Shown: in pieces, positions 1 through 64,000 of the stretch | How positions within the stretch are numbered: the first letter of the stretch is position 1 | Layout: each line of letters opens with the position of its first letter | Source: a virus | DNA: 64,000 bases | Virus record (IMG/VR): IMGVR_UViG_3300042691_044733 | Span: 1 to 64,000 of that record | Direction: 5' to 3' (one strand) | Notes under the pieces: generated by a model | Told to the model about the DNA's origin: nothing | Databases searched by the model: none | The model's input: the letters and a program-made list of their open reading frames with translations, nothing else | Position numbers and translations under genes: made by a program

Positions 1-1
1 T

Positions 2-400
2 GCATATTGGGATAAAGCACTGGATCCATACAAAAAAAATTTGCAGTTTGTTAATTCTACTGAATTACAGGAGTATCTTAACAGTGTTGAACCATCCAAA
101 TGTGCTGTATGCGCACGTGGTGCTATCATGTGTTCTACAATCCGTTTAGGCAATAAATTATCCTTTGCTAAACATAATAGTTCATGTATGAATGGAATTG
201 CTGAGTCTGTGGACAAATTAAAAAGTCTTACTGCATTTTCTACAGATTCTTTAAGAAGAATGGAAGCTGAATATGAATCTTCTAATTATAATCATCCGTT
301 TGCACATAATACAAGGAATAAACTTATGAATATTCTTTGTAATATACTGGTTAACGGGGATTTTAATGAAAAGGATAAAACCAATTACCTTATATCATGA
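2..400 (+). CDS. Hypothetical protein, 5'-truncated by the window edge; paralog of 6147..6584
   Basis: Frame is open from base 2. Shares a C-A-V-(C/G) motif and L.R.E..(Y/F)E with 6147..6584. Confidence 0.7.
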   Translation, partial: AYWDKALDPYKKNLQFVNSTELQEYLNSVEPSKCAVCARGAIMCSTIRLGNKLSFAKHNSSCMNGIAESVDKLKSLTAFSTDSLRRMEAEYESSNYNHPFAHNTRNKLMNILCNILVNGDFNEKDKTNYLIS

Positions 401-1185
401 TAAAAGTAAACATTGAGAAAGAGATCCAAACCTTATCACGTCCTGATGAAAGTTTATTGAGATCTGCACAACAATTACTCATTACTTAGGGTGAAAAGGA
501 TTTAGAAATACTTAGAGCGGCAGGTCTTGATCACCATATCAGACAAGCAGCAAAAGATCATGCTAAATTACTTGTTCATGCTGAGATTTCTAAAGAATAT
601 GGAGTAGAAATTGTTACTGGTGAGGATATTAAGAAATTGTGTGTTAAATACAGACTTAAGTTTCTTCCGAGTAAGTGTTATAATGGTGCTATTCCACCCG
701 AACTTGGATCAATTATATCAAGATTTGTTGACAAACTACATGTTCCTAATAAAGAATATGCTATATCAAAGAATCTTTATATAATGGCACCTAAAGAAGC
801 ATTTAACATTGTTTCTTATGAAATACCAAGTCCAAAGGATCCTGTTCTATTCTATAAGTTTAGTACTACAGAAGGTGAGTACTATGCAGTTCTAAGAAAA
901 TGGGGTAATGATTTCACCATTTTTAGAAGAATTCAGGGAATGATCTTTAAGAACCAGATTTCTTACATGAGATGGTTCTTTATGACTAAGTTTATACTTG
1001 GTCTATCTGTTTTGTTTTTGTGTACTTCAAGTTTAAATTGGTTTGTTGGTCTTTCTGCATTATATACTCTTGTTATTACTGTAATGAGAATTGCATTACA
1101 TGATGATGCTTTAGATCCTTACTTTAGTGAGGAAGGATATAATCAGGAAACAGAACCGAAAATTTATCATTTCATAAAACCATGA
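397..1185 (+). pseudogene. Membrane-anchored hypothetical protein interrupted by one in-frame TAG (487-489)
   Basis: ATG397 overlaps the previous stop (ATGA). Frame is open to 1185 except for TAG487. DPVLF..KWGND motif is shared with 13084..13968. Confidence 0.65.
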
Positions 1186-1523
1186 AACATTTCTATTACT
1201 TTCTTTTATGTTCTTTCATATTTTTTGGATTCACATATGTAAAGGATTGTCAAACAAACTTAGAAATTGAAGAAGATATTACTATTAAAATTGCAGAGAG
1301 AGATCAAATAACTCCTGAATTTTACAAGTTAAATCTTCTTGATCAATCTAAGGTTAAACAAATACATGATGATAACAGATCTACTACAGCTGTTGTCCCA
1401 GTTAGAATTTCTTATGAAAAATCATTTTTTTATAAGAAGGAAATAAAACGGGACACTATATGGTATGGTCTTAAGAAGTTTCATGTATATGATTATTCTT
1501 GTATGTGTAACAAAAAATTATAA
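1182..1523 (+). CDS. Hypothetical protein with N-terminal hydrophobic segment
   Basis: ORF track; ATGA coupling with the upstream gene. Confidence 0.65.
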   Translation: MKHFYYFLLCSFIFFGFTYVKDCQTNLEIEEDITIKIAERDQITPEFYKLNLLDQSKVKQIHDDNRSTTAVVPVRISYEKSFFYKKEIKRDTIWYGLKKFHVYDYSCMCNKKL

Positions 1524-2600
1524 ACCCATTTTAGATTATCAATCCAAAAGTGAGATACATTTAGAGTGGGTTTACTGTAATTCACACAAAAAACAGCGGG
1601 TAATGAACCTGAAATATTGGTAGCGAGTAGTGCACCCGTAAAGTGTGAATATTATTAACATTAATGGTGGTTGCTAACCTAGTACAGCTAAAACAGGAAT
1701 TGCTGTATGAAAACTCAACTTTAGTGACGTTTAGTTGTTTAATATTGTTTCTGTAACAGGTTGAATGGTAAATTTCAGTTCCATTAGAGGATTGGACTAG
1801 AAGGCTTAGATAACGAAACTTCTGGAATTTACTTTCTGTTATCCAAATATATACTTAACAAAAGGAATCCCCAATTTTTGTGGTGAACTTGGAACCGATG
1901 CATAGGAACTGTATATATGAGTATAAACATAAAACCAAGGATATATTCTTACAAGTCAATAAGAATGAAGATATTCCACGTACCAGTGAAGCAAGTGAAC
2001 AACCACTTGTGGAAGGGTTTTTAAAATTCACATTCATGTTTTTCAATTTTTAAAACTTACACTCTATAACTTTGGTCGGTTATAGGGTATGAATTTAAGA
2101 AATTGCTGCAATTTATAATCCGAAAGGGTTACTAGGCTAAACAAAACTTGACCAACAGTAGGATAATATACTGTTAGTTTTGTGATGCCTATTGCAGCCA
2201 GTTTGAATAGATTCTGTAAAATCTATTGGTGTTTAAGCTGTTCACCAACCACAGTCAATCATATATTAGAGATTATCCTCTCCTGTATGGTATTAGATCT
2301 TAACGTCTAATAAAAAAACTTAATAACTTCACAAGTCATTGAGTGCACCAGTTTCTTTGATGAAATGGAAGTACATGCGTATCGGCAAAATAATCTGATT
2401 GAATGTGAATTATAGGAAAATACTGTTTAACAGCTAGTACATGATAATTCACATCAGTAAATAAACCTACATGTATAATATCAAAGTTTTAGGTGTAAAA
2501 CACATTTATATGGTTAATGTATTTGGTGTGATTATGAGTATCCAGGATGCTCATGATTATGACTTTAAGTAAGAATACTTAGAGTTAATGCTATTTTTAC

Positions 2601-2625
2601 AGGGCTATTCATTTAGCCCTTTTTT
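2601..2625 (+). terminator. Rho-independent terminator-like hairpin
   Basis: AGGGCTA-ttcatt-TAGCCCT followed by a T run. Confidence 0.55.
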
Positions 2626-2897
2626 ATTAATGCACCATAACTCACGTAGATATAAAGACTTCTTAGTGCAATGGCTTCAGCCCAAACAAGTATTAAGGTG
2701 AAATACTTAATAGCTAAGATGTGAAACTACCTGATTAGTTAGATGTAAGTGAGCAAGCCTTAAAGGTGATTGTGCTTCTCCTAATCAGCTCCCAAGGGTG
2801 AGCAGTTGTAAATACTATTGAACTTCATTTATGAAGCTATTCTACAGTCTGTAAACACATAAGTCAGGCTATTACAACTGAGTGCAGAGGGATAATG
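2623..2897 (+). ncRNA. Twister ribozyme (type P1) with enlarged P3 and P5
   Basis: TAATGCACC (2628-2636), L4 TCCCAAGG (2790-2797) and GTGCAGAGGGA (2882-2892). P2 is TGCA/TGCA, pseudoknots are TCCC/GGGA and CC/GG, P5 is CAGTTGTAA/TTACAACTG. Confidence 0.7.
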
Positions 2898-2920
2898 TAC
2901 CTATGATTTTTCAAATAAAA

Positions 2921-2952
2921 TTTGGAATCATAGGTACTTTTTCATATATTTG
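2921..2952 (+). promoter_or_regulatory. Bacteroidota-type sigma70 promoter (-33 TTTG, -7 TATATTTG)
   Basis: TTTG-N20-TATATTTG lies 15 nt upstream of the HNH ATG and overlaps the hairpin GTACCTATGATT/AATCATAGGTAC. Confidence 0.65.
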
Positions 2953-2967
2953 TAAAAAATACAATAT

Positions 2968-3465
2968 ATGAAACAAATTTTTGAATCACCTTATTACATT
3001 GATGAACAAGGAATTGTTTATACACACAAATTAAAGGTCAAACAAACATATTTATCAAACTCTGGATATAAGTATGTGGTTTTGAGAATTAATGGTAAAA
3101 ATAAATGTTATTATAATCATAGATTAGTAGCATTACATTACTTATTAAATCCTAATAATTATCCTCAAGTTAATCATATTGATGGTAATAAGCTCAATAA
3201 CAATTTAGATAATTTAGAATGGTGTAATAATAGCATGAACTCTATTCATGCTTTCAAAAACAAATTGAGAACAGCTCCTAAACATTTATATAAAAAAGGA
3301 GAAGATAGTTCTAATTCTAAATTAACTGAGCAACAAGTAAGAGAAATAAAATCAAAGCTTCAACAAAAATATAAAATGGTTGATCTTTGTAAAGAATATA
3401 AAGTACATATAAATACAATTAAACGTATTAAAGGAAACATTACTTGGAGTCATATTACTATATGA
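2968..3465 (+). CDS. HNH homing endonuclease
   Basis: HRLVA...VNHIDGNKLNNNLDNLEW motif; C-terminal HTH-like region. Confidence 0.9.
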   Translation: MKQIFESPYYIDEQGIVYTHKLKVKQTYLSNSGYKYVVLRINGKNKCYYNHRLVALHYLLNPNNYPQVNHIDGNKLNNNLDNLEWCNNSMNSIHAFKNKLRTAPKHLYKKGEDSSNSKLTEQQVREIKSKLQQKYKMVDLCKEYKVHINTIKRIKGNITWSHITI

Positions 3466-3721
3466 TTGCAGTGGTGAACAAAGCCTGTTATTTTTATTTA
3501 AATTGAAAAAAACTAATCTATTATGGATGAAGAATTAAAACAAATTGAATCTAAGATTGATAATCTTATTTTTAACATTGAAAAGTGTGAAGTAATTCTT
3601 TTTCAATTAGAAATAAAAGAAAAATATTTAAAATCAAAAAAAATATGTCTAAAGAATAAATGTTCATGGTGCATGCGTTAAGTGATTAAATCATGAACTA
3701 AAATTACAAAAACAAAACATT

Positions 3722-4441
3722 ATGAAAACAATTGTAATTGGAGATATTCATGGTAGAACTGTTTGGAAAAAAATAGTTAACCAATATTTTGATAAATTTA
3801 TTTTTATTGGTGATTATGTTGATACTCATGAAAGTATTACTCCAAATCAACAATTAGAAAATCTTTTAGATATTATTGAGTTTAAAAAAAGAAATCCCGA
3901 CAAAGTAATTTTGTTATGGGGAAATCATGATCATCATTATTTAAATGTTGGGGAACGTTATTCTGGTTTTCAATCTGTTATGTTTCCTACATTTAATTAT
4001 ATTTATAAACAAAATATAGAACTATTTCAGATGGTTCATATTCAAGATAATATATTATTTTCACATGCTGGATTATCTAAAGTATGGTGTGATAATAATG
4101 ATGTAATCATTAATGAAAATCTTGAACAACAAATTAATGAACTGTTCTATGGCAGACCAAGTGTATTTAATTTTACAGGTAGAGACATATATGGAGATTC
4201 TCATGAATCTAATCCTATATGGATTAGAGAAAAATCTTTATCTGAATCTAAAATACCTGGTTATGTTTTTGTTGTTGGTCATACAACAAAAATACAACTT
4301 GCTCAAAGAGGATTTTTAATTAGTAATCATGATGGTTATAAAATATTAGATCCTAATATTTGGATGATAGATACTTTAGGAACTTCTAAAGAGTATCTAG
4401 TTATTGAAAATAACCAATTTAAAGTTTATAAATATGAGTAA
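3722..4441 (+). CDS. Calcineurin-like metallophosphoesterase
   Basis: GDIHG, GDYVD, GNHD, HAG and GHT motifs. Confidence 0.9.
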   Translation: MKTIVIGDIHGRTVWKKIVNQYFDKFIFIGDYVDTHESITPNQQLENLLDIIEFKKRNPDKVILLWGNHDHHYLNVGERYSGFQSVMFPTFNYIYKQNIELFQMVHIQDNILFSHAGLSKVWCDNNDVIINENLEQQINELFYGRPSVFNFTGRDIYGDSHESNPIWIREKSLSESKIPGYVFVVGHTTKIQLAQRGFLISNHDGYKILDPNIWMIDTLGTSKEYLVIENNQFKVYKYE

Positions 4442-4622
4442 AATTGTAAAATCACATAGATATGACATTAATAATGTTTGTATAAAATGTGGGGTAACTA
4501 GAATGAAAAAACCAATAGTCGGAAAAGGTTTTAATCCAATGCTTGTAGGAAAATATTCTATTCTTTACTCTAAAGATGGTGTTAATTTTCAAAAGGAGCA
4601 TATTGAATGTAAAAATATCTAA
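4434..4622 (+). CDS. Small hypothetical protein (CxxC)
   Basis: ORF track, start moved to ATG4434. Confidence 0.5.
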   Translation: MSKIVKSHRYDINNVCIKCGVTRMKKPIVGKGFNPMLVGKYSILYSKDGVNFQKEHIECKNI

Positions 4623-4666
4623 ATCATATAGAAAGGATATTTTTTAACTTTTAAACTTTAAATAAA

Positions 4667-5206
4667 ATGGATGAAGAATGGAAAGATATTACTGGATATG
4701 AAGGTTTATATCAAATAAGTAATAGAGGTAAAGTTAAAAGTTTTCATAGAAGTGTAAACGGCAGCATAATAAAAAATCATGTTGATTCTGGTGGTTATTT
4801 GTTTATTCAGTTAAAATGTAAAAATAAACTCACTAAACACTTTAGTATTCATAGATTAGTAGCTCTACATTTTATTGAAAACTTAAATAATAAACCTCAA
4901 GTTAATCACAAGGATGGTAATAAAACTAATAATCATGTTGATAATTTGGAATGGGTTACATCAAAAGAAAATATACAACATTCAATACAAACAGGTTTAA
5001 CTGATATATCAAGAAAATCAGTTAAAGAAACATGTTCTAAACCTATTTTACAATATTCAAAAGATAATATTTTTATTAAAGAATATGTTTCTATTATAGA
5101 GGCTGCTACAGAAAACAATTTAAGTATTGCAAACATTAGTAGATGTTGTAATAATAAATATGGTTATAAAACTTGTGGTGGATTTATTTGGAAATTTAAG
5201 ATATAA
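4667..5206 (+). CDS. NUMOD4-HNH-NUMOD1 homing endonuclease
   Basis: EEWKDITGYEGLYQISNRG; HRLVA..VNHKDGNKTNN; C-terminal ISRCC...GGFIW. Confidence 0.9.
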   Translation: MDEEWKDITGYEGLYQISNRGKVKSFHRSVNGSIIKNHVDSGGYLFIQLKCKNKLTKHFSIHRLVALHFIENLNNKPQVNHKDGNKTNNHVDNLEWVTSKENIQHSIQTGLTDISRKSVKETCSKPILQYSKDNIFIKEYVSIIEAATENNLSIANISRCCNNKYGYKTCGGFIWKFKI

Positions 5207-5607
5207 GTTTTTGATATTTTACCTTTGTGAATTAAAAGTTAAAAGTGAAAGAAATCTATTTTAGTACAATTAAGTACGAACTTCTTTTGAAGCCTAATTC
5301 ATATAAAAAGTTGTAGTAAGAACCCCAAGAAAGTCAGCCAGCAATGGTTACTGTAGATGGTTAAAGATTCTATTAAAGTAGGATGTACTGAACTATCTTT
5401 TGAAAAGGTTGAACAGATTTACAATTACATGAAAGAACTTCAAAAAAAACAAGTAATTTAAAATATTAATTGTTGTAATGTCTCCCGAAGTTGTCAAACG
5501 GGGATTGAAGCAGAAATAGTATTTAAATACATGAGTGTACAAACGACAAATTAGTACATAGAAATATTATTTAGATTTACAACAATTTTTTTAATTTATT
5601 AATTATT

Positions 5608-6150
5608 ATGGAATATTTACTGTTAAAAGTAGAATTTGTTATCTTACCCTCAAAAGAACCAAGTGATTTTGAAGTTTTTACTTATATAGGTGAAAATGGA
5701 AAAGACTTTACAAGAGTTCATAAACGAGTTAGTAAAAAGTTAACTCCTAAAAGTTGTAATTTTTATTTTCTTGTAGAAGATCCTATAAAACCTGGAAATT
5801 ATATTGTATTTAACAATGAACCAGTTTTGATAAAAAGTGAGGAGCATTTATCTACTTTTGTAAATCCAAAAAAAATACTTGCAAGTACAGATGCAAAATT
5901 GATTAATTTTTGTTCTGAAGTAGATCCAGATCTTAAAATTTATGGAATTCACCCTAATTTCACAAATTTATTGCAAAAATTTGAAGAAATATTATCTGTA
6001 GAGGTTTATTATGAAGATATTTTAGTATTTGGTTGTGATCCTCAAACTGGAGAATGGAAAGATTTACCTGTAAGAAATTATCTTTTAAATAGTTATTATG
6101 GATTTACAAAAGGAAGAATAACAAAAAACAAGAAAATAATCAAAACATGA
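5608..6150 (+). CDS. Hypothetical phage protein (KIIAST/D-type family)
   Basis: KKILASTD motif resembles 16134..16676 and 18517..19098. Confidence 0.65.
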   Translation: MEYLLLKVEFVILPSKEPSDFEVFTYIGENGKDFTRVHKRVSKKLTPKSCNFYFLVEDPIKPGNYIVFNNEPVLIKSEEHLSTFVNPKKILASTDAKLINFCSEVDPDLKIYGIHPNFTNLLQKFEEILSVEVYYEDILVFGCDPQTGEWKDLPVRNYLLNSYYGFTKGRITKNKKIIKT

Positions 6151-6584
6151 CACCAAGAATTCAAAAAGCAATAGATATATTTCTAGATGCTATCAATACA
6201 GGTAACCTTGCTAAAGGAATCTGCTCTAAATGTGCTGTAGGTAACCTTTGCGGAGGAAGTTTTTATTGGGGGAAGCTTTTTCACACTGTTGATGGGTATC
6301 AAATAATTGTAGACGAGAAAACAATCTATAAACGTTATGCTGAATTAGCTAAAAAAGATATTGAAAAAACTGATTTTTCATTAAAAGAACTTATGAGAAT
6401 TGAGCAAGCTTTTGAATGCAATACACGGATTCACTGTTCTGATTACGATAAGTGTTCTAAAGAAGAAATTCTAAAGGATCAGGTTGCTGGTTTAAAAGCA
6501 GTAATTGAGGTAATGATGACTTTTGATGATGTTAAAGTTGACATTCAAAAAGAGTTTGTTGATAAAGTTTTAGTAACCGTTTAA
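6147..6584 (+). CDS. Hypothetical protein
   Basis: ORF track; CAVGN motif; ATGA coupling. Confidence 0.7.
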   Translation: MTPRIQKAIDIFLDAINTGNLAKGICSKCAVGNLCGGSFYWGKLFHTVDGYQIIVDEKTIYKRYAELAKKDIEKTDFSLKELMRIEQAFECNTRIHCSDYDKCSKEEILKDQVAGLKAVIEVMMTFDDVKVDIQKEFVDKVLVTV

Positions 6585-6593
6585 ATCACAAAA

Positions 6594-6830
6594 ATGATAC
6601 ATTTTATAATTTACTTAATTGGATTTCTTATTTGTTATAGATATATTAAGAAATCAATCCGTCATGATAATAATGATTGGTCTGATGTATTTGCAACTTT
6701 TTTGTTTTCATTGGGATCTTTTTACATGTGTATTATTTTATACGTGTTTAATTATTTTGAAGACAAAGAAATTAAATTTAATGAAACAATGAAAGAACTT
6801 TTCAAAAGAGATCCTCCAAAATGGATGTAA
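6594..6830 (+). CDS. Small membrane protein
   Basis: Two hydrophobic segments. Confidence 0.6.
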   Translation: MIHFIIYLIGFLICYRYIKKSIRHDNNDWSDVFATFLFSLGSFYMCIILYVFNYFEDKEIKFNETMKELFKRDPPKWM

Positions 6831-6861
6831 AAACATTTATAAATTGTAAAAAAAATAAAAA

Positions 6862-7209
6862 ATGAATCCTCTTTTAAAAACAATAATTGGAATAACTTTT
6901 CTTTTAGTTTTTATTTGCTGTTGGGAGGCATGTAATAAACAAATAATAACTGCAAAAGTTATCAATCTTCAGCAAATAAACTTGTTTGAAGGTTCTCAAA
7001 ATGGTTTGAGAACAAATGTAAGATATTTGATAATTACAGACAAAGAAACTTTTGTTTGTGAAAATTCTATAGCTCATATGAAATTTAATAATTCTGATAT
7101 ATTTTTCAGATTAAAACAAGATTCAACTTATCAATTTGAAGTTGTTGGATTTGGAAAATCATTTTTGACGGATTATAAAAATGTTTTGAGTATTAAAAGT
7201 ATTCCCTAA
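6862..7209 (+). CDS. Membrane-anchored hypothetical protein
   Basis: N-terminal TM segment followed by a beta-rich domain. Confidence 0.65.
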   Translation: MNPLLKTIIGITFLLVFICCWEACNKQIITAKVINLQQINLFEGSQNGLRTNVRYLIITDKETFVCENSIAHMKFNNSDIFFRLKQDSTYQFEVVGFGKSFLTDYKNVLSIKSIP

Positions 7210-7287
7210 CGAGGGATGTATTCAAGTGTTATTCGAAAAGTAATAAAAGGGAATTTATTTTCCCTTTTATTTTTAATTTATTCTTTT

Positions 7288-7725
7288 ATGGAAAAGCTAT
7301 TTGTTACAATAAAACAAGCAATTGAACTTGAAAAAATAGGATTTAATGAATCCTGTTTTGGATATTATGAAAAAACAAGTGAAAATTTAATAATTTTTTA
7401 CGATAACAGTTTATTAAACATGTTGCCAGAAGAAAGATATGTTAATAATAGTTATTGTTTTTTATCAAATCAAAACAAAAGTTTACCTCAATGGGCTGTT
7501 TCTGCACCAATACATGCCCAGGTTTTTGATTTTTTTGAAAAATTGGGTTATTATGTTGAAAAAAAAGTAAATTCAGATTTAGAATATATTTTTTCAGAGT
7601 TTTCTATTAAAAAAGATAATGTGACTCTTTTAGAAACTATAAAAGGAGATTGTTCTGAAACAAATAATACTGAGAAACTAGTTATAGATTCATTGATTAA
7701 TTTTTATAATAAAGCAAAAGAATAA
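7288..7725 (+). CDS. Hypothetical protein (GFNE.C..YY / AP..Q.F.(W/F)F family)
   Basis: Paralog of 15031..15396; likely start MEKLF. Confidence 0.65.
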   Translation: MEKLFVTIKQAIELEKIGFNESCFGYYEKTSENLIIFYDNSLLNMLPEERYVNNSYCFLSNQNKSLPQWAVSAPIHAQVFDFFEKLGYYVEKKVNSDLEYIFSEFSIKKDNVTLLETIKGDCSETNNTEKLVIDSLINFYNKAKE

Positions 7726-7736
7726 AAATTTTGATT

Positions 7737-8114
7737 ATGAGATTTGATAAAATTTATATAACTTTTGAGCAATCTAAAAATTTAAATATTGATGATTTTA
7801 TGATATCTACAGTATTTAATTCTAAAGGAGAATCTGGTACTGTTTCTCCAGTTTTTAGAAGATTAAGTCAAAAAAAAGATGTTTATTATCCTAGATTGCA
7901 ACAATGGGAATTAGTTAAATGATTTTGTATAAAACATAATATTTGGATTAGTATTATACCACCAAGACCTAGAAAATTAGAAAAATGGGGTTTTTATATT
8001 ACTAATGCAGATAATGAAGATAAATTCTACTATGAAAATAGAGGATATAATTCTGATGAAGATGCATATTCTGCTGCTTTTGATTTTTGTTTTCAACATA
8101 TTTTAAAAAAGTAA
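7737..8114 (+). pseudogene. Paralog of 15031..15396 with in-frame TGA (7920-7922) at a Trp-equivalent position
   Basis: Reads ...PRLQQWELVK*FCIKHNIWISI...YNSDEDAYSAAFDF; frame is open after the TGA until TAA8112-8114. Confidence 0.65.
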
Positions 8115-8118
8115 TTTT

Positions 8119-8316
8119 ATGAGTAGTAATTTAAAAACAAATAGTTCTTTTTTGGAATTACAAAAACGTTTTAATTCTGATTTATTTATTGACAACGTTT
8201 GTTTCAGTTATAGACATGATTTTGGATTGCTTTCTCATGAGGAAAAAGAAAAGTTAAGATTTGAATGCCGAGAATGGATGAGAGCAATTTCAAACAACTA
8301 CAAATATTTTAAATAA
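8119..8316 (+). CDS. Hypothetical protein
   Basis: ORF track. Confidence 0.6.
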   Translation: MSSNLKTNSSFLELQKRFNSDLFIDNVCFSYRHDFGLLSHEEKEKLRFECREWMRAISNNYKYFK

Positions 8317-8323
8317 TAATTTT

Positions 8324-8719
8324 ATGGAAAAACCAAAAAGTAAAATAATTTCTTTGTCTGAAAAAGATATTGAAGTTTTAAAACTAGAATATCATGAATC
8401 TGGATTAAATGAAAAACAATTAGCTAGTAAATATGGTTTTTCTTTAAAATTATTAAGACAAATAATTTTTGATAAAATTACTACCAATGAAAAATTGTTA
8501 GTAAAAGATAAAAAAGTTACAAAACCAAAAAAAATATTAGAAAGATATTGCAAATATTGTGCTAAAGCATTGAGTGGTTCTACAAAAAGTCTTTTTTGTG
8601 AAGAACATAAGAACCCTAAGAAAAGAACAATATTTACAGAGAAGTTCAATTACATTGAAAATCATAAGATTAATGTTAGTTTTTCAAAACCAAATTTACA
8701 GTATTACGATAGTATTTAA
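8324..8719 (+). CDS. Putative DNA-binding protein (HTH-like plus Cys cluster)
   Basis: GLNEKQLASKYGFS; CKYC...FCEEH. Confidence 0.55.
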   Translation: MEKPKSKIISLSEKDIEVLKLEYHESGLNEKQLASKYGFSLKLLRQIIFDKITTNEKLLVKDKKVTKPKKILERYCKYCAKALSGSTKSLFCEEHKNPKKRTIFTEKFNYIENHKINVSFSKPNLQYYDSI

Positions 8720-8721
8720 CG

Positions 8722-8797
8722 TGCAGAGGGGAGAAACGGTTTCCTCGTGAGGTTCATATTCTCAAGACATTGGGTTCGATTCCCATCTCTGCACCCA
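8722..8797 (+). tRNA. tRNA-Met(CAT), initiator-like body
   Basis: TGCAGAG/CTCTGCA acceptor, TGAGG-TTCATAT-TCTCA anticodon arm, GGTTCGATTCC T arm, CCA end. Confidence 0.8.
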
Positions 8798-8812
8798 AAT
8801 TAACCAAAAATT

Positions 8813-9088
8813 ATGAAAATCATTTTTAAGTACAGAATCAAAAAAGATGGAGAAACAAAAACTTTGGGATTTCATGGATCTGAAGCATGTGAAGTAGTTA
8901 CTTCAATGAATGCAAAGGTTTATAATCTTGAAGAACACGAGGTAGAAATCATGAAAGAAATGATCAGCAACAATCTGAAATATGCTCTTGGACATCCTAA
9001 GTTTCATGATCCAAAGTTTGCTGGTAGAAAATTTAGTGATATTACTGTAGAAGCAGAAAGGGTATTTGTACGTGCTACAGTAGAATAA
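8813..9088 (+). CDS. Hypothetical protein
   Basis: ORF track. Confidence 0.7.
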   Translation: MKIIFKYRIKKDGETKTLGFHGSEACEVVTSMNAKVYNLEEHEVEIMKEMISNNLKYALGHPKFHDPKFAGRKFSDITVEAERVFVRATVE

Positions 9089-9211
9089 AAAAACAATTAA
9101 ACTTCAATAAATGGCTCTTAATTTACGTGTTGTTTTGATTTTTCTAAGCTTTTCCATTTATTGTGCATAACTAAGTTTTATATAAAAAACGTTTTAAAAT
9201 TTTATAAGTTT

Positions 9212-9520
9212 ATGAAAAAATTACTAATTATATTAGCTTTATTTGCTTCATGTAAGCAGGTAAACAAAAAAGAAAATTCCTCTAATGAACCAACGGAAAT
9301 TATTTTTCCGAGGAATCAGTGTTTTCACAGAGGTCATAATTATGTTTTAAAAGCTTCTGATAATCATGATTATTTGATAGTAAAATATGATTTAAATGAT
9401 GAGCAAATTAGCCATTACATAGAATGCAGACATTGTCAAAACAAAAAAGATCTTGAAAAATTAAAAAACACTCAAAATGAAAGTTTTGGATTATCTGAAT
9501 CAGAACAAACATCTTATTGA
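9212..9520 (+). CDS. Putative lipoprotein
   Basis: MKKLLIILALFASC lipobox-like signal. Confidence 0.6.
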   Translation: MKKLLIILALFASCKQVNKKENSSNEPTEIIFPRNQCFHRGHNYVLKASDNHDYLIVKYDLNDEQISHYIECRHCQNKKDLEKLKNTQNESFGLSESEQTSY

Positions 9521-9749
9521 AAGATTCAAGATTATTCCTGAATCAGTTCTACAAGAAGAGTATAATAAAAAAACTCTGACTCTTATTTATCACATTTACA
9601 TGTATTATGATACTTCATTAGGTGAAGAACTTATTGAAATTCTTTCAAGTGTACATGGTGATAAAATTTATGAAGATATTTCTGACATGTATTCTTATAG
9701 AATAAATAAAAATGTCATTGAACATAATTCATTAATTTATCTAAATTAA
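9477..9749 (+). CDS. Hypothetical protein
   Basis: ORF track. Confidence 0.55.
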   Translation: MKVLDYLNQNKHLIERFKIIPESVLQEEYNKKTLTLIYHIYMYYDTSLGEELIEILSSVHGDKIYEDISDMYSYRINKNVIEHNSLIYLN

Positions 9750-9982
9750 ACCAGATGTTTACTAAAACCATTATTGAAAGGGGAAATTTCAGAAAAATGA
9801 GGAAAATTTTTAAAAATTCTGAACAAACAGATTGTAAAATTTACAAATCTGTTAACAACCCTAAAAACTGTTTGATAGTAAAGGAAACTACAGCAAACAG
9901 GTAAGCCTAACATATCGGGTATGAAGAAAGATATGTAAGAAATGTGTTGTAGTTTCCTCTATAAACACTTTTTATTAACAAC

Positions 9983-10009
9983 AAGGGAGGCTAGATCAAC
10001 CTCCCTTTT
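9983..10009 (+). terminator. Rho-independent terminator
   Basis: AAGGGAGG-N9-CCTCCCTT followed by Ts. Confidence 0.7.
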
Positions 10010-10020
10010 AATTTTTATTT

Positions 10021-10686
10021 ATGAATGATTTAAAAACTTTTACTTTAACAAGTACTTGTTTAGGATTCAATTTTCAAAACATTGAATTTAAAAACTTAAA
10101 TGTTTTTGTTGGAGCAAACGCAACTGGTAAGTCTTTTATTTTCAAAACTATATTTGGTATTTGTGAAGGAATTGAACTTGTAAAGAGTGGATTTTTTGGT
10201 GAACCTACAGATGCTCTACAGTATATTTTGAAACATACTTTTGATGATTTTGAAAAATTAGATTTCAAAGTTCACTTAAAATTTACTGAAGGGAATTGTG
10301 ATGTTGAAGTAGATGGAAAAGTTACACAATTTGATTTTGATCATCATCTTAAATATCCAAGAATTAATTATTTCAGTCCAAACACCAGATTGTTTGGGAA
10401 TTTTGATTTGTATTTGACTTTAAAGAAAAATGTTTCAGAAGAAGATTTATTGAAAACAATAAAAATATATGATATAATTCAAATTGAAAAAATTCTTAAT
10501 AAATTACCCGCTGATGTAAAAATTCTTAATCTTAATAACGAAGAAGAAGACGTGAAGATTTATGTTAAAGATAACAAAATGTTCATGACAAGATCTAACG
10601 GAACCGAAGTAAGATTATCTTCTCTTTCTAATGGAGAACAAAGTTTAATAATGTTATCTGGCATAATTTCATTAACAATATCATGA
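10021..10686 (+). CDS. ABC/AAA_15-type ATPase-like protein lacking Walker B
   Basis: NVFVGANATGKS Walker A and LSNGE signature; protein ends shortly after the signature. Confidence 0.7.
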   Translation: MNDLKTFTLTSTCLGFNFQNIEFKNLNVFVGANATGKSFIFKTIFGICEGIELVKSGFFGEPTDALQYILKHTFDDFEKLDFKVHLKFTEGNCDVEVDGKVTQFDFDHHLKYPRINYFSPNTRLFGNFDLYLTLKKNVSEEDLLKTIKIYDIIQIEKILNKLPADVKILNLNNEEEDVKIYVKDNKMFMTRSNGTEVRLSSLSNGEQSLIMLSGIISLTIS

Positions 10687-10889
10687 TTTACTACATTACA
10701 ACATTCATTTTATTATTTTCACTGTACTTGTTATTCTGTAAAAGAATAGAAGCAGTGTGCAAACAAAAAAATGTGCAATATAATTCATTAGAATTACCTT
10801 ATTATTTTGAGTACGTTGTATTCAATTTTGTAAGAGTTCTGTTGTTTATATGTGCACTTACAATAATTATTAAAATTTTAATCATATGA
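10683..10889 (+). CDS. Small membrane protein
   Basis: Two hydrophobic segments. Confidence 0.55.
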   Translation: MIYYITTFILLFSLYLLFCKRIEAVCKQKNVQYNSLELPYYFEYVVFNFVRVLLFICALTIIIKILII

Positions 10890-11033
10890 TAGCCGCAGGA
10901 TTTATAATTATTCGGGTACTCATATTTTTACTTATTGCATATTTGATTATCCGTTATGCAATTGGGTACCCTGTTTTTAAGAAAACAAATACAAATACAA
11001 ATAATTCAAAAACAACAAAAAACACAAAAAGAA

Positions 11034-12278
11034 ATGGAAACAAAAAAAATCATTAAACTGGTCTCAATTGCAGTAATTCTGATCTTGGGGATTATCATTG
11101 CTGACAACATGATGATTAATGTGAATGCAAATGAAGTCGTAGTACTTCAAGATCCGATTGATGGAGAAATCCATGTACACAGTCAACCTGGTGTAAAAAA
11201 TCAGAATTTTGCAAAAGTAGGTGCTACTTATTTTAAGCAGTACACTTATGCTTTTGATATTCCTGAAGATAAAAAGGATGAATTAAATTATGACAGCGCC
11301 TGGGTTGATCCGAATGTATCACAGTATGGAATTAAAATTCAATTTAATGACAATGGTGAAGCTTATATTTTTGGTTCAATGCCTACTTATTTTCCTGAAG
11401 ATGAAGTAAATGTTAAAAATTTACATTCTAAATGGGGTACTTTTGAAAGTGTAACTAAAGGGTTAATACAAAGACAATTAAACAGTGCTGTATTTAATGT
11501 AGGTCCTTTAATGTCTTCTAAAGAAAGTGTTTCTGAAAAAAGATCTGATCTTTTAAGATACATTGAAGACATTGTAACAAATGGTACTTATCAAATGAAA
11601 ATAACTGAAAAAAAAGAAATAGATGGTATTTCCAAAGATACTATTGTAGTCAAACGTGCAGAACTTGCAGAAGATTTAAATTCTCCAGGTGGTCTTAAAA
11701 GACAAAGTAGTTCTGAAATATCTCTTTATGGAATAAGAATCGGTTCTCCTGTTATTTCTCGAATTGTTTATTCTCCTAAAGTTAAAGGTCAAATTGATAC
11801 TCAACAAGAATTAATGATGAATATTCAAACTGCTAAAGCAAAATCACTTGAAGCTCAACAAAATGAGAAAACTGCAATTAGTCAAAAAGCAGCAGCAGTT
11901 GCAGCAGTTGAAGCAAAATATGAAGCAGAGAAAAGACAAGCAACTATTGAAGCAGAAAAAGAGAGAGATGTTGCTCTTGTTAACATGAAAAAAGCAGAGT
12001 ACAATAAACAAGAAATGATTTTACGTGCAGAAGGTGAAGCTGAATATAAAAGAAAAATCATGATTGCAGATGGTGCACTTGATAAAAAACTTGAAGCATA
12101 CACTACTGTTATGACTTCATTTTTTGAAAATTGGGGTAAGAATAAGGTGTCAATTGTACCTTATATGTCTTCAGGTGGTAACTCTGCATCAGGTGGAGAT
12201 GCTTTAAACCAGTTTTTCATGTTGCAGAATGCTTCTGTAGCAAAACAGTTGGGTTTAGATTTTAACATTCAAAAGTAA
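11034..12278 (+). CDS. SPFH/Band-7 (flotillin-like) membrane protein
   Basis: N-terminal TM segment, SPFH-like domain, Ala/Glu-rich coiled coil (AEAE, AEGEAE); likely start ATG11034. Confidence 0.8.
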   Translation: METKKIIKLVSIAVILILGIIIADNMMINVNANEVVVLQDPIDGEIHVHSQPGVKNQNFAKVGATYFKQYTYAFDIPEDKKDELNYDSAWVDPNVSQYGIKIQFNDNGEAYIFGSMPTYFPEDEVNVKNLHSKWGTFESVTKGLIQRQLNSAVFNVGPLMSSKESVSEKRSDLLRYIEDIVTNGTYQMKITEKKEIDGISKDTIVVKRAELAEDLNSPGGLKRQSSSEISLYGIRIGSPVISRIVYSPKVKGQIDTQQELMMNIQTAKAKSLEAQQNEKTAISQKAAAVAAVEAKYEAEKRQATIEAEKERDVALVNMKKAEYNKQEMILRAEGEAEYKRKIMIADGALDKKLEAYTTVMTSFFENWGKNKVSIVPYMSSGGNSASGGDALNQFFMLQNASVAKQLGLDFNIQK

Positions 12279-12299
12279 TCAATTATTTTTCAATACAAA

Positions 12300-12926
12300 A
12301 TGGAAGAAACAAAAACAAAAGCAAAAAGAGTAGGCACTTCAAAAACAGAAGCAATTATTGGAACTGCTGCTAACAAACTTGTTCAGGCAACAACTGCACT
12401 TGCAAATGCTTCAGATGAAGCAAAGAAACTTGTAGTTCTTGTTGAGGAACAAACTTTAAAAGCAACTGATCTGGAAGAAAAAATTGCTTCTCTTGAGGAA
12501 GAATACAAACAGAAGAGAAACTCTGCAAATGTGGAACTTTCCCTTGCTTATAAAGCAGATCAAGAGCAATTTGCAAGAGAATATGCCAGAGCAAACAACA
12601 TGCAATTAATTTCTACAGAAGAGTTGAATAAACTTGCTTCAAAAGCAAAATATGAAGAAGATGTTGTAAAACAAAGAATTTCAGAAGAAGTTACTAAAGT
12701 CACTAACATGTATGAAAGTGATAAAAAAATTAAAGATGCTGAATTTGCTTCCGATAAAGCTACTTTAACTTCTGAAAATGAATCTCTTAAGAAAAACATT
12801 GCTTTTCTTCAGGATGAAATTAAGAGTTGGAAAACAGCTCTTGATAATGAAAGAGCTGCTTCAGTTGAGCGTGCTAAAGCATCTTCAGTTGGATCTATTA
12901 ATGTATCTCCAGCAGGAGGAAGATAA
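12300..12926 (+). CDS. Coiled-coil protein, possible SPFH partner
   Basis: Heptad-rich E/K/A composition; adjacent to the SPFH gene. Confidence 0.7.
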   Translation: MEETKTKAKRVGTSKTEAIIGTAANKLVQATTALANASDEAKKLVVLVEEQTLKATDLEEKIASLEEEYKQKRNSANVELSLAYKADQEQFAREYARANNMQLISTEELNKLASKAKYEEDVVKQRISEEVTKVTNMYESDKKIKDAEFASDKATLTSENESLKKNIAFLQDEIKSWKTALDNERAASVERAKASSVGSINVSPAGGR

Positions 12927-12983
12927 TCATGTAAATTTAAATAATACCACTTTGATTTTAAATCAGGTGGTATTATTTTTTAA

Positions 12984-13056
12984 GCACCTTTAGCTCAGTT
13001 GGTAGAGCAAAAAACTCATAATTTTTAGGTCATAGGTTCAAATCCTGTAAGGTGCA
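12984..13056 (+). tRNA. tRNA-Met or Ile2 (CAT)
   Basis: GCACCTT/AAGGTGC acceptor; TAGCTCAGTTGGTAGAGC; AAAAA-CTCATAA-TTTTT anticodon arm; GGTTCAAATCC. Confidence 0.9.
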
Positions 13057-13083
13057 CTAATTAAAATTAAAAAAATTAAAACA

Positions 13084-13968
13084 ATGATAACACTACTTAA
13101 AAAACAACCAACTGTTGAACAAATACATGCTGAATTTGATTCAGCTGAAGAAAGAATTTTATCAGAATGTGATAAAATATTATCAGAATTAAAAATACCT
13201 ACTGAAACTCAAATAGAGCGTAAAGCTTCTATTATGAAAGAAATAGGATTTATTAATTCAGAAACTGTTAAACAAGCTCAAGCTTTAAAAAAGAACAATG
13301 AACTTATTCAGAAACAATTAGAAATTACTTCTAAACAAGCTAATTTCATAAAAGAATTAAAACAATATTATCCTTTTGAAAAGTTTATTACAGTAGATGA
13401 ATTAGAAAGAATATGTAGTAAGTATAATCTTATTCATGCTCCAATTGCTAATTACATAAAAGATGTTCCTGAAAAAAATCTTTTAGAAATTAAAAATTGT
13501 AAGAAATTATTATATGGTCATAAATGTGAAATATTATATAAAGTTACATTTAGTTGTTTTCTTAATCTTATACAAAATAAAGAGTATAAAGACTATATCG
13601 GATTAAAAGATTATCGTAAAATTCCTAAAACTTTAATAGTTCCTGAAGATATTGATACTACTTGGAGATTTTCAAATTTTATAAAAAAAAAATATAATAT
13701 TGAAAAAACTATTCCAATTGAAAGTTCACAATTTGAAAAAATAGATAAATCAGGACTATTTATTGCTGCTCCTAAATCACATTTTGATTTAAAAGGTTTG
13801 AAACATAAATCTAAATTTGGATTTTTTAAAACAGAAATACTTGAAGTAAAAGATCCAGTAGTATTTGAATATTGTAAAAATGATATTTGCAGAATTATTA
13901 CTAAATGGGGTACTGATGATGATCAAAGTTATTTGGATCCAAATTTAATTAATGAAACTTTAAATTAA
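13084..13968 (+). CDS. Hypothetical protein
   Basis: ORF track; KDPVVF...ITKWG motif shared with 397..1185. Confidence 0.75.
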   Translation: MITLLKKQPTVEQIHAEFDSAEERILSECDKILSELKIPTETQIERKASIMKEIGFINSETVKQAQALKKNNELIQKQLEITSKQANFIKELKQYYPFEKFITVDELERICSKYNLIHAPIANYIKDVPEKNLLEIKNCKKLLYGHKCEILYKVTFSCFLNLIQNKEYKDYIGLKDYRKIPKTLIVPEDIDTTWRFSNFIKKKYNIEKTIPIESSQFEKIDKSGLFIAAPKSHFDLKGLKHKSKFGFFKTEILEVKDPVVFEYCKNDICRIITKWGTDDDQSYLDPNLINETLN

Positions 13969-13975
13969 TTTAATT

Positions 13976-14368
13976 ATGATAGAAATAATTATTGCTCATT
14001 TACTGGGTGATTGGGTATTTCAATCTAGAAAAATGGCTGTAGAAAAGGGTAAACAAACATTAAAAGGTTATTTATACTGTTTATTTCATGTTATTCTTTA
14101 TACAGCCGTTTTTTATTTTATTGTACCCAATAAATCCATGTTATTTTACTTGTCAATAATGATTCCGCACTTTTTGATTGATAAATGGAGTCTTGTTTCA
14201 TATTGGCAAAGATTTAGAGATGGTAAATTTTGGTGGGAATCTTATAAAGAAAATCCTACTATATTTACAGAAAGAGTTGAAATGGGATTTGCAGGATTAA
14301 GATATGCAGTTGAAGATAATACAATTCATTTAATTTGTCTGTATTTATCTTTTGTATTTTTTTCTTAA
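13976..14368 (+). CDS. DUF3307-like membrane protein
   Basis: AHLLGDWVFQS...H...HFLID...DNTIH motifs. Confidence 0.8.
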   Translation: MIEIIIAHLLGDWVFQSRKMAVEKGKQTLKGYLYCLFHVILYTAVFYFIVPNKSMLFYLSIMIPHFLIDKWSLVSYWQRFRDGKFWWESYKENPTIFTERVEMGFAGLRYAVEDNTIHLICLYLSFVFFS

Positions 14369-14380
14369 AATTGTATCCTT

Positions 14381-14463
14381 ACCGAGGTGGAGAAATTGGT
14401 AAACTCGCAACACTTAAAATGTTGTGTCTCAATGACTTACGGGTTCGATTCCCGTTCTCGGTA
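14381..14463 (+). tRNA. tRNA-Leu(TAA)
   Basis: ACCGAGG/TCTCGGT acceptor; CAACA-CTTAAAA-TGTTG anticodon arm; long variable arm. Confidence 0.9.
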
Positions 14464-14599
14464 CTAATTAAAAAATTAAATAATATGGAAAATAATATAC
14501 CAACAGCAGAAGCTGCTTTAAAAACTGCTTGGGGAGCTGAATTTAATAGTTTTGAAGAATTTATGAACTGTTATCCACTTGATAAAATAAAATAATATC

Positions 14600-14869
14600 A
14601 TGAACGGAGAAAGAATAAATTATGTATTTACTGGAGAATATTTTGTCGGTGTACCAGTTAATATTTCTGGGGTTGTTATACAAGCAAAATCATTAGAAGA
14701 ATTGCAATCAAAAGCTCTAATAATTTGTAATGCTCATTTAAAAATGTTAATGAAATTAATAAATGAACAGCCTTTTAAGTTGGTGGAAGTTGATGAATTG
14801 GAGAGCACTAAACAATTTAAAGAGCTAAGAAGATATAAAGAACTTTTTGGTGAGTTACCAACTTATTAG
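14600..14869 (+). CDS. Hypothetical protein
   Basis: ORF track. Confidence 0.55.
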   Translation: MNGERINYVFTGEYFVGVPVNISGVVIQAKSLEELQSKALIICNAHLKMLMKLINEQPFKLVEVDELESTKQFKELRRYKELFGELPTY

Positions 14870-15080
14870 TCCTGCACCAAAATATAAACCTTATGAGTGG
14901 AAAAATAAACCCACTAAGCATTGGTTGTCTAAATCAATAAAATGTATTGAAGATAATTTAGTTTTTGATTCTCAAACAGAAGCAGCTAAATACTACAATA
15001 TATCAGTAACATCAATTAATAATATATTAAATGGAAAAAGTAAAAAAACAAGAAGTGGGAAGTCTTTTTGTGTCTTATGA
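14847..15080 (+). CDS. NUMOD1-like DNA-binding fragment (endonuclease remnant)
   Basis: VFDSQTEAAKYYNISVTSINNIL. Confidence 0.5.
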   Translation: MVSYQLISPAPKYKPYEWKNKPTKHWLSKSIKCIEDNLVFDSQTEAAKYYNISVTSINNILNGKSKKTRSGKSFCVL

Positions 15081-15396
15081 AGAAGCATTAGAACTTAAAG
15101 AACTTGGGTTTAATGAACCATGTATTGCTACTTATGACGAGGACAAAGAGTTTGAAATACAAGATTTTGAACAAAATTATGATACTTTTCCTTCACACAT
15201 AATTGCAGCACCACTATACCAACAAGCATTTAGATGGTTTAGAGAGAAGTATAATATCCATATCAGAATTGAAAAATATAATGAAACTAAATGGTGGGCA
15301 AATTGGGGAAGTTGGACTTCAGAAATTTATGATTCATACGAAGAAACAGAACTTGCTTGTCTTAAAAAATTAATTGAAATTGTTAAAAATAAATAA
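15031..15396 (+). CDS. Hypothetical protein (GFNEPC / APLYQQAFRWFREK family)
   Basis: ORF track; paralogs at 7288 and 7737. Confidence 0.7.
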   Translation: MEKVKKQEVGSLFVSYEEALELKELGFNEPCIATYDEDKEFEIQDFEQNYDTFPSHIIAAPLYQQAFRWFREKYNIHIRIEKYNETKWWANWGSWTSEIYDSYEETELACLKKLIEIVKNK

Positions 15397-15399
15397 CTT

Positions 15400-15678
15400 A
15401 TGAAACACAAAACATGGATTAAAACAAGCTTTTACAGTTTATTATTAGGATGGTTCTTTTTTATGATATTATCTCTTTATAGTCATCATAATAATAATGA
15501 AAATGTTAGTATATGTGTATTTATCATAGGATTATCTTTTTGTCTTTTGGGTAGTTTTATAATGTTACCTCTTTTAAGAAATGAAGATTTATTCAAATCT
15601 ATCGAAGAACTTGAAAAAGAAAGAGAAAAATATTATAAAATAAGAATAAGAATTGAACAAAAAATAAATGAGTTATGA
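15400..15678 (+). CDS. Small membrane protein
   Basis: Two TM segments. Confidence 0.6.
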   Translation: MKHKTWIKTSFYSLLLGWFFFMILSLYSHHNNNENVSICVFIIGLSFCLLGSFIMLPLLRNEDLFKSIEELEKEREKYYKIRIRIEQKINEL

Positions 15679-15950
15679 AAGGAATTTATTTAACAGAACA
15701 AGGTAAACAAGAGATTGAAGCTAAGATAGCTGAGCTTGAATATATTTTTGAAAGGGAAGGTGAGTTGTTTTCAAGTAGAGATAGTGGGAAATATCACTTG
15801 TATAAAGAAATCCTATCCTCAGCAACAATACTTCCTGTTGAAGAACGTTGGGATAATATAGTTGCTATTATAAATATGGATTCTGGTGCTGTAAATGCAT
15901 TAAACTATTCACATTTTCCAAACGGAGTAATAATTCAACCTAAACAATAA
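15675..15950 (+). CDS. Hypothetical protein
   Basis: ORF track. Confidence 0.6.
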   Translation: MKGIYLTEQGKQEIEAKIAELEYIFEREGELFSSRDSGKYHLYKEILSSATILPVEERWDNIVAIINMDSGAVNALNYSHFPNGVIIQPKQ

Positions 15951-16133
15951 AGTTATGACACAAACTAAAAAGCAGCAAGAGGAAATTAAGCAAGCGATAA
16001 GGCAAAGTCCTCCAAAAGATGAAAGAAGCTATCTTTTTGACATAACAGGATGTCCTGGATATGAAGGTTATATACCTAAATCATTAGGACATGAAGTATG
16101 TAAATATTGTGGAACAATTGAATATTATCACTA

Positions 16134-16676
16134 ATGAATTACACACTACACAAACTACCAGAAGGATTTATTGTTACTTCTGATGAAGAAATAAAAGAAG
16201 GTTGTTCATCGTGTTATGATACATTAAGACACCATATTACAAGTAAATGTATCGAAATCATTGTTAAAGATATTCACAGAAACGACTATTTAGTTTTTGA
16301 AGGTAATACAGGTAACCCGAGAGACACTTATAAAAAAATAATAGCCCAACAAGACCAAATAGATTTTAGTTTAGTTAAAGATAAAATCACTGATTGTAAA
16401 TTTCCTGTAAATGTAACAGGTAATTTTGAAAATGGTGTTTTTAGGATACAGAGTATTATAGGTAAAGAATATGAAATTCCTATTGTTTGGGAAAGTTATA
16501 AAAGGTATAAAGTGGAAGCAAATAATCTTGAAGAAGCTGTTACTAAAGCTTTAAAACAGTTTTTATCAGAACCAGATGATGAATATATTGAAGATAGTTT
16601 TTCTATAGATGATATTATTTATGATGAAAATCCCGATGAAGATTTTCATATTCATAAAATATATAACTCTTTGTAA
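16134..16676 (+). CDS. Hypothetical protein
   Basis: ORF track. Confidence 0.65.
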   Translation: MNYTLHKLPEGFIVTSDEEIKEGCSSCYDTLRHHITSKCIEIIVKDIHRNDYLVFEGNTGNPRDTYKKIIAQQDQIDFSLVKDKITDCKFPVNVTGNFENGVFRIQSIIGKEYEIPIVWESYKRYKVEANNLEEAVTKALKQFLSEPDDEYIEDSFSIDDIIYDENPDEDFHIHKIYNSL

Positions 16677-16679
16677 AAA

Positions 16680-16711
16680 TTTGGAATTGTAATTTATTTG
16701 TTGTATATTTG
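16680..16711 (+). promoter_or_regulatory. Bacteroidota-type sigma70 promoter
   Basis: TTTG-N20-TATATTTG. Confidence 0.65.
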
Positions 16712-16733
16712 TAGGATAAAAATATATAATATT

Positions 16734-16871
16734 ATGATTAAAGAAAAAGATTTAACAATCAGACTTGAGTTTGAACTCAAACAAAAAATTAAAGAAAAGG
16801 CTAAACAACTTGGTTTATCTACTTCTGCTTATGTTAGAATGATAATTAAAAAGGAGGTAGAAAATGGATAA
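16734..16871 (+). CDS. Ribbon-helix-helix (CopG/Arc-like) protein, 45 aa; not in the ORF track
   Basis: MIKEKDLTIRLEFELKQKIKEKAKQLGLSTSAYVRMIIKKEVENG. Confidence 0.7.
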   Translation: MIKEKDLTIRLEFELKQKIKEKAKQLGLSTSAYVRMIIKKEVENG

Positions 16872-17397
16872 TCAAGAGATTTGGAAAGATATACCTGTTT
16901 ATGAAGGGTTGTATCAGGTAAGTAATTTAGGAAGAGTTAAAACTTTAGAAAGAAATGTTTTTTCAAAAGGTAAATTACATTATATTCAAAAAGAAAAGAT
17001 TTTAAAAACATCTTTATACAAAGATGGATATGAAAAAGTTATCTTACAAAAAGATAAACATATAAAAACCTATAAAGTACATACATTAGTAGCAATATGT
17101 TTTTTAAATCATAAACCTGATGGAACTCATAAAATTGTAGTTGACCATATTGATAATAACAGAAGTAACAACAATCTTAATAATTTAAGATTAATTAGTA
17201 ACAGAGAAAATTTATCCAGATTAAAAAGAAAATCTAAATATGTAGGTGTACATTGGTGTAAACTTAATCAAAAATGGAAAGCTGCAATATGGATAGATGG
17301 TAAAAGAAAAAGTCTAGGTTATCATTTAGATGAATATTCTGCTCATTTAAAATATCAAGAAGAACTAAATAAACTAAAAGAAAATGTACATACTTAA
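16864..17397 (+). CDS. NUMOD4-HNH-AP2 homing endonuclease
   Basis: EIWKDIPVYEGLYQVSNLG; VDHIDNNRSNN; SKYVGVHW...KWKAAI...SLGY. Confidence 0.9.
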   Translation: MDNQEIWKDIPVYEGLYQVSNLGRVKTLERNVFSKGKLHYIQKEKILKTSLYKDGYEKVILQKDKHIKTYKVHTLVAICFLNHKPDGTHKIVVDHIDNNRSNNNLNNLRLISNRENLSRLKRKSKYVGVHWCKLNQKWKAAIWIDGKRKSLGYHLDEYSAHLKYQEELNKLKENVHT

Positions 17398-17564
17398 AAA
17401 AATAGATAATAATTTTGAATTATTTGATAATGATAAGTTTATATCAAATAATTTGGATTTCTCTAATCTTACAGAAGAAGAACAGAAAAAGATTGGATTA
17501 ATTTAAAATATCTCTTTTTTTTATCAAAAAGATTGTTTATCTTTGAAGATAAAATCTAATCAAT

Positions 17565-18134
17565 ATGTTAAAAGCAAAAAATTCAACTTATAGAAGTTGG
17601 CAATCAATGAAAGCAAGATGTTATAATCCTAATCACTTAAAATATTTAGATTATGGTGGTAGGGGTATAACAGTTTGTGAAGAATGGAAAAATTCTTTTG
17701 AAAAGTTTTTAGAAGATATGGGTGAAAAACCTGACTCTTCTTATTCAATAGAAAGAATTAATAATGATTTAGGGTATTTTAAAGAAAACTGTAAGTGGGC
17801 TACTAAAAAAGAACAATCTAATAATAGAAGAAATTGTATCAATATTACTATTAATGGAGAAACTTTAACAGTTACACAATGGGCTGAAAAACTTGGAGTT
17901 AGTAATATGACTTTAAGAAATAGAATAAAAAGAGGTTGGGATTTAGAAGAAGCTGTTAAAACTAAAATAGTAAAAGGTAAAGATACAAGAAGATTTGAGT
18001 TATTGTTTGAGTTTTTAGATAAAGGTATGTCTTTGAAAGATGTAGCTTTGATTGCATATTCTACACCTGAAAAAATTCAAAAAGCATATGAAAAAAGAAA
18101 TAAAAACAACAAAAATGAAAAATACTTCAAATAA
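17565..18134 (+). CDS. HNH-type endonuclease (YGGRGI family)
   Basis: YRSWQSMKARC..YGGRGITVCEEW..SIERINNDLGY..NCKWAT. Confidence 0.85.
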   Translation: MLKAKNSTYRSWQSMKARCYNPNHLKYLDYGGRGITVCEEWKNSFEKFLEDMGEKPDSSYSIERINNDLGYFKENCKWATKKEQSNNRRNCINITINGETLTVTQWAEKLGVSNMTLRNRIKRGWDLEEAVKTKIVKGKDTRRFELLFEFLDKGMSLKDVALIAYSTPEKIQKAYEKRNKNNKNEKYFK

Positions 18135-18462
18135 GGTTTTTTCTTTAGAAGAAGCAAAAGAAATATGGAAAGCTGGACAAGAATATTGGAAAACTTCTGG
18201 TGAAAGTAAGACTTTTGAAGAAACAATAGAACCTCTTGGAGAACTTCTATCTGATAAAAAGTTTACTTTGGAGGATATAGAGCAAGCTATGATTGAAGGA
18301 TTGTCTATTGAAAAGTTTTGGGAAAAATGTGTTCAATCTCTATCTCAACCTAAATCATGGAAAATAGAGTTGGAGATGGAGTTTTGCCCACAAGCATTAC
18401 CACAAGATAGATACAAACCAGAACTCACTGACGGTAAAGTTAAAATACTTAGAGTACTATGA
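18052..18462 (+). CDS. Hypothetical protein (true start probably downstream)
   Basis: ORF track. Confidence 0.55.
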   Translation: MHILHLKKFKKHMKKEIKTTKMKNTSNKVFSLEEAKEIWKAGQEYWKTSGESKTFEETIEPLGELLSDKKFTLEDIEQAMIEGLSIEKFWEKCVQSLSQPKSWKIELEMEFCPQALPQDRYKPELTDGKVKILRVL

Positions 18463-18516
18463 TTGATTTTATAATCTATACTGTTATTTTTATACTTTTT
18501 ACGATTTTATTATACT

Positions 18517-19098
18517 ATGAAACAAATAACAAATAAAACAATCCTTAAACAAGGTCAAAATACATTTCAACCAATAGAAGTTGATGGAGTTATTTATTGG
18601 TATGAAGATAAACAAATACCTAATGTTGGTTATGTTAAATCAATCTGTTTAGGTGAAATTGAAGCCAATAAAACACATGGAGTTAAATTAGGCGACAAAC
18701 AATATGTCTCTCCATTTGTAAATAAAGTTGGTGAATGCTATGGTTGCAGAAAAATAGTAGCTCAATCTTCACTTAAACTTGAAGGAATACCTGTTATTAG
18801 TTTGGATAGTTATGTTCAAGATAAAGCATATAAACACACAGAAAACCTTATTCTTTCTTCAGAAGGTAGAACTCAAAGATGGTGGGGATTTATAGAAGGT
18901 TACAAATCAAACCCAAATCAATACACTCAAAAAGATATTGAGAAAGCTATTGAATTAGCAAGGGAATACACTTTAAGTGAAAAATATGGTGATATTGTTG
19001 TTGATTTTGATTACTTTGAAACTCAAATTATAGATCAAATCAATTTTATTTCAGTAATTGAAGTGGATGAATTTTTTTGTATAAAAGATTATTTTTAG
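18517..19098 (+). CDS. Hypothetical protein
   Basis: ORF track. Confidence 0.65.
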   Translation: MKQITNKTILKQGQNTFQPIEVDGVIYWYEDKQIPNVGYVKSICLGEIEANKTHGVKLGDKQYVSPFVNKVGECYGCRKIVAQSSLKLEGIPVISLDSYVQDKAYKHTENLILSSEGRTQRWWGFIEGYKSNPNQYTQKDIEKAIELAREYTLSEKYGDIVVDFDYFETQIIDQINFISVIEVDEFFCIKDYF

Positions 19099-19106
19099 TA
19101 TCTTTG
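19076..19106 (+). promoter_or_regulatory. Bacteroidota-type sigma70 promoter
   Basis: TTTG-N19-TATCTTTG upstream of the GIY-YIG gene. Confidence 0.55.
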
Positions 19107-19120
19107 TAAAAAGAACTAAA

Positions 19121-19891
19121 ATGAAATTAAAAGATTTACACTCAGAGTTACCAGAAAATATATTGAAAACGGGAGTCTATATTATTTATCTTACTAATAA
19201 ACCAAATTATTTTTATGTAGGTAGTGGAAGTACAATAAAAAGTTCTTCTAACAAAGTAGGTATAGAACAAAGATGGTTTAATCATTTTTCTACTTTAAAA
19301 AGAAATAAACATTACAATAAGTATTTACAAAGAAGCGTAAATAAGTACGGTATTGAAAATTTAAGGTTTAAAATAATAGAATTATGTAGTCCTGAAGAAT
19401 GTATTAACATTGAACAAAAATGGTTGCAATATTACATTACAAATTTTAAAGTTTATAATCTAAATAAAGTCAACCCAAACAGGTTAGGTGTTAAGTTAAA
19501 TCAAAAAACAAAAAATAAAATAGGAAAAGCTAATTCTAAATTACCTGTTTATCAATTTGATTTTAATGGAAATTTAATAAAAGTATGGGATTCTGTTTCA
19601 CAAGCAGAAAAACATTTTAATAATGGAAAAATTATTTATAAGTGTGTACAAAATAAATCTAACACCGCTTATGGGTATATTTGGTCTTATAGTAAAGAAT
19701 TTAGTTTCAAATCATATAACAATAGTAAAAAAATTCGTCAATATGACTTAGAAGGAAATCTTGTTAAAGAATGGTTTAGTATAACTGAAGCAGCTAAATT
19801 TTATAAGGTACAAGGAAGCTCTATATCTATTTGTTGTAGAGAAAACTATAGAACTTGTTGTGGATTCAAATGGAGTTATGCAACTAATTAA
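19121..19891 (+). CDS. GIY-YIG homing endonuclease with two NUMOD1 repeats
   Basis: GVYII...YVGSG...RW..H...EQKW...YN; two (V/I)xQ(F/Y)DxxGNL(I/V)KxWxS repeats. Confidence 0.9.
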   Translation: MKLKDLHSELPENILKTGVYIIYLTNKPNYFYVGSGSTIKSSSNKVGIEQRWFNHFSTLKRNKHYNKYLQRSVNKYGIENLRFKIIELCSPEECINIEQKWLQYYITNFKVYNLNKVNPNRLGVKLNQKTKNKIGKANSKLPVYQFDFNGNLIKVWDSVSQAEKHFNNGKIIYKCVQNKSNTAYGYIWSYSKEFSFKSYNNSKKIRQYDLEGNLVKEWFSITEAAKFYKVQGSSISICCRENYRTCCGFKWSYATN

Positions 19892-19912
19892 AACAATTTA
19901 ATATTATAAGTT

Positions 19913-20917
19913 ATGAATAAACATACAGTTTATGTACCTAAACCTGAAGTTCTTAATGAGGGATATTCTACTGCTGACTTTAATAGTTTAGAAGCATATG
20001 TATTTACTCCAGAAGAATTAAAACAACTTCTTTCAGAATATACTAATAGAATTGTTGAAAATACTAAAATAACTAACGATTATGGTAGTGGTGGAGAACT
20101 GTTTGATTGCATAGATAAAGAATCAATTACATCTCAACTTCCTAAATTTTTAAAAGAAAAAGGAATATGACTAGAAAACAATGTATTAAAATACTTCCTG
20201 TAATAACAGCATTTGCAGAAGGTAAACATATTGAATATTGGGATAGTATGCAAATTGTTGGAACTTTTAAAAGAGGCATGTGGAAAACTGCCGATAACAT
20301 TGGATTTGGGGTTGGATGTTCAAATTACAGAATGATTGAAAACGGAGTGGTACATTATTTTGATGGAAGACCTTCTGTCACAGATAGTTTAAACAAATAT
20401 ATATTTTAAAAGAAAAAGGTTATGAATAACTTATTAAGAATTAAATAAAAATGACAAAACCAGGATTTGTAAAGAAAAGAATTGATGCTTTATTCAAATC
20501 CTCAGATGAGGATAGTAAAGAGCAAATTGTAGAATTATTTGGTAATTACCGAAACAATGTAAAAAGTGTTTGCTATTGTGGAATAGTAAATATTTGTAGT
20601 TGTCCTAATCCAGATCTAATAGGATTTAAAATAGCATTACAAGATGGTTTTATATCAGAAGAAACTCTTTTAAAAATTATAAAATGACTCAATTAATTAA
20701 ACTTTGTTTTAGTGTAATTCTTATAGGATTAGTTTTACCTGTTTTTACTTTAATTTTTAGGATTTATGATTTTATAAATGTATATATAGAAAGAGATCCT
20801 CTATGGGATCACATTGTTTTTTATCTAAACTATGTAATTATGGTTTATTTAGTTTATAAAATTGTATTTTTTAAAGAAACTTCTAAAACTGAAAAAAATG
20901 AACATATTTCTGGATGA
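19913..20917 (+). other. Run of four small hypothetical ORFs (19913-20170, 20167-20409, 20451-20687, 20684-20917)
   Basis: ORF track; ATGA-coupled pairs. Confidence 0.6.
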
Positions 20918-21296
20918 TGTAAGAAATCCAAGTGATTGTGCTAGTTATATGCACAAAAGAATTGGTTTGGCTAATTCAATTTACATAAATGAATCATGGG
21001 TTGTCGTAAGAAATTTTGAAGATTTTCAAAAAGTAGTTGAAGAAAATCTTGGTAAAATTTCAACTATTAGTTTTGATCATGACTTGGCAGATTCACATTA
21101 TGATCCTTCAATGTATGAAAGTTATGAAAAATATGAAGAAGCTATTAAAAATGTAAAAGAAAAAACAGGGTATGATTGTGCTATTTGGTTTAAAGAACTT
21201 TATATTTTAAAAGATTTAGCTTTTCCTGTTATTGTAGTACATTCTATGAATCCAGTTGGAACTCGAAGAATAAATCAAGTATTTGAAGACAATTGA
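20898..21296 (+). CDS. Cyclic-phosphate-processing receiver-domain protein
   Basis: IFLDDVRNP, ISFDHDL, TGYDCAIW and VHSMNPVG motifs. Confidence 0.8.
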   Translation: MNIFLDDVRNPSDCASYMHKRIGLANSIYINESWVVVRNFEDFQKVVEENLGKISTISFDHDLADSHYDPSMYESYEKYEEAIKNVKEKTGYDCAIWFKELYILKDLAFPVIVVHSMNPVGTRRINQVFEDN

Positions 21297-21302
21297 GATA
21301 TA

Positions 21303-21584
21303 TTGGAAGAAATAACTTCTGATGAATGGGAGTTTTATTACTGGAGAAAAGGAACAAGTGGTAATTTTAGATCAAATATGTATGCAACATATTTTAGTGC
21401 AGATGCAATCAATAGAAGTCTTTTGAGAAAAACTTTTCCTTGGTTGCAAGTAGCAGAAGATTTTCAAAATTGTCCTGGGTATAATGAACTTTATAATGCT
21501 GTAATAGAAGCATTGGAAAAAGCAAATGATTCAGAATCAGTAACAAGTGATCTTGGAGATAAAATGCTTGATTTCTTGTTTTAA
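21303..21584 (+). CDS. Hypothetical protein
   Basis: ORF track. Confidence 0.55.
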   Translation: MEEITSDEWEFYYWRKGTSGNFRSNMYATYFSADAINRSLLRKTFPWLQVAEDFQNCPGYNELYNAVIEALEKANDSESVTSDLGDKMLDFLF

Positions 21585-21700
21585 AAATATACTCATAGCT
21601 TCAGTTTTACAGTTACATAACTAGGGTGTTAGATTTACATTTTTAGTGTTGTGAGTAAAGTATAAGTTTGAGTATTATAACCGAAAGTCATGTTATAGCA

Positions 21701-21790
21701 CTCTTTAGCGGGGGTTCGAATCCCCTCTCCCCATCTATTTTATTTTTTATATTGGGGAGTGGACAAGGGGTTAAGTCAAAGAGATTCAGT
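21701..21790 (+). tRNA. Circularly permuted tRNA-like gene (3' half 21701-21734 precedes 5' half 21753-~21790); possible anticodon TCA
   Basis: 3' half: CTCTT-TAGC-GGGGG TTCGAAT CCCCT-CTCCCCA-T. 5' half: TGGGGAG-TG-GAC AAGGGGTTAA GTC-A-AAGAG. Acceptor and anticodon stems pair across the two halves. Confidence 0.75.
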
Positions 21791-21864
21791 TATAAAATAA
21801 TATGAATACGAGTAGGTATGAATAAATTGAGAGTACGGGATATTGTACTCTCAATTTACTTTAC

Positions 21865-21941
21865 AGAGAGATATGCAAACGGCAAAGCAGTAAGTTTCCC
21901 TAGGATTTGTGTTGGTGTTGGTTCGAATCCAGCTCTCTCTA
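21865..21941 (+). tRNA. tRNA-like gene with aberrant anticodon arm (pseudo-tRNA?)
   Basis: AGAGAGA/TCTCTCT acceptor, TGC/GCA D stem and GTTGG-TTCGAAT-CCAGC T arm; anticodon arm is G-U rich with a non-7-nt loop. Confidence 0.6.
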
Positions 21942-21958
21942 CTAAATTTTTTTTAAAA

Positions 21959-22555
21959 ATGAAAATAGTTTCCCGTTTTAAAGATTATTATGATCATTTG
22001 GTTGGTAAATATGGTTATGATGAAAAAGTAATTTACACAAGAAAAACTATTAAACATAATAAAAGTAGTTATGCTGAAAAGAAAGAAATGATTTATAAAA
22101 CTCTTGATAATTTTGTACAACGTGAGTTTTCAATATTTGATTTAAAAACAGATAAATACTGCCTTTTAATGTATTTAGTAATTGGATCAAGAGTATTTAA
22201 AGGATTGATATATCAAAACAATATAAAATGGAATCTACCTAAAGAAGAAATTGAAGAATTACCAAATTACATTAAATATTACTACCAAAATACTGATATA
22301 ATACAAGTACCTGAAGATGTTCCTGTGTTTATGAGTTTTAAATGTCTTGAAGGAGATATTAAACACAGAAGTTTTTCTTTAGAAAATCCTAATTTATCAA
22401 TGTTTAAGGTCGTGAAGATATTATCTGCTGAAGATTGTTATGTTGAAATATATAACAAACTTATTAAAACAAAAGATGTTCCTGATAATATGACAAATAA
22501 AGAAAAGATTTTATCACATGGTTTTGATTTAAAAAAAAGTTTTAGAAAACGATGA
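21959..22555 (+). CDS. Hypothetical phage protein
   Basis: MKIVSRFKDYYD...HGFDLKKSFR; the ORF-track extension overlaps the tRNA-like gene. Confidence 0.75.
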   Translation: MKIVSRFKDYYDHLVGKYGYDEKVIYTRKTIKHNKSSYAEKKEMIYKTLDNFVQREFSIFDLKTDKYCLLMYLVIGSRVFKGLIYQNNIKWNLPKEEIEELPNYIKYYYQNTDIIQVPEDVPVFMSFKCLEGDIKHRSFSLENPNLSMFKVVKILSAEDCYVEIYNKLIKTKDVPDNMTNKEKILSHGFDLKKSFRKR

Positions 22556-22742
22556 AGACATTATTGCTTACTTGGATATTAACCTTTCAAAATCCTCATT
22601 TTGTGTTTTTGAAAGAAGAAGAATTGAGAATAATTTTTGTGAAACCTCAAAATACTAAATTTAAACCAAGATTTATGAATTCTAAAAAGAATTCTACACA
22701 AGTTTTGTTTAAAAAAAGAATAAACCGAAAAATTTTAGAAAG

Positions 22743-23402
22743 ATGAGAGTAAATAGTATAGAAGAAGCAGAGTTAAAATTTGATAAACTTGATTGTATCA
22801 AAGGTTTTTCAAAAAAAGCAAAGTTTGAAGATTATTATAATTATTATAGGAGTAATAATATTTATCGTGATGTTGAAAGACTTTTGAGAAATAATATTAA
22901 CAAATCTTTTCCTCTTACTTATACTTATGCTAAGAAAAAATTAAGATATAAAGACAGATCTCAAAGAAAATATAAACATCTTTCTTTAGATGGAGTATTT
23001 TTTTATTACTTGAGGTCATTTAAACAAAATACTAATATTTCTCAAATTGAATGGAAATACAGATATGGATATTCTTTAACTTATTATTTAGATAATAATA
23101 TTATAAGACTTGTTCCTAAAAAAAGTGAAAAAAAATTTTGGCATTCAAGCAAATACATTTCTTCTGTTAATGAAAAAAATGAATTTGTTTTAGTTCCTGC
23201 TTGGCAATTTGAGAAAAGAAAAGAAAATCGCAAGAAATACATTCAAGCTCTTCAAAATGACATAAAATCACAAGATAAATCTTTAAGAGATTACAAAGTA
23301 TTAACTGATGAAAAGTTTAGAGAATTATTAAAAAATCACAATAAAAACAAAAACAATGTCAATGATAACAGAGGTCGTGTATTCATTTCCTTCAAAATAT
23401 AA
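22743..23402 (+). CDS. Basic hypothetical protein
   Basis: ORF track. Confidence 0.6.
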   Translation: MRVNSIEEAELKFDKLDCIKGFSKKAKFEDYYNYYRSNNIYRDVERLLRNNINKSFPLTYTYAKKKLRYKDRSQRKYKHLSLDGVFFYYLRSFKQNTNISQIEWKYRYGYSLTYYLDNNIIRLVPKKSEKKFWHSSKYISSVNEKNEFVLVPAWQFEKRKENRKKYIQALQNDIKSQDKSLRDYKVLTDEKFRELLKNHNKNKNNVNDNRGRVFISFKI

Positions 23403-23619
23403 AGAAGGTTTAACTGAGAAAGAAATATCTGAGATAATAAATTTAATTTCATTATCTGAAACTAATTCAGAAACAACATTTGATGACGTAATTATTGCAC
23501 TTGGTAATAAAGGTGGTATTTTAGGTTTTAGTGATGATTCGTCAGAAATTCTCTATTCTAGATATGCCTTAGAGAAAATGTTAATAGATTTAACAGACAT
23601 TCCTCATGATGGTGAGTAA
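23356..23619 (+). CDS. Hypothetical protein
   Basis: ORF track. Confidence 0.55.
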   Translation: MSMITEVVYSFPSKYKEGLTEKEISEIINLISLSETNSETTFDDVIIALGNKGGILGFSDDSSEILYSRYALEKMLIDLTDIPHDGE

Positions 23620-23906
23620 AGAAAGTATAATTTTGTTCTTGTTTCTTATTACAGGAATATATGTTAATATTTCTCTTATAGAGCAGAACTTTGATTTCAC
23701 AACTTGGAAAACAAAACCAAGTGTATTACAGCTAATAATTGCAATTTTAATATGTTTCGCACTTTCAATAATTTTTAATCCATGAAATATACAAACAAAC
23801 AAAAAAAACTTGCTGGTAGAATTAATCACTTTTCTACTGACAGAACAATTCAGGAATCAAACAAAAAACACCCTGGTTCTTATACAAAACCTGGAAGTTA
23901 CAACAA

Positions 23907-24104
23907 ATGAGCACAAAAAATTTGTGGTGGGGTTATTTACATCAAAATGGAAGTTTAATAATTAAAAGATATTTATCGGAAGATGATGTTCTTGAAGCAC
24001 TAGAAAGTGATTTCTGTGTTAAAATATTCAATCCCTTTTGGGCAACGACCCGTCAAGATGCACTAAATCAAATAAATAACAAATTAAAAAATGGCAACAA
24101 TTAA
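23907..24104 (+). CDS. Hypothetical protein
   Basis: ORF track; WWGYLHQNGS motif. Confidence 0.65.
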   Translation: MSTKNLWWGYLHQNGSLIIKRYLSEDDVLEALESDFCVKIFNPFWATTRQDALNQINNKLKNGNN

Positions 24105-24336
24105 TAAAACAAAAGCAGTTGAGATTATTTCTTCAACGGCAGGTAAGTTCTTCACAGTAACTTTTCTTAAAAAAAATGGTGAAAAAAGAACTATTAACGG
24201 AAATTGTAAAAAAAATTGTCTCGACAAGTTGGGATATATTCTGGTAAATGATCTTCAGAAAAAAGAAAAAAGAAAAATCAATACCAGAGAAATTAAACAA
24301 CTGGTTTTTAATGGTATAACTTATAATGTAAAATAA
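24091..24336 (+). CDS. SH3/WYL-like beta-barrel phage protein
   Basis: FFTVTFLKKNGEKRTING...YILVNDL...R.IN. Confidence 0.6.
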   Translation: MATINKTKAVEIISSTAGKFFTVTFLKKNGEKRTINGNCKKNCLDKLGYILVNDLQKKEKRKINTREIKQLVFNGITYNVK

Positions 24337-24338
24337 CA

Positions 24339-24725
24339 ATGGAAAGTACCGAAGAAAAAGTAGCTATAGATGCTACAAAAGGGATTAACAGTTTAGCAGA
24401 CTCTCTATCGCGTTCTGGATCTCAGATCAAAAAAGATCGTGCACTTGAGATTTCAGAAGGTATTGAAATTGATCTCAAACGTAAAATTGAAGATTTACAA
24501 AGAGAAATCAAAATCAAAGAACGCCAGAAAAAATCTGCAATTGATATGTCTCCTGATAATGCGTTCAGCATTATAAAAACAAAAGATTTTGATCCTTTAG
24601 AATTCATTAATAATTATGACAGTTTGAATCTTCAATTGAGAGAACTCAAAATAAAACTGAATAATTCTTGTAAAAGTTATAATGAACTTTTTGGAAACAT
24701 TTACGAAATTGAAAAAATAGATTAA
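24339..24725 (+). CDS. Hypothetical coiled-coil protein
   Basis: ORF track. Confidence 0.7.
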   Translation: MESTEEKVAIDATKGINSLADSLSRSGSQIKKDRALEISEGIEIDLKRKIEDLQREIKIKERQKKSAIDMSPDNAFSIIKTKDFDPLEFINNYDSLNLQLRELKIKLNNSCKSYNELFGNIYEIEKID

Positions 24726-24728
24726 AAA

Positions 24729-25157
24729 ATGGGAAGTTCAGTTTATGATTCAAGCTCTAGAGCTATAAGAGCTGATAAAGCAGGATATGCTACTAAATCA
24801 AAAGAAGAGATTTTTGCTAAAAGTATTCATGAAACACTTGATTCAAGAAAAGTTGTTTTTAGAGAATGCAGAGATAGTAATATTCATCCTGAAGCAATTC
24901 CTGTAATAATTGCTTTGGATGTTACAGGATCTATGGGTAGAATACCTCATAATCTCATAAAAACTGGTTTACCTCATATAATGCAATCTTTGATTGATTC
25001 TGGTATTGAACATTGTTCAGTATGTTTTATTGCAGTAGGTGATCACATTTCAGATAAATTTCCAATGCAGATTGCACAATTTGAATCTGGAGACCTTGAA
25101 CTTGATACTCATCTTCAAAGAACTTTTCTTGAAGGTAATGGTGGAGGTAATGGTGGT
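24729..25157 (+). CDS. vWA-domain protein, exon 1
   Basis: MIDAS motif ALDVTGSMG; exon ends EGNGGGNGG. Confidence 0.85.
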
Positions 25158-26246
25158 AATAGCTAATATTTTTTTTTGTTTTAGCTTTCATGTTTCGTAT
25201 ATTTATATATGAGACAAACAACTATAGAAAAATTTGAAAAATTTGATGTAATCAATTTATATGAAAAACAAAATATTTCATTAAATAAACTATCTGATTT
25301 AGTGAAGACTAAACCAGAAACAATATCTAAATATTTAAAATTTAAAGGAATAAAAATCCTTAATAGAGGAAGTTTAGGTATGAATAAATCAGGTAAAAAA
25401 TTTAATGAGTTTGTTTTTGATAAAATCGATTCTGAAGAAAAAGCTTATTGGTTAGGTTTTATTTTTGCAGACGGATATATTTCTTTAAAACATAATGTTT
25501 TTGAAATTTCGTTATCTGCAAAAGATAAAGAACACCTTGAAAAATTTAATTCTTTTATGAACTACAAAGGAAATAATCTAAAATTTAGATTATGCAAAAA
25601 ATTATTTCCAGTGTATAGATGGAATATTAGAAATTTACATTTAGTAAAAACATTAAATTCTTTAGGGTGTAAACCAAATAAAAGTTTAATTTTAGAGTTT
25701 CCTAAAAAATCATTTATTAAAAAATCTTTAATAAGACATTTTATAAGAGGTTATTTTGATGGAGATGGCTGTATTTCAACAACTTTTAGATCTATTAATT
25801 TATTAGGAACTGAAAATATGTTAGAAAACATTAAAAATTATTCTAAAATAAAAACTAAATCTAAACTTTATTGCAAAAATAATAGTAAAATTACTAAAAT
25901 TTTTCAATTAAATAGTTTAAAAGCTTTAGAATTTTTAAATTTTATTTATAAAGATAGTTGTATTTATTTAGAAAGAAAATACAATAAATATTTAGAATTT
26001 TGCCGTTTATATAAGTAATTATATAAATCATTATTGGGGAAAATCGAAGAACTCTGCGATGAGAACATCGAGATTGCTAATAACAGTTAGTGATTGTAAC
26101 GCATAGAGATTGAGCATTATTGTAAGCAAAAATATCTCCAAGAGTCTCCGACACCCTTATGTCTTAGGGTGAAAATATATGCTGAACTTACAAGAATAAG
26201 AATTGTAAGAACTATAGGATAAAAAGCTTGTAGGATAACATAATTG
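25158..26246 (+). mobile_element. Group I intron with LAGLIDADG ORF
   Basis: 5' site GGT|AATAGCT (U-G in P1), terminal G at 26246, P7 GCATA (GTAACGCATAGA) / TATGC (AATATATGCTGAAC). Splicing joins GGGNGG to ESY in frame. Confidence 0.85.
25209..26018 (+). CDS. Intron-encoded LAGLIDADG homing endonuclease
   Basis: AYWLGFIFADGYI and HFIRGYFDGDGCI motifs. Confidence 0.9.
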   Translation: MRQTTIEKFEKFDVINLYEKQNISLNKLSDLVKTKPETISKYLKFKGIKILNRGSLGMNKSGKKFNEFVFDKIDSEEKAYWLGFIFADGYISLKHNVFEISLSAKDKEHLEKFNSFMNYKGNNLKFRLCKKLFPVYRWNIRNLHLVKTLNSLGCKPNKSLILEFPKKSFIKKSLIRHFIRGYFDGDGCISTTFRSINLLGTENMLENIKNYSKIKTKSKLYCKNNSKITKIFQLNSLKALEFLNFIYKDSCIYLERKYNKYLEFCRLYK

Positions 26247-26699
26247 GAAAGTTACTTCTTACCTTGGTTTTTTGGAAGTGAAATGACTAAGACAGATCAT
26301 TGGGAGAAAAGAAAGCAAAAAGGAATTTTGATTACTATTGGTGATGAACACTGTCACAAGAACATTACACCAAAAGATCTTATTAATATTTTTACTAGTT
26401 CTGAATCAGAACTTTTAAAATCAGAAGCCAGATCAATAAATGTAAGTGAAATCTACGAAAAGTGCTCTAAGAAATATGAAATTTTTCATTTAAATCTTTC
26501 CAGAGATAAAGATATTCGCGATTCTTGGAATAAACTGATTGGAGAAAGATCTCTTCTGATTGAAGAAAGTGAGATAACAGATAAAATTATTCAGGTGATT
26601 AAATCTGTTGTAAATCTTCCTACTTCTGATGTAAAAGATACTCCTTCTGTAGAGAAAAAAAACAATGATTCATTACCCGAAATTAAAATAACTTTATGA
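26247..26699 (+). CDS. vWA-domain protein, exon 2 (spliced product 293 aa)
   Basis: ESY...GILITIGDE completes the vWA/MIDAS domain. Confidence 0.85.
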   Translation, partial: ESYFLPWFFGSEMTKTDHWEKRKQKGILITIGDEHCHKNITPKDLINIFTSSESELLKSEARSINVSEIYEKCSKKYEIFHLNLSRDKDIRDSWNKLIGERSLLIEESEITDKIIQVIKSVVNLPTSDVKDTPSVEKKNNDSLPEIKITL

Positions 26700-27784
26700 G
26701 AAAATTTGTAATTGATCTTGGATTTGGAGATTCTGGAAAAGGTATCACAACAGCAAGACTTGTTAAAGAGTTAAATGCTGATAATAAAACTTGGGTTGTT
26801 AAATTTAACGGAGGTGCCCAAGCAGGACATACTGTTATGATTAAAAAACCTGACGGTACTGAAATATCACATGTTTTTTCACAAGTTGGTAGTGGGACCT
26901 TTTTTGGTGCTAAAACTCTTGTAACTAGTGACTGTGCTATTTACATACCTTCTTTAGTTCGTGAATTTAAAATTCTCAAAGAGTTAGGTTATGTTCCTGA
27001 ATATGCAACAGAAAACAGAGTAATGCTTACTACTCCATTTGACATTGATTTTAACAGAAAAAATGCTAAAATGATTCAAAATGGTTCAGTAGGTATGGGC
27101 TTTGGTGCTACAGTACAGAGAACTCTTGATCATTATGGTATTTACATGACAGATCTCAATTGTCTTGAAGGACTTGATTATAAATTACGTAATATTGCAA
27201 AATATTACGGATTTACTGATGAAAAGTACATTGAGAAACAAATTGCTTATTTTATGGATTCTATAGATGAATTTGGTGAACTTGGAAATGTATCTTTAGA
27301 GTCTTTAGATCTGTTGATGGAAGATAAAGATTTAAATTTTGTATTTGAATCTTCTCAAGGAACAATGTTAGATCAACATTTTGGATTTTTTCCAAATGTA
27401 ACTCGTAGTAATACTACTTTACAAAATGTTGTAAAGTACATTAATGTAGATTCAGAAATTCATTTTGTTTCTAGAACATACACTACAAGACATGGAAATG
27501 GACCGTTGTTTGGAGAACATGAAGTTCCTATATTAAATCCATATGAAACAAATAAATCACATGATTTTCAGGGAGAGTTTAGAACTGCCCCACTAAAAGT
27601 GGATCAATTTACTTATGCTCTTGCTGTTAATTTGAGTTTCTTAAAATTTAAAATGGGAACAAATTTAAATCTTCATTTTACTTGTAGTGATATTGTTCCT
27701 AAATCAAAAATAAATCCTGTTCTATTAAATTTTATAGAAAGTGCTGGTGTGAACTGTAAATTTTACGATACACCATTTGTTTAA
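26696..27784 (+). CDS. Adenylosuccinate synthetase-like protein (divergent PurA family)
   Basis: DLGFGDSGKG, NGGAQAGHTV, GSVGMGFG, FESSQG.MLD, PNVTRS and RTYTTRHGNGP motifs. Confidence 0.85.
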   Translation: MRKFVIDLGFGDSGKGITTARLVKELNADNKTWVVKFNGGAQAGHTVMIKKPDGTEISHVFSQVGSGTFFGAKTLVTSDCAIYIPSLVREFKILKELGYVPEYATENRVMLTTPFDIDFNRKNAKMIQNGSVGMGFGATVQRTLDHYGIYMTDLNCLEGLDYKLRNIAKYYGFTDEKYIEKQIAYFMDSIDEFGELGNVSLESLDLLMEDKDLNFVFESSQGTMLDQHFGFFPNVTRSNTTLQNVVKYINVDSEIHFVSRTYTTRHGNGPLFGEHEVPILNPYETNKSHDFQGEFRTAPLKVDQFTYALAVNLSFLKFKMGTNLNLHFTCSDIVPKSKINPVLLNFIESAGVNCKFYDTPFV

Positions 27785-27869
27785 ATTTAACTCAAAGCAA
27801 CTATACAAAAAATACCTTTGTGCTTTGGGACTAAGATAGGGGAAATGGTATTTGATACCCCTATATCAT

Positions 27870-27940
27870 AGATCTGTAGTATAATGGCAGTACAACTGAT
27901 TTTGGTTCAGTTTGTTTAGGTTCGAATCCTGACAGATCTA
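27870..27940 (+). tRNA. tRNA-Gln(TTG)
   Basis: AGATCTG/CAGATCT acceptor; ACTGA-TTTTGGT-TCAGT anticodon arm; GGTTCGAATCC. Confidence 0.9.
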
Positions 27941-27966
27941 CTAATTTTATAAACCAATTTATTATT

Positions 27967-30030
27967 ATGACTAAAAATGAAATTTTGTTAAGAAAAAGGT
28001 TAGTCAATTTTGACAATGCTTGGCAAAACAATTTAGCTGAAACAATGTCTTTGCAAAGAGAGCTTATGACATATGGTTATATGTTATCTCAAGAAGCATT
28101 TGACATGATAAAACATGCTGACATTGCTGATATTATATCTTTTCATAAAGATGTAGTAAAATTACTTAAAGAGTTTAATGGTGGAAAATACAAATCTCTT
28201 TATGGTGATTTTCCAAATGATGTGATGAACATGAGTGATTGTGAATATTATTACAATCAAATAATGCATTACTGGGGTAAGAAAACTTTTAATATTCCAA
28301 AAACAAACAGAGAAAAATCAGATCCTTGTTTTAATAAAGAATCTTATCATGAAATTAAACCTTGCACAAAAGATGAATTTCTTAATATCTTTACAGAACT
28401 TGTAAGTGTTAATAATTCTCTTACTCCTGCTGATCAAGAAATCATTAAATTCTTTGTTAAAAACAAATATGAATTACGTTTTCCGTCTACTATTCCTTTT
28501 AAGGAGAATCTTGCTGTACTTGTTTCACTTTGTCCAACTTTTACCGTAAAAACAGTAACTGATGTACTTAGAGTAGCATGTGTGTTTTCTGGTATTACTG
28601 GTGGTGCAGAATTACATCCTGTTCCAAAAGTAGAAAGATATAGAAATTTAGGGCAGTATAAGTTTAAACTCACAACTGCACAAAAAGAAAGAATTCTTGA
28701 ATTACTTGAAAATTCAAATCTTGATGTAAGAGAAATGAAACAAGGTTCAAAGTATCAAAGATGGATAAGATTATTTGAAGTTCTTCATATCGAATATTAC
28801 AAAAAAGAATATCCAAAATCTTTTGATGCTTCTGATAGATTGAGAAATCAGAAAAGAAAAGGAAAACCAGACGGTAAACCTCTAATAAGAACTTGGTATT
28901 CAGATGTTGAAAGATTGTTTAAGACTGATTTCAATTCAGGACTTGTCAAGTTATCAGAACGACCTGGAGAATTTGTAAGAAGAATTGATTATTTAGTGAG
29001 AACTCATCCAAAGAATATAAATGACATTTTCAATGCTTTAGCATCTAAAGGAGAATTGGTATCAACCAAGGTACTTTTTGAGGTTCTTACTCATTTTACA
29101 AAAAGAAATCAGGATGTTCCTAGATCAGTATTTGTAAAGAATTCAAGAAAGAAATTTGAACTTCCTACATTGAAAGCTTTAAAAACTGATACTATCAATA
29201 CTGTAAAGGAAACTATTTATTCTCTTTTAGAAACTAAATTTTCTAAGTTGGATCCAATAGGTCCTTGTTATGTTGATGAAGAGCTTAAGAAGATTCCACT
29301 TCCTGAGAACATGAGAACCATGTCTGATTCTTTGATTCCTATTATCAGAGGTCAGAAAACAAAACTTAATATTGACAAATCAACATTAAGAGCATTTGTT
29401 CACTGGAATGATTTAAACGGAAATGAAGATATTGATTTACATGGTTATGCGTTAGGAACTTCTGGTGTTTCACATTGTGGTTTTAATGGAGTAAGACTTA
29501 CTAAAGTATTTACTTATTCTGGTGATGTAAGATTCAGAAGAGGTCGTTGTGCAGAGTATATTGATATAAACATTGAAGAAGCTTTAAAAGCAGGTGTTGA
29601 AAAAGTACTGTTAATTACTCATAATTTTACAAGAAGACCTTTTTCAACTCTTAAAGACTGTAAAACTGGTTATATTGATTTGGATAAACGAAAAAAATCT
29701 TCAACTTGGTTACCAGATTCTGTAAGACAATCTGTGAAATTGTCTGGAGCAGCTTCTTATTGTTTAATTGGTGTTTATGATTTGAAAAACATGGAATATG
29801 TCCATTGTGATTTAGATCTTGATTCTAACGATCTTATGAAAATAAGTGCTGGAAATATCAATTTCATAAAAACTATGATTGGAGATCCTCCAATTTCGGT
29901 TTATGATCTTGTCCGACTTCACGTTATAGCTAGAGGAACTCTTGTTTCTAAAGATGTAGCTGAAAATTACTTCACTTATGATGACTTTAGTAAATCTTAT
30001 GAAAAAGTTTTATTACTTTTGAAAGATTAA
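27967..30030 (+). CDS. Large helical protein with C-terminal TerD-like domain
   Basis: LYGDFPNDVM..YYNQIMHYW, PFKENL, TDVLR, RPGEFVRRID; C-terminal FVHW..EDIDLH..YSGDV..AEYIDI TerD-like pattern. Confidence 0.7.
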   Translation: MTKNEILLRKRLVNFDNAWQNNLAETMSLQRELMTYGYMLSQEAFDMIKHADIADIISFHKDVVKLLKEFNGGKYKSLYGDFPNDVMNMSDCEYYYNQIMHYWGKKTFNIPKTNREKSDPCFNKESYHEIKPCTKDEFLNIFTELVSVNNSLTPADQEIIKFFVKNKYELRFPSTIPFKENLAVLVSLCPTFTVKTVTDVLRVACVFSGITGGAELHPVPKVERYRNLGQYKFKLTTAQKERILELLENSNLDVREMKQGSKYQRWIRLFEVLHIEYYKKEYPKSFDASDRLRNQKRKGKPDGKPLIRTWYSDVERLFKTDFNSGLVKLSERPGEFVRRIDYLVRTHPKNINDIFNALASKGELVSTKVLFEVLTHFTKRNQDVPRSVFVKNSRKKFELPTLKALKTDTINTVKETIYSLLETKFSKLDPIGPCYVDEELKKIPLPENMRTMSDSLIPIIRGQKTKLNIDKSTLRAFVHWNDLNGNEDIDLHGYALGTSGVSHCGFNGVRLTKVFTYSGDVRFRRGRCAEYIDINIEEALKAGVEKVLLITHNFTRRPFSTLKDCKTGYIDLDKRKKSSTWLPDSVRQSVKLSGAASYCLIGVYDLKNMEYVHCDLDLDSNDLMKISAGNINFIKTMIGDPPISVYDLVRLHVIARGTLVSKDVAENYFTYDDFSKSYEKVLLLLKD

Positions 30031-30037
30031 ACGTTTT

Positions 30038-30613
30038 TATGTGCAACTTACTTCTACTTGAATTTTTAACTCAAACCTAGTTGCACAATTTATTTATAAT
30101 AACAGTACTATGTTAGACTTACTTCTACAATTCTTGAAAAATTCCGTATTAGTTTAACAATTATCTGTTATTTATTGGGGGATGGTGTAGTGGCAGCACG
30201 CATTATTCATTTACAATTATTTATTATGTTTTTGATACTTCTATGCCTCATTAGCATGAAGCTCAGGTTCGATTCCTGGTCCCCCAACTTTTATGGTTAA
30301 GTTACTTCTATGAAATTTGTAAATTCTATACTTAACCAATTTTTTTATTTATGTGCATCTTACTTCTAAAATTTATGGTAATTATTAGATGCACAATTTA
30401 CTTTTTTATGACTGTCTTACTTCTAATATTCTGCAAAAATAAATTAGTCAGTCAATTACAATTATACTATGATAGCAACAGAAACACACTGGTTGTCATA
30501 GGTTTAAAGATGAAGGAAAGTGTTTGATACCTTCATACCAGAGGAAGTAGCTCAGTTGGTAGAGCAATAATCTAATAATTTTATAATTATTTTTTATATA
30601 GAATTTACTTCTA
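30038..30613 (+). repeat. Array of 7 structured elements: left arm TATR-N6-WTACTTCTA, right arm TW-N6'-YAATT, with anticodon stem-loop or tRNA cargo
   Basis: Left arms at 30038, 30109, 30225, 30292, 30350, 30407 and 30595. Right arms at 30078, 30150, 30206, 30329, 30386, 30445 and 30576. N6 and N6' covary. Confidence 0.9.
30176..30287 (+). tRNA. tRNA-Met(CAT)-like gene with ~41-nt insert in the anticodon stem
   Basis: TGGGGGA/TCCCCCA acceptor, GTGT/GCAC D stem, TCAGG-TTCGATT-CCTGG T arm. Removing 30204-30244 gives CATGC-CTCATTA-GCATG. Confidence 0.8.
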
Positions 30614-30651
30614 AAAATTATATGTCGGGGGTTCGAGTCCCTCCTTCCTCT
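30541..30651 (+). tRNA. tRNA gene (Phe-like body; anticodon AAA or TAA) with ~38-nt insert in the anticodon loop
   Basis: GAGGAAG/CTTCCTC acceptor, TAGCTCAGTTGGTAGAGC, ATAAT/ATTAT anticodon stem, ATGTC variable loop, GGGGG-TTCGAGT-CCCTC T arm. Confidence 0.8.
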
Positions 30652-30657
30652 CTATTT

Positions 30658-30732
30658 AATTCTGTAGTTCAATGGATAGAATAAGGGTTTTCTAAACCTT
30701 TGATCCAAGTTCGACTCTTGGCAGAATTACCA
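30658..30732 (+). tRNA. tRNA-Arg(TCT)
   Basis: AATTCTG/CAGAATT acceptor; AGGGT-TTTCTAA-ACCTT anticodon arm; encoded CCA. Confidence 0.9.
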
Positions 30733-30787
30733 TACAATAACTTCTCTATTGTATTAACAAACAAATAACTTAAAAAAAAATAACATT

Positions 30788-31222
30788 ATGGCAATAGCAT
30801 TAGAAAAAGCAAAAGAATTGTACGATAAAGTACAAGCAAAAAAATCTGCTATAGAGAAAGCAGAAAAGGGTAAATTTGAAACTGATGGTATGTTTAGATA
30901 CAGTCACTCAGGTGCAGTAATGGACATTAAAACAGAAAAATCAAAGACCAAATTAGTTGAAGTGTATGCTTTTCTCCTTGAAAGAGAAGAAAAGTTAACT
31001 ACTGCTGCAAAAGAATTAGGTGTAGAAACAGAAAAAACATGGCTTGGTGCACCTATCAGTTCTTGGAAAGAAGATCTGAAAATTGCAGCAAACAGATTGA
31101 GTATTGCGAAACAAAAAGCAGAATTGAATAAAATGGAAGAAACTCTTAAAATGGTTTCTCCTGATTTACTTTCTACTTTGGAAATCGAAAACATTGAAAA
31201 AGCTCTTTCTGAGTCTAAATAA
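30788..31222 (+). CDS. Helical hypothetical protein, candidate partner of 27967..30030
   Basis: ORF track; lies directly after the array and before a terminator. Confidence 0.75.
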   Translation: MAIALEKAKELYDKVQAKKSAIEKAEKGKFETDGMFRYSHSGAVMDIKTEKSKTKLVEVYAFLLEREEKLTTAAKELGVETEKTWLGAPISSWKEDLKIAANRLSIAKQKAELNKMEETLKMVSPDLLSTLEIENIEKALSESK

Positions 31223-31226
31223 TATT

Positions 31227-31262
31227 AAAAGGTCTAGAGAGAAGCTAGACCTTTTATTTTTT
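31227..31262 (+). terminator. Rho-independent terminator
   Basis: AAAAGGTCTAG-N7-CTAGACCTTTT followed by Ts. Confidence 0.7.
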
Positions 31263-31285
31263 ATTAATTAAAATCCACAAAAAAA

Positions 31286-32427
31286 ATGCCTCTAAAATCA
31301 AAACGTGTCAGACAAGTTCCTACAAAAAGATTTTTTTCTAAGGATAATTTTATTTCAAAAATTTCAAAAATGGCAAAAAATGAAGAAATTACTTTTCCAG
31401 GCAATGCTTATGCAACTGTATTAAATGCACGTGCATTTATAGTTAAGAAAAGCAAACTAAAAAAGCATTTTCAAGCTTATTCAATCAACAGAACTCACAA
31501 AAATTTAAAAAGAATACTCTAATGTTCGGTCTTACAAACAGAAGTGTTAGTAGTTTGAGAAAAAAAGCAGATAATATTGTTTCTGTTTTTTCCAAAACTC
31601 TTAACGAAACAGCTAATTTAAACAAAGAAATTGAAATTTCAATCTCTGAAAAACAAGAAATGATTCAAGAAATTACAAAAGATGTCAATGAGCTTGAATC
31701 AATTAAAAATTCTAATAACAAACTCATTGAAAAATTGGAGAATTTTTTAGCATGAGTATTTTAGGATTATTTTTTTCAGCAGTTTTAATTCTTTGTCTTT
31801 ACGTGTATAATTACAGAAAACACTACTTAAGAAAATGAAAGTAAGTTATCTGCGTTATTTCTTAATAAACAAATATCATTATGCTCTTGCGGTTTACCTA
31901 GTAATATTTATTAGTAGTGCTATAGGAGGAATAACGTATCCACAGGTTCACTTTATTAGTGGATTTATGGTTATATGTATTACTCTTTTAATAGTTTTAT
32001 CTAGAAGAGCATATAATAAATATCTGAAAGCATGATTAATTTTTTATACTTTCAAATATTTGTAGTGATTTCAGCAATGGTGGAGGCATCTTTATTTCAA
32101 CAAATAAAGACTTACACTAAGATGAAAATAGATGAACATGTATATCTAACAGCTTTGAGAATATATGTTTATTGTATCTGTTTTCAACCACATTTTAAAC
32201 TAGCAATAGTTTATCTAATTCCTTCATTATTAATGTTTTCCTTTGTTCATAATAGTATTTATTATGAAACAAGAAAGTACTTAAGCAATGGAAAAGTGTA
32301 TCCCGAAGGATACAAAAGTACAAGTACTACCACAGATGCAAAAATCAGTTTTAATTTTAAAACCAGATCTTTGTTATTTATTGGAGGACTTATTTTAATC
32401 ACATTAATCAATTATTTTTACCAATAA
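31286..32427 (+). other. Four small hypothetical ORFs (31286-31522, 31522-31755, 31835-32035, 32032-32427; the last two are membrane proteins)
   Basis: ORF track. Confidence 0.6.
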
Positions 32428-32751
32428 TTTTTCATTTTTATTCAAATGCTACTGAAAGCAACAGAATTTCATTAGCAGCTCAACATCAGGATGGTGTTTT
32501 AAAAATTGCGTATGCAAGATGCAGTAAAAAAGATGCTTTTAACCGTAAAAACGGTAGAAAAATTGCAGAAGGAAGACTTTCTAAAGGAAAGTGCTTTAAA
32601 ACTATTGCAGTTGATTCTTTTACAGGTTCTGAATTTATTGAAATTGCAGAAAAAACCTGTAGAGAAATTAACCAATCTTACAGAAAAAAAAGTCTTAGTG
32701 GTTACAGGTAGTGTGAAAGTTGTTTAAACGTAAACAAAGTTCACCGTGAAA

Positions 32752-32786
32752 AATAATGGGGTATTGCTACCCCATTATTGTTTTTT
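32752..32786 (+). terminator. Terminator-like hairpin
   Basis: AATAATGGGGTA/TACCCCATTATT followed by Ts. Confidence 0.55.
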
Positions 32787-32802
32787 AAAAAAAATTAAAA
32801 CA

Positions 32803-33573
32803 ATGAAAGAAAATTTTAAAGAAGAAATAATGATAGCATTGACAAACTGCCCTGCTAATGAAGTATCACGTAAAGCATTTTTATGGGCAGCTTCTAATCT
32901 TCCTGATGAAGGTGGAGTTGGTTCTTTCTCTACTGGATTTAAAGATATTGATCATGAAAAAGATTCTGTTGAAAAAGCTTTTGGTTTAAATGATAAAGTT
33001 TCAGAAGAATTAAATAATTCTTTCAATAAACTTTGTAAAGAACTTCAAAAAAAGGAAGAAAAATTAAAAACTTCTCAAGTAATTGAGAAATTTCTTAACA
33101 TTCACCCTTTTGCATATAAATTGTTTTTGGTTAGAGGTGCAATGGAAGTTCTTAGTGAACTAAAAGAAGATTCTCATAACAACGAATTAAATGAAATTGA
33201 AGACGGTATCAAAAAAGCTTTAGAACAAGCTGGTATTGATATTAGTAATGTCAAAATTGAAAGAAAAGTTATTGAAACAGATACTCAAGAAGAATATGAA
33301 CTCATAAAACAAATGCTTATTGAGAAAAATGAATTGAGTCAAATGAAGAAAAAAATGGAAGGTCTTCGTGATTCTATCGCAGATGGAAAAATTTCTCAAG
33401 AGAAAAAAGAATTTACAAGAAAAGAAGCAGGTTTAGTTGTAGAAAAGCTTGAAAAAATGCTAAGTATTGCAAAGAAATTAAATGCAAGAAAAACTCCAGG
33501 GTTTTCTGACAACGATATTACTAGAATGGAATCAGATTTAAAAATATTAAAACTTATTTACGAAAATTTATGA
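32803..33573 (+). CDS. Hypothetical helical protein
   Basis: ORF track, likely start MKENF. Confidence 0.7.
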   Translation: MKENFKEEIMIALTNCPANEVSRKAFLWAASNLPDEGGVGSFSTGFKDIDHEKDSVEKAFGLNDKVSEELNNSFNKLCKELQKKEEKLKTSQVIEKFLNIHPFAYKLFLVRGAMEVLSELKEDSHNNELNEIEDGIKKALEQAGIDISNVKIERKVIETDTQEEYELIKQMLIEKNELSQMKKKMEGLRDSIADGKISQEKKEFTRKEAGLVVEKLEKMLSIAKKLNARKTPGFSDNDITRMESDLKILKLIYENL

Positions 33574-34433
33574 TACTAAGTGATGATAAAAAGATAGATC
33601 TTGAATATATCAAATATCTTTACAATAATCCTGCTAACTGTGTTTCCAGCATGTTAATATTTGGTGAACCTGGAGCGGGTAAGACAAGTTTTGCTAAGTA
33701 CGTTGCTAAAGAATTAAACACTCATTTTATATTTGGTCCATGTTATGATGGTATGGGTGCAGATAAAATGGTTTATGACTGGGATTTGGGTACTTTAGCT
33801 GATGCTATGACAACTGAAGGTGTAAGTGGTAGAGAAGCATTAAAAGATGGTTATTTAATGCAGGCTTTGAAAAAATCAAATGAACAAAAAGTTTTACTTC
33901 TTATTGATGAGATTGATAAAGCAAAACCATCTGTTGATACTTTTTTGTTAAGCTATTTACAAGAATGTATGCTGAATGATCCTATAGCGGGGGTAATTCA
34001 TGGTAAAAAAGAGAATCTTTTTATTATTTTCACAAGTAACAAAAGAAGAGATCTTGAAGATGCTTTGGATAGAAGGTTTACTATGATCAGAGAATTTACT
34101 TTTCCTGAAAAGAATGAACTCATTCAACAAGTTAAAATGATGATTAATATTCCTTATAATGAAACTAAATTTCATTTTCTCATTGACCTCTTTTTGACTT
34201 ATAGAAGTTTAAAAGTAAATAAGAAACCATCTCAAAATCAGATTGCTGACCTTATACATGAATTGTATAATATTGGTAATTTGAGAATTGGAAGAATAAC
34301 TTCAAACAGAGCAAAATTCAGAGCATTACTTTGGAAATTATCCCAAGAAGAATCTGATCACAAAGTGTTTGTAGCTCACTGTAAAAAAATATATAAAGAC
34401 GTTTTTGAAAGCTACATTGGAAGTATGATTTAA
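33570..34433 (+). CDS. MoxR-like AAA+ ATPase
   Basis: GEPGAGKT, LLIDEIDK, TSN and ALDRRF motifs. Confidence 0.9.
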   Translation: MILSDDKKIDLEYIKYLYNNPANCVSSMLIFGEPGAGKTSFAKYVAKELNTHFIFGPCYDGMGADKMVYDWDLGTLADAMTTEGVSGREALKDGYLMQALKKSNEQKVLLLIDEIDKAKPSVDTFLLSYLQECMLNDPIAGVIHGKKENLFIIFTSNKRRDLEDALDRRFTMIREFTFPEKNELIQQVKMMINIPYNETKFHFLIDLFLTYRSLKVNKKPSQNQIADLIHELYNIGNLRIGRITSNRAKFRALLWKLSQEESDHKVFVAHCKKIYKDVFESYIGSMI

Positions 34434-34441
34434 AAAAATTT

Positions 34442-35329
34442 ATGATTCATTTTAGACAAGATAAGCTTTTTGAAGATTACTTCGAGAAAAATAAATTTAT
34501 AGAACATACATACAAAGATAAGAAATTAACAATAAGTAAAGAAAATATAAACTCTATACCAAAAGAGTTTGTACAAAGTTTAGCAACAAGATTGGCAAAA
34601 AGTAATAGTAGCAGTTCTAAAATGGTTCCAGGCAAAGGAAATGGGGATAAAAAACCTGTACAATTTGATATGGCCCCTGATGGAAAAGATAGTGAAATCG
34701 GCAAAAACAAAGGTGGTAAAGTTAAAAGAGCTGAAGATAAAGTTGATAACACAATAGATAAGAAAGAATTTGTTAAAAAACAGGTTTTAAGACTTTCTAC
34801 AACAACTCATCTTTTTGAAGATAAGCTGGATTATCCTAAAGTATTCAAAGCTTTATTAACTGAACCACATAATGCTCTAGACTACAGAAGAAAAACAGAA
34901 GAAGATATTATTCAGTCTATCTTTGTAATTGATCCTGCAATAGGATATAATAATAATGATAAAGGATTTCATAAAACATTAATAACTGTCTGTAAAGAAA
35001 TTAAAGGTGTTGATGTTTTGGAGTTAACTTCTTTAACTGATTATTCTAGCGGAGAGTATTACTTAAACAAATTAGATCAAATAATGAAAAAAAATAAAGG
35101 TAATATTTATGTTTTTTCACAAGGTTGTGGGGGAAGTCCTCCAGATGTGCCATTTGATCTTAAAAAAGTTATTGGGACAAGAAAATTAACATTTTGCACA
35201 TGTTTTAAACATGGTGAAACTTGTGGATGTGATATTATACCTTCCCACGAACGTTTGCAAAAAGTTAATAAAAGCATGAAAATTTATTATAGCATTGATA
35301 GTTATAATAAACTTTCTTTATTAGAGTAG
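34442..35329 (+). CDS. Hypothetical protein, possible degenerate vWA partner of the MoxR ATPase
   Basis: Adjacent to the AAA gene; IFVID motif; no clear MIDAS. Confidence 0.6.
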   Translation: MIHFRQDKLFEDYFEKNKFIEHTYKDKKLTISKENINSIPKEFVQSLATRLAKSNSSSSKMVPGKGNGDKKPVQFDMAPDGKDSEIGKNKGGKVKRAEDKVDNTIDKKEFVKKQVLRLSTTTHLFEDKLDYPKVFKALLTEPHNALDYRRKTEEDIIQSIFVIDPAIGYNNNDKGFHKTLITVCKEIKGVDVLELTSLTDYSSGEYYLNKLDQIMKKNKGNIYVFSQGCGGSPPDVPFDLKKVIGTRKLTFCTCFKHGETCGCDIIPSHERLQKVNKSMKIYYSIDSYNKLSLLE

Positions 35330-36049
35330 AAAAAATGGTTTGGATCCTTTTTAAATCTAATTATTTAAATTCGTAAATGCTTACCACGCGAGTTTAAACA
35401 AAACATACACTAAGTTTAAAGATCTGATAAAGTATTCAATGTACGTTTACTTCGGGTAAACCTCTGGCAGTTGATTTATTGGTGAAATAAATTGATTACT
35501 ATCTAAAATAAGTTTTTGATGTTGGAATATACTGATAGAACTTAGAGAGTTATGGAAGCAACAATAAGATTTTGGTTTTTTTAAAGTTATTTGTGAAAAT
35601 ACTTTGGAAGAATATTGAGGAATTGTTGAATAAGTGAATTATTTAGTAAGAGTGTGAAGAAATTCAATTTTGTTTTTACAAGGTGATGAAAAGTCTCTTT
35701 ACGGATATTAAATAAGGATTTAAAAGTGACTAAAAACTATGCTCTGAAATGGGTATAGAAGTGGCAAGATTGCACCACAAATTACCTTTTTCGTATTATA
35801 GAAAGGTAAGATCTTAGTAAAGGTCCAAACTTAAAAGTGATTAAAAAGTATTGTGAGGAGGAAGTTCAGAAATGAATATTTCTCCTCACATATTTTTATT
35901 TAAAAAATCAATTATGTACCAAATTTGCGCATTAAAGGATGAAAAAATTTTATATGAGGGGGATGTTGATCAATGCTGGAAATTTGTACAAAGCAATAAA
36001 GATTTAAAATATTTTATTGTTAGAGAAGCTGCAATAAAAGAATCTAGAA

Positions 36050-36964
36050 TTACAAGATGATATTGTCAACTTTAGTTTTATTTTTTTCTGTAGTTACAAT
36101 GGCAAATCCATTAACCCAATTGTTAAACGGTAGATAGTTTGGTGACAAATCACATAAACAACCTACACTATAACAGTTTATACTTTTACCTGTAATATCT
36201 TTGAGTTTGTAAGAAGACTCTCTATGAAAATGTCCACATAAAACACTATGTTTTGTTTTATTGTAAATATTTTTTGCGGGGTTATCTCCACCAGACCCAG
36301 GATATTCATGTCCATGTAAGATAATTAAATCTTCAATTTTTACAGGAGTATATTTATTAATCTTAATAATATTGAATTTTTCAAAATCTAAAAGATTTTC
36401 AATCTTTAGTACATCCAAATCTTCAAGTTCTTTAGCTTTAGATTGAATGTATTTTTCTAATCTTATTTCATGATTTCCAAGTTTGAAATAGATAGGAATA
36501 TTTGGAAATAACTTTCTAAGATCTTTGAAAAACTTCTTTGTAATCTGTACTTCAGTATTCAAAGAAGGTTTATTTTTTTCTTTTACATGTACACTTAACT
36601 GATAAAAATCAAGTACATCACCATTTAGTAGTATTGCTGTTACTTTCTCATCTATACACTTTTGTATTGCTTTAGATAAAGCTTTTTTATTGTGATATGG
36701 AAAATGAATATCATTTAATATTGCTAATTTTGCTGTTTTGATTTCATAAATGCTGTTATCTTCTTTTTTACCATCTGGGATTGATAAGATTTTCTTTTCC
36801 TTACCTGGTAAATTTAAAAAAGATCTCAAATAAGATCTTGCGTGTTCAGTTCCTGTAAAGGTTTTAGGATTTTCTAAAAATAGTTTTCTTGATAAAGAAG
36901 CTAAAGATTCATTTGGATCTGCTGTTTTTAGAAATTTTTCAACTACATTGTAATTTTTATTCAT
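36050..36964 (-). CDS. Calcineurin-like metallophosphoesterase
   Basis: NDIHFPYH, NGDVLDF, GNHE, HGHE and GHFH motifs. Confidence 0.9.
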   Translation of the reverse strand: MNKNYNVVEKFLKTADPNESLASLSRKLFLENPKTFTGTEHARSYLRSFLNLPGKEKKILSIPDGKKEDNSIYEIKTAKLAILNDIHFPYHNKKALSKAIQKCIDEKVTAILLNGDVLDFYQLSVHVKEKNKPSLNTEVQITKKFFKDLRKLFPNIPIYFKLGNHEIRLEKYIQSKAKELEDLDVLKIENLLDFEKFNIIKINKYTPVKIEDLIILHGHEYPGSGGDNPAKNIYNKTKHSVLCGHFHRESSYKLKDITGKSINCYSVGCLCDLSPNYLPFNNWVNGFAIVTTEKNKTKVDNIIL

Positions 36965-37009
36965 TTTTTAAAAAATGTTTCTATATTTGTACAAATATAC
37001 AAAATTTTT

Positions 37010-37249
37010 ATGTTATACCAATTACCTACAGGAAAAGTTATAAATATTTCAATTGATGACTATTTAAAGCTTACTGAATTAGACATTCAACATCTTATTA
37101 GCATTGATGCAGGATTTTATTCAAATTCTCCTTTTTTAGGTTCATCACTTGATAATGATTTTGATGAAATTATTGAAGAAGACCCTGATTCAAATGAAGA
37201 CCTTGACTTAGACATTGATTACGAATTATTTAATCCTTATGACCCATGA
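37010..37249 (+). CDS. Small acidic hypothetical protein
   Basis: ORF track; TATATTTG -7 element at 36982-36989. Confidence 0.65.
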   Translation: MLYQLPTGKVINISIDDYLKLTELDIQHLISIDAGFYSNSPFLGSSLDNDFDEIIEEDPDSNEDLDLDIDYELFNPYDP

Positions 37250-37701
37250 AAACAGAACAAATCATTTATCAAGGAAATTTAAAAAACTATCAAATTTTTA
37301 AGAACACCAATCCAATAAGTTATGAAAAAGACATTTTCAACGAAAAACAAAATTTCTTTTATAAAAGAGCCTTGTATGGTTTAAAATCATATGCGCCTGA
37401 AGAATGGGAAAAGATTCCTGGTGTAAAGAAAAAAAGAATTATCAAAGTAAACAAACGTGCACAAGAGATTCTTAATATCTGGAAACAGGAATTAGTGAAT
37501 GAAAAATACAATTCTTTATTGAAATCTGTATTTTTCCATAGTAAATTAATTAATGATTTTATTTCAGAATTTGGAAAAGAAACAGATCCAGAGTATATTT
37601 GTACTGTAAGTTTCAAAGAACTTAATTTGACTAAAAAAGATATAGCTCAAAAATTAGTATCTGAGAAAGTATTACCAGTAAATTTTTTTGAATTAAAGTA
37701 G
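37246..37701 (+). CDS. Hypothetical protein
   Basis: ORF track. Confidence 0.7.
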   Translation: MKTEQIIYQGNLKNYQIFKNTNPISYEKDIFNEKQNFFYKRALYGLKSYAPEEWEKIPGVKKKRIIKVNKRAQEILNIWKQELVNEKYNSLLKSVFFHSKLINDFISEFGKETDPEYICTVSFKELNLTKKDIAQKLVSEKVLPVNFFELK

Positions 37702-37704
37702 AAT

Positions 37705-38028
37705 ATGGGACAGTTCCACAATCTTGATAATGAAGATGTTATCTTTGTTTATTTATCAAACGAAAGATTTCTTGAAGAGTATGAATTACTTTTTGAAGCA
37801 AAATCAGTTGATAAAATCTCTTCTGTGAATAATGATACAGTAATGTTTTCATCAATTACATTTTCAGATGAAGAGATAGAAGAAATAAAAAATAGAGATC
37901 ATTACAAGTATTGTATGTCTGTCAGAAATAAACTTGGTCCCATTGTTGAAATAATTAAAGAAACTCTTCCAGATATTTATGATAAAGTCTATAAAACAAT
38001 GACACAATCTAATGAAGACGTACTGTAA
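37705..38028 (+). CDS. Hypothetical protein
   Basis: ORF track. Confidence 0.65.
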   Translation: MGQFHNLDNEDVIFVYLSNERFLEEYELLFEAKSVDKISSVNNDTVMFSSITFSDEEIEEIKNRDHYKYCMSVRNKLGPIVEIIKETLPDIYDKVYKTMTQSNEDVL

Positions 38029-38368
38029 TTGCGGTTCTTCTAAAATTTGGAAAAATGTTGAAGGAAAAAAATACTGTAAAGTTTGTTGTTCTAAACTTGG
38101 ATTTTTCAAAAAGTTGAAAAAAGTTTCAAGTAAACAAAAAGAAATCAATAAAGAATACAGTGTTAATAGAAGGAACTTCTTAGAAGAGAATCCTTATTGT
38201 CAAGCTAAATTACCTGGTTGCACAATCTATGCAACAGATATTCATCACAAAGAAGGTAGGGGAAATAACACAAATGAAGTAAATACTTTTATGGGTTTAT
38301 GCAGAGCATGCCATGAGTATATTCATTCTAATCCTATTCAAGCAAGAGAATTAGGTTATTTAAAATAA
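38012..38368 (+). CDS. Small Zn-binding HNH nuclease-like protein
   Basis: CQ....GC....TDIHH..GR....LCRACHEYIH. Confidence 0.75.
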   Translation: MKTYCNCGSSKIWKNVEGKKYCKVCCSKLGFFKKLKKVSSKQKEINKEYSVNRRNFLEENPYCQAKLPGCTIYATDIHHKEGRGNNTNEVNTFMGLCRACHEYIHSNPIQARELGYLK

Positions 38369-38369
38369 T

Positions 38370-39449
38370 ATGACAAAAGATGAAATACAGGATGAATGTT
38401 TAAAAACTCTTATTCCTCTAAAAAATGGTACTTCTGTATTAAGTGTTGGTGTTGGTAAAACTAGAATTGCTTTAAGGCACATTGATTATCTTTTTCAAAA
38501 AGGCTTGATAAAAACAGTTTTAGTTGTTATTCCAAAAATATCTACGATTAAAACCTGGAAAGATGAAATTGCTTTAACAAGTTTAAATCATTTAAATGAT
38601 ATTATTACTTACACTACATACAGAAGTTTAAACAAACAAAGTAAAGATTACTCTATTGTATATTTTGATGAAATTCATAATATTTTAAAAACTCACAATG
38701 TTTATCTAAAGGATTATCAAGGTTATGTATTTGGTTTAACTGGTACTTTACCAATTTACAAATCAAATATTAAACGAAAAATGATTGATTATTATGCTCC
38801 TGTTGTGTTTAAATGTACAATAAAAGAAGCTGTTGATAATAAAATCATTAATGATGTAGATATCATTATTCACTACATACCATTATCTGATAAAAAAGAT
38901 GTCAAAATAACTACTGCTAAATCAGAGTTTTTTGTTAGTGAATTGGATAATTACAATTATATCTGCAAACAGATAGAAAATAATCCAGAAAAAGAGTTCT
39001 TGAAAATTATGAGAACTAAAATTTTACAAGAGTATAAATCTAAAGTTGATTTTATCAAAAAATTAAAAACTGAGATAACTGAAAAGTGTTTAATTTTTGT
39101 TAATTCAAAAATTCAAGCACAAGAAGTTTGTTCTCATTCTTATTTTTCTGGAAATGAACTTAGTGATGAAAATTTACTTAAGTTTAAAAAAGGTATAATC
39201 AAACAAATGAGTTGTATTTTGCAACTCAGTGAAGGAATTAACATTCCTGATTTAAGATGTGGAATTATTTCACATTCTTTTGGAAATGAGTTCAAATTAA
39301 ACCAACGTATCGGTAGGTTGTGTAGACTTAATCCAGACCAACTCTCTACAGTTCATATATTATGCTATAAAGGCACTATTGATGAAACATGGGTTGAAGA
39401 ATCTTTAAAAGATTTAAATCACAAAAAAATTAAAAAATTTTATTACTAA
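38370..39449 (+). CDS. Superfamily 2 (DExH) helicase
   Basis: VGVGKT, FDEIH, GLTGT, SEGINIP and QRIGR motifs. Confidence 0.9.
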   Translation: MTKDEIQDECLKTLIPLKNGTSVLSVGVGKTRIALRHIDYLFQKGLIKTVLVVIPKISTIKTWKDEIALTSLNHLNDIITYTTYRSLNKQSKDYSIVYFDEIHNILKTHNVYLKDYQGYVFGLTGTLPIYKSNIKRKMIDYYAPVVFKCTIKEAVDNKIINDVDIIIHYIPLSDKKDVKITTAKSEFFVSELDNYNYICKQIENNPEKEFLKIMRTKILQEYKSKVDFIKKLKTEITEKCLIFVNSKIQAQEVCSHSYFSGNELSDENLLKFKKGIIKQMSCILQLSEGINIPDLRCGIISHSFGNEFKLNQRIGRLCRLNPDQLSTVHILCYKGTIDETWVEESLKDLNHKKIKKFYY

Positions 39450-39456
39450 GAAAATT

Positions 39457-40533
39457 ATGAAAAGTTCATTTGAAAAAGCTACGGAAAGTGAAATGGCAGC
39501 TAAAATGGCAGATACATCACCTGTAATTACTGAGCATGAAATCTCTGTGAGTAATATTGAAGATCTTACGACATACGGAAAAGAATCAATTATCTCTAAA
39601 CTTATCGGAGATGTTGCTGCAAAAGCTGCAAAAGAAGTTGCTTCAAAGGTTGTTGTAAAAACACCATTGGAAACACTTATAGATGATACAAAAGAGGATT
39701 ACATTACTCTAAAAGACAAATTTTTTGTCCAAAAAGCAGATTTTAAATTTCTGTGTGATGCAATTTCTGAAAAAATCAATGTTTTGATTTTTGGTGATAC
39801 TGGTGCTGGTAAAACTGAAATGATCAAATATGTTGGAGATTTTTTAAGTCTTCCTGTTTCTTTCTTTGATATGGGTGCTATGACAGACCCAATTTTGGGT
39901 TTGATTGGAACTCACGTTATCAAAACTGAAGATGGAAAAGCTATAAGTAAATTCTTTCCTTCAAGATTCAGTGAAGTTATTCAACGTCCTGGTATTGTTG
40001 TATTGGATGAGATCAACAGAAATACCCCTATGAGTAATAACCTGTTGTTTCCTTGTTTAGATTTCAGAAGAACTCTGTCAATGGAATATTCTTTTGATAG
40101 CATGGAACCTATTAATATACATCCTGATTGTATATTTGTTGCTACAGCAAATGTAGGTAATTCTTATTCTGGTACTAGCAAAATTGACAGAGCATTGCTT
40201 GACAGGTTTATGTGTATGACTATTGAAAATCTTGATCAGGAAAGAATTACTAAAATTGTCAAAGTAAACTATCCTGACTTGGGTGAAACTACTAGATCTA
40301 TTATTGTAGATGTTTACACTAAAATCAATAAAGCAAATGATGAATTTACAATTGATTTCAGATTGTCACCAAGACATATTCACAACATCTGTAAATTGGT
40401 TTCTAAAGGGAACACAATCTTTGATGCTTACTACATTATAACTAATGGTTTAGGCTCTAAAGCAGGTACAGAATTTATAAAAACAATTACAGGTTTGACA
40501 AAATCAAAATCATTGATTTCAAAAGAAGCTTAA
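39457..40533 (+). CDS. CobS/CbbQ-like AAA+ ATPase
   Basis: GDTGAGKT, LDEINR, ATAN and ALLDRF motifs. Confidence 0.9.
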   Translation: MKSSFEKATESEMAAKMADTSPVITEHEISVSNIEDLTTYGKESIISKLIGDVAAKAAKEVASKVVVKTPLETLIDDTKEDYITLKDKFFVQKADFKFLCDAISEKINVLIFGDTGAGKTEMIKYVGDFLSLPVSFFDMGAMTDPILGLIGTHVIKTEDGKAISKFFPSRFSEVIQRPGIVVLDEINRNTPMSNNLLFPCLDFRRTLSMEYSFDSMEPINIHPDCIFVATANVGNSYSGTSKIDRALLDRFMCMTIENLDQERITKIVKVNYPDLGETTRSIIVDVYTKINKANDEFTIDFRLSPRHIHNICKLVSKGNTIFDAYYIITNGLGSKAGTEFIKTITGLTKSKSLISKEA

Positions 40534-40544
40534 AAAATTAAATA

Positions 40545-41843
40545 ATGAAAGTATTAAAAAGATTTAGCTCAACAGATTGGGAAAATTCTTTTTACGGCGG
40601 ATATCACAGGATGGTGAATAACTATCCTGTGATAAAAGGCTGTGATGAATTTCGTGGTCAGTTTTCTACTGATTATGGTACAAAAGTACTTTATGATCTG
40701 ACTTATTATGAAAGAGAGAAGCTTATTAAAATATTCTTAAATGAAATTAAAAAACATAATCTTTTAAATTCTTTAGTTTTTGGTTTAGATTTTAAAGATT
40801 TAGGTGTTGATAAAAGAGAATATATTTTTTCCAAAGGTTCGATCAAAAATTGCTTGTCTACTTTGATAAGTAAATCAGGAGAATTAAAAAGTTTATTTGT
40901 CTATTTTGCAGAAAGTTTATCTAATATGAGACTTTCTATAATTTTAAACAAAGATCAAAGTATATATGAAGCTTTGATTGGTATAGAAGAAGTAAAACCA
41001 TTTTGGCAAAACATAAGTATTACAAGTTTTAATAAAGATGGTAAAAGAAGTCTTATAACAAAAGTTATTGAAAAAAGTACTAACAAAGCAATATTTACAA
41101 AAAAAGAAATTGAATATGCTAACACATTCAAAAAACTTTTAGATGTAAATTTTGATAAAGGAATAATAAAAAATACTAATCTCTTGACTGGTAAATTGGA
41201 TGTAAGAAAACTTGCAGAATCTCAGTCAGGTTACATGCCAATTTATTATTCTTTAGAAGAATTTGAAAGAATGAAACCTTTTAGAGTAGCTCTTCTTATT
41301 GATGAAAGTGGTTCAATGGATTACACTTACAAAGCTCCAACTGCACAAACTCTTGCCAATGTTTTGTATTTAACTTTTAAAGATCTTTTACCTGCTCAGA
41401 ATTTATCAATTTTTGGACATAGTGGTGAAAATGATCCAGAGTTAAGAATTTATAAAGGATTTGAAGAAGATTTTGAATGTTATGAAGAAAGATCTGCTAG
41501 AATGTTTGTTAATAGATGTCAGAACTATGATGGTCCAATCGTAGAAAGAATTTATGAAAAATATTTAAAAGGATCTGATACAAACAATCTTTTCATAGTT
41601 ATTTCAGATGGTCAACCTGCTGGTTATCTTTATGGAAGTCAAAGTGATTATGTAGATTTGAAAAAGATTATTGAAAAGATTAGAAGAGAAAATATTGTTA
41701 CATTGGGAATCGGAATCAATTATTATAATATGGATTTTTATAAGTATTCTACAACAATGAGGGTTCCTCAGCAAACTATTGAATCTTGTATTGAAAAATT
41801 TGCAAAAACTATAAATAATGTTGTGAAACAGGAATTTTCTTAG
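40545..41843 (+). CDS. CobT/NorD-like vWA protein
   Basis: GKLD, LLIDESGSM, NYDG and VISDGQP motifs. Confidence 0.85.
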   Translation: MKVLKRFSSTDWENSFYGGYHRMVNNYPVIKGCDEFRGQFSTDYGTKVLYDLTYYEREKLIKIFLNEIKKHNLLNSLVFGLDFKDLGVDKREYIFSKGSIKNCLSTLISKSGELKSLFVYFAESLSNMRLSIILNKDQSIYEALIGIEEVKPFWQNISITSFNKDGKRSLITKVIEKSTNKAIFTKKEIEYANTFKKLLDVNFDKGIIKNTNLLTGKLDVRKLAESQSGYMPIYYSLEEFERMKPFRVALLIDESGSMDYTYKAPTAQTLANVLYLTFKDLLPAQNLSIFGHSGENDPELRIYKGFEEDFECYEERSARMFVNRCQNYDGPIVERIYEKYLKGSDTNNLFIVISDGQPAGYLYGSQSDYVDLKKIIEKIRRENIVTLGIGINYYNMDFYKYSTTMRVPQQTIESCIEKFAKTINNVVKQEFS

Positions 41844-41872
41844 TACATTTGCTTAAACAAAATAAATAAAAT

Positions 41873-42295
41873 ATGAACATTACATTTATTACAATGGGTG
41901 CTCTAGCAATTGTTTCTCTTATGCTAGCAGTTTCCCGTAGAAAAGCAATTAAGAAACTTGAGATTGCTGAAAGAGAATATCAAAATGCTGTAAGAGAAAA
42001 GAACACTTTTATGTCAGAGTCTTCAAAAAGACTTAAGGAAATTGAAATTCTAAAAGCTTCTAATATTAAACTTTCCACAGATTTGGAAACAACTGCAAAA
42101 GTTAGTATTGAAAGAGCTAATGAAATTGACAAATTTAAAAAAAGTGTAAATGATTTTGAAAATCGTTTGAAAACTTCTGAAGGTAAACTGCATGAGTGCA
42201 GAAAAACTTTGGAAGGATTTAAAAGTTTTAAATCTTCTCCTTCTCCAAAGAAAAAAGCTGCTGGTAAAGCAGAAAATAAAAATGAAAAAAAATAA
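41873..42295 (+). CDS. Membrane-anchored coiled-coil protein
   Basis: N-terminal TM segment followed by heptads. Confidence 0.65.
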   Translation: MNITFITMGALAIVSLMLAVSRRKAIKKLEIAEREYQNAVREKNTFMSESSKRLKEIEILKASNIKLSTDLETTAKVSIERANEIDKFKKSVNDFENRLKTSEGKLHECRKTLEGFKSFKSSPSPKKKAAGKAENKNEKK

Positions 42296-42670
42296 ATGAA
42301 TCTCATTCCTGTAACAGTCAATTTCATCAAAAGTGGAAAAAAACTGTCTTTTAAAACAGATGATGATAAACTCATTTATGATACATTTGTGCAAAAGCTA
42401 CCTGAAAATGAAAATGTTTCTATGACTTTAGAAACACAATCAGATTCAGGTAGTTATGCACAATTATCTAAGATTCACAAATGCATAAGGGAATTAGCAG
42501 TTTTTACAGGATCTACATTTGAAGAAATGAAAGATATTGTAAAAATGCATTCTGGTCTTGTATTTTCAGATACAGTTATTTCTTTTTCTTCTTGCTCTAA
42601 AGAAGAGCTGGATTTAGTTATTAAATCAATATATGAAATTGGAGAAAAAGTTAGTTTTCCTCTTCCTTAA
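42296..42670 (+). CDS. Hypothetical protein
   Basis: ORF track. Confidence 0.7.
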   Translation: MNLIPVTVNFIKSGKKLSFKTDDDKLIYDTFVQKLPENENVSMTLETQSDSGSYAQLSKIHKCIRELAVFTGSTFEEMKDIVKMHSGLVFSDTVISFSSCSKEELDLVIKSIYEIGEKVSFPLP

Positions 42671-42953
42671 AAGAGATTTCAATTTCTTCAATTTTAATTA
42701 ATTTTTGCTCTCTTGCGCATTCTTCAATATGTTGATGAAGTGCTAAAAGAGTTTCAAGATGATAAGCTTTTATATTTTCATTAGTTCTACCTGATTTGAA
42801 TAACTCAATCATATTTTTGAGTTCTTCTTCATTTTCAAATAGAAAATTACTGAATATAAGCTGTGTTAATCTTGCATAGATATTTCCTGTAACGGAAATG
42901 TTTATAGTAGCATCAAAGGGAACTACTTCAATTGTTTCTTTTTTTGGTGTCAT
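42651..42953 (-). CDS. Hypothetical protein
   Basis: ORF track; fills the gap between + strand genes. Confidence 0.6.
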   Translation of the reverse strand: MTPKKETIEVVPFDATINISVTGNIYARLTQLIFSNFLFENEEELKNMIELFKSGRTNENIKAYHLETLLALHQHIEECAREQKLIKIEEIEISFKEEEN

Positions 42954-42974
42954 AAAATTATTTTTTACAAAAGT

Positions 42975-43679
42975 ATGATAAAAGAAATAAATTTACAAGA
43001 AATAAGAAATAAAATAGTTGAAAAGATTAAACTCACTGATTGGTACCCCGCTATAGGAATGTATTTACATAGTGAGGAATTTTTAAAATTATTGAATTTT
43101 TTATTAATTGAATCACAAGAAGGTCGTAGATTTGTACCTGAATTAAAGTATGTATTTAATGCATTTGAACAATGTAGTTTGAAAGATTTATCTGTAGTTT
43201 TTGTAGGGTATGATCCTTATCCTCAAATATTAGTTCCAGATGGTTTATGTTTTTCATGCAGTAGGCAGCCAAGAGTTGAAAAGTCTTTAGATTTTATGTT
43301 TAAAGAACTTATTCTTCAGTACCCAAATGCTTCCTTAAACCCAGATTTAAAACATTGGGCAAATCAAGGAATATTGTTGTTCAACAGTTCATTAACAACA
43401 AGACCTGGAAAACCAGGTGCACATTCTCTTATATGGAAAGAATTTACAATATTGATTTTGGATTACCTTGCTTGGAATAAACCAGATTTATTATATGTAT
43501 TTTTTGGTAAAAATGCTCAGGAATTTGCAAAACTTGTTCCTGACAGTAATTACAAAAAATTATTAATACATCCAGCTGCTGCTGCACACAATCATTCTGA
43601 AAGATGGGATTCTCAAAACTTATTTGTTGAAATAAATGAAATGCTTTTAAGATTAAATAAAAAACCTATTAATTGGTAA
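42975..43679 (+). CDS. ung: Uracil-DNA glycosylase (family 1-like)
   Basis: VFNAF, GYDPY, GLCFS, WANQGILLFN and HP motifs. Confidence 0.85.
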   Translation: MIKEINLQEIRNKIVEKIKLTDWYPAIGMYLHSEEFLKLLNFLLIESQEGRRFVPELKYVFNAFEQCSLKDLSVVFVGYDPYPQILVPDGLCFSCSRQPRVEKSLDFMFKELILQYPNASLNPDLKHWANQGILLFNSSLTTRPGKPGAHSLIWKEFTILILDYLAWNKPDLLYVFFGKNAQEFAKLVPDSNYKKLLIHPAAAAHNHSERWDSQNLFVEINEMLLRLNKKPINW

Positions 43680-44245
43680 TGAACATTCATGAAACAGTTA
43701 AGAAATACAAGCTAACACCTAACCAATTATATTTGTTATGGTGCATAGGTACTAAGAAACAACCCAGTACTATTGATACAAATACAGAGTTTAGAAAATT
43801 AAAAGCTCTGGGCATTGTTGACGATAAACTAACTATATCAGATCAAGGTTTGATTATTTTAGATTCTTTGTCTGAAAAGACAGATAAATCTGAAAATGTT
43901 ACAATATTCTCAGATAATGTCAAACAATACATAAAATTGTTCCCTCCTGGAAAATTACCAAGTGGAAAACCATCAAGAATAAATGAAAAAACAATTACAA
44001 CATGTTTTAAATGGTTTTTTGCAAATTATAATTATTCATGGGATACAATTTTTAAAGCAACAAAACATTATGTTTCAACATTTGAAGATACAGATTACAA
44101 ATACATGCGTAATAGTCAATACTTCATTGTAAAAAGCATAAATAATTCAATGAAAGATTCTGAGTTAGCAGATTATTGTGATATGATTTTATCAAAATCA
44201 TTACAAGAAAATGATAATCAAGGATTTAAAGACAATGTTGTATGA
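43673..44245 (+). CDS. Hypothetical replication-module protein (wHTH-like N-terminus)
   Basis: Lies directly upstream of the DnaB-like gene. Confidence 0.65.
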   Translation: MVMNIHETVKKYKLTPNQLYLLWCIGTKKQPSTIDTNTEFRKLKALGIVDDKLTISDQGLIILDSLSEKTDKSENVTIFSDNVKQYIKLFPPGKLPSGKPSRINEKTITTCFKWFFANYNYSWDTIFKATKHYVSTFEDTDYKYMRNSQYFIVKSINNSMKDSELADYCDMILSKSLQENDNQGFKDNVV

Positions 44246-45216
44246 AAAAATGGAAATCTAAAGAAGAGGGTTTTAAAGAATCAATTCTTTATATGAGGGG
44301 TAGAAAATCTGGAGAAATTAAAAGCTTCAGAACTCCTTGGCATAAAGTAAATGATGCTGGTACAGATGGATTTGAATTTCATACTATTGTTGTTGTTGGA
44401 GGTAGACCAGGTAGTGGCAAAACACTAATGATTGATCAAATAATTAGAGAAGGAATAGAAATCAATAAAGATGTTCCTTTTAGAGCATTACAATTTCAGT
44501 TTGAGATGACTAATAGAGCAAGTGCTTTACGTGAGTATAGTAGTGCTATTGGAAGATCTTACAAGTATTTATGTAGTGCAGATGGAGTTTTAAGTGAAGA
44601 GGATTTAAACAGATGTATAGCTTATGCGGAAAAAGCAAAAGATTACCCAATTGATGTGATAGATGAACCTTATACAGTTTTAGAAATAGAAAACATTATA
44701 AAGGATTACATGAAAGCACATGCTATAATGCAAGATGGTAAATTTGTTAGATATACAAATACAGTTATCACTTTAGATCACTCTGTACTTGTGAAAAAAG
44801 CACCTTATGAAAAAGATGACACGGAAATGTTATATAATTTAGGTGCCGCGTTGACAAGACTTAAGAAAAAATATCCTATTTGTTTTATTATTCTTACTCA
44901 ATTAAACAGATCAATAGAAAACCCAGAAAGATGTGAAAATGGCAAATACAGTAATCATGTTACCACTGCGGATGTGTTTGGGGCCGACAGTTTATTAATG
45001 CATTGTGATATGTTAATTGCTTTGGATAGACCTGCATTAAGAAAAATAAAATTCTATGGTCCAGATAAATACATTATTGATGATGAAGGTATAATTGTCT
45101 TTCATTTTCTTAAATGTAGAAATGGTGATCCAAGAATGAGCTTCTTTAAAGCAAATTTTAAAGCGATGAGGATTGAAGATGCAAGAACACCAGATAAAAA
45201 ACCAGCATCTTTTTAA
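44242..45216 (+). CDS. DnaB-like replicative helicase
   Basis: GGRPGSGKT, FEM, LDH, LTQLNR and KCRNG motifs. Confidence 0.9.
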   Translation: MKKWKSKEEGFKESILYMRGRKSGEIKSFRTPWHKVNDAGTDGFEFHTIVVVGGRPGSGKTLMIDQIIREGIEINKDVPFRALQFQFEMTNRASALREYSSAIGRSYKYLCSADGVLSEEDLNRCIAYAEKAKDYPIDVIDEPYTVLEIENIIKDYMKAHAIMQDGKFVRYTNTVITLDHSVLVKKAPYEKDDTEMLYNLGAALTRLKKKYPICFIILTQLNRSIENPERCENGKYSNHVTTADVFGADSLLMHCDMLIALDRPALRKIKFYGPDKYIIDDEGIIVFHFLKCRNGDPRMSFFKANFKAMRIEDARTPDKKPASF

Positions 45217-45228
45217 AAAAATACTAAA

Positions 45229-45750
45229 ATGGTAAAAGTAGAAATAAGTACTTCGTCAAAAATAGCTAAGTTAAGGGAGTACCATGAAAAAACATTAGAA
45301 TCTGTTGGTGCTAAAGATGCATATTTTTATCCAAAAATGGCATACAAACCAAGAGGTAAAGAAGATTTAGTCATAGGTATGTTTCCCAGTGAATTAAAAA
45401 AAGAAACAGATATTTACACTGAATTTGTCAGTAAAGAATATGAACCTGAAGATCCAGATAGAAGTTTATACAAATGGAGCTATAACCCATATTGGGAATC
45501 GGAATATGAAAAAACTGAAATAAATACTAGTGGTCAATTCAGGTATTTAATTCCTATCGCAGAATTAGAAAAAATAGAAAGACCAGTTTCTGAATTAGAA
45601 ATTGACAAAAAGTCAGGTAAAATTGTCATTAAAAAAAGTTTGGAAAAACTTTTGATTAAAGACTTAAATGTATTAGATTTACTTACCATTCTTTACAAGA
45701 AACCACTGAGTTCTAATTCTGATTTAAATGATCTTATAACAAAAATATGA
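45229..45750 (+). CDS. Hypothetical protein
   Basis: ORF track. Confidence 0.7.
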   Translation: MVKVEISTSSKIAKLREYHEKTLESVGAKDAYFYPKMAYKPRGKEDLVIGMFPSELKKETDIYTEFVSKEYEPEDPDRSLYKWSYNPYWESEYEKTEINTSGQFRYLIPIAELEKIERPVSELEIDKKSGKIVIKKSLEKLLIKDLNVLDLLTILYKKPLSSNSDLNDLITKI

Positions 45751-46502
45751 TAATTGACGATTTTGTATTACCTACAACGAAAGTTAAACCTTTAACAAGT
45801 AGTCCTGAAAATTTAATTCTTTTTTCTAAACCTAAGTGTGGAAAAACAAGTCTGATTTCAAAATTAGATGATTGTTTAATTCTTGACACTGAGAAAGGTT
45901 CAAGATATTTAGAAGCTTTAAAAGTAGAGATTGACAGTGTTGAAGATTTAATGAAAGTTGGAAAAGCAATTAAAAGTGCGGGTTTTCCGTACAAATATGT
46001 TGCTGTAGATACAGTTACTGCATTAGAAGATATTTTAATTCCTTATGCAGAAAGATTGTATTCAAATAAACCACAAGGTGCAAAATGGTTTGAACCTGGT
46101 GGAGGAAAAGAAAAATATGGTAGTATTTTACATCTACCAAATGGAGCAGGATATATGTTCATAAGAGAAGCTTATGACAAGATTATTGAGTATATCAAAA
46201 AACTTGCTCCAAGAACAATACTTATAGGTCACGTTAAAGATACTATTCTAGAAAAGAATGGTGCTGAATTTAACAGTTTAGACCTGGATCTTACAGGTAA
46301 AATCAAACGTATAGCATGTTCAAGAGCAGATGCTATTGGATATATTTACCGTAAAGGAGATAAAAATTATATTAGTTTTAAAACTAGTGATGAAGTTTCA
46401 TGCGGAGCACGTAATGAACACTTAAAAAACCAAGAATTCGTAATTTCTGAGTATGTTGATGGAGTTTACACAACATACTGGGATAAAATATATATTGATT
46501 AA
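45747..46502 (+). CDS. AAA_24/Sak4-like ATPase (single-strand annealing)
   Basis: SKPKCGKT, LDTEKG, VDTVT and IGH motifs. Confidence 0.8.
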   Translation: MIIDDFVLPTTKVKPLTSSPENLILFSKPKCGKTSLISKLDDCLILDTEKGSRYLEALKVEIDSVEDLMKVGKAIKSAGFPYKYVAVDTVTALEDILIPYAERLYSNKPQGAKWFEPGGGKEKYGSILHLPNGAGYMFIREAYDKIIEYIKKLAPRTILIGHVKDTILEKNGAEFNSLDLDLTGKIKRIACSRADAIGYIYRKGDKNYISFKTSDEVSCGARNEHLKNQEFVISEYVDGVYTTYWDKIYID

Positions 46503-46513
46503 AAAATAAAAAG

Positions 46514-47188
46514 ATGATAAGTACAACATCAATTCCTACTTCAGGTAGTAGCATTTCAAAAGTAATTGAACCAGGAAATGTTACATGTAAAATCACAAAA
46601 GTGACTTTGGATCCAGTTCCTTATAAAGCAGGAGCCTTAAATATTAATCTTCATGTTGAAACTGAACCTATTGGTGGAGATTTTGAAGGTTTTTTGATTG
46701 ATAAAGATACTCCTGATTTAGGAAGATATCAAGGTCAAATTGGTAGAATTAGAATGGCAGAGTATCCTTTTGCTGATGGTTTAACAAAAACCAACATTGA
46801 AATTAAAAGAGATACTGAAATGCTCAAACGTTTAGATCTTCTTTGCAAAGAGTTGAATTGTTCAGACTGGTTGCAAGCACAGGATAACAAACATGAAACC
46901 ATTGAATCATTGTTTGAACAATTTAATATTGATAAACCATATGCAGATAAATATCTGTACATGTGTGTAGGTGGTAAAGAATATTTAAACAAAGAAGGTT
47001 ATGTTAACTACGATTTGTTTTTACCTAAAGCTGTAAAAGGCAAGTATGCTTTCAAAAATGTTGATGATAAAACTCATGTAATGGAATTTGAAAAAGTAGA
47101 ACATATTAAAAGAATTCCTTCAAAAGTAACTGTTGCGGAGTTTGGTACTCCTGTAACAAAAGCAACACATGATGACTTAGATATCTAA
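46514..47188 (+). CDS. Putative ssDNA-binding protein
   Basis: Located between the Sak4-like and primase genes; acidic C-terminus DDLDI. Confidence 0.5.
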   Translation: MISTTSIPTSGSSISKVIEPGNVTCKITKVTLDPVPYKAGALNINLHVETEPIGGDFEGFLIDKDTPDLGRYQGQIGRIRMAEYPFADGLTKTNIEIKRDTEMLKRLDLLCKELNCSDWLQAQDNKHETIESLFEQFNIDKPYADKYLYMCVGGKEYLNKEGYVNYDLFLPKAVKGKYAFKNVDDKTHVMEFEKVEHIKRIPSKVTVAEFGTPVTKATHDDLDI

Positions 47189-47206
47189 GTCACTAATAAA
47201 TAAATT

Positions 47207-47240
47207 ATAATAAGGGGAGTAAAATCCCCTTATTATTTTT
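47207..47240 (+). terminator. Rho-independent terminator
   Basis: ATAATAAGGGGA/TCCCCTTATTAT followed by Ts. Confidence 0.7.
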
Positions 47241-47253
47241 ATATAACTTCAAT

Positions 47254-48213
47254 ATGTTAAGCACAAAGAATATTATACATTCAATAATTGATGTTCCTAC
47301 ATCATGGGTTTTTGAAAAATATTGTAGTTTAAACGAAAAATTAACAGGTCAAACTTGTAAAATTAAATCTATTTTTAATCCTAAAGATAGAACTCCTTCT
47401 ATGTATATATTTCCTAGTGGAAATTTATATGTATTTAAAGATTTTTCAACTGGTTTAGGTGGGGATTGTATAGATCTTGTAGCTAATGTATTAGCTGTTC
47501 CAAGAGCAAAAGCAATATCAGTAATTATTGAAGAATATAATAATTATTGTAAACTTAATGAAGTAGAACCAAGAAAATTTACAATACAAAGTAATTTAAG
47601 ATACAATTTTGAAGATTGTAAAACTAGAGAATGGAATTCTTTAGATGCTAAGTATTGGAATCAGTATAATATTTCTTCAGAATTATTAGGAGAATATGGT
47701 ATTAAACCATTAGAATCTTTTACTTTTTCATATTACAGTGAAAAAGGTGTAGAATTTTTAACAAGTTCTAAAAATTATACATATGGTTTTTTTGATATTG
47801 ACAATAGAATATATAAAATATATCAACCATATGGATCAAAGAAATATTTAAAACTAAAAGATTATTTACAAGGTTCTGATCAGTTACCAGTAAATGGAAA
47901 AAATCTTTTTATTTGTTCAGGTATGAAGGATGGATTAGCTTTAAAAACATTGTTTAGTAAAGTTAATTTCATAGCACCTGATTCAGAACAAACAATAATA
48001 AACGAAAAAATAATAACAGATTTAAAACTAAGGTTTTCTAACATATTTGTATTGTTTGATACAGATGAAGCAGGTGTTTCAGGTATGAAAAAATATAATG
48101 AAAAGTATGGATTAAAAACTATACTTTTACCGAAACACAAAGATCTTGCGGATTTTGTAAAATACGAAGGTATTAAGGAATCCAAAAAGGTTATAAATCA
48201 GTTAATTAAATGA
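47254..48213 (+). CDS. DNA primase (TOPRIM)
   Basis: DRTPSM, FKDFSTG.GGD, SGMKD, FDTDEAG and KDLAD motifs. Confidence 0.85.
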   Translation: MLSTKNIIHSIIDVPTSWVFEKYCSLNEKLTGQTCKIKSIFNPKDRTPSMYIFPSGNLYVFKDFSTGLGGDCIDLVANVLAVPRAKAISVIIEEYNNYCKLNEVEPRKFTIQSNLRYNFEDCKTREWNSLDAKYWNQYNISSELLGEYGIKPLESFTFSYYSEKGVEFLTSSKNYTYGFFDIDNRIYKIYQPYGSKKYLKLKDYLQGSDQLPVNGKNLFICSGMKDGLALKTLFSKVNFIAPDSEQTIINEKIITDLKLRFSNIFVLFDTDEAGVSGMKKYNEKYGLKTILLPKHKDLADFVKYEGIKESKKVINQLIK

Positions 48214-48779
48214 TAGATTTAAATGTACCACTTAAAAAAAGTTTTACAACTTATATTGGAGTGGATATTGGTAAAAAAGGTGGTATATGTGTAATGAATT
48301 CAGATAATGAAACTTACAAATTACACAAAATACCAATAAAATTAAATGACATAGATATTCCATTCATTAAAGATATACTAGAAAATATAGTTACTTCTCA
48401 TTTTAACAAAGAAGGTTCTAAAGTAGTATTGATTTTTGAAAAGTTAGGATTGATCTATGGCAGTTCAAAAGCAACTGCATTTTCAATGGGATATCAATCT
48501 GGAATATTTGAAGGTATTGGAATTTCTCTTGGATGCGAAGTAATAAAAATTCCTGCTGTTAAATGGCAAAAGGAAATGTTTAAAGAAATACCAGAACAAA
48601 AGAAACCTTTTGGGAAAAGAGATACAAAAAAAATGGCATTAGAGGCTGCAAAAAAAATTATCAAGAGTAAAAAAGTTACAGAAAATTTTATAATTGGTGG
48701 TAAAAGAATTAAAATTCCACATGACGGATTAGTTGATGCTTTTTTAATTGCACAATATGCTAAAAATTTAAATTTATGA
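48210..48779 (+). CDS. RuvC-like Holliday junction resolvase
   Basis: IGVDIGKKGG, IFEK, P..WQK and HDGLVDA motifs. Confidence 0.8.
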   Translation: MIDLNVPLKKSFTTYIGVDIGKKGGICVMNSDNETYKLHKIPIKLNDIDIPFIKDILENIVTSHFNKEGSKVVLIFEKLGLIYGSSKATAFSMGYQSGIFEGIGISLGCEVIKIPAVKWQKEMFKEIPEQKKPFGKRDTKKMALEAAKKIIKSKKVTENFIIGGKRIKIPHDGLVDAFLIAQYAKNLNL

Positions 48780-49897
48780 ATGGAGAAAGATTAGCAAAAA
48801 TAATTAAAACAATGATGCTTAAATATCCATTTTATGGTTTATATGCATCAACATTAAATAAAAAATTTACAAAGGATATTAAAACTTTAGCAGTTGCAAA
48901 AAACGGAATATTTTGTGAATTACTTATTAATCCAGATTACTTAGAATCTTTACCAGAAGATTTGCAAGAAAATGCTTTAATTCATGAACTTCTTCATATT
49001 TGTTTTGAGCACCCTTATATAGCAAAAGAATATCCTAATAAAAAAGCATTTAATTATGCTGTAGATCTTGAGGTTAATTCTTATTTAGATAAGATTAAAG
49101 ATGATTGGGTTAGTGTAAACTCTCCAGAATTCAAGCATCTGAATTTAAGTCCTAAAATGGGTACTAAGTATTACTATCCTATTATGGTTCAAGAATTAAA
49201 AAATAACCCTTCATTAGGAGATAAATACCGAGATAATGATTGGAATGGTTTTGATGATTTGGATGAAGCAACAGAAAAGTTAGAAAGAGAACAATTAAGG
49301 TTTACATTAGAAAATGTTGCTGAAGAAATAAAAAAAAGCTGTGGTTCTGTTCCTGGATTTGTAGAAGAATTGCTTAAAAGTTTTCAACTTAAAAAACCAA
49401 AATTTGATTGGAAATCATATGTTAGAAAATTTGTGGGGTTTACAATTAATTATAATATAAAACGATCTAGATCTAAGGTGAATAAAAGATTTGAAGAAAA
49501 CCCAGGATTAAAACTACAAAGAAAAAAACATATAATGGTTGCAATTGATACATCTGGATCTGTTAGTTTAGAAGAGTTAAAAGAGTTTATGAATGAGATT
49601 AATCATATTCATAAAACAGGATCTGATGTTACAGTTGTTCAAGCGGATACAAGGATTAATTCAATTAAGAAATTTAATCCTAAAGAAGAAATAAAGATTG
49701 CAGGTAGAGGAGGAACTAGTTTTGAAGAAGTTTTAGAGCATTTTAATGAAAGTAAAGATTATACTGTAGGTATATACTTCACTGATGGAGAATGTAATAC
49801 AAATCAAAAAATTAAAAAACCTTTTCTGTGGGTTTTATCTTCAAAATCTCAAGATAATTCAACTTTACCAGGTAAAAGAATAATATTACCAAAATGA
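48776..49897 (+). CDS. Metallopeptidase (HExxH) plus vWA protein (DUF2201-like)
   Basis: HELLH, N.AVD.EVN, IDTSGS, GRGGT and FTDG motifs. Confidence 0.85.
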   Translation: MNGERLAKIIKTMMLKYPFYGLYASTLNKKFTKDIKTLAVAKNGIFCELLINPDYLESLPEDLQENALIHELLHICFEHPYIAKEYPNKKAFNYAVDLEVNSYLDKIKDDWVSVNSPEFKHLNLSPKMGTKYYYPIMVQELKNNPSLGDKYRDNDWNGFDDLDEATEKLEREQLRFTLENVAEEIKKSCGSVPGFVEELLKSFQLKKPKFDWKSYVRKFVGFTINYNIKRSRSKVNKRFEENPGLKLQRKKHIMVAIDTSGSVSLEELKEFMNEINHIHKTGSDVTVVQADTRINSIKKFNPKEEIKIAGRGGTSFEEVLEHFNESKDYTVGIYFTDGECNTNQKIKKPFLWVLSSKSQDNSTLPGKRIILPK

Positions 49898-50415
49898 AAT
49901 ACGTAGTAGTAGATGTAGAAGCAGACGGAGAAATTCCAGGAACAAATTGTTATTCAATGGTTTGTTTTGGTGCTGTAGTAGTAGATAAAGAAGGAAAATT
50001 TGATAAAACTTTCTATGGTAAAACCAAACCAATTAGTTCTAAATGGAAACCAGAAGCATTAAAAATCAGTGGTTTTTCTAGAGCAGAGCATTTGAAATTT
50101 GATGATCCTTATGAGGTGATGATGAATTTTAAAAATTGGTTGAAAGAACAAGATAAGTGTATTTTTATTAGTGATAATTTAGCTTTTGATTGGCAATTTA
50201 TAAATTGGTATTTTCATTATTTTACTGGAGGAAATCCATTTGGATTTTCAGGTCAAAGAATTGGAGATAAATTTCAAGGATTTTTAAATGATCCTTTTTA
50301 TAAATGGAAAAAACACAGAGAAACTTATCACGATCATAATCCTGTTAATGATGCTAAAGGAAATGCAGAAGCATTATTGTATTTATACAAACAAGGTTAT
50401 AAACTTTTTAAATAA
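49894..50415 (+). CDS. DEDDh 3'-5' exonuclease
   Basis: VDVEADG, AFDW and HNPVNDA motifs. Confidence 0.85.
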   Translation: MKYVVVDVEADGEIPGTNCYSMVCFGAVVVDKEGKFDKTFYGKTKPISSKWKPEALKISGFSRAEHLKFDDPYEVMMNFKNWLKEQDKCIFISDNLAFDWQFINWYFHYFTGGNPFGFSGQRIGDKFQGFLNDPFYKWKKHRETYHDHNPVNDAKGNAEALLYLYKQGYKLFK

Positions 50416-51587
50416 TGAAAGCAATAGAATTAAATACAAATGAATTGAAACAACTTATTCGTTTTACAATATCAAACAATAAGTTTTTACAAGACAATAA
50501 TAAAAAATCAATTTCTCTTAATGTAGTAGGAGAAGCGGGAATTGGTAAGACTGCAAGTGTAATGCAAGTTGCAGAAGAACTAAAATTAGATTGTGTAAAG
50601 TTATCTCTTTCACAATATGATGAGTTAGGAGAACTTGTTGGGTATCCTGTAAAGGAATTTGAGATACAGAAAGATGGTGAAATCAAATGGATACCAGAAT
50701 CATTATTTGACATGTATCTCAAAGACGGATATAAACCAACAGGTGAAAAAAGAATGGATCATGCATTACCAGATTGGATCCAAGGTAAAAAAGAGAATGG
50801 TATATTGTTTTTGGATGATTTTAGTAGATGTAATCCTTTGTTTATGCAAGCAATTATGGAATTGATTCATGAACAAACTTATGCATCTTGGAAATTACCT
50901 AAAGGATGGACTATTATACTTAGTTCAAATCCTGAAGGAGGTGACTATTTTGTAAGTTCAATGGATGATGCTATGAAAACAAGATTCATTAATGTCAATT
51001 TAAAATTTGATGTTAAGAATTGGGCAGAGTGGGCAGAACATGACATGATTGATACAAGATGTATTAATTTTGCATTGTTACATCCTGAAATATTTACAAC
51101 TAAAACAAATGCACGTTCTCTAACTAATTTCTATAATGCAATTAGTTCAGTTAATAATTTTGAGGATTCTTTACCGCTTATTAAAATTATTGGAGAAGGT
51201 AGTATTGGACCAGAAGCAACAACTTTGTTTACAATATTTATCTCACAAAAATTAGATAAATTAATTTCTCCAGACCAGATCATTTATGAAGATAACTGGG
51301 AATCTGTTAGAAGATCTTTAATTTCCTGTGTTGGAAAAGGAGATTCAAAACGAATGGATATTTCAAGTTTATTAGCTACAAGAATTGAAAATTATTTAAT
51401 TCATGTAGTTTCTAAAAAAGCTGTTTCTGAAGATATTATCAAAAGAGTTAAAGAAATTCTTAAAGATGAAGAGATTTTCACTAATGATTTAAAGTACAAA
51501 ATGACTAAGAATATTATAAATGGTGATCGAATTAAATTTCAAAAATTATTAATGGATAGTGAAATAATGAAAATAACTGTAAAATAA
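50415..51587 (+). CDS. AAA+ ATPase (partner of DUF2201-like protein)
   Basis: GEAGIGKT, FLDDFSR, SSNP and AMKTRF motifs. Confidence 0.85.
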   Translation: MKAIELNTNELKQLIRFTISNNKFLQDNNKKSISLNVVGEAGIGKTASVMQVAEELKLDCVKLSLSQYDELGELVGYPVKEFEIQKDGEIKWIPESLFDMYLKDGYKPTGEKRMDHALPDWIQGKKENGILFLDDFSRCNPLFMQAIMELIHEQTYASWKLPKGWTIILSSNPEGGDYFVSSMDDAMKTRFINVNLKFDVKNWAEWAEHDMIDTRCINFALLHPEIFTTKTNARSLTNFYNAISSVNNFEDSLPLIKIIGEGSIGPEATTLFTIFISQKLDKLISPDQIIYEDNWESVRRSLISCVGKGDSKRMDISSLLATRIENYLIHVVSKKAVSEDIIKRVKEILKDEEIFTNDLKYKMTKNIINGDRIKFQKLLMDSEIMKITVK

Positions 51588-52783
51588 TGAAAAGAGAAAT
51601 TTCCGCAATAACTAATTTAAATGATTTGACTAGTTTAGATACAGTAAATGTTTTTGAAACTTTGCAAATAAATAAAATTACAGGTGCTATACATAAAGAT
51701 ATTAAACAAATTTATAGGTTTGAAACAGGCACTTTATTAAGAAACTGTAATAGTTTAATTTCTGATAGGTCAAATTTATTATCTGATACTGAAATTGTTA
51801 GAGATAAAAAAGTATGTTTTTTAAAAGGTTGTGTTTTTCCAAGGTATAAGCTAGCTGATTTAAAACTCTCTCACAATCTTTCTGTTGTGAGAGATTCTGA
51901 TAAGGCAGATTTCTTATGTATTGATAATAAGTTTTTACTGGAAGATCATTTGTATGAATATATATCTTTAAAAGATTTTATTGATAATTTAAGACCTTAT
52001 AGTGTTACTTCATTTTCTAAAAAAGCAATAACTTGGAGAGACAATATTTCATCAGAATTGAATTTTTTAAAAACAGCAATTTATAATTTTTTAGAAAACA
52101 AAATTGATGTTAATATTTTTATAAAAGTTAATGAAGCAAGTAAATTCATTGATGATCTTTATCATGTATTATATATTACACACATTTTAGATAATAAAGT
52201 TTATCATTTAAATGCTGGTTTTAATAGACATTTTTATAGCTCTCAGTATATAAAAGGATTTGATAAAATAACATTTGACCAAATTAAAGATAAGTTTGAT
52301 AATAATAAATTGATTAATACAAATCTTTTTAATAGATTGACTTCTTCATCCTATATAACAGATGATGTTTACAAACAACTTGATCAAATGTTAAATAGTA
52401 GTGATAAAGATAATCATGAATTAGCAATTGTTTTGATTTCTAATTGTGATTATCAAAAAAGTGCTTTTTATTATGTACTTTTATGGAGAAAACACTATAA
52501 CAAAATGGCTAGAACAAAAGCTTTTAAATCTGTAGGAATGAAAACATTTTTACAGAATTTTCCAGAATCAATGAATAGGTTTATTTATGGTAATTTAACA
52601 TCTCATATAAAAGATATAATAAGTTATAAAACTCCAATTATTTTTAAAGAACACTTACCACTTTTAAAAAGCATACTTACTGATGAAATATTAGATTCTT
52701 TACGTCTTGATAAAAGTATAGTTTCTTTTGAAGGTTTGAAGTTTACAATAGATGTGCCATCTGAAACAGACATAATATCATAA
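51587..52783 (+). CDS. Hypothetical protein
   Basis: ORF track. Confidence 0.7.
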   Translation: MKREISAITNLNDLTSLDTVNVFETLQINKITGAIHKDIKQIYRFETGTLLRNCNSLISDRSNLLSDTEIVRDKKVCFLKGCVFPRYKLADLKLSHNLSVVRDSDKADFLCIDNKFLLEDHLYEYISLKDFIDNLRPYSVTSFSKKAITWRDNISSELNFLKTAIYNFLENKIDVNIFIKVNEASKFIDDLYHVLYITHILDNKVYHLNAGFNRHFYSSQYIKGFDKITFDQIKDKFDNNKLINTNLFNRLTSSSYITDDVYKQLDQMLNSSDKDNHELAIVLISNCDYQKSAFYYVLLWRKHYNKMARTKAFKSVGMKTFLQNFPESMNRFIYGNLTSHIKDIISYKTPIIFKEHLPLLKSILTDEILDSLRLDKSIVSFEGLKFTIDVPSETDIIS

Positions 52784-52785
52784 AT

Positions 52786-53769
52786 ATGAATACTAAATTT
52801 TATTTTAGTTATTCTTCAATATCTAAACTTCTTTACAATCCGTGGGTATTTTATAACTATTACATTCTTAATAATAGGGATGATAAAGTTTCAAATGCCA
52901 CCACGGATGGTAAGTTGATTCACTGTTTATTACTTTCTGAAGAAGACTTTCATAATCAATTTGTAGTATCGCCAGATAAGATACCCTCTGGGCCTACAGC
53001 AGATTTGATTAAAACAATTTTTAAAGAAGTATCTTCTCAAGAAGATTATGATGATAGAAAAAAATTAGAAGATTACAAAGATTTGATACTAAGAGAATTA
53101 GTTACAATTAATTTACATCAAAAATTATTGACAGATGAACAAAGAGTTGATAAAATAATAACTGAAGACAACCAAAAATACTTTGAATTTTTAAAAGAAC
53201 AAAGCAAAAAAATACTGGTCCCTGTAGAAGTTTATAATAAGTGCTTTTATATCAAGAATTTACTAAGCAAACACGAAAAAGTTAAAAAATTATTAAATCT
53301 AGATAATAATCCTGATTTAATTACTTACAATGAGTTATCTTTGCGTGCTGATGACTCAGTAAATTTTGATAAGTCATATGGTATTCAAGGTATATTGGAT
53401 AATCTTACTATAGATAGAATTAATAAAGTAATAACTATTAATGATATAAAAACCACTAGTAAAACATTACAAGAGTTTCAAAGTTCAATTGATTACTATA
53501 AATATTGGTTACAAGCAAGTATTTATATAATGCTTGTTTCTTATAATAAAAAATTTTTTGGACTTGATGAACAAGATATATATAATTTAAAATTTAATTT
53601 TATCACTATTGATAAATATAATCAAATTTATTGTTTTCCTGTTTCAAATGAAACTTTAACTAGTTGGTTTTCAAATACTCAAAAAGTATTTGAAATTGTA
53701 GATTTTCATTATAATTTTAATAGATATGATTTACCTTATGAGTACGCTTTAGAAAAGGTAATATTATAA
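52786..53769 (+). CDS. PD-(D/E)XK exonuclease (RecE/Cas4-like)
   Basis: SYSSI, G.LIH, GILD...NDIKTT and Y.LQ..IY motifs. Confidence 0.85.
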   Translation: MNTKFYFSYSSISKLLYNPWVFYNYYILNNRDDKVSNATTDGKLIHCLLLSEEDFHNQFVVSPDKIPSGPTADLIKTIFKEVSSQEDYDDRKKLEDYKDLILRELVTINLHQKLLTDEQRVDKIITEDNQKYFEFLKEQSKKILVPVEVYNKCFYIKNLLSKHEKVKKLLNLDNNPDLITYNELSLRADDSVNFDKSYGIQGILDNLTIDRINKVITINDIKTTSKTLQEFQSSIDYYKYWLQASIYIMLVSYNKKFFGLDEQDIYNLKFNFITIDKYNQIYCFPVSNETLTSWFSNTQKVFEIVDFHYNFNRYDLPYEYALEKVIL

Positions 53770-53779
53770 ATAAAACTAT

Positions 53780-54337
53780 ATGAAAGATGTGTATAAAGAC
53801 TATTTCCAGAAATCTAAAATATTTTTATTTCCTCAACTGGATTTAGGTAAAGGTTCTATAAAACCATTGAGTACTTATACAAGTATTCCTGAAGTTATTG
53901 CACCTGAAGATTATAAATTGTTATGTCTTTATCAACTAAGAACTGATAAAGAATTCTTAAAATTTGAAAAAACTAAATTGTTTAAACATCATAGATTTGA
54001 AAGTTTTAGAGAACTAGTATCTGGCGAAGGTTTATATATTTTTGATTTTCAGGATCAAAAGAAGAATTTTGATTACTTCTACGAAGGAAAATATTCTAAA
54101 CTTGATGATAATTTCAAACAAAATATCATAAACTATTATGTTAATAAATCTTCATTTAATCTAGTTGATAGTTACATTAATCCACATAACTATTATGAGA
54201 TTTACTCAAAATTATTATTGTGCCCAGTTAGTGTATTAAAAGAGACTGTAGAGCTATGTGATAAACCAGATTTAAAGAGAGAAGCTTTACAAACTGTTTT
54301 TAAAAAATTTGACTTAAAAAACAAAATAAATATATGA
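53780..54337 (+). CDS. Hypothetical protein
   Basis: ORF track. Confidence 0.7.
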   Translation: MKDVYKDYFQKSKIFLFPQLDLGKGSIKPLSTYTSIPEVIAPEDYKLLCLYQLRTDKEFLKFEKTKLFKHHRFESFRELVSGEGLYIFDFQDQKKNFDYFYEGKYSKLDDNFKQNIINYYVNKSSFNLVDSYINPHNYYEIYSKLLLCPVSVLKETVELCDKPDLKREALQTVFKKFDLKNKINI

Positions 54338-54738
54338 CAAATTCAATGATGTATGTAACTACAACTTGGAATAAAAAACCAAGTTTTAGATTAATACCAA
54401 TTACAGATACTTGTCCTTACATTGAATGTATTTTTGATGCTGAGGCAAAAGTTTTGGTTGTAGTATCAAAACTAAAAAAAGACCAATTTCACATGATCCC
54501 AAAATTGGACGATAATGGAGATATTGTTCAGAGAAGAATAAAAACTTCTCCTGAAGATAATCCTTTCAAACAAGAAAGGAAGCTAATTGAAACTTATCAA
54601 GAATATTATATTATTGATAAAAGAGAAATTCTTGATTTCTTGGACATGGCTGTAGAGAATAAAAACAATGCTGGTTACAAACAAGTTGCCTCAATGTTTG
54701 AAGAACCTACTGCAAAACTGGAAATTGTAACTCCATAA
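54334..54738 (+). CDS. Hypothetical protein
   Basis: ORF track. Confidence 0.7.
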   Translation: MTNSMMYVTTTWNKKPSFRLIPITDTCPYIECIFDAEAKVLVVVSKLKKDQFHMIPKLDDNGDIVQRRIKTSPEDNPFKQERKLIETYQEYYIIDKREILDFLDMAVENKNNAGYKQVASMFEEPTAKLEIVTP

Positions 54739-54749
54739 TATTAACAAAA

Positions 54750-56750
54750 ATGAAAACTATTTATGTAATGGACTATGAAACAATGATTAATTTCTTTTGT
54801 GGGGTATTTGTAAATATCAAAACAAAAGAAAAAAAAGTATTTGTTGTTCATAGATCTAGAAATGATATTATTGAACTTTTAAAGTTTTTAAAAGAAAATA
54901 AAAAAAATAATGATTATCATGTTAGCATAAATGGTATGGCATTTGATGCTCAAATTACTGAGTTTTTGTTAAAGTTTGATGAAACAGCTTTTGAATCTGG
55001 TGATCCTGAAATGATTGCTAATGAATTATATGATTTTGCACAAAGTGTAATATCAGCAAAGAATAATGATGAATATTTACCATTTAAAACTTGGGAGTAC
55101 TCAATTAATCAAATAGACTTATTTCTTATGAGGCACTGGAACAACCCTGCTAAATCTTGCTCATTAAAATGGGCACAGTATAGTATGGATTGGTATAATA
55201 TTCAGGAAATGCCTTATAAGCATTATGAGTTTATTGTTGATGATTATAAAGTAAAAGAAATCGTTGATTACTGTATAAATGACTGTTTATCTACGTTAGA
55301 GGTATATAACTCTTCAAGAAAAGAATTAATACTTAGAAGAGATTTAAGTAATGAATACGGTAAAGATTTGTTAAGTGCTTCTGAACCTGGTATTAGTAAA
55401 GAAATATTCTTGTATTTCCTTAGTAAGAAAACAGGATTACCAGAAAAGCTGTTAAAAAAGTTAAGAACTTATAGAGATGAAATAGTTGTTAATGATATAT
55501 TACTTGATTTTATAGAATTTCAAACTCCAGAATTTAAAAAAATTCATGAGAAATTCAAAAAACTAGTAATAGATCCTTCAAAAACAAAAGGCAATTTTAA
55601 AGAAAGTCTAACTTTTAAGAACTGCGATATTGAATTTGCACAAGGTGGAATTCATGGAGCAAGAGCTGAAGGTGTTTATTCATCTACAGATGACATGGTT
55701 ATAGTTTCAAGTGACTTTGTTAGTTATTATCCGAGGTTAGTAATAACAAATAACTGGAGTCCAAAACACTTAGATCAAAGTATATTTTGTGAACAATACG
55801 AATGGTTCTTTAATGAAAGAATAAAAATTCCCAAATCAGATCCGCGTAATTATGTTTATAAAATTATTCTTAATAGTACGTTTGGTTTAAGTATGGATGA
55901 AAATAGTTTTTTGTATGATCCTTTATTAGGAATGAGAATAACTTTAAATGGTCAACTAGTTTTGGCAATGTTTTTTGAAAAAGTACTACTTGCTATAGAA
56001 GGATCTAAACCATTGATGATTAATACTGATGGTCTTGAAATATTAATTCCAAGAAATAAAGTAGATGAGTATTACAAAATGGCAAAAGAGTTTGAAGAAT
56101 TAACAAAAATGACTTTTGAACACGAGTTTTATGATAAACTTATACTTAGAGATGTAAATAATTACATAGGTATTTATAAAAAGAAAGAAGTAAATTCAGA
56201 AACTTATGCAAATAGTCTAACTGAAACTCCAGAGTTTGTTCATACACAAGAAGGTAATAAGTTTTTTATACAAAAAACAAAGTGTAAAGGGGCATTTGAA
56301 TTTAAAAACTTACCATTGCATAAAAATAAAAGCTTCTTAATTATAAGAAAAGCTATATATGATTACTTTGTAAAAGGTATTTCAGTAGAAACTACTATAA
56401 AATCAAGTAAAAACTTATTTGATTTTTGTGGAGGTGTTAAATCTAAAGGTGAATGGGAAGTTTATTCTAGGTGTATAAAAGGAATAAATGTAACAGAAAG
56501 ACCTTTGCAAAAAGTAACAAGATATTTTGTTACAAATAAATATGAAGCTAAATGTCATATTTATAGAAAAAATAGGATAGATGGTAGAGAAATCTACGTA
56601 ATATCAGATCCTTCAGTATCATTGAAAGAATTAAATGTTTATGATGAAACAGAAATAAACAATGTTAATTATCAATGGTATATTTCAAAATCAAAAGATG
56701 AGATAGAAAACATCTTAAAAATTAATATAAACCAATATAAATTATTTTAA
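54750..56750 (+). CDS. Family B DNA polymerase with 3'-5' exonuclease domain
   Basis: MDYE, NG..FD, YCIND; SDFVSYYP, KIILNSTFG and NTDG motifs. Confidence 0.93.
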   Translation: MKTIYVMDYETMINFFCGVFVNIKTKEKKVFVVHRSRNDIIELLKFLKENKKNNDYHVSINGMAFDAQITEFLLKFDETAFESGDPEMIANELYDFAQSVISAKNNDEYLPFKTWEYSINQIDLFLMRHWNNPAKSCSLKWAQYSMDWYNIQEMPYKHYEFIVDDYKVKEIVDYCINDCLSTLEVYNSSRKELILRRDLSNEYGKDLLSASEPGISKEIFLYFLSKKTGLPEKLLKKLRTYRDEIVVNDILLDFIEFQTPEFKKIHEKFKKLVIDPSKTKGNFKESLTFKNCDIEFAQGGIHGARAEGVYSSTDDMVIVSSDFVSYYPRLVITNNWSPKHLDQSIFCEQYEWFFNERIKIPKSDPRNYVYKIILNSTFGLSMDENSFLYDPLLGMRITLNGQLVLAMFFEKVLLAIEGSKPLMINTDGLEILIPRNKVDEYYKMAKEFEELTKMTFEHEFYDKLILRDVNNYIGIYKKKEVNSETYANSLTETPEFVHTQEGNKFFIQKTKCKGAFEFKNLPLHKNKSFLIIRKAIYDYFVKGISVETTIKSSKNLFDFCGGVKSKGEWEVYSRCIKGINVTERPLQKVTRYFVTNKYEAKCHIYRKNRIDGREIYVISDPSVSLKELNVYDETEINNVNYQWYISKSKDEIENILKININQYKLF

Positions 56751-56751
56751 T

Positions 56752-57036
56752 ATGAAAATTACAAAAGGGATTCGTTTTGAAGAATCCACCCTTAATATTA
56801 TTAATGCAATTGCAGAGATTAAAAAAACAACTCCAAATAAATTTATTGAAGAGATTGTTGATGCTGTAGCAAACGGTTTTGCTAAAACTCAAGAGTATAA
56901 AACATATACTGAAACAAAAGAAAAACTTCAGGAAATGTTGAGTTCTAAAACAGAAACAGAACAATCTGAATCTACAAATGTATCAGTAGATACGGAAATG
57001 GTACATGATGCAATAGTAGGTGAAAAATCGTTTTAA
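56752..57036 (+). CDS. Hypothetical protein (RHH-like N-terminus)
   Basis: KGIRFEESTLNIINAIAEIKKTTPNKFIEEIV. Confidence 0.55.
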   Translation: MKITKGIRFEESTLNIINAIAEIKKTTPNKFIEEIVDAVANGFAKTQEYKTYTETKEKLQEMLSSKTETEQSESTNVSVDTEMVHDAIVGEKSF

Positions 57037-57038
57037 TC

Positions 57039-57419
57039 ATGACTAAACATCAGTTTGATTCGCTAATTGTAGACAGAAGATTAGAATTAATAAAAAAAAT
57101 TCTTAAGAGCAAAAATGCAGAGTATTCTTACTCTGCATCTGCTTTTGAAAATTTTGAAAAAGGAGTTGAATTAAGCATGCATGACAAAAAAGAAAAGTAT
57201 GCATGGGAACTTCTTGTTAAACATTTACAGTCTATAAAATCAATACTTGAAAATTTAAATGACAGAAAAAATCCTTCAAATGAACTTATTGAAGAAAAAT
57301 TTGGGGATGCCATCAATTATTTGATTTTATTAGAAGGAATGTTAAAAGAAAGAAACGGTTTTGAAAGTGCAATGCGCTTTGATTTAGTAAAAGAAATAAA
57401 AAATGAAAAAGCAGATTGA
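57039..57419 (+). CDS. DUF1599-like nucleotide-modification-associated protein
   Basis: KNAEY..FENF...EKFGDAINYLILL. Confidence 0.6.
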   Translation: MTKHQFDSLIVDRRLELIKKILKSKNAEYSYSASAFENFEKGVELSMHDKKEKYAWELLVKHLQSIKSILENLNDRKNPSNELIEEKFGDAINYLILLEGMLKERNGFESAMRFDLVKEIKNEKAD

Positions 57420-57810
57420 TAAAGTAAAAGAATTTCATGAAGCATTTAATGTGGATAATTCAAAAACCATGACATTATTGCCTGTAGAGGACTATACACT
57501 AAGGTATAATCTTTTAAAAGAAGAGCTTGATGAGTATATGACAGCATGTCAAAACAATAATATTGTTGAAGTTGCTGATGCACTAGGAGATCAATTATAT
57601 ATCATAATAGGTACAATGCTCAGACATGGGCTTCAAGATAAAATGGAGGAAGTATTTGATGAAATTCACTCAAGTAACATGAGTAAATTAGATGCTTCTG
57701 GAAAACCTATTTTTAGAGAAGATGGTAAAATAATGAAAAGTTCGTTGTATTTTAGACCTCAAATATCTAAAATACTAGAAAATGGAAATAATATTGCTAA
57801 TTCTAATTAG
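57403..57810 (+). CDS. MazG-like NTP pyrophosphohydrolase
   Basis: VKEFH, EELDE, VADALGDQLY and EIHSSNMSKL motifs. Confidence 0.9.
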   Translation: MKKQIDKVKEFHEAFNVDNSKTMTLLPVEDYTLRYNLLKEELDEYMTACQNNNIVEVADALGDQLYIIIGTMLRHGLQDKMEEVFDEIHSSNMSKLDASGKPIFREDGKIMKSSLYFRPQISKILENGNNIANSN

Positions 57811-57877
57811 CTTTGAATTATCAAAACAGCTTGTTAGGTCTTTTAAAAAGAAGACTTAATGTGTTTATATGTGTAGT

Positions 57878-57905
57878 AAAAAGGGAGGTTAATTCCTCCC
57901 TTTTT
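57878..57905. terminator. Bidirectional terminator at the convergence point
   Basis: AAAAAGGGAGG-ttaatt-CCTCCCTTTTT. Confidence 0.8.
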
Positions 57906-57908
57906 ATT

Positions 57909-58034
57909 TTATCTACCTTGACCTTTGTATTTCTTAGTATAATATTTACTTTTTTTACTATTACTAGATTTCTTTTTAGTGTGAACTCCTGTTTTTCTTT
58001 TTGAAGGTTTTGGTGAAAAGTTGTTAGTTTTCAT
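57909..58034 (-). CDS. 41-aa highly basic peptide; not in the ORF track
   Basis: MKTNNFSPKPSKRKTGVHTKKKSSNSKKSKYYTKKYKGQGR; ATGA-coupled to the giant gene. Confidence 0.65.
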   Translation of the reverse strand: MKTNNFSPKPSKRKTGVHTKKKSSNSKKSKYYTKKYKGQGR

Positions 58035-61000
58035 CGTTTGGTTAATATTGATTGTTGTTTAGTAATACCAGTTACTGGATCTATAGTAGTACCAGACATG
58101 GTAAATAAGTTTTTCATCAAATAATTTAAGAATTTAGATCCTCCTTCTTGTTGAAAATCATAAGGACCAACTTCTCTTTTATAATAAGCAGCTGGATCAT
58201 CTGACATTGAATCAAGTGCATAACCAATTGCTTTACTCCAATCAATCAATGTTGCTTTTAAAGGAATTGATTGTATTGAAAGTATATTAGCATAATCATC
58301 TAATCCATAACCTGGACTTGGAATCCATGCTTCATTTTCAGATCTTACAAGCATTGCTAAGTATAGAGCATGATTTTCTAACCAACCACCAACTTTAAAT
58401 GGATGTTCTACATCTTCTGAAACAAATGGACCTGGTAATGCACCACTCTTACGTCTAAGTTTTTCATATTTATCATCATCATCTGGATTAAATCCAAATA
58501 TAATTTCAACAAGTATAGATTTTAACAGATAAAGCAATGCAACTTCAGATATAACTTTCTTCCATGCAACTTTTTGTTCAGTTGTGAGACTCTGTAAGTT
58601 TTTACCTTTTGTTAAAACTGCCATTCTCATTGAGTTGTATGCTTCTGTATAGTAGCCTAATGATAATCCGTCTGTATAAGCATTGTATCTTGGACTAAAT
58701 GCTGCATTTGTGATATGTGAATATGCAAAACGGTTCATAAACATTCTCATGAAATATGTTTTCATTGACATAATCATTCTGTAAAGCAGATATCTGTTTG
58801 CTTCTGGACTATCAAAACTACTGTAAGCACCTGCTAATGAGTTAACTGTGTTGTGTACTTTTCTTACAAAAGCTTTATATTTTTTACCATTTATATTATA
58901 TTCTGGATCAATCCCTGATTTTAATCTAATTACTCCATCTACAACTTCCCAAGCTTCATCATAAGTTATAAGTTCTGTTTTACCATTACCTATATCTCTT
59001 TTAATTTTTTCTTTGTTAAGTAAAGCTCCAAAGACACTTAATGTACTGTTTAACTCTGTCCATTTTCTAACATTAGTTAAAAACTTAAAATCAGCAACAT
59101 CTGAAAACAATGATCTAGCTGATCCAGTTGATTCACTTATTTTTGTAAATAATCTTCCTTGAAGAGGATCCATTAATTCAACTAACTGAACTTTCAAAGA
59201 TTTAGATCCTAGTTTATAAATCTGATGACTGATCTCCATTGTTGCAGATTGTGCCCATGCAGATCCTTTTGTGTAATCTATAAAGTTAAAATTATTACCA
59301 CCAGCTGATTCAATTAAACTTTGGAACCTTAAACCTAAACTGTTTTTAAGTGCACTAGGAATATTGAAAGAAAAGAATGCGTGACCAGCAGCTTTTTGTA
59401 ACTGACCAGTTAACTTAGGAAAAAATCCATTCTGAATAAGTCCTGTAAGTTGTTTACCTTCAAATTCTCTTTCTATAAAATTGTTTACTGCTTTAGCTCT
59501 TATACTTAAACCTTTTTGTTTAACAGGTGAAATTAAATCACTAGCAACCATTTTAGCTTTTCTAAAAAGTTTCATTCCTTTTACATACTTATCTGGATTG
59601 TTATCTGGATTATTAACTACACTTTGTAATGCTTTAGCAGTGGGTAACATTTCTAATAATTTAGATTGTTTTACTCCTGACTGCATGTAACGCATCATAC
59701 CACCCATAACATCATAAGAAGTTTGATCTATTTCTAAATCAAACATGCCTGTTATAGGGATCTTGATATAATCCTCATCAAACAAATCTGCATTAACAAC
59801 CATCATTTTTTCATTTGGATTTAAATCTCTATCCAAATCATCTGGTTGTCTTGTGAAAGCTGCTCTAAGTTGTTTTGCCCATCTACTTAAAGGATTTTCT
59901 TTTTTCAAAGCTGAAAGTCCAATCTCATAATTACCCATTCTGTATCTTGGAATTTCTAAGTCCAATCTACTGGAATAAGGTAGATCTTTTTGGTAACTTA
60001 AATGACTTTCTATTAAACTTAAAAGCAGTTTATACTTATCTGGTTCTGTTGTTTTTAAAGTGAAATATTTATCATTTTTATATGGACCATTGCCAGGTTT
60101 AGGTAACCATTTACCATGCATGTCAATTGTTGCCATTTCAATAGGAATACCCTGTTGAATACAATCAAGAATTGTTATTCTTTCTGTTTTAAGTTTTACG
60201 GTTTCACCATTATCATTAACATAAGAATCTTTCACTTCTCTATAGAAGTATGATCTGTCAGGTTTACCTACAATTTCATCAATGAGATTTCCTTCTGAAT
60301 CACGTATTTCAGTTTTTTCATAATAATCTTCATTAAGTGAAACTATGTATGACCATGCTCTAGAAGGTCTGTATTTTCTAATTAACTTTTTCTTTTTCTT
60401 ATATTCACTATAAATATGATTTGCATTGTACCATTTTTCAAATAATGGATTCATTGAGATCAAATTTTCAGCAAAGTCTGCATCTTGAAGTACATCCACA
60501 TTACTTGCAGTAAAGTATTTAAAACCATAATTTGTTTCCAAATACTCAATCATTTCAGGAGTTAGAAAATCATTAATAGTATCTACATAATCTGTAGTTG
60601 GCATTCTTGATTGTAAGTCAAATAACTCTTCAATTAATTCTCCAATACGTTCATTATTTTCACCTGATTTAGCACTTTCTTTAATCTTGCTAAACATATC
60701 AAATAATGTATCTAGTTCATCTTCAGTAAGTTTAGCACCTGCTTTATACAGAGTGTTTAATTCATGATAAATCTCTTGCTCTGATTCAGTCAGTGCATTT
60801 GTGATACGTAGTTTCTTTCTAATATTTATAATTTCTTCTTCTGCTTTTTTGATTTCTTTTCTGAGATCTTCATTCATTTGGGAACCTATGGGTTGACCAT
60901 TTTCATCTTTATAAGCAGAAATAAGGTTTGTAATTTTTTTATACAGTTCAATGATTTCTTCGTTTTTATTATCTTTAGATAATTCACTGATCTCATTGAG

Positions 61001-63823
61001 AATTCTAGCTTTTTCTTTATAGAATTCATCATTCAATACCATTACAGTATTGTTTTTTAACCATTCTCTTTTCTTAAGATCATACTCTTCAGAATCTTTT
61101 TCAATCTTTTGATCTTCAAGACTTTGTAAAAATCTTAGATAAGCGGCATCAAATGCTCCAGGTTTTTGTTTGTAAGTATAAAACTTTCTGGATTGCTTTC
61201 TATATTCCTGAATCTTTCTTGCTATAGACAAGGCATAATTATTAGTTTCAGGGTTGTCTTGTTTTAATGAGCCATCTGTATTATAGTCTGAACCTAAAAG
61301 TTTGTATTCTCTCCAATAAGCTTTTTCTAATTCTCTGTTTTCAAGAATATCATCAATAGAATTAGAAGTAGTATGTAAACCTTGAATTTTAGAAAGTATT
61401 TCTTGTTGTGCTAAATATGCAAGCTTACCTACTGTATCTTCAAAAATTTCATACATCTTATAATAATCATCATGATAATCCTGATGCATGTGTGCTCTAT
61501 TATGATTATTTAATTTTTTTAAAGCATTTGAATAAGCATTTTTTGCATCTTCTGTTCTTGTTTTATAATATTCATCACGTGCTTTTTCAACATCGTCTTC
61601 AAGTTTTTTTACTGATCCTTTATAATCTTTCCAAGGATTTAGGAATGTTATTAATTCTTTAAATGTATTTGTATTCTTATTATAAAATCTTTTATCAATA
61701 GATGTAAGATCTCTACCCATGCTCAATCTTGAGGTAGCACTTCCATATCCTGCTTTTTTAACAAGAGGTTCTATTTTATTGAAAAATTCAGACATTTTAT
61801 TCTGTACTGTAGCAATCATTTCAGAATAGTTGTCTTTAACATACTGAGCAAATCCAAATATAACTGGATCCTGATTGTACATATAACCTTCTATAAATGA
61901 AGATATTCCAGCAGCATCTTCTAAGTTTCCTTCTAATAAATTTTTAATTTTTTCAGGTGAAAGTCTAAGTTCTTTATATTCTGCTTCTAAAGATTCTATT
62001 TCTTTTTGAGGGGCACCTCTTTTTCTTTTGAAAGCAAGAAGATCCATGTAGTACTTATCAATATTCTCAGTCATCTGAGAAAGTTGTTCAGTTAACATTT
62101 GTTCACTTGCTTCTTTATAAACGGCATCTCTATATTTCTCAGTTTTCTTAAGTTTTTTAGAAATACTGTTTATTAATGCATAAAGAGGGTTATCACTTTT
62201 GAAACTATCTGAATATCTTTCTTCATCAATAACAGATTCAACTTCTTGGATGAATTTTTCCCATTGCGATAGTACTTGATTATAATAATAAATCTTTGAC
62301 AGTTTTTCTTTATCATTCATATCTCTACTTAGAATTTTGAAATGATCAATTAATCTGTCAACTGTTACTTCTAATCTTAATAAACTGTTTAATAGTGCTT
62401 CTGCTTGACGTTTGTAATATTCAATCTCTTCAGACTCAGATTTAAACTCTGGTGTATTAACAGTACTAAAAAATCTTAAGTTTGATAAAATCTCGGTTAA
62501 GTCAGATCTATCAAGTTTATCACGCAATGCCATTCTCAAATCTTTATATTTAGATTTTGAGATTGTTTTTTGTTGTCTGTTAATTACATCAAAAAAGTTA
62601 TTACTGATTTTAATGAGATCACTACTTTCAATCTTATTGAGTTCTTTGAGAATTTCTTCACGACTTTCTCTTATGAAACCTGCAACATCTTCTGTATTAA
62701 GAAGATCTTTATCTATTGTAAAATCTGAGTTTTGAATTAACTGAAATAGTTCTGAAATCGTTGTATTAACATTTAATTTTTCAATACTGATTCTTTCCGT
62801 AAAGAGTCTTCTGAATAATTGTCTTATAGCATAAAGAAGGTTATCAATAAAAGATTTATATTTTGGTGTGAATTTTTCAGGATCAAACTTAGCCTGAAGT
62901 GCTCTAACAATTACTTCTTCTTTAAAGATTGCATCTTCTTCAGAATATTCTGGATATAAACTTTTAACAGCTTCTATAAGTTGCTTACCTTCAGCAGTTT
63001 GACTTAATTCAAAGAAAAGATTTTCAAATAATACAGAATTTTGTAATTTAATACTTCTTACTAATGGATGTGCAAATTCATGGAATGCAATATCTTGTGT
63101 GATATTACTACCAACAAAATAAACTTTATCACCCACAAAAAATGCTTTTTCATTATTGTAGGTTTGTTTTCTTAATGATAAAACTTCTTTAGCTTGCTCT
63201 GGAGTTATAAATTCATACTCCACTCCAAATTTATTAGATAAAATACTTAAAAGGTTCTTTAAAAGACCATTTATTCCAGCTGTATTATCTGCAAGTTCAG
63301 ATGCTACATTAGAAGAATCTTCTATAAAAGAATATTGTTGATCATAATCTTCAAAGTCTCTGTAAAACAATACATCGTTTGACATAATTTCAAATGGAGT
63401 ATCTGTTGGTGTAGGCATAACTTCACCATCTACAATGTACTCATTTGCTTGTTTTTGTCTTAAAATATAATCTCTTTCAGCTTGTTCTTTTAATACTTCT
63501 GATTCATGTTGCTTTATTAAATCCTCATCAAGTTCATTTAAGAGTTTGATCTGATTTGCAGAAGGTGCTATTTTAACAACTGTGTTTATACCTTCTATAG
63601 CAGTATAAGCAACATTACCAATTTTTTTAGGTCCATTGTTTATCTGTTTATTTATTTCTTGTGCTAATCTATACCCGTATCCTTTTGTTTGTTCACTTGT
63701 AAAGTTTCTATAAGGATTTTTTATAAATCTAATAACACTATCACTTCCATACTCAAACCAGGGTTTGTTGTTTAGAATTTTTTCTATAGTGTTGTTTAAT
63801 GTTCTATTGCAAAGTTGTCCCAT
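58031..63823 (-). CDS. Giant (~1930 aa) probable virion cargo/ejection protein with zincin-like HEFAH motif
   Basis: Long open frame; likely start MGQLC at 63823; AFHEFAHP..EEVIV; lies in the opposite-strand module. Confidence 0.7.
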   Translation of the reverse strand: MGQLCNRTLNNTIEKILNNKPWFEYGSDSVIRFIKNPYRNFTSEQTKGYGYRLAQEINKQINNGPKKIGNVAYTAIEGINTVVKIAPSANQIKLLNELDEDLIKQHESEVLKEQAERDYILRQKQANEYIVDGEVMPTPTDTPFEIMSNDVLFYRDFEDYDQQYSFIEDSSNVASELADNTAGINGLLKNLLSILSNKFGVEYEFITPEQAKEVLSLRKQTYNNEKAFFVGDKVYFVGSNITQDIAFHEFAHPLVRSIKLQNSVLFENLFFELSQTAEGKQLIEAVKSLYPEYSEEDAIFKEEVIVRALQAKFDPEKFTPKYKSFIDNLLYAIRQLFRRLFTERISIEKLNVNTTISELFQLIQNSDFTIDKDLLNTEDVAGFIRESREEILKELNKIESSDLIKISNNFFDVINRQQKTISKSKYKDLRMALRDKLDRSDLTEILSNLRFFSTVNTPEFKSESEEIEYYKRQAEALLNSLLRLEVTVDRLIDHFKILSRDMNDKEKLSKIYYYNQVLSQWEKFIQEVESVIDEERYSDSFKSDNPLYALINSISKKLKKTEKYRDAVYKEASEQMLTEQLSQMTENIDKYYMDLLAFKRKRGAPQKEIESLEAEYKELRLSPEKIKNLLEGNLEDAAGISSFIEGYMYNQDPVIFGFAQYVKDNYSEMIATVQNKMSEFFNKIEPLVKKAGYGSATSRLSMGRDLTSIDKRFYNKNTNTFKELITFLNPWKDYKGSVKKLEDDVEKARDEYYKTRTEDAKNAYSNALKKLNNHNRAHMHQDYHDDYYKMYEIFEDTVGKLAYLAQQEILSKIQGLHTTSNSIDDILENRELEKAYWREYKLLGSDYNTDGSLKQDNPETNNYALSIARKIQEYRKQSRKFYTYKQKPGAFDAAYLRFLQSLEDQKIEKDSEEYDLKKREWLKNNTVMVLNDEFYKEKARILNEISELSKDNKNEEIIELYKKITNLISAYKDENGQPIGSQMNEDLRKEIKKAEEEIINIRKKLRITNALTESEQEIYHELNTLYKAGAKLTEDELDTLFDMFSKIKESAKSGENNERIGELIEELFDLQSRMPTTDYVDTINDFLTPEMIEYLETNYGFKYFTASNVDVLQDADFAENLISMNPLFEKWYNANHIYSEYKKKKKLIRKYRPSRAWSYIVSLNEDYYEKTEIRDSEGNLIDEIVGKPDRSYFYREVKDSYVNDNGETVKLKTERITILDCIQQGIPIEMATIDMHGKWLPKPGNGPYKNDKYFTLKTTEPDKYKLLLSLIESHLSYQKDLPYSSRLDLEIPRYRMGNYEIGLSALKKENPLSRWAKQLRAAFTRQPDDLDRDLNPNEKMMVVNADLFDEDYIKIPITGMFDLEIDQTSYDVMGGMMRYMQSGVKQSKLLEMLPTAKALQSVVNNPDNNPDKYVKGMKLFRKAKMVASDLISPVKQKGLSIRAKAVNNFIEREFEGKQLTGLIQNGFFPKLTGQLQKAAGHAFFSFNIPSALKNSLGLRFQSLIESAGGNNFNFIDYTKGSAWAQSATMEISHQIYKLGSKSLKVQLVELMDPLQGRLFTKISESTGSARSLFSDVADFKFLTNVRKWTELNSTLSVFGALLNKEKIKRDIGNGKTELITYDEAWEVVDGVIRLKSGIDPEYNINGKKYKAFVRKVHNTVNSLAGAYSSFDSPEANRYLLYRMIMSMKTYFMRMFMNRFAYSHITNAAFSPRYNAYTDGLSLGYYTEAYNSMRMAVLTKGKNLQSLTTEQKVAWKKVISEVALLYLLKSILVEIIFGFNPDDDDKYEKLRRKSGALPGPFVSEDVEHPFKVGGWLENHALYLAMLVRSENEAWIPSPGYGLDDYANILSIQSIPLKATLIDWSKAIGYALDSMSDDPAAYYKREVGPYDFQQEGGSKFLNYLMKNLFTMSGTTIDPVTGITKQQSILTKR

Positions 63824-63825
63824 AA

Positions 63826-63999
63826 TTATAATATACAACTAAAATCTTTTTGTTCTAAATCAGTTCTTATTCCTAAATCATCAGTATCTTCTTTCTGTTC
63901 TCCAAACTCATAAAGAGTTTTCATTTTAAAATCTCCAAATTTACTTTCATCATTTAAAATGGCTTGAAAAAAATCTTGAAATAATTCAATTCCAGTTCT
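63826..63999 (-). CDS. C-terminal end of the upstream gene (truncated by the window edge)
   Basis: Open frame ending ...EQKDFSCIL-TAA just before ATG63823. Confidence 0.6.
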   Translation of the reverse strand, partial: RTGIELFQDFFQAILNDESKFGDFKMKTLYEFGEQKEDTDDLGIRTDLEQKDFSCIL

Positions 64000-64000
64000 A

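What the first reader, a model, noticed from the sequence alone, without database searches (positions are those of the whole stretch)
21686..21807. Circularly permuted tRNA-like gene closed by a stem plus ATAGCA bulge
Seen: the 3' half of a tRNA (anticodon 3' strand CTCTT, T arm, acceptor CTCCCCA; 21701-21734) lies upstream of its 5' half (TGGGGAG, D arm, AAGAG; 21753-21783), separated by an 18-nt AT-rich linker. The break is in the anticodon loop. The flanks can pair (TCATGTT/AATATGA, or TTATAAC/GTTATAA), leaving ATAGCA unpaired next to the tRNA. This is the same stem-bulge-cargo topology as the 30-kb array but with a different bulge word. Known: permuted tRNAs are documented in some algae and an archaeon and mature via BHB splicing and a circular intermediate; I do not know of phage examples. 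If the 5' half supplies most of the loop (AT-TCA-G), the anticodon would be UCA (reads UGA), though A32 is atypical.
Basis: partly seen in the sequence, partly recalled or inferred. Interest (0 to 1): 0.85.

Follow-up and report, generated by a model that had tools for sequence, protein, structure and literature searches.

The report
Back-to-front tRNA look-alike in phage
The back-to-front tRNA is real, but it is most likely a non-coding tRNA look-alike belonging to a widespread, undescribed phage and bacterial RNA family, not a split tRNA gene that is re-joined into a stop-codon suppressor.

Summary
Observation confirmed. At 21701-21783 a tRNA 3' half, an 18-nt AT linker and the matching 5' half stand in that order. 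Re-ordered in a script they give a 73-nt cloverleaf. Contigs from two other runs bridge the arrangement unchanged.

Interpretation partly supported. A pattern scan found a diverged relative (L086/L087) with the same permuted module directly after a full-length DUF7873 gene. A covariance model built from 40 other DUF7873-linked modules scores the window element 55.3 bits, E 1e-13. The model hits 79 of 81 viral DUF7873 loci.

The supposed UCA anticodon lies in a T[TC]AG motif present in 26 of 60 relatives, and L087 has different letters there. I found no bulge-helix-bulge and no phage ligase or splicing endonuclease.

Closest in print is the YrlA-type Y RNA, a circularly permuted tRNA with a capped acceptor stem. 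However, Rfam's YrlA model does not hit and the phage has no Ro60.

This copy is atypical. It has one head, CTA where relatives keep CCA, and only a possible 33-residue remnant of DUF7873 upstream.

This scan had already found the DUF7873 RNA family on other DNA several times. Function is unknown, and no RNA data were available.

The parts
21303..21584 (+). 93-aa ORF directly upstream. Its last 33 residues may be a remnant of the C-terminal helix of DUF7873.
   Evidence: Pfam DUF7873 matches profile positions 210-242 of 244 at E 0.0038, 17.4 bits, below the 27-bit cut-off. The genome search gives E 4.8e-4. hhalign against 41 DUF7873 proteins gives E 7.6e-4 at probability 25%. BLASTP against the L087 protein shows nothing, E 2.5. 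Its stop lies 114 nt before the module, against 126-133 nt in relatives.
21585..21697 (+). Leader between the ORF stop and the module, probably part of the RNA. It holds a Bacteroidota-type -7 box look-alike TAAGTTTG (21663-21670), ACCGAAAG (21680-21687) and several AG-ending short units.
   Evidence: Sequence, alignment with relatives' leaders. AG spacing is 6 or 12 in only 4 of 11 gaps, so the track is weak here but strong in L117 and L120. The 5' end of the RNA is not known.
21688..21696 (+). 5' strand of the closing (flank) helix, TCATGTTAT.
   Evidence: It pairs with 21797-21805 over 9 bp with one G-T. Flank pairing is supported at family level, with 43 of the 61 elements tested (the window's own among the 61) at 5 or fewer of 100 shuffles. 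It is not supported for the window alone, at 19 of 100.
21698..21788 (+). Circularly permuted tRNA-like module. In order: anticodon-like 3' strand, variable loop, T arm, acceptor 3' strand, T73, CTA, U-rich linker, acceptor 5' strand, D arm, anticodon-like 5' strand.
   Evidence: Model R1, built without this sequence, gives 55.3 bits, E 1.1e-13, full length 1-87. ARAGORN on the re-ordered copy calls a tRNA. A strict scan finds it.
21735..21752 (+). Linker that closes the acceptor stem. It begins CTA where relatives have CCA, and ends TATAT before the acceptor 5' strand.
   Evidence: CCA is invariant in 40 of 40 aligned relatives and present in 53 of 56 parsed, with CTA in 2 and CCT in 1. Five of this phage's 8 tRNA genes also have CTA after N73.
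21784..21796 (+). 13-nt 3'-side internal loop ATTCAGTTATAAA, holding the family's T[TC]AG motif.
   Evidence: T[TC]AG occurs within 12 nt after the stem in 26 of 60 relatives, against 4.7 expected. By my reading the 3'-side loop is 12-13 nt in L087, L117 and L120 (3 of 3 examined).
21797..21805 (+). 3' strand of the closing helix, ATAATATGA. It is followed by ATAC (21806-21809), which can pair with GTAT (21672-21675).
21824..21857 (+). 13-bp terminal hairpin followed by TTTAC, the likely 3' end of the RNA.
   Evidence: Inverted match and fold. Relatives end with a hairpin followed by (A/G)TTTAC-like letters at the same relative place (alignment: L087, L117, L120).
20898..21296 (+). Neighbouring cRec gene, a predicted cyclic-phosphate-processing receiver-like phosphoesterase. 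It is not a regular partner of the RNA.
   Evidence: PF20274 at E 2.7e-18. The 120 best of 541 homologues are almost all about 130 aa (3 exceptions of 173-238 aa) and match only the query's first 54-61%, so the TGA at 21294 is a stop. Only 7 of 80 cRec loci have an R1 hit at E <= 1e-7, and several of those are tandem-tRNA junctions.
21865..21942 (+). Low-scoring tRNA-Arg(CCT)-like gene in normal order, right after the hairpin. It is a neighbour, not part of the module.
   Evidence: ARAGORN. Rfam tRNA gives 36.2 bits with an irregular anticodon arm.

Best explanation
The element is the tRNA-like 'head' of a structured non-coding RNA of roughly 270 nt, about 21590-21860, whose ends are not mapped.

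It belongs to the family of RNAs that in other phages and bacteria lies directly downstream of the conserved protein DUF7873. In layout it is a YrlA-style tRNA mimic. T arm, acceptor stem and D arm fold as in tRNA. The acceptor stem is closed by a linker. The anticodon-side stem does not end in an anticodon loop but runs on, through an asymmetric internal loop, into a helix made by the RNA's two flanks.

Shown: the permuted order, its presence in independent assemblies, homology to the DUF7873-linked module, and family-wide covariation of all four stems.

Inferred:
- It acts as an RNA, not as a decoder.
- Because it has a 7-bp acceptor stem, an unstructured U-rich linker and the same N73-CTA trailer as this phage's own tRNA genes, host RNase P and 3'-end enzymes may open the linker and add CCA. 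That would give a two-piece, CCA-ended tRNA look-alike held together by its stems, as reported for Mycobacterium smegmatis YrlA. I put this sub-step at about 40%.

Its cellular job is unknown. It might bind a tRNA-recognising host factor, or a protein that replaces DUF7873 here.
For: 1. Model R1 was built from 40 DUF7873-linked modules of other viral contigs and did not include the window. It scores 21698-21788 at 55.3 bits, E 1.1e-13, over the full model.
2. L086/L087 were found by a pattern scan of metagenome contigs. They carry the same module, 92-94% identical over 34-39 nt in the T arm and acceptor while the rest is unalignable. In L087 it lies 133 nt after a full-length DUF7873 gene, E 3.6e-72.
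3. 79 of 81 viral DUF7873 loci have an R1 hit of 44 bits or more downstream on the same strand, including 39 of the 41 loci not used in training.
4. Covariation on the 40-sequence alignment:
   - 92.1% of cells are paired, against 62.1% in shuffles, with 0 of 500 shuffles as high.
   - 20 of 21 pairs change on both sides.
   - Slid controls give 32-48% paired.
   - By stem: acceptor 99.3%, T 99.5%, D 97.5%, anticodon-like 70.5%.
5. Flanks pair better than 95 of 100 shuffles in 43 of the 61 elements tested (the window's own among the 61).
6. The window shares the family's layout:
   - ORF stop to module is 114 nt.
   - The 3'-side internal loop is 13 nt and holds T[TC]AG.
   - There is a terminal hairpin followed by TTTAC.
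7. Published precedent (passages read):
   - M. smegmatis YrlA, with a 7-bp acceptor stem, is cut by RNase P in vitro and receives CCA in vivo (PMC4201824).
8. Five of this phage's 8 tRNA genes have CTA after N73, as the element does.
Against: - No RNA data exist. No RNA run was listed, so transcription, ends and processing are all inferred.
- The phage has no full DUF7873 and no Ro60/TROVE, so this copy has no identified protein partner.
- CCA, which is invariant in 40 of 40 aligned relatives, is CTA here.
- The D stem has one mismatch.
- The score of 55 bits is in the lower part of the family range of 44-90 bits. The copy could be decaying.
- R1 can score up to 51.5 bits on junctions of two tandem tRNAs with like acceptor stems (L081/L082). 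The score alone is therefore not proof. The absence of any tRNA call over 21600-21860 is also needed.
- The window's own flank helix is not better than chance.
- In roughly 15-20 of the 70 loci with a module listed, by my rough reading, the linker pairs with the CCA. This fits a closed stem better than an opened one and weakens the two-piece sub-step as a family rule.
Confidence: 0.8

Rival explanations
1. It is a genuine circularly permuted tRNA gene. The flanks are cut, the ends are ligated (circular intermediate), the linker is removed by RNase P and a 3' nuclease, and the result is a working tRNA, possibly a UCA opal suppressor.
For: - All tRNA parts and tertiary letters are present and re-order into a cloverleaf.
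- The N73-CTA trailer is like the phage's own tRNAs, and relatives encode CCA.
- The gene two positions upstream is a predicted 2',3'-cyclic-phosphate esterase (PMC7824862, passages read).
- An in-frame TGA separates the two upstream ORFs.
- Two tRNA genes at 30.2 and 30.5 kb carry inserts of about 40 nt, so some RNA cut-and-join activity in this system cannot be excluded.
Against: - The would-be anticodon loop is not conserved. The window has ATTCAGT and L087 has TTATTAG, beside an identical T arm and acceptor. The TCAG is a family motif, present in 26 of 60 relatives.
- There is no BHB. The internal loop is 4 nt against 13 nt.
- The whole phage genome gave no match to RtcB, Rnl1, Rnl2 or tRNA-intron endonuclease.
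- The TGA is a true stop. The listed cRec homologues (120 of 541) are almost all about 130 aa and match only the first 54-61% of the read-through query. 45 of 137 long ORFs end in TGA.
- ARAGORN accepts 27 of 27 arbitrary junctions, so its 'anticodon' call carries no weight.
Confidence: 0.04
2. It is a decaying relic. The phage lost DUF7873, leaving only a short C-terminal trace, and the RNA head persists without function.
For: - No full DUF7873 is present in the genome.
- CCA has changed to CTA.
- There is a D-stem mismatch.
- There is only one head.
- The AG-unit track is weak.
- The model score is 55 bits, against 74-75 for L086/L087.
Against: - 20 of 21 stem pairs are intact in a 29% GC genome.
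- The T arm and acceptor are 92-94% identical to L086/L087 although the surrounding DNA is unalignable.
- CTA matches the trailers of this phage's own tRNAs rather than looking like random decay.
- Other complete phage genomes carry capped permuted modules with neither DUF7873 nor Ro60: L059 and L050 in G001 and G004. A partner-less head may therefore be a normal state.
Confidence: 0.14
3. It is an assembly rearrangement, or the junction of two tandem tRNA genes.
For: Model R1 also scores tandem-tRNA junctions, up to 51.5 bits.
Against: - Contigs of two other runs from different studies bridge 21254-21789 and 21454-21833 with no difference.
- No tRNA is called on either side within 21600-21860.
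- The same order is seen in L086/L087 and in 79 of 81 DUF7873 loci.
Confidence: 0.01

Closest known systems
YrlA-type bacterial and phage Y RNAs (Rfam RF02553; Chen et al. 2014, PMC4201824; Wang et al. 2018, bioRxiv 10.1101/312249), especially Mycobacterium smegmatis YrlA
   Same: - The order of parts is the same: flank stem, variable loop, T arm, loop-capped acceptor stem, D arm, flank stem. This is seen in the Rfam consensus line printed.
- It has no anticodon loop.
- The 7-bp acceptor stem matches the M. smegmatis RNA, which RNase P cuts and which gains CCA in vivo (passages read).
   Different: - The Rfam YrlA model gives no hit on the element at E <= 10.
- There is no Ro60/TROVE gene in the phage.
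- The 5' motif GNCGAAN0-1G is matched only as ACCGAAAG, and CGAA(N)G is not enriched in the window: 26 found against 32.7 expected.
- The relatives' partner gene is DUF7873, not Ro60.
DUF7873-associated tRNA-mimic RNA
   Same: - The covariance model hits at 55.3 bits.
- It lies in the same place after the upstream ORF stop.
- It has the same internal-loop size with T[TC]AG.
- It ends with the same kind of terminal hairpin.
   Different: - The full DUF7873 gene is missing here, with at most a 33-residue trace.
- It has CTA instead of the near-invariant CCA.
- It has one head, not two. L087 and L117 also look one-headed.
- The six-letter track is weak.
Circularly permuted tRNA genes of Cyanidioschyzon merolae, some green algae and Thermofilum pendens (recalled; cited in 10.1101/312249, discussion passage read)
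   Same: The 3' half lies upstream of the 5' half, the acceptor stem is first closed by a linker, and the flanks pair on the anticodon side.
   Different: Those have a BHB motif at the junction, a splicing endonuclease and ligase, and a conserved functional anticodon loop after joining. None of the three was found here.
Two-piece (permuted) tmRNA genes (Rfam RF04321, RF01850)
   Same: The gene order is permuted, with a T arm and acceptor 3' strand before the acceptor 5' strand. The mature RNA is held together by base pairing.
   Different: - ARAGORN finds no tmRNA.
- RF04321 gives only 14.5 bits against a gathering score of 47.
- There is no tag reading frame or pseudoknots.
- A D arm is present.

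Membership tests
DUF7873-associated tRNA-mimic RNA (unpublished; defined here by model R1) | Full-length match to a covariance model of the permuted module built from other members | tested here: met
   55.3 bits, E 1.1e-13, model positions 1-87 of 87. Members score 44-90 bits. Caveat: tandem-tRNA junctions reach 51.5 bits, but no tRNA is called here.
DUF7873-associated tRNA-mimic RNA | Lies about 115-135 nt (sometimes more) downstream of a DUF7873 gene on the same strand | tested here: inconclusive
   There is no full gene in the genome. The upstream 93-aa ORF ends 114 nt before the module, and its last 33 residues align weakly to the DUF7873 C-terminus (E 0.0038; hhalign E 7.6e-4, probability 25%; BLASTP negative).
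DUF7873-associated tRNA-mimic RNA | N73 followed by CCA at the start of the linker | tested here: not met
   The window has T-CTA. CCA is present in 40 of 40 aligned and 53 of 56 parsed relatives, with CTA in 2 of 56.
DUF7873-associated tRNA-mimic RNA | Flanks pair into a long interrupted stem, with a terminal hairpin at the 3' end | tested here: inconclusive
   A 9-bp helix and a 13-bp terminal hairpin are present. The window's flank duplex is matched by 19 of 100 shuffles. For the family, 43 of the 61 elements tested (the window's own included) are at 5 or fewer of 100.
YrlA (Rfam RF02553) | Score at or above the Rfam gathering threshold of 69 bits | tested here: not met
   There is no hit on 21586-21970 at E <= 10. 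Genome-wide, only tandem-tRNA sites at 30.5-30.7 kb hit, at 23 and 14.3 bits.
YrlA (Rfam RF02553) | T arm, loop-capped acceptor stem and D arm in permuted order, closed by the RNA's ends | tested here: met
   consensus layout seen
YrlA (Rfam RF02553) | Encoded within about 4 kb of a Ro60/TROVE gene on the same strand (PMC4201824, passage read) | tested here: not met
   PF05731 gives 0 matches in the 126,979-bp record, while the control rang in D. radiodurans and B. thetaiotaomicron.
YrlA (Rfam RF02553) | GNCGAAN0-1G near the 5' end | tested here: inconclusive
   ACCGAAAG at 21680-21687 matches 7 of 8. CGAA(N)G is not enriched in the window. The RNA 5' end is unknown.
Circularly permuted tRNA genes (algal/archaeal type) | 3' half upstream of the 5' half of one tRNA | tested here: met
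Circularly permuted tRNA genes (algal/archaeal type) | Bulge-helix-bulge motif at the junction formed by leader and trailer | tested here: not met
   Read. The anticodon-like stem is followed by a 4-nt (5' side) / 13-nt (3' side) internal loop and a 9-bp helix. There is no 3-nt / 4-bp / 3-nt arrangement.
Circularly permuted tRNA genes (algal/archaeal type) | Splicing endonuclease and RNA ligase available | tested here: not met
   For the phage genome, PF01974, PF01139, PF09414 and PF09511 all gave 0 matches. Host enzymes could not be tested, because the host is unknown.
Circularly permuted tRNA genes (algal/archaeal type) | A conserved 7-nt anticodon loop results from joining | tested here: not met
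   The loop letters differ between the window and L087 while the T arm and acceptor are identical. T[TC]AG is a family motif.
Permuted tmRNA | Rfam or ARAGORN tmRNA call | tested here: not met
   ARAGORN finds none. RF04321 gives 14.5 bits against 47, and RF01851 gives 15.4 against 70.

The most novel reading that the evidence does not exclude
The linker is opened in the cell by RNase P and 3' trimming, and CCA is added. This would give a two-piece, CCA-ended and possibly aminoacylated tRNA 'top half' that stays clamped to a long stem instead of an anticodon. The phage would use it without any dedicated partner protein, for example to occupy or mislead a host factor that inspects tRNA acceptor ends: a tRNA-targeting defence nuclease, a synthetase, EF-Tu or the CCA enzyme. 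The near-invariant CCA in relatives would then be the working 3' end of a new class of chargeable non-decoding RNAs.
Probability: 0.25. Interest if true: 0.8.

Novelty: new variant of a known kind. Interest (0 to 1): 0.5.

Why it matters
A permuted, loop-capped tRNA look-alike is already known in print as the YrlA class of Y RNAs, so the layout itself is not new.

What is not in print, as far as my searches reach, is the Ro60-independent family tied to DUF7873. That family is common: 154 tblastn-confirmed stretches in IMG/VR alone. Its stems covary strongly and its CCA is almost invariant.

This window adds an informative edge case. It is a phage of about 127 kb, called crAss-like in earlier notes of this scan, which I did not test. 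The phage keeps the RNA head under apparent constraint although the partner gene is gone. The CCA has changed to the same CTA trailer as the phage's own tRNA genes. That pattern points to the acceptor end, not an anticodon, as the functional part, and suggests that the head can work without DUF7873.

It also warns annotators that tRNA finders miss these elements. A 'split tRNA' or 'suppressor' reading of them is tempting but unsupported.

Tried and rejected
1. Close relatives through neighbouring proteins. The search for related loci in viral contigs gave none with the cRec protein, the 194-aa downstream ORF or the 687-aa protein. An exact pattern of the element also found none in viral contigs. 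blastn of 20800-23000 against the GenBank phage collection gave no match.

2. Read-through of the in-frame TGA at 21294, as a possible client of a UCA suppressor. Rejected: the listed homologues are almost all about 130 aa and match only the first 54-61% of the query, and Pfam hits are unchanged by read-through.

3. cRec as a regular partner of the RNA. Rejected:
   - Only 7 of 80 cRec loci have an R1 hit at E <= 1e-7.
   - By my reading, those in L081/L082, L062 and one L045 site are tandem-tRNA junctions; the two L045 hits I did not inspect.
   - Rfam found no YrlA in the 17 of 80 cRec loci that I gave it.

4. My first loose permuted-module scan gave hits in 65 of 80 loci, mostly noise, and was discarded. 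Stricter versions were used instead.

5. The 93-aa ORF. A full HMMER search found only 15 weak relatives, best E 7.8e-9, mostly 70-130-aa proteins. This sheds no light on function.

6. DUF7873 structure.
   - The AlphaFold model is good, with pLDDT 89.5.
   - Foldseek against the PDB gave nothing at E <= 0.001. The best rows were Cascade Cas7 chains at E 0.013, TM 0.12.
   - VIA-align wide gave only generic helical matches, best Z 8.8.
   - A profile search of PDB sequences gave 0 matches.
   - No fold assignment can be made. The Cas7 rows are too weak to use.

7. RNA evidence. No RNA holder was listed for 21000-22500. All four runs laid were DNA contigs, so nothing can be said on expression, ends or joints.

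8. The six-letter (AG-ending) track noted by earlier agents is clear in L117 and L120 but weak in the window and L087. I make no claim on it for this window.

9. RNAfold minimum-energy folds of the region do not reproduce the tRNA-like core and were not used as evidence.

10. Earlier-findings look-ups by place (relatives) and by sequence returned nothing.

Either could contain this family under another name.

Full report
**The observation**

The window is the first 64 kb of a 126,979-bp IMG/VR virus record with 29% G+C. Earlier notes of this scan call it crAss-like, which I did not test.

At 21701-21783 the sequence reads, in this order:
- a 5-nt strand CTCTT
- a 4-nt variable loop
- a canonical T arm (GGGGG, TTCGAAT, CCCCT)
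- a 7-nt acceptor 3' strand CTCCCCA
- T, then an 18-nt AT linker that starts CTA
- the complementary acceptor 5' strand TGGGGAG
- TG, a D arm with GG in its loop, and A
- AAGAG, which pairs with CTCTT

tRNA finders see nothing in the native order. When a script re-orders the two halves, ARAGORN draws a 73-nt cloverleaf. It does so for 27 of 27 trial junctions, so the anticodon it names has no weight.

A strict scan of both strands of the window finds one complete module of this kind.

Logan contigs of two other runs from other studies bridge the whole arrangement with no differences. They are X4 at 21254-21789 and X5 at 21454-21833.

**Relatives**

A pattern scan of metagenome contigs looked for T loop, acceptor 3' strand, a gap of 8-38 nt and the acceptor 5' strand. 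It found two near-identical 3.3-kb contigs, L086 and L087.
- Their DNA is unalignable to the window except for 34-39 nt of T arm and acceptor, at 92-94% identity.
- They have the same permuted order, a 22-nt linker and an encoded CCA after T73.
- The gene that ends 133 nt upstream in L087 is a full-length DUF7873 protein, PF25283 at E 3.6e-72.
That lead is what made me check the upstream gene.

**The family**

With an alignment of 41 DUF7873 proteins, the search for related loci confirmed 154 of 214 candidate stretches in IMG/VR and kept 80 loci. A crude scan found a permuted module downstream of the gene in 70 of 82 loci.

I aligned 40 modules, leaving out the window and L086/L087. In that alignment N73-CCA is invariant in 40 of 40.

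For the four-stem structure I wrote, the counts on this alignment were:
- 92.1% of cells are paired, against 62.1% in shuffles, with 0 of 500 shuffles as high.
- 20 of 21 pairs change on both sides.
- Slid controls give 32-48% paired.
- By stem: acceptor 99.3%, T 99.5%, D 97.5%, anticodon-like 70.5%. The last is lower partly because the register differs among sequences.

The covariance model R1 built from this alignment gave the following scores:

| Target | Result |
|---|---|
| Window 21698-21788 | 55.3 bits, E 1.1e-13, full length |
| L086 / L087 | 75.2 / 73.8 bits |
| Viral DUF7873 loci | 79 of 81 at 44 bits or more, downstream on the gene's strand |
| Non-training loci among those | 39 of 41 |

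One caveat applies. The same model gives up to 51.5 bits on junctions of two tandem tRNAs with like acceptor stems (L081/L082). The score must therefore be read together with the absence of any tRNA call around the window element.

Beyond the anticodon-like stem, the flanks of family members pair. In 43 of the 61 elements tested (the window's own among the 61), the duplex energy is reached by at most 5 of 100 shuffles. The window's own 9-bp helix (21688-21696 with 21797-21805) is not significant by itself, at 19 of 100.

Between stem and helix, the three relatives I read by eye (L087, L117, L120) have 7-8 nt on the 5' side and 12-13 nt on the 3' side. The window has 4 and 13. This is not a bulge-helix-bulge.

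That motif occurs within 12 nt of the stem in 26 of 60 relatives, against 4.7 expected. L087 has TTATTAG there. A decoder would conserve its anticodon loop above all. Here the T arm and acceptor are what stays identical.

The phage genome gave no match to RtcB, Rnl1, Rnl2 or the tRNA-intron endonuclease.

The in-frame TGA at 21294 is an ordinary stop, because the listed cRec homologues are almost all about 130 aa and match only the first 54-61% of the read-through query.

I therefore put the 'spliced UCA suppressor' reading at about 4%.

**What is unusual in this copy**
- There is no full DUF7873 in the genome (positive control 3 of 3).
- The 93-aa ORF that ends 114 nt before the module has a weak match of its last 33 residues to the very C-terminus of DUF7873. 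The figures are Pfam E 0.0038, below the cut-off, and hhalign E 7.6e-4 at probability 25%. BLASTP to the L087 protein is negative. The position fits a remnant, but the similarity alone does not prove it.
- CCA is CTA. Five of this phage's 8 tRNA genes also have CTA after N73, 2 have CCA and 1 has CTT. The element's acceptor end thus looks like the phage's own tRNA 3' ends. That favours tRNA-like 3' processing with CCA addition by the host, though chance or recent descent from a tRNA cannot be excluded.
- In an alignment of whole intergenic regions, the window, L087 and L117 lack the second tRNA-like part that L120 and L118 show. All end in a hairpin followed by TTTAC-like letters.

**How it most likely works**

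The published analogue is YrlA.
- The Rfam consensus line shows the same order of parts.
- Chen et al. report that M. smegmatis YrlA, with a 7-bp acceptor stem, is cut by RNase P RNA in vitro and is cleaved and given CCA in vivo (PMC4201824, passages read).
- Chen et al. also found YrlA-like RNAs in 22 phages, beside Ro60 genes.

The window element is not a member of that Rfam family. There is no hit at E <= 10 and no TROVE gene. It does work like one in layout.

I infer a non-decoding tRNA mimic. The step 'linker opened, CCA added, two pieces held by the stems' is plausible here, given the 7-bp stem, the U before +1, the unstructured U-rich linker and the CTA trailer. It is untested.

In roughly 15-20 of the 70 loci with a module listed the linker pairs with the CCA, by my rough reading. 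This argues against that step as a universal rule.

The neighbouring cRec gene is a predicted cyclic-phosphate esterase (PMC7824862, passages read). It is not a regular companion of the module.

**Wider picture**

Capped permuted modules also occur in phage tRNA arrays that have neither Ro60 nor DUF7873:
- L059 and L065 have UUCG-capped acceptor stems and score 50-51 bits.
- L050 has a module butted between two tRNAs and scores 42 bits.
- Their records G001-G004 gave 0 of 4 for TROVE and 0 of 4 for DUF7873, and two of the four records are complete.

A partner-less head may therefore be a normal state rather than decay. I still keep 'relic' at about 14%.

**Novelty and limits**

The string 'DUF7873' occurs in 0 papers of the library. 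Searches for permuted tRNA with phage, and for tRNA mimic, Ro60 and crAss-like terms, gave nothing on this family (listings and the passages cited).

Supplements are closed. The supplementary lists of PMC4201824 and PMC10690425 might include it.

This scan has found the family before on other DNA.

There is no RNA evidence of any kind for this window. The RNA's ends, its processing and its function are inferences.

Noticed in passing
window 30038-30457 and 30176-30651: There are five hairpins whose stems differ but which all carry TTACTTCTA just after the 5' strand. Two tRNA genes (30176-30287, 30541-30651) hold inserts of about 40 nt containing the same word. Seven of the 12 exact TACTTCTA copies in the window lie in 30049-30613. 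Model R1 does not hit the hairpins.
   Followed up: partly
window 8722-30732 (tRNA genes): Five of the 8 tRNA genes have CTA directly after the discriminator, 2 have CCA and 1 has CTT. This suggests a shared 3'-processing signal, or CCA genes that drifted to CTA in this AT-rich phage.
   Followed up: partly
window 20862-21584: The cRec ORF and the following 93-aa ORF are in the same frame, separated by a single TGA at 21294-21296. Homologues show that the cRec protein ends there. TGA ends 45 of 137 long ORFs genome-wide.
   Followed up: yes
L003:5893-6608: In the phage with the closest cRec protein (57% identity), three tRNA-like genes share the same acceptor stem and T arm but differ in the middle. 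Two of them have inserts and are 106-118 nt long.
   Followed up: no
L059:5606-5682, L065:482-559 and 647-719, L050:5903-5982, L067:4949-5028: These are permuted tRNA-like modules in phage tRNA arrays. Two have UUCG-capped acceptor stems and one is butted between two tRNAs. The records lack both TROVE and DUF7873.
   Followed up: partly
L117:2245-2372, L120:2239-2368: The leaders of DUF7873-linked RNAs carry striking runs of six-letter units ending in AG(C), with AG spaced by 6 many times in a row. Earlier agents noted the same. The meaning is unknown.
   Followed up: partly
L089-L168 linkers (listing): In a minority of family members the linker forms a hairpin in which the CCA pairs with a TGG just before the acceptor 5' strand. 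This extends the acceptor stem instead of leaving CCA free.
   Followed up: no
window 25209-26018, 19121-19891, 16864-17397: Three homing-endonuclease-like genes (LAGLIDADG; NUMOD1; NUMOD4 with HNH) lie within 10 kb of the tRNA region.
   Followed up: no

What the first reader, a model, noticed from the sequence alone, without database searches (positions are those of the whole stretch)
30038..30457. Array of anticodon stem-loop mimics, each held by a conserved covarying stem with a TTACTTCTA bulge
Seen: five units TATG-N6-TTACTTCTA-[17-22 nt cargo]-TA-N6'-CAATT at 30038-30090, 30109-30162, 30292-30341, 30350-30398 and 30407-30457. N6 differs between units but pairs with its own N6' (TGCAAC/GTTGCA, TTAGAC/GTTTAA, GTTAAG/CTTAAC, TGCATC/GATGCA, ACTGTC/GTCAGT), so structure rather than sequence is conserved. 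Each cargo is a short hairpin with a YT-NNN-RN 7-nt loop typical of anticodon loops: TT-TTT-AA (Lys), CT-TGA-AA (Ser), TT-TGT-AA (Thr), TT-ATG-GT (His-like, weak stem) and CT-GCA-AA (Cys). Inference: a protein-bound RNA handle presenting a panel of anticodon loops. These could be decoys or sensors for host anticodon nucleases (PrrC, RloC, VapC or PARIS-type defence), donors for tRNA repair, or small circles made by back-splicing. I know of no described family for this.
Basis: partly seen in the sequence, partly recalled or inferred. Interest (0 to 1): 0.95.

Follow-up and report, generated by a model that had tools for sequence, protein, structure and literature searches.

The report
Handle RNAs beside a Ro60-like protein
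Five small folded RNA genes in a large phage share one conserved handle and belong to an apparently undescribed RNA family that always sits beside one uncharacterised protein gene, much as Y RNAs sit beside Ro60; here several carry tRNA anticodon-arm look-alikes.

Summary
The five units are real. Each has a 9-bp stem (9, 9, 9, 9 and 8 of 9 pairs) and an unpaired UACUUCUA. The cargo (17-23 nt) is a strict anticodon-like hairpin in 2 of 5 units, or 3 of 5 with one mismatch allowed. Two flanking tRNA genes carry the same handle in permuted order.

The units are not specific to this phage. The motif recurs beside homologs of the adjacent 687-aa protein in distant phages and bacteria. A covariance model gave 128 hits, all on the gene's strand, in 45 of 71 homolog loci and 0 of 3 control loci. 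In three bacterial genomes it hit only at that locus. The stem covaries strongly (92.9% paired against 57.9% shuffled). Rfam holds no such family.

The protein has a TerD C-terminal domain and a weak, full-length fold resemblance to Ro60.

My best reading is an undescribed Ro60/Y-RNA-like particle whose RNAs display tRNA-derived modules. The main rival is a protein-dependent processing or intron signal.

Across the family, anticodon-like cargo is a minority trait (4 of 45). I obtained no expression data for the array. I found no paper describing the system. Earlier notes of this scan report the same family on at least seven other genomes.

The parts
27967..30030 (+). Gene for the 687-aa partner protein: helical N-terminal part plus TerD-fold C-terminal domain (residues about 468-635)
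   Evidence: ORF. PHROG phrog_33734, E 4.9e-35. No Pfam family. NCBIfam NF041916 at E 9.7e-50, below its cut-off. AlphaFold2 model with pLDDT 81. TerD fold at Z 13-14; Ro60 chains aligned over 288-330 residues at Z 5.4-6.8.
30038..30091 (+). Unit 1. Stem 30040-30048 with 30079-30087; motif 30048-30056; cargo 30057-30078 (loop TTTTTAA with a mismatched closing pair)
   Evidence: model R1 48.5 bits
30109..30163 (+). Unit 2. Stem 30111-30119 with 30151-30159; motif 30119-30127; cargo 30128-30150 (strict anticodon-like hairpin, loop CTTGAAA). By eye, the only unit here with a CTA box and a possible outer stem.
   Evidence: R1 48.0 bits
30176..30287 (+). tRNA(-like) gene with anticodon CAT, interrupted in the anticodon stem by an insert of about 41 nt (about 30203-30243) carrying the handle in permuted order. 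Motif ATACTTCTA at 30235-30243. Position 37 of the loop is U.
   Evidence: Rfam tRNA 40.4 bits with a 52-nt gap. The insert's stem pairs only 6 of 9, which is not above chance. ARAGORN's own call for this gene differs.
30292..30342 (+). Unit 4. Stem 30294-30302 with 30330-30338; motif 30302-30310; cargo 30311-30329 (weak hairpin that fails both anticodon-like tests)
   Evidence: seed row of alignment A4
30350..30399 (+). Unit 5. Stem 30352-30360 with 30387-30395; motif 30360-30368; cargo 30369-30386 (not anticodon-like)
   Evidence: R1 46.7 bits
30407..30458 (+). Unit 6. Stem 30409-30417 with 30446-30454 (8 of 9 pairs); motif 30417-30425; cargo 30426-30445 (strict anticodon-like hairpin, loop CTGCAAA)
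   Evidence: R1 37.9 bits
30541..30651 (+). tRNA(-like) gene with a Phe-like body, interrupted in the anticodon loop by an insert of about 38 nt. Handle stem 30577-30585 with 30597-30605 (9 of 9 pairs); motif 30605-30613. The mature anticodon is ambiguous (TAA, AAA or AAT).
   Evidence: Rfam tRNA 56.8 bits with a 41-nt gap. Stem 9 of 9, reached by 85 of 2000 shuffles. Junction options.
30658..30732 (+). Ordinary tRNA-Arg (TCT) closing the RNA cluster
30788..31222 (+). Gene for a 144-aa helical protein that follows the array in relatives as well
   Evidence: ORF. tblastn hits in 29 of the 84 loci then held, all of them array-bearing. Alignment A3. Model pLDDT 82. No informative fold match.
31226..31256 (+). 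Terminator-like hairpin after the 144-aa gene

Best explanation
The five units are genes for small structured RNAs of an apparently undescribed family, which I call 'handle RNAs'. They are the cognate partners of the adjacent 687-aa protein.

Common anatomy:
- an optional outer stem (GG paired with CC), lost in 4 of the 5 units here;
- a small internal loop (CUA opposite AUUU);
- a covarying stem of about 9 bp;
- an invariant single-stranded UACUUCU(A) where the 5' strand leaves that stem;
- a variable module (the 'cargo').

Inferred mechanism. The protein has a helical N-terminal part, a TerD domain and a Ro60-like overall shape. It binds the constant handle, and the variable module is displayed or tethered, as Y RNAs work with Ro60. 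The variable modules are often tRNA-derived. In this phage they are anticodon-arm look-alikes. In two genes, a whole tRNA body is joined to the handle through its anticodon arm.

The most likely role is in tRNA-centred conflict or quality control: presenting tRNA parts to, or tethering, enzymes that cut, repair or process tRNA.

Shown: the RNA structure, its conservation and its linkage to the gene. Inferred: binding, display and the biological role.
For: Structure.
- Covariation of the stem: 92.9% paired against 57.9% shuffled, and 9 of 9 pairs have double changes.
- Independent minimum-free-energy folds of units from many loci give the same architecture.

Linkage to the protein gene.
- 28 of 49 tabulated homolog loci have at least 3 motif sites within 1.6 kb downstream of the gene. 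Most others have 1-2 next to it.
- Model R1 gave 128 hits, all on the gene's strand, in 45 of 71 homolog sources and 0 of 3 control loci. In the 64-kb window it hit only the array.
- In three bacterial genomes of 5.9-7.2 Mb the only hits (1, 4 and 2) lie at the protein locus.
- The pair persists from 24% to 69% GC. By eye it is present in the cultured phages RcXuper, Weasels2 and XacN1.

Protein.
- TerD fold at Z 13-14.
- Ro60 chains are the only matches that align across nearly the whole length (9l5y_B Z 6.8 over 288 residues; 2i91_A Z 6.4 over 321).
- A crAss-phage TROVE protein in BFVD matches at E 9e-4.
- Many invariant Arg and Lys residues lie in residues 330-400.

Precedent. Thermus phage phiLo Ro60 has two Y-RNA-like genes just upstream (PMC12135203, passages read). 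Bacterial Y RNAs lie next to rsr and mimic tRNA (PMC4201824, passages read).

tRNA-related cargo in relatives. T-arm plus closed acceptor stems occur in about 11 of 137 unique units by a crude regex count. A complete tRNA-Met is the cargo in L087.

The interrupted tRNAs are redundant for decoding. Relatives with an interrupted Asn tRNA also carry an intact tRNA-Asn (GTT). This window has two intact tRNA-Met genes.
Against: - No sequence-level membership in TROVE. Pfam gave nothing for any of the 35 family members at E up to 10 or for the whole phage genome. A PDB profile search was empty.
- The Ro60 fold matches have Z values in the range that the tool itself calls common for helical repeats.
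- Neither binding nor expression of the RNAs was shown. RNA-library contigs covered only the downstream gene.
- Three interrupted tRNA types (Arg, Asn, Met) regain a perfect 5-bp anticodon stem only if the insert is removed (and my reading). That points to processing rather than mere tethering.
- In 26 of 71 homolog sources the model found no unit. These are mostly the most distant homologs. One of them, RcXuper, has units by eye.
Confidence: 0.55

Rival explanations
1. The handle is a recognition signal for RNA processing, in effect a protein-dependent intron or excision module. An endonuclease cuts at the two strands where the stem meets the cargo, and a ligase joins the ends. In the interrupted tRNAs this removes the insert and yields a working tRNA. 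In stand-alone units it releases the cargo, perhaps as a circle. The 687-aa protein would mark or catalyse the reaction. This rival is compatible with a stable protein-RNA complex.
For: - The insert in tRNAs is the same handle in circularly permuted order: right arm, loop, left arm, motif.
- Under a strict test (5 perfect pairs, 7-nt loop with U33 and R37) exactly one junction works for L005 Arg-TCT, L014 Asn-GTT and L020 Asn-GTT. In each it lies after tRNA position 28, with the 3' cut 0-2 nt after the motif.
- The window's first tRNA regains five Watson-Crick pairs in the same way (my reading).
- A complete tRNA-Met with an encoded CCA end sits as cargo in L087, with the handle as paired leader and trailer.
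Against: - No nuclease or ligase domain was detected in the protein.
- The distance from the motif to the 3' junction varies (0 to +2). In the Phe-like class many junctions are equally possible and the implied anticodon differs between phages.
- Bacterial loci have one or two units with a short unstructured loop and nothing to excise.
- Intact copies of the same tRNA species coexist.
- No bulge-helix-bulge geometry is present (my reading).
- The first tRNA's loop has U at position 37, and its insert stem pairs only 6 of 9.
Confidence: 0.22
2. The units are DNA-level repeats, such as a small mobile element, recombination sites, or promoter/terminator cassettes. On this view they are not functional RNAs.
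For: - They are short, clustered direct repeats in an intergenic stretch.
- Part of an array in L005 is tandemly duplicated.
- An AT-rich box precedes some units in relatives (by eye).
Against: - Compensatory changes keep a stem whose sequence differs in every copy.
- All 128 model hits are on the strand of the protein gene.
- There is a single locus per genome.
- The elements are conserved across hosts from 24% to 69% GC.
- No transposase or integrase is linked to them.
Confidence: 0.04
3. The units are minimal 'armless' tRNAs that decode codons. The 9-bp stem would serve as acceptor stem and the cargo as anticodon arm.
For: - Overall size is about 47-50 nt.
- There are anticodon-like loops in 2-3 of the 5 units.
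Against: - Neither Rfam tRNA nor ARAGORN calls any of the five units.
- A D-arm replacement that is invariant in sequence across phyla is not expected.
- Most family members have cargo that is not anticodon-like.
- The linkage to one protein gene would be left unexplained.
Confidence: 0.02

Closest known systems
Ro60 (Rsr, TROVE + vWA) with Y RNAs, especially bacterial and phage YrlA/YrlB (Rfam RF02553; PMC4201824; Thermus phage phiLo Ro60 with Yrl1/Yrl2, PMC12135203)
   Same: - One to several small RNA genes lie directly beside the protein gene.
- The RNA ends pair in a stem that carries a constant element, and a variable module follows.
- The variable modules often imitate tRNA.
- The protein is a large helical-repeat protein with a cation-binding-type beta domain at the C-terminus. 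Full-length fold alignments to Ro60 chains give Z 5.4-6.8.
   Different: - The TROVE profile does not match.
- The C-terminal domain is TerD, not vWA.
- The RNA does not match the YrlA model (23 bits against a gathering score of 69, and that match spans two tRNA genes at 30598-30712).
- The constant element is different: CUA/AUUU loop, 9-bp stem and UACUUCU.
- Arrays reach 7 units.
- The handle also occurs inside tRNA genes in permuted order.
Archaeal bulge-helix-bulge elements: tRNA introns at non-canonical positions, permuted and split tRNAs, processing stems (review PMC4090602, search listing and abstract only)
   Same: One structural module appears both inside tRNAs as an insert and, in permuted topology, around other RNAs. 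The inserts lie in the anticodon stem or loop.
   Different: - There is no 3-4-3 bulge-helix-bulge.
- The junction is asymmetric, with 8 nt conserved on one strand and 0-5 nt on the other.
- The hosts are bacteria and phages, where no splicing endonuclease is known.
- Splicing is not shown here.
Bacterial and phage group I introns in tRNA anticodon loops (PMC3984707, search listing and abstract only)
   Same: They interrupt tRNA genes of bacteria and phages at the anticodon arm.
   Different: The inserts here are 38-41 nt, far below ribozyme size. No group I intron match appears in Rfam.

Membership tests
Ro60 / TROVE proteins | TROVE domain detectable by sequence (Pfam PF05731) | tested here: not met
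   No hit for the protein, for any of 35 aligned family members at E up to 10, or anywhere in the phage genome at E up to 10. A PDB profile search was empty at E up to 1.
Ro60 / TROVE proteins | Ring of HEAT-like repeats (overall Ro60 fold) | tested here: inconclusive
   Ro60 chains align over 288-330 residues across nearly the whole model at Z 5.4-6.8 and rmsd 5-6 A. Foldseek gives 2nvo a probability of 0.51. A BFVD TROVE protein matches at E 9e-4. These Z values lie in the range the tool calls common for helical repeats.
Ro60 / TROVE proteins | C-terminal vWA domain with MIDAS site | tested here: not met
   The C-terminal domain (residues about 468-635) matches TerD structures at Z 12-14.
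Ro60 / TROVE proteins | Partner small-RNA genes adjacent to the protein gene | tested here: met
Y RNA / YrlA (Rfam RF02553) | Match to the family covariance model | tested here: not met
   The best match is 23 bits against a gathering score of 69. It spans 30598-30712, that is, two tRNA genes. Nothing was found on the arrays of L014 or L034.
Y RNA / YrlA (Rfam RF02553) | Stem formed by the RNA's two ends, carrying a conserved element, plus a variable and often tRNA-like module | tested here: met
   Stem and covariation. tRNA-like modules in relatives. In this window the modules are anticodon-like hairpins.
Y RNA / YrlA (Rfam RF02553) | Bound by the Ro60 protein in vivo | not testable with these tools
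   Needs pull-down or CLIP.
tRNA (Rfam RF00005) | Cloverleaf recognised by the tRNA model | tested here: not met
   None of the five units is called by Rfam or ARAGORN. The two interrupted genes are called (40.4 and 56.8 bits).
Archaeal-type tRNA intron | Bulge-helix-bulge at the splice sites | tested here: not met
   By reading the sequences: one junction strand is the 8-nt UACUUCUA and the other is 0-5 nt. There are no paired 3-nt bulges around a 4-bp helix.
Archaeal-type tRNA intron | Splicing endonuclease and ligase genes present | not tested
   I did not search the phage genome for EndA or RtcB. No RtcB was seen within 3 kb in the 4 bacterial loci examined.
Group I intron | Ribozyme core of about 200 nt or more | tested here: not met
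   The inserts are 38-41 nt. No Rfam match.

The most novel reading that the evidence does not exclude
The handle is a permutable, protein-recognised RNA processing module in bacteria and their phages. tRNAs carrying it are spliced after position 28 or in the anticodon loop by a protein-dependent pathway not known in bacteria. The stand-alone units release anticodon-arm cassettes, possibly as circles. These would act as decoys or baits for host anticodon nucleases, all organised on a Ro60-like particle.
Probability: 0.15. Interest if true: 0.95.

Novelty: new variant of a known kind. Interest (0 to 1): 0.8.

Why it matters
If the reading holds, many tRNA-rich phages and a range of bacteria encode a second, unrecognised branch of Ro60/Y-RNA-type particles. 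Its protein escapes the TROVE profile and its RNAs are absent from Rfam.

The RNAs are modular. A constant docking handle carries interchangeable tRNA pieces: anticodon arms, T-arm with acceptor stem, or whole tRNAs. That links the system directly to the contest between phages and hosts over tRNA cleavage and repair.

The handle inside tRNA genes raises a testable question: do bacteria or phages have a protein-dependent way of removing small tRNA inserts?

By eye, three cultured phages carry the pair: Rhodobacter phage RcXuper, Rhodococcus phage Weasels2 and Xanthomonas phage XacN1. Ordinary experiments can therefore settle binding, RNA ends and function.

Tried and rejected
- Exact-pattern scan. 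A scan of IMG/VR for a whole unit gave 3 loci, all single chance matches without arrays.
- Single-protein locus searches for the 687-aa and 144-aa proteins found no relatives. The alignment-based search then worked.
- DNA similarity to GenBank phages found only the tRNA-Arg.
- Closest relatives not examined. All comparators are therefore at 45% protein identity or less.
- Rfam gave nothing but tRNA.
- Splice-junction enumeration with ARAGORN accepted hundreds of junctions and did not discriminate. I replaced it with a strict rule. That rule found no T arm in 5 of 13 sites and no solution for the window's first tRNA, because its position 37 is U.
- RNA-library contigs. In three runs they cover 30744-31218, the 144-aa gene. 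Over the second tRNA they match only conserved tRNA parts, with other letters between, so they come from other organisms. No contig of these libraries lay on the array. Contigs cannot show small RNAs, so this says nothing about expression.
- Complex prediction of the 687-aa and 144-aa proteins gave no verdict (score 0.00).
- The fold search for the 144-aa protein returned only generic helical matches.
- RtcB next to bacterial homologs, a lead from earlier scan notes, was not seen in the 10 flanking ORFs from 4 bacterial loci that I scanned. One locus has RNase R upstream.
- Homologs at about 27% identity in jumbo phages (L054-L084) show no arrays within the flanks held.
- The complement of the motif is not enriched in the window (both strands), so I found no phage-encoded pairing target.
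- Readings considered and dropped: armless tRNAs, attC-like sites, C/D-box or kink-turn RNAs (no GA pairs), and small ribozymes (no known core).
- Supplements of PMC4201824 (lists of phage YrlA) and PMC7824862 (which jumbo phages carry a 'ROT/TROVE' protein) were not seen. They may show whether this protein family was already counted as TROVE.
Full report
**What is in the window.** The window is the first 64 kb of a single 126,979-bp phage contig with about 28% GC. Between the stop codon of a 687-aa gene (27967-30030) and a 144-aa gene (30788-31222) lie five repeated units, two interrupted tRNA genes and one ordinary tRNA-Arg.

Exact TTACTTCTA occurs 9 times in the window. Six copies, plus one copy with one mismatch, lie in 30048-30613. 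Genome-wide, 7 of 15 [A/T]TACTTCTA sites lie in these 566 nt. The other copies lie in long open reading frames and look like chance.

**The units.** Each unit is a 9-bp stem (UG-N6-U with A-N6'-CA) that pairs 9, 9, 9, 9 and 8 of 9. Next come an unpaired UACUUCUA, a 17-23-nt cargo, and AUU(U/A) after the stem. Minimum-free-energy folds recover the stem in all five, with z-scores of -4.25, -1.52, -2.37, -3.95 and -2.53.

The cargo is a strict anticodon-like hairpin (at least 4 contiguous pairs around a YU-NNN-R-N loop) in units 2 and 6 only. That is 2 of 5, with P about 0.004 against shuffled cargo. Unit 1 passes if its closing pair may mismatch, giving 3 of 5 with P about 0.0002. Units 4 and 5 fail both tests.

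**The interrupted tRNAs.** Rfam's tRNA model matches 30176-30287 (40.4 bits) and 30541-30651 (56.8 bits), each with a large gap in the anticodon arm. Each insert reads: right arm of a unit, short spacer, left arm, then the motif. This is the handle in circularly permuted order.

- In the second gene the handle stem pairs 9 of 9, including a UG/CA to UA/UA double change (85 of 2000 shuffles reach this).
- In the first gene it pairs only 6 of 9, which is no better than chance. Here, however, a complete anticodon hairpin (loop CTCATTA) follows the motif just where the cargo sits in a free unit. Removing about 41 nt after position 28 would restore five Watson-Crick pairs (my reading). That loop has U at position 37, which is unusual for a working tRNA.

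**The family.** Nothing in Rfam 15 matches except tRNA. The 687-aa protein has hundreds of relatives (400 at E up to 1e-10 among the candidates scored).

An alignment of 35 of them retrieved 80 IMG/VR loci and 18 loci in bacterial genome contigs. A blind search for clustered 8-mers in the IMG/VR loci turned up the same word, TTACTTCT, next to the gene. Of 49 tabulated loci, 28 have 3-7 motif sites within 1.6 kb downstream. Most of the rest have 1-2 beside the gene.

In relatives the unit is fuller:
- an outer stem ending in GG paired with CC;
- an internal loop, CUA opposite AUUU;
- the stem of about 9 bp;
- UACUUCU(A);
- the cargo.

The window's units lack the outer stem in 4 of 5 cases (by eye).

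On an alignment of 30 units (25 from 17 loci, 5 from the window) the stem is 92.9% paired against 57.9% in shuffles (0 of 500). Slid registers give 28-48%, and all 9 pairs have changes on both sides.

A covariance model built on this alignment gave 128 hits at E up to 0.1 over 74 sources (795 kb, both strands). All are on the strand of the protein gene. They fall in 45 of 71 sources holding a homolog and 0 of 3 control loci. In the window only the array is hit.

In three bacterial genomes of 5.9-7.2 Mb the only hits (1, 4 and 2) are at the protein locus. A fourth genome and phage XacN1 gave none at E up to 0.01.

By eye, cultured phages carry the pair: RcXuper has three units upstream of RCXUPER_7, Weasels2 has three downstream of gp266, and XacN1 has three with the variant TTCCTTCTA upstream of ORF396. 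All of these lie in stretches with no annotated feature.

**Cargo across the family.** Cargos fall into recurring types that are conserved between phages:
- short hairpins;
- a T-arm plus an acceptor-like stem closed by a loop;
- unstructured A-rich loops;
- a roughly 130-nt domain inserted in the 5' strand of the stem;
- in L087, a whole tRNA-Met with an encoded CCA end.

A crude count over 137 unique units gave 9 interrupted tRNAs and 12 units with a T-loop motif in the cargo, one of which is a false call. Strict anticodon-like hairpins occur in 4 of 45 short cargos, against 0.56 expected (4 of 1000 shuffles). They are enriched but remain a minority.

**Interrupted tRNAs in relatives.** Arrays commonly end with an interrupted tRNA.
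- One class (Arg-TCT in L005; Asn-GTT in L014 and L020, and by eye in L011, L021 and L033) has a single junction that restores a perfect arm. It lies after position 28, 0-2 nt past the motif.
- A second class, on a Phe-like body, is interrupted in the loop. Here the junction is ambiguous and the implied anticodon differs between phages.

Phages with the interrupted Asn gene also carry an intact tRNA-Asn.

**The proteins.** The 687-aa protein matches no Pfam family. It matches PHROG 33734 (function unknown) and, below the cut-off, NCBIfam NF041916. The ESM Atlas places it with 'TerD family' and MXAN_6230/SCO0854 clusters of phages and bacteria.

The AlphaFold2 model (pLDDT 81) has a TerD-fold domain at about residues 468-635 (Z 12-14). 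Ro60 structures align across almost the whole length (Z 5.4-6.8, 288-330 residues). These are the only long alignments among many short HEAT-repeat hits. A TROVE protein of a crAss phage is also a BFVD hit. The TROVE profile finds nothing in the phage genome.

The 144-aa protein follows the array in 29 of the 84 loci then held. It is helical with no informative fold match.

**Interpretation.** The structure, its covariation and its exclusive linkage to one protein family across phyla show a cognate RNA-protein pair. The nearest known analogue is Ro60 with Y RNAs, whose genes also sit side by side, come in small sets and mimic tRNA (PMC4201824 and PMC12135203, passages read).

I therefore read the five units as Y-RNA-like handle RNAs whose variable modules, in this phage, are mostly anticodon-arm look-alikes. 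I read the two interrupted genes as tRNA bodies joined to the same handle. Binding, expression and function are all inferred.

The main rival, which is not exclusive, is that the handle marks sites of excision and ligation. The clean restoration of anticodon stems in three tRNA types argues for this. Arguing against it are the missing catalytic domain, the variable junctions, the redundancy with intact tRNAs and the simple bacterial loci.

**Prior knowledge.** I found no description in eight full-text searches. A jumbo-phage survey mentions ROT/TROVE proteins in a few phages (PMC7824862, passages read). Its supplements, which I could not see, may list this family.

Earlier AI notes of this scan report the same RNA-protein pair on at least seven other genomes, with the same reading. 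I reached mine before reading them, and they are not independent evidence.

Noticed in passing
window 21686-21807: A circularly permuted tRNA-like gene. The T arm and 3' acceptor strand come first, then a 19-nt linker, then the 5' acceptor strand, the D arm and the 5' strand of the anticodon stem. The acceptor end is therefore closed and the anticodon end open, which is the YrlA-type topology. It has no UACUUCU motif, and Rfam gives no significant match.
   Followed up: partly
window 26696-27784: An adenylosuccinate-synthetase-like gene. It matches the PHROG annotated as the PurZ-type enzyme (E 5e-44) and Pfam Adenylsucc_synt. This suggests a 2-aminoadenine (Z) genome in this phage.
   Followed up: no
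window 25209-26018: A LAGLIDADG homing-endonuclease gene lies upstream of the tRNA/RNA island.
   Followed up: no
window 30744-31218: Contigs of three RNA libraries match the 144-aa gene at 100% identity and begin at 30744-30764. One carries sequencing-adapter letters directly before 30754. This hints at an RNA end shortly after the tRNA-Arg.
   Followed up: no
window 30466-30540: By eye, the 75-nt spacer between unit 6 and the second interrupted tRNA holds two further hairpins without the motif. They are unexplained.
   Followed up: no
L008 7130-7250, L014 7160-7278 and the like in L011, L012, L020, L021, L028, L029: One unit type carries a conserved structured domain of about 100-130 nt inserted in the 5' strand of the handle stem. 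It has no Rfam match in L014.
   Followed up: partly
L087 6549-6677: A complete tRNA-Met (CAT) with an encoded CCA end sits as the cargo of a handle. The handle arms form its paired leader and trailer.
   Followed up: partly
L096 174-2774: In a complete planctomycete chromosome (Anatilimnocola), an RNase R gene lies directly upstream of the handle RNA and the protein gene.
   Followed up: no
L007, L008, L014, L022, L028, L034 (spacers between units): By eye, a conserved AT-rich box (TTAGTTCTTT...AAAATAT) precedes several units about 10-15 nt before the GGCTAT box. It may be a promoter for individual units.
   Followed up: no
L103 (RcXuper) 5051-6040; L104 (XacN1) 98-961: Genes annotated as nucleotidyltransferase, together with tRNA genes, lie near the protein gene in two cultured phages.
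   Followed up: no
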